From Phallusia mammillata (Eukaryota): a stretch of 64,000 nt of DNA. Location of the stretch: assembly GCA_965637545.1 (NCBI GenBank), contig OZ281498.1, positions 13,268,001 through 13,332,000 of the forward strand, given 5' to 3'. Under the pieces are notes generated by a model. That model was not told the origin of the DNA. It saw only the letters and a program-made list of their open reading frames with translations, and made no database searches. Shown here one piece after another: positions 1-64,000 of the stretch. The position numbers and the translations under genes were made by a program. Position 1 is the stretch's first letter. The number at the start of each line of letters is the position of its first letter.

Positions 1-335
1 CTAATTTATAATTCACGTAAACGAAAAATTTATTTTGAAAAATGAAATGTTTACCTGTGATCAAAAGCATTTATCTATTTTAGACTGTTGAATCGACAAC
101 GTCATTGTGTTTAATAAAAATCTAATATGCTGTACAAATTTGTGTGCTGAGTATACTTGCAGCAATTACCAGTGCAAAGTTTTTCTAATAAGATGTGACT
201 TTTGGTAAAGGATGCATAAGTTTCCATTTTTACGCGAAATTCAGGTCATGTAACAGTTTTGCACAGTAAAGAATATTTTCCAGTTCTTAACCCGATTTTT
301 GTCGTTTATACAGATATACTGATACACATAGCAAA

Positions 336-2144
336 ATGAGGCCTTTTTATTTCGACGTATATGATACGTGCCTACAATGCTTGCTCATGTCACTCCTGGT
401 GAAATCTCAAACTACAGAATCCAGTTCAGCAAAAGACTCACAATTTCCCAGTGCCGATCCCACTGTTGCCTTGGAAGGACAATGTGTTGTTGTATGTGAC
501 GCTGTTAAATCACAAAGAGTTCAGACACAGGCAAATTTTGCCCAAACTCCACCCGCTGTAAGAAGGATAGCATTTTCGGTACAGAAAAATGCAAATTTGG
601 GACTGCCGCGCAATTCTAATGGAGGGGATGGTCCTGTTGTGGTAACATTTGATTACATGTTGCTAAACATCGGAAATGCCTTCGATTCTTCAAAAAGCAC
701 ATTTGTACCTTCCGTATCTGGCGTGTATTCGTTGGTTTTTAACATCTACAAGCTGTTCAATAGGGACCCCGTAACAGTGGCTCTAACGGTAAGCGGCAAT
801 ATTCATTTTGACTACAAACAAAACAATCCGATTTTTTGTAAGCAAGGAACAAAACTTGATTTGTAGGACATTTTTCTGGATTTGTAAAAAAATCATCTGT
901 GTTACTTTATAATGCCAAGAATCCGGTATAAAGGCGCTTAAATACGGTTTGTAAATACCAAACTTAAGCGCTAATGTACGATAAAATGTAAAGGCAAACA
1001 TACTCTTTTACAAACACTTGCAGTTGCACATTTCTCAAATAAATGACCTTTATTAGAGCTCTTTACGTATAGGTAGTCGCAACATCTTGTTAAGGTGTGT
1101 ATTTCATAAACATACTTTACTTGTCTAGACCCCCTAGATAATTAAAACTATAGTTCCGTTGAGGTAGAGCGGGGTAAATGCTCTATCAAATTTTAATTTG
1201 GGATTTAGGCGTCGCGTGTGAAAAGTTTCACATTACGAGACAGTGTTACCTGGCTCGCATTTTACCAGTTTAAAAATTCATGTGTCGTGGTTCATGTGCT
1301 GCAACCGGCAAACAAGCCTACAAACTCCCGTCGGTGATGTCATTTGAAATTGCTAGCTCGCATTGACTTAAAAACAATATATTTAGGATTAAGTTGAACC
1401 ACACATAGTATAGAGCGGTATCAGTTTTCTAATATAATGTTGCTTGAAGTGTATCGCAAAATTATCGAAGGTCAAAACGTTTGTGAAACTTTAATAAAAA
1501 CCAAATTGCCAGCGATGTAGAATGAAACGCTACTATTTAAGTCCGTGTCGTGTGTACCTAAGTTTGTGAAACGTTCATCAGAAAATCAGTGGTTTTGACA
1601 GTACGTTACAGTTAAGGCTCGCCATGTTGCTACACAAAACCTTGATATATTTAGGTTAATGGCATTCCAGAAGAGGTGCAATACCGAATTAAGCCAATCT
1701 TTAGGGAAATCAGACAAATTACACATATAGCCTAAAGCCTACACTAAAACACATTCTTTGGTGTCAAAAGAAGCATTCTCTTTAAAGTAGTTGAACATAT
1801 ATATACTCGACTTAGACAAACAACATGCGGCTGCAAAAAGCTGCTTGTTTAGCGAACTCGGCTCGAGGATTTCCATTAAGATTGACAAAAACACAGACGC
1901 CTAGTAGGCTACATGTCTAAATGTGTATTGATTCTTGTCTTGTGTTTCGCAGATCAATGGAGTCGTCCTGTTTACGGGGTTCGCCGATGATAAATCAACT
2001 CCACCACAACTCGCACACAATGGCGGCCTAGTCCATCTCGATGTAAACGACCGAGTTCGAATCGAGATCGTGAAGGGAAATTTGGATGGGGGTTGGCAGC
2101 ATTCCACATTCTCTGGACATTTAGTGTTTGAAGATCGTTATTGA
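336..2144 (+). CDS. Cerebellin-like secreted C1q-domain protein, 2 coding exons (336-788, 1953-2144)
   Basis: Phase-0 intron ACG|GTAAGC ... TTTCGCAG|ATC. Spliced protein has LEGQCVVVCD, IAFSV, FDYMLLNIGNAFD, GVYSLVF and KGNLDGGWQHSTFSGHLVF, matching Cbln1 motifs as recalled (LEGKCLVVCD ... GNLMGGWKYSTFSGFLVF). AATAAA near 2192 and 2340. Confidence 0.88.
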
Positions 2145-2714
2145 TTTTATTGTTTGGTGACATCTTTCCAATCTGTGTGTTAATTGACGCAATAAACGAA
2201 AAATATTTTCGAGAGCTGCCATCGGACACGAAAGCCTTATCGAAGAAATATTTTCCTTGTGCAACAACTTGGCTGCATAAAAATACCATTTTTGTCAGGA
2301 TGTTACATAGGCAGTTTTTATTGCTTCAGGTTAGAAACAAATAAAGGAATACAAAATGAAGGCAACTTGCACCAACTGACGCAACCCATAACATTCGCTG
2401 CGTAAGCTGATTTTAGCCTTCAAAATCATGTTTTGGCAAAATAACAAATCTAATGCCAGTCTGTGCAAATAATCTATTCCACTGTGCCGCTGGCTCAGAC
2501 ATAAAACGGAAACCGAGATTTGCATCTCAAATTATCAACCCTAATACGTTTAACTGTTTCATTGTGACGTAATAAGCAAACCTAATACCTAGTGTCAAAC
2601 TTGCATAGTTTTTCAGATTGAAGTTTGTGCGCCTAAGGATGTGATGTAAAGTGTATTCAAGTTGATCAAAAGCATGTTCTTATATCCGCCTAGACTAAAC
2701 CTGTTTTTAATTGC

Positions 2715-5700
2715 ATGTTATTCGCAATGTATAGAAAACTGTTGCAACGTATTAAAAAGAGCTACAAAGATGTCCAAGCGTCAGTCCGTTCATTACAAGC
2801 GCCTGGACGACAACCAACCGAAAAGCTTAAATACCATGATAACCAAGAAGCGAAAAGTTCGATTTGCGAAAAAAGGATACAAACGACTTACTTAAAAGTA
2901 CAGGATGCAGCTACGTCTTGTCAAAGTTTATGTGAGTGCTTCTTGTTTAACAGTACTTGAAGTCATTTGCAAAGGGCGTGTACAAATATTTCAGCAAAAT
3001 TGTACGTATTTCTGTACGGCTTCATTTTTTGAATAGATTCCAATGTATCAACGCCAAACACGGAAGACTCGTGGAAAACCTTGCTCTCAAGTCATAATTA
3101 TAAAAATTGGCTTAAAGTTGGAATGGCATTGAGGTATGAACCCCAAAATGGTGCTATAGTTGATCGATTTTAAACATTCCAATGGTCACTCAGTGCGGTT
3201 GAATAGTCAAGTTAGCAATGTTCTACAAAGGGCGTAAAAAAATAAAAATAAATGTGGGTTAAAAGTCGCATTGACGTTTCCGAAGTCTAGAAAGATATCG
3301 CTTTGGATAAACAGATCAATTGACGTGACAAAATAAGAAAACTTAGTTTTTTCGCAGAACTGCTTGTAATTACGTTTCGCCAGTCGTGGAACACATCGCC
3401 AAAATTATTCATTGCTCGTTGCTGGAAAAGTATGGTTCGCATGCTTCATTGCACAATTGGGAAAGGTAAGAAATGCGACCACCTAAAATGACCCTTTGAA
3501 ACAATTATTCCCACATATTTTTAGACGCGACCCTACTGCTTCTAAAAAATATACTTTTTAGAACTTTAGAGCGGGTTGATGCCAAACAAGATTTTAACAG
3601 TGGGTTGACAAATAACGTATGACGTCACAAACAAAATTAACCGTTTCGGGTCAAACAAAATTGTCATTAAATTATATTCTCGCAACAGTTTAAAGCCGTT
3701 TTAAAGTCTCATAGTTTAAGGCAGCAATACTCCTTTGAAACCTTTTTCAGGAATTTTGCATTCTGCATGAGCCTGCCCACATACACATGTCATGTAACTA
3801 AGCGATTTTCGTTTTTTGACAGCTCCATGTATTTACAATCTTCTTTATGAAAAAATTGAAGTGCATTTTTATGTAGAATGTAAAAAAAAACTATTATAGG
3901 GTATATATATACCAAAAAATGTTTTTTATTTCATCACAAAAAAAAAAAAAAACGGTTTGTTCGCACCCATGTATAAATATAACTTAACAAACTAATCCAA
4001 AGCCTTATTGTGGATGTTTTATCTAAAGGGCAGAGCATTTTTCAACATTTACTTGCTTTTGTGACTTAATATGTTTTTTGTTCAGTTTGTGACATCATAA
4101 ACACAAAATTGCTTTGCGAGGTATATCTCCTAATTTGCAATAGATTTGCATTGCACCCCCATGGGCTAAAGTCCAGCCGCTGAACAGAAACATTTTTGAC
4201 AACACTTCACAGATGAGAAAAAATGAAAATAAATCTCAATTAAACTTTGAAGCACTTGAATTGCTACATTTTGATTGGAAGTGTAAATAAAGCCCATTTT
4301 TAAAAATTTCCATTTAGATGTAGGGAGAAATGGATCAAAGACGTGTTTCTACTCCACAATCGCCCCCCTTCTAAATCCGCATTGTCACGAATTTGCAATG
4401 TCTCGGAGTGGCCAACGCCCCGAGGACAATGGGAAATTGCTAAGGTAAGGAAAAAAATTAAAGGTAAAGATCATTGCTTAAGTAGTATACCACAAACATT
4501 CTACCATTTTTCTCATACAGTGAACAATACACTGATAATGGATAAATAAGCTGTTGCTGCAAGGCATAGTCTAATAATTTATTAACAATTATTGCTCTTC
4601 CAGCAGATTTTTATCTGTAAAAGTAATTGGTTCGACGTCCCATACACTTCAAAAATTTGATTACTTTTTTAGGTTTTCATGGCAAACGGCTTTGACCCAG
4701 GTGGAACATCGGAGGGAGCATCCACGTTCGATGCCTCAGCACTCTTCAACTTTTTAATGCGATGTCGTCTTGTTAATGATTTTGTGGATAACTTTGATTA
4801 CGTCCGTGGCGTTTTGAAGGTAAAGGTTTAACGCTTTTTAAACAATGTCAGAAGTTGACACTGGTCACTTCAACGACTTATTTCTGGTTAATATAGACTT
4901 GTGTCAAGATCTGGTTGTGCAGAAATGTTTTTTTTTTTTTTCGAAAAACAACTTTTTTATCACTTAAGGCTGACAAGGAATTATTTACAAAGCACAGGGC
5001 AAAATTTGCATTAAAAGGCAGTGAAGTGATACCGTATTAATACCGTAAAATCGTAAGCCCGAAACTGGGGGCGTACCCGAAAACAAAACCAGTTGGGTCG
5101 GAAAGTTATTTTTTCTAAGTTGGAATTACGACACAAATGTGGAAGAATGTGATGCCAATGCAGTACGAAGCAACTGTCCAATGTGTTAAGGTTCGAAACA
5201 AAACGATGCACTGCCCGCGTTTCGAGTTTACTGACGAGGAAAGAGACGAACAGTTCGAGCACATTCTGGCCCTGTTTCAAGATGAAAGACTTAAATTTCA
5301 CGTCGATCAGTCACTTGACTCCTCAGCACTAATGAGAGATATTCTTGACGTAAGGCGCCCTCGTATCATATTTAACTTAAAGTGAAAAGACGCGGGTACA
5401 AAGTCCCGATTGGTTGTGATTAAACTTCACTACACAACTTGAAATTTGACCTTATATCGTCATAAAAAATTAATTTTGTGTACTGACCCAATGTGTTGCC
5501 GCAAAATATACCGTTTTCAAAGAAGCTCAGATTTCGCAAACCTATGAACTCTTTTTGTTGTTGTTATTAAGGGGTCTATAGGGGGCACTAGACATCGTTT
5601 GACGTGTGCAGACAAATAATCACTAATAAATACACTGATTTTACTAAACATTTTGTCAGATGTAGGTGTAAACCAGGGGTCGGCAACTTTTTTGGCACTG

Positions 5701-8700
5701 CGGACCGTTTTAAAACTGAAATTTTATAACGAACTGATCTTCAAAAAACAACAAATGTTCAGCAATGAAAAGTTATAACATCTCGTATAAGTTATTGCAA
5801 TTTGAAAGTTTACAGCCCGGTAACGAATTCCTTACCAACCAACATGGTTGCCGACCACTGACATAAACGGTGACCACAATTATAGGCGTTTTAAAGATGA
5901 CGCGTATTTTCTTCAGATTAAAACAGCTGATCTGACCATCAATGCTACAGCTCGATCGACGTTAGAAATTATTGATGGCAGAATTCTTGAGAGTCACGAA
6001 AGCGGTCTAAATCCGTCGGCTAAAACGACATCTTTAGAGGTTTGTGTGGACCGTCTGTATCTGCCCTGACCTTTTCGTCTATTCATAGAACATAGTGAAC
6101 GTTTATTATTTCTTGCAGTCGTTGAAAAAGGTCGCCTCGAAGATTCTATCTCCACCTTACGCCCAAGATGAAGCTAAGATGGTTCAGGTTTGTATATTTT
6201 GCCTAACACGTGTATAGTATATAAAGTATAGGCCTACCATAGTTCGTTGCATCAAAAAGGTAGACACACTGTTGAAACGAGAACGACAAACCTACTTTCG
6301 GGGTCAAAAGGAACAAACGCAAAATATATAGCTATTTTTTGGGCAATCAGATAATATTAAATTGTTTAGATGAAGTTTAACGTTCTGGAACTCATTTTAA
6401 ACAACAATTATTACAACTCACACTAAAAATACGTTTATTGTGCCACAAAACAGTAAGGTGAAAGGCGTATTTTTGCTGTTTGAAAGGCATAAGTGTCATA
6501 AGACATTTGGGCACTATATCAGGTCCTCGCAGGCCAATTTTTTGTTAAATAGAAGGACCTGCTGTCGTCTGAAAAGAGGACTGTTGGTGGGCCCAATGTA
6601 AAAGCTGTAAATAACAGTCCCCTAAACCGCGTATAAACAAGAAATGTTATTTTACTATTACATTATTCACGAGCCGTGATGATGTGTGGAATTAAGTTAT
6701 AATCATAACTTATGTTTTTTTCAATGTTTTGCATTGTGCCTGTTTGAAAAAATTTAATGGCAGATTTAGTGAAAGTCAATTGTGTTTAGTTGCAAAAAAG
6801 CCTTATATTGAATACTTTCTTCTTTTTCGTTTAGATTCCTGGACATCCAAACAAGAGACTTAAAACACTGGATTCCATCCTTAATGTACAGAAATGTAAG
6901 CTAACCTGTTTGCTATCGAAAAATTAACGTTCAAATTTCGAATAATATAGTTAATATTTATGTCATTTTATGCAGTGCTGGCAACCGGAGCAAAGGTTCC
7001 ATTTAGAAGTAAATCTGAAACGACAATTTCCTCACTAGTCAACAGTGGAATTTGGTCTCACATTTATCAAGCTTATCATTTTGCGTTTAATTCTGACAAA
7101 ACCACTTTATATCGACAATTCCACTCAGGACCCAATTCTTCAGTAACAACAAATAAACGCAAACACGAAAACGACGATGAAAACCAACCGTCTGGAAGCA
7201 AACCTAAAAGAAGGCGAGTCGACGAAGATACAGCTGAATGTGGATCAGTAAGTTTTGTCTTTTTTTGTGTATAAATGTTGTTAAACTGCAATGTATTGTT
7301 CCTGATGTTCAACTAAACATTATGAAAGATAATGTTAAACTACGTGCATTAGTTGATGTTATTAACTCCCTTATGACTTCAGAAGCATTAACAGTTGCCG
7401 CTCCGAATGACTCTGGCCGTCAAATCTTTTTACAGTCAATGAAAGTAAAACTTTTTATGGATTGTTGGTTGGGCGAAAATTGGGACAATTTGTAGAATAA
7501 TGTGCCGCTTGTTTTTTCAATGACTGAACTGAATAAAATCCGGTTACTTTTTAACTTATAAATCGAGTATTTAGGCAAATGTTAATCGCTGTGTTTAGCC
7601 ATCTTTTTTCATGGTAGTCTCGTAAAATGCGTCATTTACAAAGTTAAATGTGTGGGGACCCACGAATTTTTGCTTGCAGAAACAAAGTGGGATGTACAAA
7701 AACGAGTTAAAAACAAAATAAATTAGATAATAAATAAACTGTTAAGGTAAGCCATAGTATATGTGCAATGACAACATGTGCTTACCCTTGGCGTTTCTTA
7801 GTTGTCCTTTCAAATTTCGCATTAGGTAACACCATGCGAACGAGTTTAATTTTTAAATTATTATCGTTTTTCTTCATTCTAGAATCTAGACCAGTGGTTC
7901 CCAACCAGGGGGGATCTCCCCACTAGGGGGGAGTTTTGTAATTTGTATTTGTATCACAATAGTAATCTCTTACTGGTTGTCTGTGCTATGTGTTGTTGCT
8001 GCATTAAATTGCGCTTAAACAAAAAATTGCTAAACAGGAAAGAAAGAAAGGTGAAGGCGGATCTGGCGGTGGAGGAAACTATTCCTTGTATGAGGAAATG
8101 TTGAACAACTTTCTTATGTCCCAGGTCAGCGGAACTGAATTTTTAGAATTCTAGAACCATCATTAAAAATTTAACTTTATATTTGATGTGTTTAGACAAA
8201 AAACAAGGGCGCTTCGTACATACATGAAAAAGACAAACACGGAAAGTTTCTGGCCTCAGTTGATTTTGTCTCAAATTTTGCTATCATGGGAAAATACCCA
8301 AAAGAAACAATTCGAGATGCAGAACGCGAAGCTGCAGCAACGGTAACATAATTGAAAATTACCACTCAACTATTAAAATCCAAAACATATAAGCTTAATT
8401 TGCGATTCTGTGTACATTAAGTTCAATGCAATTTAGTGTTTTGTTATTGAAAATGTTTAATGTACAGCGAAAATTTGTTTGTGACCAGCAGTATATTGTT
8501 TAAGAAGATTATTAGTCACAATTTAGTTTAAACAGCACAGTTTAGTTTTGTTTTTGCTTGATTTATAGGCGTTGCAGAATCTCGGAATTAAGGTTTATAA
8601 CAAAGCTGAGGCGAAAGATTTGTTCGATACATATTGCAAAGCTGTTCCGAAAAAGTTACCGACGTACAAGACATACGAGGTCTCGACTTCGCCACACTTC

Positions 8701-10502
8701 ACCATTCTACAAATTTTCAACAACAGCACAATTTACTTTATCGAGGCTCTTGCAACAGACAAGATTTTTGTGCAAGTAAAACGATAGGTTTAAGTTAGTG
8801 ACGCACCGAAGTTTTGAAAATGCCGTTTTAGTTTTGCCCCAAAAGTTTAAAAAACAATGGATATTTCAATTGTTGCTTTTTGGTAGTGTCGGTAAATCAC
8901 TGGTTTTAATTGGTGCCGACGAGCTAGTGCAAATTTGAATTTGTCTGTAGATATGTTAAATGTATTAATAAAAAATACTTTATTTCCATTCGAGTTTCAC
9001 AAATTGCAGGCTAAATGTCGATTAACCGAAAGCAACGAGGATGACGCAGAAATCATTGTAGCAAAAATGGTTCTGGAAGAAGCCCGAATTGACACAGGAA
9101 AACTTGAAGACATTAAAGGCAATTGAAACTGTTATAAATTAATGCAAAAATGTTGTGATAATAAACAAGTTCGGAATAAGTGATTCAGGGACAATGGATA
9201 GATTTATAACTAACCTGTACCTGTACTTTTCAAACTACAAAAACTTTCACAACAAACACGTTTTTCAGGTGCTTTTACTGAATACTGTTTAAAGAACGGA
9301 GGTACCCTTCCAATTTACAACAACAAAGATGGTTTCGACATAAAAACCAATGAAAAATATCAGGAAAGCACAGCAACCTCGTTTATTCGAAACTGTCTTA
9401 CTGACAGGGCTGCATCTCCTGAGGAGTTGGCCGATTTAGAAGTTGACAGTGAAGTCGACTTTTACACTTCCGACCTTCATTATGCAGATCTATTTGAAAC
9501 AACCTCTGTGCTGGTGCGTGTGCTCATAGTGTTACATTTGACAATTGGCCCACGAGGGCCAGAGACAAACGCATTTACGTTGCAATTTTTATCGAACAGC
9601 CACAACGCAGTCGCCGAAAGTCAGAAGAGGCGGCATCACGCAATGCATTGGAGAAATATGGTTTTGATATTTCGCAATGTGAAGGCAGCAACTTTAAGTC
9701 GACGTTAAACGATTACTGCCAACAATGGGACTTTAGTCTCGCCTATCATACCTTTCAAGTAAGCCGCATCGAATTTTGCTGCAGTAAAAATAGCTCCGGT
9801 TGATTCATCGTTTTCTGGTCCAGTGCTCTTCAACATTTGGTTTGGTGAACCCTTAAAGTTGTTGTGACAAACTCATGCACCCTGTTTGGTCTCGACGTAC
9901 ATTAACGAGCAGCCGTATTTTTGATCAAAAACCTTTGACGTAAATTAACGTCAATCCGCACTCTGCGCAAAACGTCTTTTGCGTAGATATACGTCAACCG
10001 CACTAAAAGTGTTAGACATCAACATTTTTTTTAAATACAGAGGTTCATTTATACATCAGTTGAAACCTACACTTTTAATATACTGAAACTCAAATATTAA
10101 TAGTTCATTAAATGTTTGTGATGCACCCATGTATACCTTTTCGTACTGGTGCACCTCATGCATATTTTGGTGCACCATGCACACCAGTTGAAGAGCACTG
10201 GTCTAGGCATCCTTTTTGGGTGGTAGTACCTTTAAGAAGACAAAATACAAAGAAACAAAACGCCACGTCCACTGCGATCCTTATTCGACATTTAGTTAAG
10301 TTAACCGTCATGTTATTTGACACAGGTGAAGCCTCTCGTACGATACGCCAAACAATACGAGTGTGTCGTAGCAAGTCCAGCCTTGCGAGAAAGCAACCAA
10401 GAGTTTAGTGTTGCATGTGATCCAATAGGCTTTTCAACAGCCGGCGAGGCAAGAGAATCCGCAGCCAGAAACTCACTTGCCCTTCTTGGCCAACACACTT
10501 AA
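2715..10502 (+). CDS. CXorf38/DUF4559-like HEPN-domain protein with bipartite NLS and about three C-terminal dsRBD-like repeats
   Basis: Phase-compatible exons: ~2715-2931, 3038-3132, 3358-3465, 4318-4444, 4673-4819, 5191-5349, 5917-6039, 6119-6187, 6835-6895, 6976-7247, 8038-8124, 8196-8342, 8569-~8775, 9010-9118, 9269-9513, 10326-10502. N-terminal motifs NYKNWLKVG, CNVSEWP..QWEIAKVFM, FDASALFNFL and VRNKTMH parallel recalled CXorf38 motifs (EYKNWVKAG, WEVAKAFM, CDAVALLSLI, CRNEIMH). C-terminal helices DAEREAAATALQNLG, DAEIIVAKMVLE and EARESAARNSLALLG resemble dsRBD helix 2. Start codon and the 8569-9268 junctions are less certain. Confidence 0.78.
5674..5860. mobile_element. Degenerate hAT-type MITE in an intron
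   Basis: Ends CAGGGGTCGGCAAC / GTTGCCGACCACTG; flanks GTGTAAAC / ACATAAAC match only partly. Confidence 0.6.
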
Positions 10503-10960
10503 TTTACGACATTCTTACTCAGTACAAACAAGTAAAAGGCATTTTTTATTTTATTTTTGAACAACAAACGTATTGCACAAACAAATTTGAAAGTGACCAA
10601 AGTTAACCAAGCTTGTTCTAACAAAACATGTGATTTCGGTTCAAAACTTTTTTAACGTTGACTTCAAAATTTCAAACAAGATATATTTACAAAATAAAAT
10701 CCACTAACATACAGCAATGAAATGTAATATGCAATCGGTAATGACCAGTCTTATAAGCAAAAGATTGTACTGTGAGATGGTACTGTTTGTGCAACACATA
10801 CTTTCAATTCATTAAATTAATTTAAAATATCATGTGACCTTGCCTGAATGTACACTATAGATGTAGAACCAATATCGGCAACATAACAATAATAGACAAA
10901 ACACATTCATCATATTTGTAACACATATAACAAAATAATAAAAGTAAACAAGTTGAAAAA

Positions 10961-13142
10961 CTAGTCCAATTTCATTCTTTGTGTAGTCATGCGATATATG
11001 ATGCTATCCCTGCCTGGGTCCATGAACCAAATAAAATAGGAGGAACCAAGAACAGCAAGAGCAATTGCCACTGTAATCCATATAGCTATATTGATGTAGA
11101 TGGCATACTCAGCCATTACTGGCTCTTCAACAAAACCTTCCAAAACTTCTGCAACATCTGCTGTGGCCATTAGACTTCTTGTGCGACGTACTTGAAGAAA
11201 TTCGCGCTTAACTTCACCAGCAATGTTAACTTCGGCTAACAGTTGGTTGTCATACAATTTGTTGAAGCTTGCTGTAAACTAAAACAAAGAAGCCCTTTGA
11301 ATATCTGACCAAAATTGTATCAAGATTTGTACTTTAAAAAACTCTTAAGCAAAAAAATCTTGCAATCTTTGTTTTTATGCCTTATACTGTGGATGGAGGT
11401 TTAGATGTTTGTGAATGTGCATAAACATACACTAACACTGTTTGAAGGATAATTACCTCAGGAATAAACTTCTCCAAAAGTCGCAAGGCTTCTTTCACTT
11501 GACATGACTGTTCGCCATATGTCTTAACTAATGCATCAACACCACTGATTGTAAAATAATAACTGTCAGGCACTTGGTCGTCAACACTAGATTTATCAAT
11601 CTGCAACTGGAAATAACAAAATGTGAGAAATATGTTAAACAATAGTTAAGTGTACATCTTCAATCAAACCAACCAGAGACAGTATATCCTTCATGGTTTG
11701 AATTTCTCCAAGAAGCAAGACATCAGTTTCTTGAGTAACATTTAAACAAGATGCTGGATCCAAACTAGCTATAAAGGAATCAGCCTTGGCAAGGCGATCT
11801 TTCATGTCAAAAAAGGTTACTGGCAAATCATTCAAAACTCCAGTATTGTAAGAGAGGATATTGAAAACCTATAAATATGTCATTAGAACATTTGGAAATC
11901 GGGCATTACAGACAACCAATTCTGATTACATTTTGTTCTTGTTCAAAATCCACAATCACAGGTTTTTTCTCGGAACTTGCATGATAAATTGCAGCATTGG
12001 TTTCTTCAAGAGATGGTGCTGCTCCACCGGAGCCTTTTATTATGAACTTGGCTTTAAACTAAACACGAAATAAGTTTAAAAAGTGTAAGTTTATGTCCAC
12101 AAGTCCCCCTCTCCCCCAAAAAAATGTTTTTAACACAACAACAGTTCCAGAAAGAAAAAAGGTTTTGTGCAGTATGAGTTGTAAACTATTGGTTACGAAA
12201 CTTCAAACATTGCCTGTACACAGCTAATTTCAAACTGAAGAAAATTATGTGATATATACAGTAAACCTCAGTTATACCGGATTTGCTGTAGGTTTGCTGT
12301 ATTAAAGTGAGGTTTGTCGTATTAAATCAAACGTGAAACAACAAAGTGACTTACCTCAGTAACAGAAATGTCAGATGGGCTTGGAACATGCAAATTGATA
12401 AACAGGTTTGCTTTTGGGCGGTTGAATATGTCGAGTGCCTTAACACCTACACAAAAAATTCAATATGTGATTGTTAAGTTTTTCCACCAAATCCTCTTAT
12501 TTATTTGATATTAGAAGTCCTCTACTTTCTCACACTATATGTGTAGAACATCACTGTGCCGAATGTATGCTACTAAACTTAACATGAACACAAAAACTCC
12601 ATCATTCATGCAACAATAGTACTTTTAAACTACACTGCCTTTTTGGCATTAAACGTTGATCATATTCATAATCCAACCTTTTCCACACATAAAAAGGTAG
12701 CTTGTGTTCTAGGTTAAAGCACCTTAAAATAAAAGCTTTTATTGTTGTTTTAAAAATTGCTTGGTTAGAGAACATTTAATAAGCTGTATATATGACTATG
12801 AGGACTTTATTTATGAAACAATAGATCACAATTTTTACCAGTCCATGAAGTGATTTTGTGTGTTGAAAATCCCATCATGTAGCTAATCATGTGGCTAACA
12901 TCACCAACATCAATAGCTTCTCCATTCTTTGAAAGTTCAATGCTTGGAGGAACTGATAGAAAATATAAATCACCACGGCAGTGTGACAATAAACCTGAAA
13001 CAGTAATAAACACATTGTAAAACGGCAAACCAACTGTCTTCTGGAGTTATTGCCAAAGTGGTGATTTAACAACAAACAACATTAAACTAACGGAAAATAA
13101 CTTACCACAGAGGAATAACAATCCAGCTGATAGCGATTTCAT
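10961..13142 (-). CDS. ATP6AP2: (Pro)renin receptor / V-ATPase accessory protein 2, 7 coding exons
   Basis: Exons 13142-13106, 12994-12839, 12446-12355, 12058-11930, 11868-11674, ~11606-11457, 11278-10961. Signal peptide, DIFNRPKA motif, furin-type RRTR site, TM helix and tail MDPGRDSIIYRMTTQRMKLD. Confidence 0.95.
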
Positions 13143-13863
13143 TTTTTGACTTAGTGTTGAGTTTAACAATTAAAATCTAAAATCTCAAAATATACTTTAT
13201 GGTTGTTGTGTAAGTAATTTACACAGACAGTTACACACTACACAAAACAATGTAAAATATACATAGGCGTCATCCAATGATGGAAGTGTATGTATGTTAA
13301 AATTACAACCAAATACCGCACATATAAATGTTACTGAGACTTTAAATTTTGCACTAAATAAATAACACAAATTAACTCTATCATATCCCATTTTTGACTA
13401 TATTATAGCCTGCAAAATGAAACCCAAACGCATTAATCTCATTGGATTTACGTTTTTGTCATGCTTCAACAGTTTGCAGATCGTGACTAATCATGTGATT
13501 ACCACTAGACGGCACATTTTATTCATTTATTTTTTCGTCATATTCACTGACCTCTATAAACATATTTATATTTCAAACTCTATAAATCTCTATAAACATA
13601 TTTTCACTGATCATATTTCAAACATAGAAAATCCGAATAGCACACGACTACATTGTTCCAATAAATTTAAAATAACATAATCCCGTCAATCCTCGACAGA
13701 GCAACGCCTCATTTTAATCTACTGTTCACTTTTACATTAGCGTAAAGTTTTTTTTAACAAAAAAGAAGCAATTTCGCGCAACGCCAACCAAATTTGACAC
13801 ATGTCTAAAGGTATGTGGTGCCGTCCACGTTTAGGACATTTAAATTAATGTAGGTATATACTA

Positions 13864-14238
13864 TAGGCCTACATACGTCCTCTTTTTGGAGGACATGTCC
13901 TCCTTTTTAACAAAAACCAAGTTGTCCTCCGAGGACAAGAAAAAGAGCCCATGTCCTCCTTTTTGAGGAATTTGTGATTTACCAAATACATATGTGACAA
14001 TCATACCCTTGAAAACAGCCAAATATACATCTTCAGCTTATTTTTTAATAAAAACAGGTTTTACGTTTTTTTGAAAACACAAGCTTATTTTAGTGTTGTG
14101 GCGTGATAAACGTTAAACTTTATCCAAACTACCGTCTAATTTCGAAAGCTTTTATTTTTGGGGAGCCTTAAAGTATTTTTGCATGTTCTTTTTTAAAATT
14201 GTGTCCTCCTTTTTGGGGATGGAAATACGGTAGGCCTA
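13864..14238. mobile_element. MITE with GTCCTCCTTTT subterminal repeats
   Basis: Ends TAGGCCTAC / GTAGGCCTA; direct flanks GTATATACTA at 13854-13863 and 14239-14248. Confidence 0.7.
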
Positions 14239-14449
14239 GTATATACTATATAAATTCGACAAAGAGACATTACAGATTACACGAACAAAAATGCAAGGTA
14301 GCGTATCTGAAGTATGACGCCACTAATGCGTGCAACCACAAGAGCTCAAACTCGAAGCCCAGCAAACTTCCCATAGAATACAACGTTTGTCACAATTAAT
14401 AAAAAAACGTTTGAAATAATTTTTATTTTGGAAACACGTTGCTGTAACG

Positions 14450-14940
14450 CAGTGGTTCTCAAACTTTTTTGACCGCGACCCAAATCTGAGTTTTATGAAC
14501 ATCTCACGACCCAAGCCTCAAACATCAAAAAATGTATTAACGAGACGGACGGCAATTTCGAGGCCACGTCGTCTCCGCATAGGAGTCTGCCCATGTCAAA
14601 ATGGCTGCAGACTTAATCGATTCGTTCGACAACACTGCATAACATAACACACATTGTGGCTTTGCAGCACTATGATCAATGATAGAAGTGAATCCCAATT
14701 CTAAAAATGTTTCAATCGCCATGTGCAGTAAAGTAAAGTTGGAAGCCTATTGTCGTCTTTATGTGGTAACAGTTGGTTCTGTTTAATGTACAACGTGGTC
14801 GAGTGAGGTGACTTTACTACTACATTAAGAAAATTCGTTTGTGTTTACTTAATGCAGTAATTGTTCGTTTGGTCAGCATTGAATCAGCATAGCGCGACCC
14901 ATTTTTTGACCCTGCGCGACCCATACTTTGAGAACCACTG
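14450..14940 (-). mobile_element. Internally deleted hAT (Charlie/Buster-type) transposon
   Basis: TIRs begin CAGTGGTTCTCAAA at both ends; perfect 8-bp TSD CTGTAACG. Internal minus-strand remnant FLELGFTS...KPQCVLCYAVLSNES resembles the Buster-type transposase BED finger. Confidence 0.9.
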
Positions 14941-16281
14941 CTGTAACGTTTATTGTTGGTTTAACAACGTTTAAGAAATGTTTCGTCAAGTGATTTCTGC
15001 TTTATATCACCTGACATAACCAATTATCACAACACATTCGCACTAACCCAAACAGGCTGCAGTTTTTAGGAACGTTTTGTTGCAATTTCGCCAGCACACT
15101 AGATTAGAAGCAATTTTTTCCTAATTCTCTTTAGATTTTACGATGTTTCGTACGATACCGCTATTAGCAAACAAAAATGTCCACTGTGGTCGCCACCGTG
15201 CTTTACAAACCCAAGATATTATTTACTAATAATAAGCAAACTGGATGAAATATACACCTATAGATCAGCATATAGGTCAGTGCGCACATCAATTTCCCAA
15301 GCTGTTGCTGGTGACCTTTGCGGAACCTCAGAGTTACGGGGATCCTTGGTATGAAGAAATGCTTGTAGTAGCTGTAGTACGTTCGATTTCTTTCATCGAG
15401 AGATATAAATTTAAATCAACTGAAATTCGGCAACTATGGTTTATTGTTAAAAATGAAACCCCTTTTTTAATTTGACTGGTCTCTTATAAAATGTAGCAAA
15501 CAAAAAAGAGAACTAAAGGTAGCTTAACCCAAAGGGATTAGCAATCCAAGTTTAAACCCGGAATGAATATAGCCTACACCTGCGTCGTGAGTTTATTCAC
15601 TGAATAGCTTTTATCTTTATCCTTTCTATATTGACATCTATGCACGTTTATTGTGCCAATAACCTGAACAGCACTGGACAATTTTCAATTAAGCTTTAAA
15701 TTTAATTCAAACAACTTTCTACAGTAGAGACAAACGTTATTATTAAAATAAACGAACAATTGTACACTAAGGAAAGTGAAAAGCAACCATAAGTTGTATT
15801 TTGATAAACATGGATTTAATAAGTTTATCACTGCTGGATCAAGAACATCCAATAACTTTTTGGCTGGAAAAATTATCCTCAGCACATATGCAGTGTAATT
15901 TTGTTGAACACACTAATACGTGCACATAAAAATACCGCTTTTGTGGTGCTAACACTGTACTTATTGGTGTTTTTGGAATTTTGTTGTCAACACGATTGCA
16001 CAAGAAAATCAATAAATGTCAACGCAGTCATAAATCGACCATAGTTTTTGACAAGTTGCAAAAAAGCCTAAAAATACAAAGCGGCAGAAAAGCGTTACAA
16101 GCGTTTGTAAAAAAAGAATGGAAATGTAGCCTGTGACTGGCAGCAAGTTGGTGGACGGACTCGAAGAAACTTTAATGAAGCTAAGCGCAACTTGGACGCA
16201 AAGGAATAGCAAAGCAAGATGTTGCAGAGTCGACATCGATCTGTTGGTCGTATGCTTGGTTGTTAAAGGTCCCTAGGGTGT

Positions 16282-19200
16282 TCACGTCTTGCGCTTCTTG
16301 GCATCACTTCGGTTTGCAACTGCAATATCGCATAAGCTTGGTTCCTTGAACATCTGAACTGTGGATACCAAAAAATTTATGTTAAAAGTGTATTCGTTTA
16401 TACAAGCTCGGTAAATAACCCTATTTAAATTCAGTGGGTTGTGCATATTTTAGATGTAAAAATCAGACTTGATGTTAAAATATTTACCTTCGATTGGACG
16501 AGGAACAAAATGTGTACAAGTTTTGTGCTTTTTAGCACGCGATCCTTTTACTGGAATTCCATCTTTTCCGAGACCGATATTCCACGGTCTGCCGCTTTCT
16601 AGTTGTTTGTACAAACATGATGTGTACACCACGTAATAGTTCTCATACACTGATTCCTTGAACTTGCATTCAGACGAGTAGGAATCCTAAACAATAAATT
16701 TATTTACGACGGGTTTGAGGATACCTGAAACTTTTTTTATTTCGAGCTTTTTTGAGATAAAAAGAGTCATGGGATACACATTTTTCAAAATTTGCAGGTT
16801 ATTCCTTAATTAAACGTGATAAAACGTTTCAGTGCTATGACAGTTACCGTTGTGTAGAGTCTTCCCTCGTTGTTCATGGCAACATACAGCAATGTGTCTC
16901 GATGCTGTATTGAAACGATTCGAAGTCCAACAGGAATAAGATAGAACACAGTGGCATCCCCATCTTCGGGAATTCCGTACACGCTGCCATTTTCCCGATC
17001 AACGGATAAATAGAAGCCTTGTCGCGAGAGCAACTGTGTCTTCACACCCTTTAGTTGAGGTTCTAGAAATATAAAGTATATGTTTACCGCACTTTTAGGC
17101 ATAAAACCCAATCCTTATGGAAAGCAGATTAACGGCTCAAATAACGTTAAAGTGAACACTGGCAAGAGCCACGAAAGAAATCAATACAATTAATATTTAA
17201 CGAGACTTCAGTCACCCTGGGAAGAATAAAATCTCTAATTAATGTAGTTTGTCTTGAAAAATACGCCTGGGGAAAAATATTATAATCTCCATTTCATTCT
17301 GATGCAGTCTTAATATATTCTGTTTATGTTTACAACAAAAGGCGGGTATAGACTGTCGATTGACACCATTTACTTCGCAATATTTTGATTTAGAGGCAGC
17401 TATGTCCTACCACGATGGCTCCCTGAGCTGTATTCTTCGTGTCTGCCTATTAAAATCGCCGCTTCGTCCATGAAGATTGTCAACAATCCACAAATTTGTC
17501 AAACGAGAAAAGTTTGTTGCAAACCAAATACAAAACTCGAACGCAACATCACCAAGCCCAAGGCAAACTTCACAACCAAAAGTTGAACTGAATAGCGACA
17601 ATATGGGCATCGCCATCCATACCTTATGACTGTTTAATATTTAAGAGGCTTTTTGAGTGTAGAAGGTTAAACCGACATAAGCGGCATTTATTTTTGTGGC
17701 CTTTGGGAAGAAATTTGATGCTGGTATGCACGTTTTCATCCTACAGAAAGTTGAATAATTCATCGCGCGCCGTCGCTGTCAAACCAGCAGCGCATAACAA
17801 GTACCTGCAAAGTCAGTCAAACTTTTCTGGATCATCAAGTATTCATCATTAACACGTCAAGCAAAATTTAATATATTTTACCTTACTTCGTACCTTTGAC
17901 AGCTTTATTTTGGCCTGTAGATTTAAACTTCTCCATGTTCACATCACCCTGAAGGCTACCGAAGTCCAACTACAATTCGATGCAAACTCAATACGATATC
18001 CTTGTGTTACAGCTATGCCTTCAACCCTAACTTACTCACTGTGGTGGCGCAGGCTTAATGTAGAACGACTCAGTTGGCCTAGGACTGCTGTATATTTTGT
18101 CAAGAACAAAATCACAGTCCGCGACGGTTCTTGCAGTAAGGCGTGTCCGCTTTCAGTAACCCTCCAGTGTTCATGAATATTTCAGTACACAACCTGGCGG
18201 AAAAGCGTTATATTCTGCTAATTTACCGCACACGATAGCATGAAGCAGCGCCGAAGCAATTTTCAAAACAAGCAACCGATCGATGGAAAGCGAATTCGAT
18301 CGACCAAGTTTATAATTCTCTGCAACCAGCGCGTTGTAGACCAAGCACAAAACGACGTAATTGTCCTGGAGCATAGAGCGTTCAAAACAACAAAGCTCGT
18401 GGCATAAGGAGAGACTTGAAGGACGTTGGTATGTGCGTAAACCACACGTGAAAATCACGACCTGACAAGATTAATTTACTTTAGTGTTACGGTGCCTGGA
18501 AATAAATGCCTGGAAAACACGGTTTAACCTATTCGCTATTTTGCGAATGAATTTTCGCGAAAATGTATTAATCTTTTATAGCTCGCTTTAATTAGATGCT
18601 GGGCATGAATAATGTAATAAAAAACACCCAATAGCATATTGGCTAAAACGTAATGAAGCTGTATTAAACTGCGTCGTGGTATGCGCGACTGTAAAGTATC
18701 ATAACTAATCGACAGAATTTAGCTACAGAACCACAACAAGAACAACTGAACAAACTTTAACAATTTGAATCAAAATTAACTTACCAACATTCACAGTACC
18801 AGTTTTGTTAGTCATAGTAAACGTCCTGACCATGTACACATGTATAAACAACGTAAATGAAGAAAACGCAAGCAATATATACATATCGGAAAATATGTTT
18901 ATTGCATACATACAATAAGTGCAACAATTGTATTCTTGCAGCAATAATCAAACTTTGAATAGGATTATCCCCACGGACCAGGCAAAACAAGCGAAGAATT
19001 TAGTTTTATCGATTATTACGAAAAAGTACAATTAGATGCGAACTTAAAGGTACAAAATAAATTAATGAAACTAACCTCGTCTGTTTACAATAATTTCAAA
19101 AGTAAAGAAATTTTTTTGCTTGCAAGGTAGGAATATTCAGGATTTGTAATTTGATTTTTCGGACTTATGTGTAGCTGTTTCATTAATGGTTTTGTTGAAA

Positions 19201-20557
19201 ACAATATTTATGGCGTATTTTTCAAATTAGTTGAAAACAAAAACAATTACTTGATTTAAATTTTAAATTAAAGGCTTCTAGCGACAAACAAGTCGGCGAC
19301 AAAACGAATGTGACATTATAGCTCTTTACCGCCTTGTGTGGCCACCGTCTTGCGTAAATTTTGCCACCAAGGCGTATGGAGTAAAGTTTTAATTTACCCC
19401 TATTAGACAACTTTCACATAAATAATTTAACTTTCAAAATCAATAAGACGTCAACTAGCTTTGTGTACATCTAATAATGAACTAAGAACACGAAGATCGA
19501 ATCGGTTTGTTTTCCGGTATTTAAGATACAATATAAAATTATATAAAACCATAAGAGCCGATATCAGCCAAATTGTTCAACCCCAATTACTACACAACTT
19601 TTTGAGGCAATAGAATGTTTTTCGATGCACTAAGTTAACATCGTAAGTGAATGAGTGCATAGACATGAAAAGAACATAAATATTTTAAGTGCTCCAGCAT
19701 GCGAAACATGACCGACCTGTCGTGAGAGTTTACGAGTGTGCAATTATAACCACAGTTTTGCAGTACAAAACCACCAGGCGCCAGTCTTTGCGTGTTTAAC
19801 AACAACTGAGGTGACAGTTCAAACAACTTGACATTTTATAGGCCGAAGCTAAGGATCCGGGAAGAAGAAATACAAATTTTGTTTTTTGCTCATTTAAGTC
19901 AAATATTCAACAAGCAGACCTTGACGGGACATGTCCGTTGCTTGATTACAAGGCACCACAACTACAAACAACCTTTAAATTTAACATATCAAGAACGTTT
20001 GACCAACACCTCCAAATAGTAGGATTTGGCGAATTAACTGACTGTCTTCGCATGGAAGCGATGAAATGTTAACACGCCATAAAACGAGAGTGAACGAATC
20101 GACTGTAAAACCTGAATTTCCCTTGGGCTTTTCGCTTACCGCGCACGATTTTGCGCAACACTTATTGATCTTCACGCATTTCAGATGTTATCACATGACG
20201 TATGTTCAGAGGCATTACATGAAAGAAGATTGACTAAGCTTCATATCTCATTTTTTCCTCACCACGGCACCGGTTATAAGTCAAATAGACTTTTACCATA
20301 TTAACAGCATGTTTTAAACTTCGTGTTTGAGTTTGTAAATTTTACAAGGATGGTTACCTCTAGTGAATGTAACTTTGATTTACATCAAACAAAACCACTT
20401 ACACAATCGTGAAAAATACCATGCTGTGTAAATTTCTACCCCAAATGATTGACTTACCTACTTCGGGTGCACGAAATTTCAATCCTCGGCCGCAAGGACA
20501 CTTAAAAGGCATATGCGGAGAAACAGTGAAAGCAACGTGCAGAAAAAACTGATGCAT
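16282..20557 (-). CDS. Intracellular FGF homologous factor (FGF11/12/13/14 family)
   Basis: Core exons 17062-16848 (EPQLKG...[12 protein letters not shown]), 16686-16488 ([14 protein letters not shown]) and 16358-16282 (VQMFKEPSL...KKRKT*). Candidate phase-1 first exons 17471-17411 and 20557-20458. The 5' extent is uncertain. Confidence 0.92.
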
Positions 20558-23500
20558 ATCAAGAACCTGTCCACTAAATCATCTAGGACAGGGCGGCGTT
20601 GGGATAAGAATTGATTTTGGTTGCCCGCAAATAAAAAACTATGTAACAGAGTGAAACGGCAATGTCCTTCAAATCCAGATAAGCGGAGATCTTGTCAGAA
20701 CACACGTTTTGACATTTTGTTGGAGAATTGGCAAGTCAGATCTTCGCAATGTAACAAAACCAGCTAATCCGCAACCACTGCGTGCTTTTCTCAGATACCA
20801 TGCGATTATATTGTCTTCATTTCTTATTTAGTAGTTGATTCTCAAAGAAACGATATCTACCTACGTTTTCGTAATACCCTGTAAACAAACGTAACTTTTT
20901 AAAACATTTCAGTTAGAATGTTTCAAATTAAACACATTTCATTTCAAATACTTTCAAAATTCAAATTGATGTTTTGATTGTAGATAGTGGCTGTGTACAA
21001 CATAGATAACTTTGATGATAATGCGGACTGCTGTTAATACTTTGTTTAACTGCAAATAACTTACCAACTTGTGGGATTTGACAGCTTTGTACTGGAAAAA
21101 TCTTTACTGTACTGTGAGGTCAACCTCTGCACATCACAGTCTCGCCTGAATAACCATAAACTGGCACAACATCATCTGAGTTAAGCGGCTAATCCTGGTT
21201 TACTTGTTTACATCAATCGATACCTGTAGAGGTGCCCTCTTTCACACTGCATAGTCGCCATTGCCGTCGGTAAACACCAAGAGCATCAATAAAACATCGT
21301 TATGAGACCTAATTACAAGTCTGTGAAGAATCAGTGACGACTGTCAGCTAGCCAAGAGTGAGCAGTAGGCAACAGCTGTAAACATTAAACCTCAAGGGCA
21401 CACTCAAAGAGATTTTGACCGTTCTTAACCTCTTACACTTTTTGTAACCTCTTGGTTGGTTCTTTTATGACGGCAACAAAATGTCTCGTACGAAATAAAA
21501 CGATGATTGCGTCAACAATACAGTTTCGCTACACTACTGCTTGCAGTTTCATTAGTAATCTAATCATTCCTGTGCATCGCCGACCTCCAAGTGGTAATTG
21601 AATCCACCCTGCATTCCAATTTAGTACAGGAAAAATGTAGCTCACGATAAATTATTAAAGACCAGTAATTGATGGCAACGAGAAATAAACGCGATTACTA
21701 GAGTCACTGTACCTCAAGAACAAAACAAAAGGCTACTTTCATTACACTACCTTAGTATCCTCGTGACTCATCGCCCCAAAGTGAAAAAACAATTTGTGCA
21801 ATGACGTTTTAATCAAGTATTTTACCCCAGATAAACATTTGCATTTAAATTCGTATTTTCCGACACATATATTTAGTTTCCTGTGTTTAAAAGTTGCCTA
21901 TATGATCTACTGTAAAGGAAACACAAGTCTAAACTAAAAACTGTTTGAAATCAGCCGTTTACCTGTAAGTAGGATGTGATAACACACACTGATAACAGCT
22001 CTGGTAGAAATTGCAGAGAATGTCGACTGCAACAGATCTGATAATTACCCCTTGTGTGTGGCTCAATGAAGTCGCACTACAAATCAACTAGCATCCTCGG
22101 GCGAGTGAATAATGAAACCTGTCGTGTTCCGAATAGCCGGCCAACGGTCGAGCTCAGCGCCCAGCAATTACTGTCTTTATCCGCGCTTCCACTTATCGAT
22201 TTTGCCAGGATTGCGATTAGGCTTGTCCTTCAGTGATACACGCATAGTACAGAAATATCTAACCCATCCGTAAACACACTTGTCAGTTTCGTAAACGATA
22301 CATTTTAAGAGTACGGGTATTTCGACCTGGTTAGCTGTGCCACCTTGGCTTGTCTTCAAGATGCTTTGAATGGAAATTTATTCCCATTTATGAAGCACCT
22401 CAATATGTGCAAATAATCTTGTAAAAAAGTTGTTTGCGTACAGTTTGAATCTTGAAAGTAAGAACAGATATACAGCACTTACAAGGCTACTTACAGTGAA
22501 AATGTCACTCCCAAGTTTATTTGTATAGTGGGCTATGAAAATGTCAGGTTTTGTGATGAATTATTTTCGAACTTATCCCGAATATATAATTAACAAATAG
22601 GTGTGATAAATGAAACCCACAGTTAAAAATTATTTGTTTTAACACACATGTCTGATTCTTATATCGAAGACCGTCTCCACGGGAATACAGCTAAATGTAT
22701 TTAAAGAAACATAACCTGAAATGATATTTCAGCAAATTATTTTTCAGTTAAATGGCACTTTAAGCACGTATTGCATCTTGGAATCATTTTGCATATTTTT
22801 TTAACAGGTGTAACAAAATTTCATGGCATTTTTTAAATTCTGGTGCATTAGACTTTGGGCCCGACAAAATGTGTCATGTTGAATTTTTCCTTTATAGCCG
22901 TGTCACCGTTTCGGTGGAGAAAGACCTAGGTATGCCAATGCGATTCCCTGGTATTTGTGTTTCAGAGGTATTGTGGTCATACGTCTAGCGTGGTACGGTT
23001 TGAATATTACATGATGTTTGTTTGATTTGAAGTATTACCGGATAAACGAGTGAGATAATCAACCTCATCAGTTTATCACCAGAAAATAATGTTTCGTTAC
23101 TAAAAAATCAGGGGTTTAGTACCGATTGCTTCAGGAAAAAGTGGTTTGGTTAATCCCATTCGTTCTTTAAAACTTCGACTTACCGAAGACGATGCCGATT
23201 GTGTAAAATTAAATCATTGTGCTCTAATTCGATCAGAGTATGCGCAGAGCATGTAAAAACGAGTCAAAGATAGTAAGTAGCCTACACTAGCTTTCGTAGA
23301 ATTCATCGGCCAGCAGATTAGCAGGGACGTCGAAGTTAAGTCTTTAGTGTCAGTATCGCGAGTAGTGAAACTGCCCGACGGGACATTAATTATTGATGAC
23401 GACTACTTGCGTCAGCGCGTCAAAGATGTCGACCTTGTGCTCATCCGACAAGGACAAACCTGGAAATGGGACGCGATAAACTTCAGGAATCGAGATAACA

Positions 23501-23932
23501 ACGTCGGGTTGTTCCAAAAATATGCCACATCAATTAAGCGAAACGATTGGTCCGTGACGTGCCACAACGATAATTTACACCTGATGTCAAAGGTTATTCA
23601 CGTGTGTATCAGGTAGGATATTGTTTGTCATTAATGTCAACCATTTATAGCGGTAAACATTTTGTGTTTGTTATGATTCAATTTATTAGGCGCCAAATTA
23701 CAACACCACCATGGCAAAACACGTACTGGACGTTTATTGTTTCACATAACTAGACAGTCGGTCATTCCAATTTCAAACAGCAGATTGCCGTCATTGTATT
23801 TAAATTCGACGAAACCGGACATTCGTAGGACACAAACATCAAATTGAAATGAGCTGTTATGGCGTTACTTGTAACCAATGTTACGTGGCTATGTGTTTTG
23901 CAATATCCATATGTAGCACCATGCATTTAAAC

Positions 23933-24788
23933 CAGGGAGTCGAACCGCTTGTCATATGGGTTCAGGTTCGGTTCGGGTTCACTTGGTTTTGTTTTTAAGG
24001 GTTCGGGTTCGGTTCCGGTTTTAAAAAATGTGTATTTTCGGGTTCGGGTTTTGTTCCGGTTTGGGCAAATTATCCGGTCCGAACCGGTTTGCGATTTTTA
24101 AACCGGTTCAAATTTTCATTCGTTTCAGTTTAATTCTACCTATCATCTTCCTGGCCTTATCAAACCCCACAAGATTTTTGACCGTGCCCTGTTATTTTTG
24201 ACACGCCCTATAAGTGCTATCTCGCGTATTCTTAGGTAGAGCTACTAACACCATACGTTTCTCCTGATCCAAAAGTGCTTAATTTTCGATAGGTGGCGTA
24301 AAGAGCTGAATTATTTATTTAGCGGCTATAAATGGGTTGGGCTGGGAAATATTTACATAAAATTTTTGCATTAGTAACTATTTTTTTGGGTTAGTTTTAT
24401 TGAATTTTAAGTGCTAATACCTTACCCCAACCCTAATAGCACAAACCGTTAGCATTTTTGGAGAAATACCGTTTTAAATGAAAAAAGTGCTCTTTGCGCC
24501 ACCTGTCGAAAATTAAGCACTTTTGGATCAGGAGAAACGTATCGTGTTAGTAGCTCTACCGTATTCTTAAGTGCGCTGTTTTGAAAAAAATCACAAAATA
24601 TAAAACAGACTACATTTTTTACTGGTTCAGTTCCGGTTCGGGTCCAACGCCAAACAAAATATAGGGTTCAGCTCCGGTTCGGGTTTTTAGAAAATCGTAA
24701 TTAGCGGTTCGGGTTCGGTTCGGGTTTAATGAATTTAACCGCTCAAACCGGTTCGCGGGTTCGGGTTCAGTTCCGGTTCGACTCCCTG
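23933..24788. mobile_element. hAT-type MITE with (C)GGTTC subterminal arrays
   Basis: 15-bp perfect TIR CAGGGAGTCGAACCG; perfect 8-bp TSD ATTTAAAC at 23925-23932 and 24789-24796. Confidence 0.92.
24235..24560. mobile_element. Mutator-like long-TIR MITE nested in the 23933-24788 element
   Basis: About 70-bp TIRs starting GGTAGAGCTACTAACAC; perfect 9-bp TSD GTATTCTTA. Confidence 0.88.
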
Positions 24789-25408
24789 ATTTAAACCACA
24801 CCTTAAGCGCGTTGTTATCAGTGGGGTGTCGGTACTTGTTTAAACAACAAACTGATGGCGATGTGCGACACGTCACAAGATGGCGATGTGTGACAGATTT
24901 CGAGAACTGTTGGATTGCCTGCAACAGGAAGATTAGACTGCAGTGTTGACAACAACTGTTGCACAGACAACATGTCCATTTTGTGAGCCTCATGGTACTA
25001 ACACTACACATTTCTCGCAGATGACCGAAGAAAAAAATAGGCTTGTACTGCAAACACCTCTTTACGGTATATCTGGGTGTATCTCCGTATACAAGCCGCC
25101 CCAAAAATAAGTATAGTTAAGCGAAAAAGACTTATGCTAACAGCAGCAGTACGCATGTTATTTCGCATTTTATGCCGAATCAATCCAATTAACGTATGCC
25201 TTAGGAATACATTTGTGCAACGTTCATCCTCAACATGCTGTTATGTCATAATAATTTCAATGAAAAATGCTTAACAACTAGAACCTTTCACACGTAGCAT
25301 ACGATGCAGCCATCCGTTTGTTTATTGTGACAACATAAATAACAGAAGTAAATTTGCTAGGCGAACATCATAGTATGTGACAGGTTGGAACTTTTTCCAG
25401 GTTACAAT

Positions 25409-48033
<22,625 letters not shown>

Positions 48034-48228
48034 GGCGCAGTTCCAGCAAGAGAAACTCCAAATATAAAATTTATAATTGCAAAAAAATCAAACACCAAAA
48101 TCTGCAAGATCTAACAAGTAAAAAATTCAATCAAGATATGCCATCGAGAACAACTATTTTAAAATATATCTGTATTGTTTAAAAAATGATGGGGCAAACC
48201 AGGTAAGTCTGGACAAATTTAGTTTCGA

Positions 48229-48283
48229 TGTAGTTTATGAGCTAATGTAGAAAACCGTGTAGTTTATGAGCTAATGTAGAAAA
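48229..48283. repeat. 29-bp-period tandem duplication upstream of PSMD1
   Basis: TGTAGTTTATGAGCTAATGTAGAAAA at 48229 and 48258. Confidence 0.9.
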
Positions 48284-50910
48284 AAAGTAAATTCATGTAA
48301 AAGGTTTTTTTTGTTAAAAAAGCGGGTGTCTTACTTTTTGATACTTAGCGTTTTTAACTAAAAACCCAACGTAGAAGTAAGAACCCAGACATTTCAGTGA
48401 TCCAGATCTTAAAACATTGATCTCCCAACAAAGCGCTACTCAACACATTAAAAACAATTTACACTTCTTGCCGGTAACAAAACCAATATACTACTGCTTT
48501 ACTACTTTGACATGTTGCTGAATGATTTACAGGGCCATTGTGGTGTAACTAAATTTTATTTACCAAGCAAATCGTTTTCTGTCATAATTTTAAGTGTCAT
48601 ATGATGAAGTAATTTTATTGAACATTTCTGCGTTAACATCTATTTTATACATTTTGCTTTAAACATTTGGAAAATTGAGACATCAATGGGCATTTTGATT
48701 CGAATCATAATTTTCCTCTACCTGCCGTGTAATTGAAACCAGTTTGGAAAATCGCCAGTCATACTATATGTTTAAAAACTAAAGTTGCTTAAACAAGTGT
48801 TATAGCTTTGTGGCATTTGGGAACAACGAAAAATAAGATGAAACGCAATCTTTTCATAGACATTACGGTATTTGTTTCATGGACATTAAACTTTTTAAAC
48901 GTCGATTCAATTTTAAAGTGACTTTTTTGTTTTGTGAAACATCGTGTAGAACGGGAAAAAAGGAAAAAGTTAGTGCCATGGTAATTAGTATCATGTTTGA
49001 GACTTGTGTCGAAGTAAAGTATTTGTTACAACTGGCGTAAGGATTATGCTTTTCAGGTCAACCCATCGGGATGAGGTTAGTGTAGCATCTTCCACAATAA
49101 ATTACCATCTGAGGTATTCGCTTTCCGTATCGATCTTACGCAAGCAGGGTAGGAGATGCGTTACCATAACGACTGTACTCGGGTCTCGAGGCACCCGTAT
49201 CTATCTACCGGATCACACGAAACGTTGAGAGGAAGCGCGGGCGCGTTGGTATTTGAGTTGATTTCAGTTCATTTCGCTCAATAGCACTAAAACATCACCA
49301 AGTCGGAATAGCTTTGCAACGTTAAAACGTTATTGAACGCAAAAAATTTAAGGGCACAATTGCTGGATGATACCAAAACGCGCTGCAGCTACACCGTTTC
49401 CGTTTGGGTCGGTTTTATTTGTCCAACGAAATACTTTCTTGACCAAACGCAATAACTTTCTAACCCATTAACGTACCCTAACAATATTCACATGTAATGA
49501 ACTACGTCACGCACTTAACGACGTGACGTGATCGTAGAATAAAACGGTCTTCTAAAAAACGCTAACTTGCAAAAAAGCTATTCATCGTAGCGAGCCCAAA
49601 CTTTACACATGACGCTGTGGGGCTGTCTCCACCTCGGAATCGGGAATAGTCCTTCGAACGAGCGCAGGGAATGTCCAGGTCTATGACGATTGGTGGTTCA
49701 CCTGGTTGCGGAGCGTGATCCAACCCAGATGACGACGATCAACTCTCTGGTGGAAACGCAGAGCCTTCCTCACGATCAACACTTCGTCTCTTCCTTGCAG
49801 GTGGTCCAAGTTGGTGCTCAGGATGGTAGCCTATCCTTGTAGGCTACTTCTCTGGTTTGCTGCAGTCGTTCGCGCGCTACTCGAATCAGGTCGTGTGATG
49901 TTGGTTTGAGAAACTCGTCTACACCAATTGCGTTGTTCAGCAAGCACTTCAAATAGTATTATTTTATTCTGAGTAATTATACGACATTTATCGTTTCACA
50001 CACTTCCAAACCTCTCTGATTTCAAGGCGGAAAAACAGCGCTTTTTATAGTCCCACAATGCAACAGTAAACTTCTTCTCTCGCACATAATTACGTTTGTT
50101 AATGTTACTTTTAACTGGGCAAAGTCCAAATTAGCCTTTTTTAGTTGCCAGAATCTTCTCGAAAACAGGCACATAAACGTCAGTGGGACCGGATATGTAT
50201 AACTGCGAAATACAAGGCAAAATGTCCCAAAATAGAATATGACTTCACCCATACAAGCAAAACATGTACCTGAACACCGTGTGAAATATCCGTTTTATAA
50301 ATTATTTTACGTTTGTTCTTTATTTGGCTGCAAACGCTGCTTTAATGCAGCGTGCAAAAATACCGGTTGCGATTCGTGTGAAATGTTTGCTTATGACTAT
50401 TTGCGTTTATTCGTTATATTATAGCTGAAAACGCTGCTTTAATGCAGCGTTCTAAACTGTAACGTGCAATTGGTGTGAAATATAGCATTTTATCTACTTG
50501 GTCTGCTACAACGCCATCATACCTTCCTATGACGTCAATCGCTCTTTATTAACACAACTTTTTGACATTTTAAGGTTAAACTAATGACGCGACCAACCCG
50601 AACACATTTGTTGCGTCCCTGCCGTAAAACCAGGGTAAGGTACCACAAGGAACACAAAACTGCTACATTTTGTCTTAAATATTTACATAAATAACAGTTG
50701 AAAATATTGGACCGCGTTCGTTCTTCAATATATTTGCACAAATTTTCAAATTAAACCACAGTCGATTTGTCTTTGAGAGCTGCCCCAAGGGGGGCACCTC
50801 GAATCAACGCAAGCGCGGCTTAAACAACGTAAAAGCCTATACTTGTACCCAGGCCCCACGAGAGGGGGGTGCAGCCGGTGCCCCGCACCGGGTCCCATGA
50901 GAGTCTAGGG

Positions 50911-51229
50911 CAGTGGTTCCCTACCTTTTTGACCTTGCGGCACCCTATCTAAGAGATAAATAGTTTGCGGCACCATGGCAAAACTGGATAATTTTTTTGA
51001 GGTTTCTGTATTTCAAATAACCGTATGAAATAAGAAGCCGGGAATAAATGCGAGATGCGAAACTCAATACACACTAAAACTCGGTTAGAAATAAATAAAT
51101 TCCGCACTTAACGTGTTAAAGTTAAAATAAATAATGGGCCGCAGTATTGCAATATCAATATCTCGCGGCACCCCTGAGCATTGCAATTGGCACCCCAGGG
51201 TGCCGCGGCACCCCGGTTGGGAACCACTG
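50911..51229. mobile_element. Nested Charlie-type hAT MITE
   Basis: Ends CAGTGGTTCCC / GGGAACCACTG; perfect TSD GTCTAGGG. Confidence 0.9.
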
Positions 51230-51626
51230 GTCTAGGGGCCCCATAATTATTAAGTTGAAGATTCCAGGGCGAAATGTGTACTTTTAAAATTTTAAAACTG
51301 AAAAATGTTGATGCTGATTGCCGAATGTGGAGTTTGATTTGTTTGTAGTGCAACTCTATGCAACAAGTTTTATGATTGTTACGTTGGTGCATGCGCGAAT
51401 TGTAGCGAGATCTCTTTTTGATGTTTCTCCTTTTTGTGCCACAGTTGTGTCCGTTGTTTGGTAAGAATTATGCACATTTGCGCTGACTACTTAGTGCTGG
51501 TGAGTTTTTTTGGACGTTATAATAGCATTTGTTACACGTATTTGATTTGGTCACAGCTTTGGTAGTAAGCGAGGTACTTTATTGGACCATATTTGTTAAA
51601 GTACATAAGCGATAAAGCGACAGTTA

Positions 51627-51650
51627 TGTGTGTGTGTGTGTGTGTGTGTG
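51627..51650. repeat. (TG)12 microsatellite
   Basis: Read directly. Confidence 0.95.
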
Positions 51651-51958
51651 AAGACGTTTACTTTGCTGTCTGCCTTCGACCCTTCGTATTAACATTTTTA
51701 ATTGGTCTGTACGTACCTATGTGAAAATTACCGTCAAAGCAGTTATTATTTTAAACAAATTAGCATTTTTAAACAAACTGTCGCGATATGTGGAATTGAT
51801 ATTACCTAGTTTCATAAGATTACATCGCCTATGATTGATTCAAAGCCAGTTTGTTACGTCACAGACAAGACTACAAGTGCTGATTGTGCGCAAACAATTG
51901 CCTTCCTCGGTTACTTGTGACGTAATATACAAGCATTGCTCGTAAGATGAGACTATAC

Positions 51959-52032
51959 CAGGGGACGGCAACCACTGGCACGCGTGTCAAGGTTGGCACG
52001 CTAGGTGTCGCCTAAAAGGTTGCCGATCCTTG
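51959..52032. mobile_element. 74-bp mini hAT MITE
   Basis: Ends CAGGGGACGGCAACC / GGTTGCCGATCCTTG; flanks GACTATAC / AACTATAC; a related uninterrupted site lies at ~53901-53990. Confidence 0.75.
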
Positions 52033-53207
52033 AACTATACAGTTTAACAGTCGCATTACCCGATTTTGGGATTTTAGAAATACCATGTCTTGGCGCTGCA
52101 AAAGGTTGTGGTGACCCCTGGTTTAAGCGAACACAGTACATGTCAAGACCAATATTTGCTTTTGAGCGTTTACTTTGCTGTACGAACGCTATAGTGCATG
52201 CAGTAAAAAGATAGGAATTTTAGGTTTTTAAACCTGTAAAGGTTTGACGTTATTGTCCAAGCTGTTTAATGAGTGCGGCTAGCTTGCTTTTGTTTGTTCT
52301 TTTGGCGAATAAACGTATTAAACGCTCATCAGCACACAAATAGTGTTCAAAGGGGGGCCCAGAAATTGACTTGCACCAGCATATTTTTTTCTCTCCAGGG
52401 CCCTGCTTGTACCAGACGTATACCTTATTGACCAGAAATTCCTCCTGTAGACTCTGAACGGCCAACCTGCGAGGCTGAGCCTTACAGTGGTTTGTCACGT
52501 TGACGCTCAGCCATGTACTGCTCACACATCCCGAATCTCGTGTAATAATCCACAGCGGCAACAGCAATAACGTCGTACACATTCAGGAACGAAACTGGGA
52601 CGGAAACAGGAACGGTTTCCTTAACAGGAAAACGAAACAAATTGACACTTGTCAACGCACAAAAAAAATACCGCTGACCCACTTACCAACTATTTTGCGA
52701 CGCAGGTCAATAAATACAATACACGCATCAACAGTTGCAAGACGATGAAACAATCGCTGCAAGCACTATGGGAAAATACATTATGTCATAAGACACAAGT
52801 GAAAACCATGAATATTAGGTCACAAGTCTAAATTAAACACTAAACAACAGTCGTCACAAACATTTAATGCAGCCTTATTCGTCTCTAAAAATGCAATACA
52901 AAAGTGTTCAGTTAATGCAGTAATGTAGTCATCCCACTCGACCAGTTGTACAATAAATAAACGGGTTCATCTAAAATACGCAATCTCCTAGTAAAACTTA
53001 TAAAAATGTTGACGGTTAGGGTTTTTAGGTTTTGGGCGAGTGTTGTGAAAAAAACATAATTAAATCTTAGATACCCCTTTTGGGCCTATATTCTTATATG
53101 TGTCGAGGGTGGTACTAATCACCATATCGTACGGCAGAATATTAAGCTCAAAGGGTACATGCGATTAAATTATAATGTTGTTGTAATTACAAACTCACAC
53201 CTGGACC

Positions 53208-53622
53208 CATGGGCGCCGGCAGAATTTTTTCCAGAGGGGGGGTCAAATTTTGACAAAAACACACTTGCAGGAATAGATTACTATATCAAGTAATTATATA
53301 CACATGGCATAAAATATATGCAGTTGATTTGCGTCAACGATGAAAAATCCCCATACAGCCACGCTATGAACAATTTTGCCCGTTTAAAAAACATAAAAAC
53401 GGCAGAGGCTATGAAAACGACACCACATATACGTAAACAATGAAGACATCGTTAACGTCGCTTGTTTAGACATTTGCTTTGACTATGTCAACTTACCTTC
53501 TTAGAGCACATTATCGTTTTTGAGTCAACACGCTTTTCGAGAAAATGTTGTAATTTTGTGGTACTTTGAAATTCCAGGAGGGGGCAAATGCCCCCTCTTG
53601 CCCCTACGTGCCGGCGCCCATG
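53208..53622. mobile_element. TIR MITE
   Basis: Perfect TIR CATGGGCGCCGGCA; flanks CCTGGACC / CCTGAACC (7 of 8). Confidence 0.85.
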
Positions 53623-54887
53623 CCTGAACCCCAATGTTTCTACCCCCCCCCCCCTCCCCCCTAAAAAACGTTAGCACTGATGATGCTTGTCTTGTTTTTT
53701 GAAAACAACATGCATCGTAGGTCCGCCTTAAGCTACTTTCAAGTTAGTTCCAATCGTTAGAAAAAGCCACTTCAACACTGAAAAGTTGCGAAAAAAGGTT
53801 TTTTTTGCGCGCACAGAGCCACGTTGCCAGTATTCTTGTAAACTACGCATATGTTGCCCGGAAATTGTTGATACAATCAAAGTCAAAACAGAGAGTGTTA
53901 ATTGTGCGCAAACAATTGCCTTATTGTGTTACTTGTGACGTAATATACAAACATTCCTTGTAAGATGAGACTAATTATACAATTTAACAGATTTTAAATG
54001 GGTTTTTAAAATGACCAAAAAAAAATAATCTTGCCACCCCTATAAAATACCCTCGTGGGCTAAGCTTGAGAAGACGGCACGCGCGACTTAGTATTAAACG
54101 TATCCGGCCCGCAGTGTAGAAAAGTTTGGGTAGAACAACTGGACATCCATTTCAGAGTAATGAAGCGTTTACTTCAAACAATAAGGTCGAAATCAGCGCC
54201 GACATAATTCCAATGCATTCATTTACAATTGTTTGCAAGTGAAAACTTTGCTGCCATAATGTGCTGCGCCCCCCTTGCGAACCCTTCACGCCCCCCAGTT
54301 TAAGAACCCCTGGATTAAAGGTTGTGTGGCCCGCAGAAACTATTGGATTTCAAACGTACTGGAAAACGAGTTCAATTATTGCATATTTTTGAGCAAATCA
54401 AATGTGCCCTATTTTTCTCTGACCTGACAATAATTTTACTTGTGTTAAATAAAGGTGCGGCTCGTGATCTATTTGTGATAATTGTATTTGGCCCCACAGA
54501 AAGTGAAAAAGATTGCACTCCCTGCCCTAAATAAACCAATCATTATAAGATGAAGATAACAGCGTTCCAATTTCACAGTTACGCACATGTCAGCAATTGT
54601 AACGTCATAGCAGGGGTAATAATGGGACAAGTTAGTCATGCGAAATTTGCCACACTCGTTGCGGTTTCTTGGTGTATGATAGATTGAGGTGTTAGGTCCA
54701 AAATGTCTCTAAATAACATGAATGTTTTATAAACGTCTGAAATGCGCGTGTTCCAATATCGGCAAAAGGCTGTTGCCTTCTGCCGTGTGCATGTCTCTAC
54801 AATGTCCCCGTTGTAGGTGCAGTATGGTTAAAATGAAGCGGCCATCAAACAAGCTGGGTGGGAACGTTTGGCGGTTTCCTTCTAGGG

Positions 54888-55348
54888 CAGTGGTTCCCAA
54901 CCTTTTTGTAGTCACGGACCCCTTTTGTAAATTTTATACGCCTGCGGACCCCAAATGTATTTTACCGGAAGTCTTTCTTTGTTTCTTGTATTATACATAT
55001 ATTATCGTTTTTAGGCAGCATTTAAATCAACCTTCACAGTCACAATGACATTATGTACTGTAGAAGTCAATCCAACAAAGAGATAAATTTTCTAGTGTAC
55101 AAAACATGAAACAAAGCACTACAAAATTCATTGTTGATGTGTGTTGTGATGTCACAATGGAGATAACAATCACAAAAATGTAATATTTCCTGATACAAAG
55201 GTTTGATAAACAATCTGCACTCATATGCAGGATTGCAGAAACGGTTTAAAAACTTACAAATATTTTACTGTTGGTTAATGGTACTACTAATGTTTGCCTC
55301 CACGGACCCCCTAAAACCATCTCACGGACCCCAGGTTGGGAACCACTG
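54888..55348. mobile_element. Charlie-type hAT MITE
   Basis: TIR CAGTGGTTCCCAACCT; perfect TSD TTCTAGGG. Confidence 0.92.
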
Positions 55349-56147
55349 TTCTAGGGTATGTCTTCATTTCTTTGTTTTATAAGGATTGAGGTTTTTGACG
55401 TCACGCATGACTTATTATACAGGAATGCGTTATTCCGAACACCAATTTGCTGCGTGAGGTAAGATATTTATATATGAAACTATGGTGGCTGGGGAAAAAG
55501 GCGGCTCAAAATTCCAGACCCGTTCGCAAGCAATGGGGTTTGGGTGGCATTGATAAGGTATTATGTGCATGTTGTGTTGGTTTACTTGTTGTCATAATTA
55601 TTTTCTTTTAGGGAGTGCTTCCATGAACTTGTTGCTCGCAGGGAACGAGCGACTCTCGAGGGTCGAAAAGTTGCTTTCCAAACGGAAATCTAGTCTCATG
55701 AGTGGCAGCATATAATAACCTGTATAGGAGTACATTCCTTCTGATATTGATGATTGACACAACACGTCTTCTGTTGTCTAGCTTTTAACACCTTTTTTAT
55801 TGAAAACTAACAAGAAAATTAACAGCTTTTAAAAAATAACACTGTTTGTACATAGTAACATCAAAAACTAAAAATTGGGGAGTTGTTAGCAACAGTTTTG
55901 CAAATAGTGCTCTAAATTTACCCCAAAATTGGAACTGTAATGTGACATCATCTTTTTTGGTTGTTACCCAGTCTGTTGATGCTTTCATGAAAATACTCGA
56001 AACAACCCCGATATGAATGACGTACGCACGCCTAGGTAAATCCCCCGCTGTTGCTGATTTTGAAAAGTCTCCCGTGGTGTTTGAATTCCGCGATTTTAAG
56101 CTGTTTACTTATTTTTGTCACTTCGAGGTTGTAGTGTTGGTTCCCAG

Positions 56148-56626
56148 TAGGGTTCCTCTATTTCTCGACTTTTTCGTTTCTCGAGAAACGAGAAATTAAA
56201 AATCCATTTCTCGAGAATCTCGAGAGTCTCGAAATTTTTATTTAAGCCGATTTTGTAACAAAAACAAACAAAAAAAATTCCGATTGTACGTTTTTTCGGT
56301 AGCGATCGCAAGTAGTAATTCGCTAGCAAATCAGCCAAAAACGAAGCGACTGTTATAGATCTTACGCAACCAGGCGTGACTTCTGCCTGGGAAAGGTGAA
56401 AGTTTAGCGGCAACGCACGTTAAAAATCGCTGTTTCGGAAGCAAAATAAGAAAGTTATGTGCCCAGTCCGCTCTAGAGGCGAGTTTAAACGAAAAATACA
56501 CGTAATAAGAGGTGTCGCATTTACTTTTTGTTCAAGATACGTGACGTAATTTTTCTCGAGAAATTTTTATTTATTTCTCGAGAATCGAGACTCGATTTTT
56601 TCGAGATTTCTCGAGAGGGAACTCTA
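56148..56626. mobile_element. hAT-type MITE with TCTCGAGA subterminal palindromes
   Basis: Ends TAGGGTTCC / GGAACTCTA; perfect TSD GTTCCCAG. Confidence 0.88.
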
Positions 56627-57549
56627 GTTCCCAGTCCCACGCTGTTTTGTACGTTTAGTTGCAAACAGAACGAAAACTGACAGCTCTAGTTTTAAAAATA
56701 CGTGAATGTTTAAAAGTTTTGTTACCATTTTGCTGGTTAAATATCGTAAATGTAGAAAAAATTATGATAGTTTTTTGTATCTTTTCTGTTTGAACTCACA
56801 AAAGCAGAATAAAATAAATTGTGTTGTTTAATGGTGGAAATATTTTCAGTTATAGTATTTAACTTTTTCCCAGACAGTAAGTTGAGGGTTAAGGCTACTA
56901 CTGTGATAAAAGGTGCTATAGTCACAGGTATTGTGATGGTAGTTTTATCGGTAACAAGTTCTTGCACCAGCTTATGTATGCTGACTACAGTGCCCAACAG
57001 TGCAGTCTGCAGGGCTTTTAGTGAAACGTTGTAGCCAGTTTTTGAAAATCAGACTAGTGCAAACCTAAATCCCACCACTGACCGGCAGTTAAATTAACAG
57101 GACTGAAATAGCACATAAAAGTTGGCTTTTCCTCTGACAGTTAACAGGTATTTTCCTCAACCTACCTGTTTGCAATAAACAATGCACAAGTGTAACATGT
57201 ATTGTGGCTTTCAATATCAAAGTCTTGTCAATTACAACTTAATTTGCCAAGCTTTTTTGGTAATTACCTGTGGCGCTTGGGATAATGTCAGTGTTATGCA
57301 CCAAAAAATGAAAAATCATCATTAATTTGCAACCATGTCTTGTAGCCCAGAAAGTTCCTTAAAAATTTATTAAACAAGCACACAAACAAACAAAGGCTGT
57401 ATAAAAACAACCAACACTTGTAATGCATAGCAAATTCGTTACCTAACTGTATTTACAGCACTGCTAAGTTTTTAAACATTTTTAATACAGTTGCCTAAAC
57501 CCCAACTGAAGTTTGTTTTATTCTTTTGCAAAAACGAGACATACATTAC

Positions 57550-60500
57550 TTACAATGAACCCATAAATTTGTTGGTCACTGTATTTAAATTTGAATGATG
57601 TGTAATGCCTTCAAATACATCTTTAACATTTATACTTGCAGGCAGAACATGCTGCACCTTTATTGGTCCATCACGCCTAAACAAATAAGAATAAGATAAA
57701 AAGTGAAGTTTTAACTATTATAGTTGAAACATATTTTACCTTTCAATAGCAGTTGCCAGTGACTCCTTGCACAATTGCTGACAAAACATTTCCATTGCCT
57801 TTGCCAATACAATTTGACTTAAGGGGGCACTTAGGTCTTGTGAAATTGGCACACATGGTAATTTTACACCAACCTAAAAAGTCAATTGATCAACTATTTA
57901 GAAGCAATAAATTAGGTTAATAAAATAAGGACAAATTGGAAAAACAGTTACCTGCTGTGCCATTTCTTCCACTGCAACTATTTCTGAAGTAGGATTAAAC
58001 TGAAACCCAATACTGTCATTTGTCACCTCTTTTTTCAACTTGGTTGGTGGAGTGACGGATATGATATCCACATCACTTTCCAATTTCCTGTGCGTGACAA
58101 AAATCTTAGAATGCTACATTTCGGGCATGACTTTTATCTGTATATATACTTCAATTCTTGCATAGTTGATGCTTGACAGATATTAATGATGTCATCTGCT
58201 GGAGAATAGGTCTCGGGCATTGAAACTGAATCTCTATTATCACTTCCAGTTACTGGATCTTGGTTGGTTTCAAATTCTACAGTGGTCAAAGTTTACTAAG
58301 TGCAATGGCCTACAGTTTAATTAATTTTTTTACCATCTGTGAAAACAGAGTACCCTCTTTTCAAGCACCATTTTACTATATGACGTTTTGTTGGCAATTT
58401 TGTTTCAGAAAATGCTTTTTCTGTTTGTTTGATGTGAGCCAATATTTTTCTAATTAAACTTGCTCGTTGCCACTGCATGTAAAAAGATGGTAATAGCAAA
58501 CAACCATGCCAAAACATATTTAATTTTTAAACAGCACTTACTTCTGCGGCATGTTGTTTCCCAACATTCCACTCTAAAAATTCAGCTTCAGATTGTGCAG
58601 CAAATGGAAGGTTCAGAACTTGTCTGTCTTTTTGTACCAGTGGGATATAGTTGGCCGCAAGGGGTAATGCATCTTCCATAAGATCCAGTATTTTGTTTTT
58701 CATAATCTTTCTGGCAACTTCTTGGTAAAATGGCAGATTGTCTTTGGGCTTGCTTTGCACATATTGTGGTAGTTCAAACACTTCTTGTTTCACAGAATGT
58801 GTTTCTAGGAAAAATACAATTAAAATGTGTTGGACAAAGACGAAATTTATTTTCTACCAGGATTAAACAAACAACCATTCACTACATTCAATTCAACCTT
58901 ACCTTTTGGTGAAGATTTATTTATTTTTCGTTTTAAATTGTCAGCACTTATTAGGGCAATCTGTTGCTCACCCTGCAAGTTAAAATTCGTTAACTCCTAT
59001 AAAACATTTTTAAAACCAAAGCAAATCACCTGTTCTGTGGTGACTGTTGTCAAAACGAATTGTGGTGTTTTAGGTAATGGCTTTACTTGTGGTTGTGTAG
59101 CTGCATGTTTAAAAAATGATATACTGCTTTGATAAATATTAAAAACGGGATTAATTTTTATCATGTAACACACCTGTCGGCTTTTCCACCTTTACTTGCA
59201 CCGGCTTATTTATGCTGACTCCAGCGCCCAACAGCGCAGTCTGCAGGGCTTTTAGTGAAACTAATTGCTGCTGAGACAAGCCCTTGACAACCTCTGGCTA
59301 TTGTTTAAAAAAAAATTAAAATCTGTAAAGATAAGCATTCTAGATGTAAAAACACCTTCTCCTGTGATTTGGCACTGTTTGTTGTTGAAAAAGATTTGAG
59401 AGAACCTTTGTCACTCACAAGAACAAGGCCTTGCTTGGTGCTTTTTAAGACAAAGGACTTTGGTTGCTGTGTCTGATCCTGTTTAAAATTGGCAGCAGCA
59501 GGAAAAGCACATGTTTTGTGGGGAATTACCACTCCACCAGAAGAACCTTAAAATAATGTAGTAGTATAATATTAAATTATCAATTTTAATTGCTGAACTT
59601 TACCATTTGATGATGTGTTGCTTGGCAATGAGGCAGTTGTATCAGAACTGGTAGGTTTTGAAACAATATGAATGTGCTTTTTTAGTTCCTTTGCATCAAC
59701 TTTTCTTTGCTTCTCGGGGACTACACTTAACAAGTAAGTCCCTGGAACAGAATTGGATTCAAGTTGCCTTTTTCTTTGGGCAATTTGTATTGGTTGCCCT
59801 GTTGGGAGAGCAATCCTTTTTAAAACAGTGTAACCAGAATGCTCTGCCTGGGATTTTGCCATGGTATCATCAGAAACTGATGACTGTGATCTATTTCTTA
59901 GCACCACCACTTGCTTAGCATTTGCATTGCTTTGATTTTTTTTCAGTTCACTTTCATGCTTTTGCAATAGCAATACTTTCCCCATAAGATTTGTTGCTAT
60001 TTGATCACCCATTGCACCACTATCAGCAGACACAGACCTCTGTCTTGGGGGCATTAGAGTTGTGACATTGCTTGCTGAGGAACCCTTTGATGACAATGAT
60101 TTGGGACTGGTTGTGAGTATCACACATGTTTTTGAGGTGACAGGTGAAGAAGGTAGAGAGGGAATTTTCGGTGGAATTCCAACCCTTTTGGGTGATTCCT
60201 TGCTAGTGCTTGGTCCTTTTTCAGGTGTTCGAAAGATAATTGGCTTGGTGCAAATCTTCGATGCTACTTTTTCTGTGTTGCTTTCCAATAGCTTGTCATT
60301 AGGTTGGGGGCTGTGGAAAAGTGTTCGTTTAAAATGGTAGTGCCTTACCAGTTGATTGTGCCCAAAAAGTAGACCACATGGGAATACAGTGATTATTACA
60401 GAAAAGTTGTAAATTAGGGACAAGCTGTTGCACAAGCTTTATTTAGTCCTAGGTTTGTAATATTATAAATACAAGTACAGTATACTCTTTATTTACACAG

Positions 60501-62817
60501 GACACAAAAAACCTACCTTGGAGAAGAATCATGTATTTTAGTAGTAGTATCAGCTGTTTCACCATTCAAATTGTCTGTGACATTTTTTATTTCAGGGGAT
60601 TTGTCGGAACCAAGCAAACGAAAAACCAGTGACTTTTTCTGATCAAACAAAACAATTTTAGCATTTTACATTTCCGTATTTGTTTAAATAGGATTACCAC
60701 ATTTGTAGTGCTGGAAGATTCCTCTTTATCTGATGCACATAAACTGTCTCCTCTTCTTCGACGTCGCTTTTTATCGCTTTGTGTTATACTATTATGTTTT
60801 GTTTCTGGCCTCTCAATGCTTTTATCTATGTCCATTGGTATTTCTTTTAGATCCTTTTCCTTAACATTTGTGTTTTTAGCTTCCACATCTACAGACAATG
60901 AAACACAAATTCCATTGAAACATACATTCCATTTTATTGCATAATGAATCCTAAACTGTATTTAATCGTTGAGAAACTGTCCTAGTGATTTACGTATTCC
61001 AGTTAAAGAAGTTGCTGGTACTGGTTGTTTTGCAATAGTACACAGCTTTATAGAGCATAGCTTTAGCTTACCTTCCACAATTTCCTTTTTGATTGGTTTG
61101 CATATCTCTGACTGGATCTGTAAAATACAGGGTTTATTTAAATATGTGTTGTTATTCAGGTGTCTAACAGAAAAAAGTACCACTGAACAACTTACCTCAT
61201 CAGACTCTTGTTCTGTTTTAGTGATGAAATCAGAATCTGTTTTGTCTTTTTCTACAAAAAACACAAGAATTATTCAACATCATCTGCATAGTTTTACTGA
61301 ACAAGTCGTATTGTACCGTTTTCCGTAGGTTCTTCACTGCTGTTTAACACTGGTTGTTTTAGAAGGCTGTCAACAACCAGTCCAATAGTGGCGCGGTCCA
61401 GTTCCACTTCACACACAGTTTCCCCACCTAATGTTTGCAAACCAGTGTAGGTTCTGTAAAAAGAAAGACCCTTCTAAATAGAAATAGAAACTTGACTATA
61501 CACTTCTTTGCAAACCTGTCGAGTTTAAGGTTGTGTATTATATCTATCCGCCGATTCCGAGGATCACAGAAGTGAAGTTGCACCCGGATTGGAAACTCAC
61601 CCCAGCCTCGTCTGGTGAGATGGAACGGTGCTTCTGTCACTTCTACCAAATCGTTGGGGCGATAGCTTGGATGAAGAAAAAACCAAACCTGTAATATTAT
61701 TACATGAAATAAAAATATATGCTATGGTTTTTACAGCAGAATCAGTTGTTTTAATGACTGCCACTGAGAAACTCAAAAAAGGGATCAAAATGCCATGGCA
61801 TAGTTGCAACAAAAATTTGCGAAGAGACAACTACTGTGCATAAACAGCACACTGTTCGAAACCTGGCTAGAAAATCATGAACAAAAGGCAGATAGATCGT
61901 TGAAATATAAATCATTACTTGGTTATTTTCCCATCATAGTTGGGGGTGTATTATAATTCTAAATACCATTCAAGAACAAGCCTGATGTGCTTTTCAATAA
62001 GGTATAATAATAGTTGGTTTGGTCCAGTATTTAAAATGGGATAGCAGGTACTTGAAGGTTCTTCCCACAAATAATTAATAATGCATTCACATGTGCACCT
62101 TTCTGACAAAGTGATCTATTCGTGGTTCATCTTTTCCTCCACGCACATACACCATCCATTTATGGGTCGACTTGTCATTTCCCTCGCGCTTGTCAGGTGA
62201 TATGTATTTGGATACATTGCCAACAATAACCGTTTTCTTTATTCTGTGGCGGCCACTGGAACAAATATACAAAATGAATTTGGTCTTAAAACTGACAAAA
62301 TTGACATTTACGTTTAATGGCACGTAATAATTCATCATATTTTTTTCTACACAACAAATCATGTGTAAAGGTGCAGTCATTTGTCCATTCTACTATACAT
62401 CTGCTTCATGATTTATTCAGGTAGGTGCAATTAACCATTTTCTGGTTATCTAAACAGAACTGCCTGAGGCACTTTACAAAGCAGCTGTTACACAGCAGAG
62501 TGTACATACCCAAGATTTGTTTGAGGCTGTGGTTTTCCATTTTTTGCTTCTTTCTGTTTGCTTAAAGTCTCAGGATTTTGAAAGGCAGCATTTGAAGATT
62601 TAGATTCTTCATTTTCTGTTAATTCAGTTGATTTAGTCTTTTAAAGGAGTTTATAAACCAGTTCAAGTTTACCAATTTCTTTTTTATTGTCCTGCTTTGA
62701 AACAATTGGGATTGTGCTTGGTTCAGCTTGTGGTTCATTCGATAGTTCAGGTGATTGAACTTTATCTGCTGGTGCATTTTTACTTAGGACTGATGTAACT
62801 GCTTTCCTCAGCACATT
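57550..62817 (-). CDS. YEATS2: YEATS domain-containing protein 2 (5' end not resolved)
   Basis: YEATS exons [14 protein letters not shown]...[11 protein letters not shown] and [22 protein letters not shown]; long S/T/K-rich middle; C-terminal WQRA motif and end TNKFMGSL* (human TNKHMG as recalled). The last clearly joined upstream exon starts at acceptor 62817. Confidence 0.9.
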
Positions 62818-63341
62818 CTAAAATCAAAATGAAATACACTTAAAACATTACAGAAGAACCAATTAATTTTTCGGCAGCCCCTAAAAGAGTTTTGTGTTGA
62901 TATACAAAACAGTTCTTTTATATAATGAGTCATGCTTAACAGGAAGTAGTTGCGGTTCATAGTACAATTATTTCCGAATCGCTGGACATGTTATCGGTGG
63001 CAACATGTTTAGCAGTAGTACGTGGTGATAAAACACAATTTTACTTTGCATGACATTTCTAGTTGTTCCACAAGACATTTTTGTAATTTTATTGTGTACC
63101 CAGAAACCAATTGCATTGTGTAAAACAGTTGTTGCATTTTTCAGCAGTTGTAGGATTGTTAAAAGAGTTGTGAAGGAATAGCAGTATACTTTGTTTATTG
63201 TAATTTATTTAATGTACAGTTTGTGTGGCCATTTCAACAGGGAGTTTTATGTGGCATGTACGTAGGTAATATTAGTGTCAAGATAGGTCAGGCTGTCTCA
63301 AAAATTATTTTTATACTTTACAGGCACTACTAAGGCAAACA

Positions 63342-64000
63342 ATGGGTAGTTTTGCTGGACATGCATTACCAGGAACTTTTTTCATCTTTTTTGGAATTTG
63401 GTTAGCAATACGATTTTCATATCAGTAAGTGCCAACAAATATGTACTCAACATGAGCAAATATCTCACAAATTTGGTATTTATTTAACAGACATTTTGTG
63501 TCAAAATACAAAAGAAGGTCGACTTCATGTTGCCATTGCAAGTGTAGATGGGATATCATTGAAGGAAGTTTAAAAATTGGATGCTCAGCATTCGGTTTGT
63601 TTCTGGCTTAATTAAGATCCATTTGATACAAACAAAAATTATCTTTAACATCCAAAATACAGGCTTCCTAATGGAACAAGTTACCAATGGAGGTCCAAAG
63701 TTTCACCTGACAAACCCTGCTCATGCAGAGCTGTATCAAATGGGAAACAATTGGTCACATTGCACCATGTACACATTCTTCATTTTTGCTGGATTGGCTG
63801 ACATTATTGTAGCAAAATTGCCAAAAGCTTCACTTTATGGTAATAACTCAGCACAAGGGTGTAAGATTTTTTTCTTTTTAGACTGTTCTTCTGTTAATAG
63901 GTCTTCAACATCTTATGCTTTCCTTGGCGCTCTTAATAGAAGGATACCTTTTCTATTTTCACACTCATGGTAGAGCACCACTTGATGTGAGGCTTCACAC
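63342..64000 (+). CDS. TMEM45: TMEM45-family membrane protein (3' end beyond window)
   Basis: Exons 63342-63424 (MGSFAGHALPGTFF), 63491-63594, 63663-63839 (NWSHCTMYTFF) and 63901 onward (IEGYLFYFHTHGRAPLDVRLH). Confidence 0.9.

What the first reader, a model, noticed from the sequence alone, without database searches (positions are those of the whole stretch)
2715..10502. HEPN RNase-like domain fused to a dsRBD-like array: candidate single-protein dsRNA sensor and nuclease
Seen: the exons splice without frameshift into one ORF with an intact R-x4-H motif (RNKTMH, 5194-5211), a basic bipartite NLS (KRKH...KPKRRR, exon 6976-7247) and about three alpha-beta-beta-beta-alpha-like repeats (YEEMLNNF..DAEREAAATALQNLG; AKDLFDTYCK..LPTY..DAEIIVAKMVL; IKGAFTEYCLK..LPIY..EARESAARNSLALLG). 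Known: RxxxxH HEPN domains (RNase L/Ire1 KEN, Las1, Cas13, Csm6) are RNases activated by pairing of two HEPN domains; human CXorf38 is uncharacterised and, as recalled, has no dsRBD. Inference: dsRNA binding could pair and activate the HEPN domain, giving an OAS-independent, RNase L-like antiviral or anti-transposon effector, possibly nuclear. Caveats: I recall HEPN surveys mentioning CXorf38-like plus dsRBD fusions in some invertebrates, so the architecture may not be wholly new. The repeats also lack the canonical KK of helix 2 and may bind protein rather than RNA.
Basis: partly seen in the sequence, partly recalled or inferred. Interest (0 to 1): 0.9.

Follow-up and report, generated by a model that had tools for sequence, protein, structure and literature searches.

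The report
Sea-squirt CXorf38 HEPN–dsRBD fusion gene
This gene is a probable sea-squirt counterpart of the little-studied human gene CXorf38; it joins a predicted RNA-cutting (HEPN) domain to four double-stranded-RNA-binding-like domains, a combination described and proposed as antiviral in 2013 but still untested.

Summary
The observation largely holds. Seventeen exons (2715-10502) keep one frame (836 aa). Exons 2, 4, 5 and 6 match Pfam DUF4559 (CXorf38) in order, each below the family cut-off. RNKTMH is intact and kept as R-N-x-T-M-H in two relatives under purifying selection.

Two corrections: there are four dsRBD-like repeats, not three; and repeat 3 keeps the basic helix-2 motif (10/16 identical to E. 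coli RNase III), while repeats 1, 2 and 4 do not.

The architecture is not new. Anantharaman 2013 (PMC3710099) reports CXorf38-HEPN fused to dsRBDs in vertebrates, amphioxus and hemichordates, lists Ciona in the family, and proposes dsRNA or viral substrates. The gene lies tail-to-tail with ATP6AP2, a near neighbour of human CXorf38, which suggests orthology. The scan noted that same stretch before (s1-539820); I found no note of this fusion elsewhere in this genome, the only one the look-up covers.

Not shown: a transcript joining the 5' and 3' exons (three probable RNA runs had no exon contigs), the dsRBD fold, RNase activity or an immune role. Searches were exon by exon; the joined model was not searched or folded. 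Verdict: new member of a known, untested kind.

The parts
2715..2931 (+). Exon 1 (putative start ATG; basic N-terminus, no family match; start unverified)
   Evidence: no meaningful Pfam hit
3037..3133 (+). Exon 2, start of the CXorf38-type HEPN domain (YKNWLKVG at 3099-3122)
   Evidence: DUF4559 positions 2-17, E 0.055
3358..3465 (+). Exon 3, region where the family's zinc ribbon is expected; no CxxC here
   Evidence: no DUF4559 hit
4318..4444 (+). Exon 4, HEPN domain
   Evidence: DUF4559 72-108, E 0.061
4673..4819 (+). Exon 5, HEPN domain; Asp of FDASAL (4727-4744), 31 residues before the catalytic Arg, is the probable counterpart of human D134 (28 before R162)
   Evidence: DUF4559 110-142, E 0.0096; human numbering from bioRxiv 10.64898/2026.05.28.728550; equivalence inferred
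5191..5349 (+). Exon 6, HEPN catalytic exon
   Evidence: DUF4559 153-183, E 1.4e-4; 74% and 49% identical in L001 and L002
5194..5211 (+). R-phi-x3-H motif RNKTMH
   Evidence: R, N, T, M, H invariant in three species
5917..6039 (+). Exon 7, segment after the HEPN core
   Evidence: 75% identical in L001
6119..6187 (+). Exon 8
   Evidence: weak match in L001
6835..6895 (+). Exon 9
   Evidence: splice signals and phase only
6976..7247 (+). Exon 10, with bipartite NLS-like basic clusters at 7155-7166 and 7200-7217
   Evidence: NLS function inferred from consensus
8038..8124 (+). Exon 11, Gly linker and helix 1 of dsRBD-like repeat 1
   Evidence: repeat assignment by eye
8196..8342 (+). Exon 12, strands and helix 2 of repeat 1 (Ile-Arg where the basic pair is expected)
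   Evidence: helix-2 window rank 13 of 66,165, weak
8569..8775 (+). Exon 13, end of repeat 1 and helix 1 to strands of repeat 2
   Evidence: aligns with E. coli RNase III dsRBD residues 3-38, shuffle p 0.0075
9010..9118 (+). Exon 14, helix 2 of repeat 2 (acidic Glu-Asp in place of the basic pair); ends at a GC donor
   Evidence: not significant alone
9269..9513 (+). Exon 15, helix 1, strand 1 and a roughly 40-residue insert of repeat 3, acidic at 9415-9459
   Evidence: assignment by eye
9600..9758 (+). Exon 16, helix 2 of repeat 3 (basic motif kept, 9609-9656) and helix 1 of repeat 4
   Evidence: Pfam dsrm 49-65/66, E 0.17; 10/16 identical to E. coli RNase III helix 2, p 0.0005, best of 50,771 windows
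10326..10502 (+). Exon 17, strands and helix 2 of repeat 4 (Ala-Gly in place of the basic pair) and stop codon
   Evidence: aligns with RNase III dsRBD residues 33-71, p 0.013; low-confidence model reads strand-helix-strand-helix

Best explanation
[quoted passage not shown] Most likely working: the dsRBD array holds the protein on double-stranded or structured RNA. Repeat 3 is the best candidate binder; repeats 1, 2 and 4 lack the basic pair and probably serve as protein contacts or weak helpers. Two HEPN domains then pair into a composite site that cuts RNA without metal and leaves 2',3'-cyclic phosphates. Shown here: reading frame, family match, motif conservation, purifying selection on exon 6, dsRBD-like helices, neighbourhood. 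Inferred from known HEPN and dsRBD biology: pairing, cleavage, RNA binding, nuclear import. Whether the target is viral or transposon RNA or the cell's own structured RNA is open; I put a defence role at about even odds within this explanation.
For: Colinear DUF4559 hits. R-N-x-T-M-H kept in L001 and L002; against L001, synonymous sites are saturated and dN is 0.17. Only exons 13, 16 and 17 of 17 align to a real dsRBD at p<0.02, each with a part of the domain that fits the repeat layout; after allowing for 17 tests only exon 16 is clearly significant. The same fusion is published for vertebrates, amphioxus and hemichordates (PMC3710099). HEPN catalysis needs a dimer with a composite site. Exon 10 ends at a consensus donor in phase 0 and exon 11 begins in phase 0; the first in-frame ATG of exon 11 falls inside helix 1. 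Renin_r and RENR_N exons (ATP6AP2) lie tail-to-tail; the human order is ATP6AP2, MPC1L, CXorf38, MED14 (PMC4227166).
Against: No RNA contig over exons 5-17 in three probable RNA runs. No full-length relative could be fetched. Pfam dsrm is faint and in one exon only. Single-exon folds gave no dsRBD match. No repeat has a full GPxH loop, and repeat 3 carries a long acidic insert there. I found no report of RNase activity for any CXorf38 protein in the papers searched.
Confidence: 0.55

Rival explanations
1. One fused protein, but a housekeeping nuclear RNase that processes or turns over the cell's own structured RNAs, as Las1 or Ire1 do, with no switch-on by foreign dsRNA.
For: Single copy in this window; neighbourhood with ATP6AP2 apparently shared with humans; NLS-like signal.
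Against: Not detected in three probable RNA runs, one of which holds what is probably the neighbouring ATP6AP2 transcript. Family members are fused to NACHT and DEATH domains, and human CXorf38 is high in B and NK cells.
Confidence: 0.2
2. The dsRBD-like repeats bind proteins only (type B-like), and the HEPN domain is controlled by a partner protein, not by RNA.
For: Three of four repeats lack the basic pair; repeat 2 has acidic residues there; no GPxH loop.
Against: Repeat 3 keeps the helix-1 Glu and a helix 2 that is 10/16 identical to an RNA-binding dsRBD.
Confidence: 0.13
3. Exons 1-10 and 11-17 are two genes, or the main product is a HEPN-only form that ends in intron 10.
For: Three AATAAA in intron 10 (7532, 7717, 7729); no spliced read across the intron; DUF4559 covers 305 positions as a stand-alone family model.
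Against: Matching phase 0, consensus donor, no good initiator for the 3' group; published fusions in other deuterostomes. AATAAA is common in AT-rich introns.
Confidence: 0.09
4. A silent or decaying gene.
For: No exon contig in three probable RNA runs; no full-length product in the library searched with exon 6.
Against: Seventeen exons without a stop or frameshift; a second DNA run shows only three substitutions in exons 5-17, none a stop; strong constraint on exon 6. Contigs show presence, not absence.
Confidence: 0.03

Closest known systems
CXorf38 family of HEPN proteins (Pfam DUF4559 / PF15112; Swt1-like group in Anantharaman et al. 2013, PMC3710099)
   Same: HEPN domain matching DUF4559 in order, intact R-N-x3-H motif, fusion to dsRBD, deuterostome range (Ciona is listed for the family), neighbour ATP6AP2.
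   Different: Four diverged dsRBDs, only one with the basic helix-2 pair; no CxxC where the family's zinc ribbon is expected; an acidic insert in repeat 3. The passage read names vertebrates, cephalochordates and hemichordates, not tunicates, for the dsRBD fusion.
Human CXorf38 (RNEIMH motif, D134; bioRxiv 10.64898/2026.05.28.728550)
   Same: Motif type, probable Asp counterpart, gene neighbourhood.
   Different: The human protein is about 320 aa without dsRBDs (my own knowledge). Its activity is a computational proposal only.
RNase L / Ire1 KEN-domain RNases
   Same: HEPN-type RNase that works as a pair.
   Different: No ankyrin or kinase domain; a different HEPN family; activation by 2-5A or unfolded protein has no counterpart here.
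Multi-dsRBD proteins (TRBP/PACT, Staufen, Loquacious) and PKR
   Same: Tandem dsRBDs of mixed type A and B; PKR shows the logic of dsRBDs switching on an enzyme by pairing.
   Different: The attached enzyme is a HEPN domain; the repeats are far from the consensus.

Membership tests
CXorf38 / DUF4559 HEPN family | Sequence match to DUF4559 | tested here: met
   Four exons hit in order, profile 2-183; each below the 27-bit cut-off because scanned apart. Atlas lead DUF4559 at 0.76.
CXorf38 / DUF4559 HEPN family | R-phi-x3-H motif with polar residue after R | tested here: met
   RNKTMH; R, N, H invariant in three species; definition.
CXorf38 / DUF4559 HEPN family | Upstream acidic catalytic residue (human D134 or ExxxK/R) | tested here: inconclusive
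   Asp in exon 5 at similar spacing (31 vs 28 residues); an ExxxK in exon 3; no residue-level alignment to human was made.
CXorf38 / DUF4559 HEPN family | Zinc ribbon inserted in the HEPN domain (listed as a salient feature in PMC3710099 Table 1) | tested here: inconclusive
   Exon 3 has no CxxC and the stretch is about 17 residues shorter than profile 17-72. It looks lost, but an unrecognised exon in the 852-nt intron 3 is not excluded without RNA, and the paper does not say all members have it.
CXorf38 / DUF4559 HEPN family | Orthology with vertebrate CXorf38 | tested here: inconclusive
   Neighbourhood with ATP6AP2 fits; no tree, as no full-length kin could be fetched.
HEPN RNases | Dimer-dependent, metal-independent RNA cleavage | not testable with these tools
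   Needs purified protein.
dsRBD (Pfam dsrm) | Sequence match to dsRBD helices and strands | tested here: inconclusive
   Exon 16 is clear against E. coli RNase III dsRBD (p 0.0005); exons 13 and 17 are suggestive (p 0.0075, 0.013). Pfam dsrm only E 0.17, below cut-off. Introns split every repeat.
dsRBD (Pfam dsrm) | alpha-beta-beta-beta-alpha fold | tested here: inconclusive
   Only single exons could be folded (pLDDT 61 and 49); no structural match.
Type A (RNA-binding) dsRBD | Basic KKxAK-type motif at start of helix 2, in repeat 3 | tested here: met
   Arg-Arg-Lys aligned to the same motif in E. coli RNase III; definition PMC11309768.
Type A (RNA-binding) dsRBD | Basic KKxAK-type motif in repeats 1, 2 and 4 | tested here: not met
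   Ile-Arg, Glu-Asp and Ala-Gly at the two positions.
Type A (RNA-binding) dsRBD | GPxH loop between strands 1 and 2 | tested here: not met
   No GPxH in any repeat; repeats 1 and 2 keep a His in the loop; repeat 3 has a long insert.
RNase L / Ire1 (KEN) | Kinase or pseudokinase plus KEN domain | tested here: not met
   No such Pfam hit in any exon.

The most novel reading that the evidence does not exclude
The protein is a self-contained dsRNA-switched RNase. Repeat 3 reads long dsRNA, its acidic insert may lock it in the absence of RNA, and binding pairs the HEPN domains without OAS or a second messenger. If the neighbourhood shows true orthology, this would be the older form of CXorf38, whose dsRBDs were lost on the way to humans.
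Probability: 0.25. Interest if true: 0.75.

Novelty: new member of a known kind. Interest (0 to 1): 0.4.

Why it matters
CXorf38 is a predicted human RNase with no known substrate or trigger. A probable ortholog that carries its own dsRNA-binding arms would be a practical way to test the 2013 idea that this family cuts dsRNA in defence, and would add a candidate innate dsRNA effector for tunicates. The architecture and the hypothesis are already published, so the value lies in testability rather than in surprise.

Tried and rejected
RNA evidence: no RNA holder in the index. Contigs of three probable RNA runs lay only on intronic mobile elements and on the probable ATP6AP2 3' end; this is not proof of silence.

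Full-length relatives: the representative search with exon 6 gave two exon-sized ORFs plus four unrelated hits. Three word-based searches and two metagenome scans gave nothing; the length limits make these blanks uninformative.

dsRBD tests: PDB sequence searches with exons 12, 13, 16 and 17 gave only chance hits. The Atlas gave no usable hit for exon 13. Folds of single exons gave no match. Exon-to-exon comparison did not show the repeats significantly. Shorter sub-exon Pfam scans lost the dsrm hit. Eighty RNase III loci were too alike to build a profile.

Other: the figure of 1e-23 for 17 open segments is circular because I chose the exons, so it is not used. The exon after exon 8 in L002 is not significantly like exon 10. 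The supplement of PMC3710099 held no usable text. A hidden intron inside exon 15 (acceptor at 9488) would remove strand 2 of repeat 3 and was not adopted. The joined spliced model was not built, searched or folded.

Full report
Method note. The joined spliced protein was not built, searched or folded; repeats that cross exon borders were read by eye from the separate exon translations.

1. The observation. The region is AT-rich eukaryotic DNA with short introns. Other agents name the genome as the ascidian Phallusia mammillata; I did not test this. Seventeen exons between 2715 and 10502 have AG acceptors and GT donors (one GC donor after 9118), carry their phases correctly and hold no stop: 2511 nt, 836 residues. 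RNKTMH lies at 5194-5211 and the two basic clusters at 7155-7166 and 7200-7217. The start codon and exon 1 have no outside support.

2. The N-terminal domain. Scanned apart, exons 2, 4, 5 and 6 each hit Pfam DUF4559 (CXorf38), in order along the profile: 2-17, 72-108, 110-142 and 153-183. No single exon reaches the cut-off, but four ordered hits to one family are not chance. Exon 6 found two relatives, on a Logan contig (L001) and a marine metagenome contig (L002). Both keep the 159-nt exon, its phase and its splice sites, and R, N, T, M and H of the motif are invariant. Against L001, synonymous sites are saturated while dN is 0.17, so the exon is under purifying selection. Exons 7 and 8 follow in L001 in the same order. 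An Asp in exon 5 sits 31 residues before the Arg, close to the spacing of human D134, which a 2026 preprint proposes as the second catalytic residue. The zinc ribbon listed for the family appears to be missing: exon 3 has no CxxC.

3. The C-terminal array. There are four repeats, not three. Pfam dsrm touches exon 16 faintly at the helix-2 positions (E 0.17). I fetched a true dsRBD (E. coli RNase III) and compared it with all 17 exons against shuffles. Only exons 13, 16 and 17 scored p<0.02 (0.0075, 0.0005, 0.013), each with a part of the domain that fits the repeat layout; no HEPN exon did. With 17 tests, only exon 16 is clearly significant. Its helix 2 is 10/16 identical to that of RNase III and is the best of 50,771 six-frame windows, 49 against 27 for the next. 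By the published definition (helix-1 Glu, GPxH loop, KKxAK), repeat 3 keeps the Glu and the basic pair but has an insert of about 40 residues, partly acidic, in the loop. Repeats 1, 2 and 4 lack the pair. The fold is unproven: single exons gave poor models and no structural match.

4. One gene or two. Exon 10 ends at a consensus donor in phase 0, exon 11 starts in phase 0, and its first in-frame ATG lies inside helix 1. Against this, intron 10 holds three AATAAA and no RNA contig covers any of exons 5-17 in three probable RNA runs. One of those runs holds a 1503-nt contig that begins at 10554, probably the neighbouring ATP6AP2 message. I put a single gene at about 85-90%.

5. Neighbourhood. 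Exons on the minus strand from 10961 to about 13140 match Renin_r and RENR_N, i.e. ATP6AP2, tail-to-tail with this gene (lead from s1-539820). A human gene list gives the order ATP6AP2, MPC1L, CXorf38, MED14; the tail-to-tail orientation in humans is from my own knowledge. This favours orthology, but no tree was possible.

6. How it probably works. HEPN RNases cut RNA without metal at a composite site formed by two R-phi-x3-H motifs. The simplest reading is that the dsRBD array, mainly repeat 3, holds the protein on duplex or structured RNA and helps two HEPN domains pair. The preprint models human CXorf38 as blocked by a downstream helical bundle; exons 7-8, conserved in L001, lie where such a segment would be. 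All of these steps are inferred. A defence role and a housekeeping role are both open.

7. Comparison with what is known. Anantharaman et al. 2013 (PMC3710099) state that CXorf38-family proteins are fused to dsRBDs in vertebrates, cephalochordates and hemichordates, list Ciona in the family, call the family active, and suggest dsRNA substrates including viral replication intermediates. I found no experimental test of it. What this locus adds is a tunicate example with four repeats of mixed type, an apparent loss of the zinc ribbon, and a neighbourhood link to the human gene.

8. Verdict. A real gene model of a known but untested kind; interest 0.4. The most novel reading left open, a directly dsRNA-switched RNase that represents the older form of CXorf38, has about 25% probability.

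Noticed in passing
window 10961-13142, minus strand: ATP6AP2 / renin-receptor-like gene (Renin_r E 5.6e-21; RENR_N in three exons), tail-to-tail with the CXorf38-like gene.
   Followed up: partly
window 10503-10960: The two 3' UTRs abut or overlap. A 1503-nt contig of a probable RNA run, probably ATP6AP2, reaches 10554, while the first plus-strand AATAAA after the stop is at 10693. A variant signal near 10531 could avoid the overlap.
   Followed up: partly
window 336-2144, plus strand: C1q-domain (cerebellin-like) gene ending about 570 nt before the putative start codon.
   Followed up: partly
window 2715-2804: The first 30 residues are Arg/Lys-rich with one acidic residue, like a mitochondrial presequence; not tested, and the start codon is unverified.
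   Followed up: no
window 5674-5860, about 7886-8003, 9815-10206 and about 7648-7685: High-copy intronic elements; 5674-5860 and 9815-10206 have related terminal inverted repeats (MITE-like, probably hAT).
   Followed up: partly
window 9119-9268: GC-AG intron needed to keep the frame between exons 14 and 15.
   Followed up: partly
window 4695, 7009, 9689: A second DNA run differs at three exon positions, all changing the residue (Asp>Ala, Ser>Asn, Ser>Arg); too few to read as selection.
   Followed up: partly
L002 807-1109: The more distant relative has an open exon after the exon-8 counterpart that is not significantly like exon 10; it may be a paralog with another C-terminus.
   Followed up: partly

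What the first reader, a model, noticed from the sequence alone, without database searches (positions are those of the whole stretch)
2715..13142. CXorf38-like gene lies tail-to-tail with ATP6AP2, as CXorf38 does on human Xp11.4
Seen: the two genes are convergent with stop codons about 460 bp apart. Known (recalled): human ATP6AP2 and CXorf38 are convergent near-neighbours at Xp11.4. Inference: this gene is the positional orthologue of CXorf38, so either vertebrates lost the dsRBD module or this lineage gained it. Either way it hints at a dsRNA-related function for an uncharacterised human gene.
Basis: partly seen in the sequence, partly recalled or inferred. Interest (0 to 1): 0.78.

Follow-up and report, generated by a model that had tools for sequence, protein, structure and literature searches.

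The report
Sea-squirt CXorf38 gene beside ATP6AP2
A sea-squirt gene of the CXorf38 family (a predicted RNA-cutting HEPN domain, probably followed by double-stranded-RNA-binding modules) lies tail-to-tail with ATP6AP2 as in mammals; the gene order looks truly old, but the functional hint was already published in 2013.

Summary
A multi-exon plus-strand gene carries four colinear DUF4559 (CXorf38 family) pieces with an intact HEPN R-x4-H motif. Downstream exons resemble dsRBDs. It stops at 10500-10502. ATP6AP2 on the minus strand stops at 10961-10963, 458 bp away.

The genome is a tunicate, because it has a cellulose synthase gene with a GH6 exon. The HEPN gene is single copy in it.

The same convergent pair, ATP6AP2's last exon facing the last dsRBD-like exon, occurs in two divergent relatives found as metagenome contigs. 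Their gaps are about 560 bp and 6.5 kb. Papers give the human order ATP6AP2, MPC1L, CXorf38 and a matching mouse arrangement. Five spiralian genomes show no DUF4559 gene within 10 kb of ATP6AP2.

Positional orthology is therefore likely. Fish, lamprey and amphioxus could not be tested, and no DUF4559 tree could be built.

The functional idea is not new. Anantharaman et al. 2013 described CXorf38 as a HEPN family fused to dsRBDs in several deuterostome groups and proposed dsRNA targeting.

The dsRBD assignment rests on several weak but concordant signals. Whether all exons form one transcript is unproven, because no RNA data were available. I did not search or fold the joined spliced protein.

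The parts
3084..3150 (+). N-terminal DUF4559 piece (YKNWLKVG...) in open frame 3033-3170. There is no in-frame ATG upstream, so the start codon and 5' end are undetermined.
   Evidence: Pfam PF15112 profile positions 2-18, E=0.023. The donor at 3150 is phase-compatible with the next exon.
3384..3465 (+). Predicted exon with Cys/His-rich sequence. It may be a remnant of the Zn-ribbon insert.
   Evidence: Strong acceptor and a gtaaga donor. Phase-compatible with its neighbours. No family match. Prediction only.
4318..4444 (+). DUF4559 exon (…CREKWIKDV…WEIAK).
   Evidence: PF15112 profile positions 72-120, E=0.0068. Donor AAG|gtaagg.
4673..4819 (+). DUF4559 exon.
   Evidence: PF15112 profile positions 110-153, E=0.0042. 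Consensus acceptor and donor.
5146..5349 (+). HEPN core exon.
   Evidence: PF15112 profile positions 145-183, 25.1 bits. 72% identical to contig L002 and 49% to L003. Single copy in the genome.
5194..5211 (+). R-N-K-T-M-H, the R-x4-H catalytic motif of HEPN RNases.
   Evidence: Read from the sequence. R and H are kept in L002 (RNNTMH) and L003 (RNRTMH).
5917..6039 (+). Conserved exon after the HEPN core.
   Evidence: 64% identity over 53 aa to L002.
6119..6187 (+). Small conserved exon.
   Evidence: 10 of 19 residues shared with L002. Pyrimidine-rich acceptor.
6976..7247 (+). Predicted exon with a basic, nuclear-localisation-like stretch (KRKHE…KPKRRR).
   Evidence: Open frame. Perfect gtaagt donor. 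Chosen by my exon-chaining script. No homologue was available to confirm it.
8038..9118 (+). Exons of dsRBD-like modules 1 and 2: 8038-8124, 8196-8342, 8569-8775, 9010-9118. A TGA at 9124-9126 and an AATAAA at 9160-9165 follow. Continuing downstream needs a GC-AG intron at 9119-9268.
   Evidence: Splice sites and exon chaining. Weak dsRBD alignments in the correct register.
9269..9513 (+). dsRBD-like module 3, helix 1 and strands, followed by an acidic loop.
   Evidence: hhalign against six genuine dsRBDs of this genome gives P=0.0012, aligning FTEYCLKNGGTLPIYN to profile positions 5-19.
9600..9758 (+). Exon holding helix 2 of module 3 and helix 1 plus strand 1 of module 4.
   Evidence: Pfam dsrm positions 48-65, E=0.2. 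All ten best named ESM-Atlas feature hits are dsrm, best score 0.88. Homologous exon in L022 at 17405-17650, E=1e-5, with the same exon end.
10326..10502 (+). Last exon (rest of module 4) with the TAA stop.
   Evidence: 49% identity to L006 (E=1.6e-15) and 54% to L022 (E=7e-12). AlphaFold model has pLDDT 77 with strand, strand, long helix. The top weak Foldseek rows are dsRBDs.
10503..10960 (.). 458-bp spacer between the two stop codons. Poly(A) signals suggest the two 3' UTRs overlap.
   Evidence: AATAAA at 10693 on the plus strand. On the minus strand the signal reads TTTATT at 10545-10550. The overlap is inferred, not observed.
10961..13142 (-). ATP6AP2, also called (pro)renin receptor or V-ATPase accessory protein 2.
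   Evidence: Renin_r 75 bits. RENR_N on exons 12810-13046, 11638-11868 and 11385-11645. tblastn of metazoan ATP6AP2 proteins.

Best explanation
The plus-strand gene is the single tunicate member of the CXorf38 (DUF4559) family. [quoted passage not shown] A conserved middle part follows, and then probably four divergent dsRBD-like modules.

It lies tail-to-tail with ATP6AP2. I read this arrangement as inherited from the common ancestor of tunicates and vertebrates, which makes the gene the positional orthologue of mammalian CXorf38. Mammalian CXorf38 would then be a form that lost the dsRBD array.

Inferred mechanism, not shown: the dsRBD-like modules hold the protein on double-stranded or highly structured RNA. 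There two HEPN domains pair to form the active site, as in other HEPN RNases, and cut RNA. The role would be RNA surveillance or antiviral defence.
For: - Four colinear DUF4559 matches and the Renin_r match.
- RNKTMH motif, with R and H kept in two relatives.
- Single copy in this genome.
- Tunicate identity: cellulose synthase and GH6 exons lie 2.8 kb apart on one strand.
- Convergent pairing with ATP6AP2 is repeated in L006 (gap about 560 bp) and L022 (gap about 6.5 kb). These two group with the window in the ATP6AP2 tree with 100/99 support.
- Human order ATP6AP2, MPC1L, CXorf38, MED14.
- In mouse, 1810030O07Rik is on the minus strand and Atp6ap2 sits at the edge of the same domain with its promoter outside it.
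- dsRBD signals.
- A continuous in-frame exon chain exists.
- HEPN-dsRBD fusions in this family are published.
Against: - No RNA evidence.
- The chain needs a GC-AG intron just before a stop codon followed by a poly(A) signal.
- No dsRBD match reaches a curated threshold.
- The partial AlphaFold model gave no significant fold match.
- The HEPN exons were not found on L006 or L022, so in those species only the dsRBD end of the gene is shown next to ATP6AP2.
- MED14 is on another contig and BCOR was not detected.
- Intermediate chordate lineages were not tested.
- Human strand orientation rests on my own recall.
Confidence: 0.65

Rival explanations
1. There are two transcription units or isoforms. 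A DUF4559 protein with modules 1-2 ends at the TGA at 9124-9126. Exons 9269-10502 belong to a separate downstream transcript, for example the second gene of a tunicate operon, and it is that gene which is paired with ATP6AP2.
For: A stop at 9124-9126 followed 34 nt later by AATAAA. With GT donors only, no good chain enters the strong acceptor at 9269. Relatives L006 and L022 show only the last one or two exons beside ATP6AP2.
Against: The frame from 9269 onward has no in-frame ATG. A GC donor resembling AG|GCAAGT gives an in-frame join that also fits the domain layout, and it is the best-scoring chain. HEPN-dsRBD fusions are known in this family.
Confidence: 0.2
2. The adjacency to ATP6AP2 arose by chance or independently, and the gene is not the one-to-one orthologue of X-linked CXorf38.
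For: Only this one pair is shared. MED14 lies elsewhere and BCOR was not found. Five spiralians lack the pairing. A scan of many windows can turn up one or two chance pairs (my estimate).
Against: Same neighbour and same convergent orientation in mammals and in three members of the tunicate clade. Single-copy family member. The same window holds a second vertebrate-like arrangement, noted by another reader.
Confidence: 0.1
3. The C-terminal modules are not RNA binders. They are degenerate dsRBD-like folds used for protein contacts, or they are not dsRBDs at all, so no link to dsRNA follows.
For: No Pfam dsrm hit at threshold. The best weak structural rows are protein-binding dsRBDs such as Loquacious dsRBD3, R2D2 and DRB7.2. 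VIA-align Z is below 4.
Against: Independent weak signals all point to dsRBD in the correct register: RNase III dsRBD, profile comparisons at P=0.005 and 0.0012, and ESM-Atlas features with ten of ten best named hits in dsrm.
Confidence: 0.2

Closest known systems
CXorf38 family of HEPN domains (Pfam DUF4559; Anantharaman et al. 2013, PMC3710099)
   Same: DUF4559 matches in colinear order. An intact R-x4-H motif. C-terminal dsRBD-type modules, as published for vertebrate, cephalochordate and hemichordate members. Neighbour of ATP6AP2, as for the human and mouse genes.
   Different: Mammalian CXorf38 has no dsRBDs. The Zn ribbon said to be inserted in the HEPN domain could not be recognised here. 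The dsRBD-like modules are more divergent than typical ones.
RNase L and Ire1 (KEN-type HEPN RNases)
   Same: A HEPN nuclease joined to a sensor part. Dimerisation-dependent activity is the expected mode of action (established knowledge for these enzymes).
   Different: The sensor here would be dsRBD-like modules, not ankyrin repeats with a pseudokinase or a lumenal domain. There is no sequence relationship beyond the superfamily.
PKR, ADAR and Staufen-type tandem dsRBD proteins
   Same: An array of dsRBD-like modules tethering an effector domain.
   Different: The effector is a HEPN domain. The modules do not reach the Pfam dsrm threshold.

Membership tests
CXorf38 / DUF4559 (PF15112) | Match to the family profile | tested here: met
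   Four exon-wise matches in profile order (positions 2-18, 72-120, 110-153, 145-183) scoring 14.6, 16.4, 17.0 and 25.1 bits. Each is under the 27-bit cut-off; the rough sum is 73 bits. The joined protein was not scanned.
CXorf38 / DUF4559 (PF15112) | HEPN R-x4-6-H motif | tested here: met
   RNKTMH at 5194-5211. RNNTMH in L002 and RNRTMH in L003.
CXorf38 / DUF4559 (PF15112) | Zn ribbon inserted into the HEPN domain (Anantharaman 2013) | tested here: inconclusive
   Profile positions 18-72 found no match in any frame between 3171 and 4303. Predicted exon 3384-3465 has His and Cys residues, but no clear pair of C-x2-C knuckles.
dsRBD (PF00035 dsrm) | Profile match at the curated threshold | tested here: not met
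   Best result is 12.7 bits, E=0.2, covering helix 2 only. No hit in this contig in the whole-genome dsrm scan. The domains are split by introns, which lowers exon-wise scores.
dsRBD (PF00035 dsrm) | Alpha-beta-beta-beta-alpha fold with the helix-1 and helix-2 signatures | tested here: inconclusive
   Helix 1 and strand 1 of module 3 align at P=0.0012. Helix 2 regions align at P=0.005-0.03. RNase III dsRBD is the only PDB sequence hit, E=1.5. The AlphaFold model of the last exon shows strand, strand, long helix, with no significant fold match. ESM-Atlas features: ten of ten best named hits are dsrm.
ATP6AP2 / (pro)renin receptor | RENR_N domain plus the C-terminal Renin_r transmembrane segment | tested here: met
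   Renin_r 75 bits. RENR_N on three exons in order. Colinear tblastn matches.
Positional orthologue of mammalian CXorf38 | Convergent neighbour of ATP6AP2 in mammals | tested here: met
   From the literature only. Human order ATP6AP2, MPC1L, CXorf38 (PMC4227166). Mouse data consistent with a tail-to-tail arrangement (PMC4546214). Human strands are from my recall.
Positional orthologue of mammalian CXorf38 | Adjacency kept in intermediate lineages (other tunicates, amphioxus, lamprey, fish) | tested here: inconclusive
   Kept in two unnamed relatives of the window's clade (L006, L022). No named chordate could be reached with the capped searches. Absent within 10 kb in five spiralians.
Positional orthologue of mammalian CXorf38 | Groups with CXorf38 in a family tree rather than with a paralogous expansion | not testable with these tools
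   No full-length DUF4559 proteins could be retrieved (one search returned exon fragments only). Single copy in this genome.

The most novel reading that the evidence does not exclude
ATP6AP2 and the CXorf38-family gene have stayed tail-to-tail since before tunicates and vertebrates split because their 3' ends overlap. The resulting sense-antisense RNA duplex would be bound or cut by the gene's own dsRBD-HEPN product, coupling the expression of the two genes.
Probability: 0.04. Interest if true: 0.6.

Novelty: new member of a known kind. Interest (0 to 1): 0.28.

Why it matters
Human CXorf38 is still largely uncharacterised. A single-copy tunicate orthologue that keeps both an intact HEPN motif and RNA-binding-type modules would be a convenient protein for testing the published prediction that this family cuts double-stranded or viral RNA.

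The conserved pairing with ATP6AP2 gives a positional anchor for calling orthologues in a fast-evolving family. Beyond that, the finding adds an example to an idea already in print.

Tried and rejected
- The exhaustive protein search with the HEPN exon found only exon fragments from two relatives on 1.3-1.5 kb contigs. That allowed no tree and no synteny test from the CXorf38 side.
- I chained word searches from the ATP6AP2 last exon to full-length ATP6AP2 proteins. The listed hits were all protostomes, so no fish, lamprey, amphioxus or named tunicate locus could be fetched.
- Contig L004 (ATP6AP2 62% identical) shows no related neighbour. L019 is a transcript without a neighbour.
- HMM searches for HEPN and middle exons on L006 and L022 found nothing.
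- Fold searches with the last-exon model gave nothing significant.
- A profile of the last exon against the PDB gave only unrelated weak hits.
- Searching papers for the sample accessions found nothing.
All searches were exon by exon and by reference.
Full report
**What is there**

The window is intron-rich eukaryotic DNA with about 36% GC. Its genome has 240 Mb in 312 contigs.

On the plus strand, four open frames match Pfam DUF4559, the CXorf38 family, in colinear order:
- 3033-3170, profile positions 2-18
- 4304-4546, profile positions 72-120
- 4673-4828, profile positions 110-153
- 5119-5382, profile positions 145-183

The scores are 14.6, 16.4, 17.0 and 25.1 bits. None passes the 27-bit cut-off alone, but order and strand agree and the rough sum is 73 bits.

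The last piece carries R-N-K-T-M-H at 5194-5211, the R-x4-H signature of HEPN RNases.

On the minus strand, ATP6AP2 is unambiguous:
- Renin_r scores 75 bits on the last exon.
- RENR_N matches three upstream exons in order.
- Colinear tblastn matches come from more than 100 metazoan ATP6AP2 proteins.
- The ATG is at 13142.

The plus-strand gene ends with TAA at 10500-10502 and ATP6AP2 ends with TAG at 10963-10961. The proposed start at 2715 is unsupported.

**The organism**

I checked this. A cellulose synthase exon lies at C3:28483830-28484297 and a GH6 exon at C3:28480812-28481030, 2.8 kb apart on the same strand. From established knowledge, a cellulose synthase fused to a GH6 domain is the hallmark of tunicates among animals.

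**Gene structure**

No RNA data could be obtained, so the exon chain is a prediction.

Exons 4318-4444, 4673-4819 and 5146-5349 have consensus splice sites and compatible phases. Two short contigs from relatives conserve the HEPN exon: L002 at 72% identity and L003 at 49%. L002 also conserves the next two exons, 5917-6039 and 6119-6187. The gene therefore continues beyond the DUF4559 core.

A simple exon-chaining script finds a continuous in-frame chain down to the stop at 10502.

The weak point is at 9118. A TGA follows at 9124-9126 and an AATAAA at 9160-9165. The strong acceptor at 9269 can be entered in frame only from a GC donor at 9118|gcaatt. That is nevertheless the best-scoring chain. 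A short isoform, or two transcription units, cannot be excluded.

I did not search or fold the joined spliced protein. All searches were exon by exon and by reference.

**Are the C-terminal modules dsRBDs?**

No exon reaches a curated threshold. Several independent weak signals point the same way and fall in the correct register:
- A profile of the repeat halves hits only the dsRBD of RNase III in the PDB, E=1.5.
- It aligns to a profile of six genuine dsRBDs of this genome at P=0.005.
- Exon 9269-9513 aligns its FTEYCLKNGGTLPIYN to helix 1 and strand 1 of that profile at P=0.0012.
- Exon 9531-9758 gives Pfam dsrm positions 48-65 at E=0.2.
- For the same exon, all ten best named ESM-Atlas feature hits are dsrm, best score 0.88.
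- An AlphaFold model of the last exon (pLDDT 77) shows strand, strand, long helix. Eight of its 33 weak Foldseek rows are dsRBDs, led by Loquacious dsRBD3.

No fold match is significant. I call the modules dsRBD-like and probable, not proven.

**Orthology and synteny**

The HEPN exon and the last exon are each single copy in the genome. The gene is therefore not part of a lineage-specific expansion.

Two metagenome contigs carry the same arrangement:
- In L006, ATP6AP2's last exon (56% identity) faces a homologue of the window's last exon (49% over 59 aa, E=1.6e-15). The stops are about 560 bp apart.
- In L022, part of a 308-kb contig, ATP6AP2's last exon faces homologues of both the last exon (54%, E=7e-12) and the penultimate exon (E=1e-5, same exon end). 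They lie about 6.5 kb away.

In a tree of the ATP6AP2 C-terminus, the window, L006 and L022 form a clade with 100/99 support. The HEPN exons were not found on either contig, so in those species only the dsRBD end of the gene is shown beside ATP6AP2.

For mammals I relied on papers:
- A list of genes in chromosomal order gives BCOR, ATP6AP2, MPC1L, CXorf38, MED14 (PMC4227166).
- In mouse, 1810030O07Rik is on the minus strand. Atp6ap2 sits at the border of the same topological domain with its promoter outside it (PMC4546214). That fits a tail-to-tail arrangement.

The pairing was not found within 10 kb of ATP6AP2 in Owenia, Lottia, Lineus, Liolophura or Solemya. In the window's own genome MED14 lies on another contig and BCOR was not detected. 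Only the pair is shared, not a wider block.

Fish, lamprey, amphioxus and named tunicates could not be reached. My capped searches from the ATP6AP2 side listed only protostomes.

**What is already known**

Anantharaman et al. 2013 (PMC3710099) defined CXorf38 as a HEPN family predicted to be catalytically active, with an inserted Zn ribbon. They listed Ciona among its hosts.

They reported fusions to dsRBDs in vertebrates, cephalochordates and hemichordates. They also proposed action on dsRNA such as viral replication intermediates.

The question of loss versus gain is largely answered in favour of loss in the mammalian gene. What this locus adds is a tunicate member with that architecture and a positional link to ATP6AP2.

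**Mechanism (inferred)**

The dsRBD-like modules would place the protein on duplex RNA. Two HEPN domains would then pair and cleave, as in other HEPN RNases.

Poly(A) signals at 10693 on the plus strand and 10545-10550 on the minus strand suggest that the two 3' UTRs overlap. The tight spacing alone could explain why the pair resists rearrangement.

**Verdict**

Positional orthology is likely but incompletely tested. The functional implication is not novel.

Noticed in passing
L010:1-21740 (Owenia fusiformis, GCA_903813345.2): A 3306-aa gene with ankyrin repeats and a PUFD domain (BCOR-like) lies head-to-head just upstream of ATP6AP2. This matches the human order BCOR, ATP6AP2 (PMC4227166). 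That pairing may be older than the one with CXorf38. In the tunicate window an FGF gene sits in that position instead.
   Followed up: partly
window:16453-17114 (-): Two exons of an FGF gene (Pfam FGF, E=2.6e-13 and 2.7e-9) lie upstream of ATP6AP2.
   Followed up: partly
window:291-2144 (+): A C1q-domain gene (Pfam C1q, E=2.3e-6) lies immediately upstream of the CXorf38-like gene.
   Followed up: partly
window:59575-62389 (-): A YEATS-domain gene (Pfam YEATS, E=6.5e-18) with a long serine-rich exon.
   Followed up: partly
window:23281-23613 (+): An open frame with a weak CIDE-N match (E=3e-4, below the cut-off).
   Followed up: no
G000:C3:28480812-28484297 (-): Cellulose synthase and GH6 exons on one strand, 2.8 kb apart. 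This is the tunicate-type cellulose synthase gene. I used it here only to confirm the taxon.
   Followed up: partly
L020:679-15227 (Liolophura sinensis): Two ATP6AP2 genes in tandem in a chiton.
   Followed up: no
window:9119-9268: A possible GC-AG intron whose donor sits six bases before an in-frame stop, followed by a poly(A) signal. This could act as a switch between a short and a long isoform.
   Followed up: partly
L006:10858-11287 (-): A tandem repeat that reads MGWDSHELPW in one frame, on the relative's contig.
   Followed up: no
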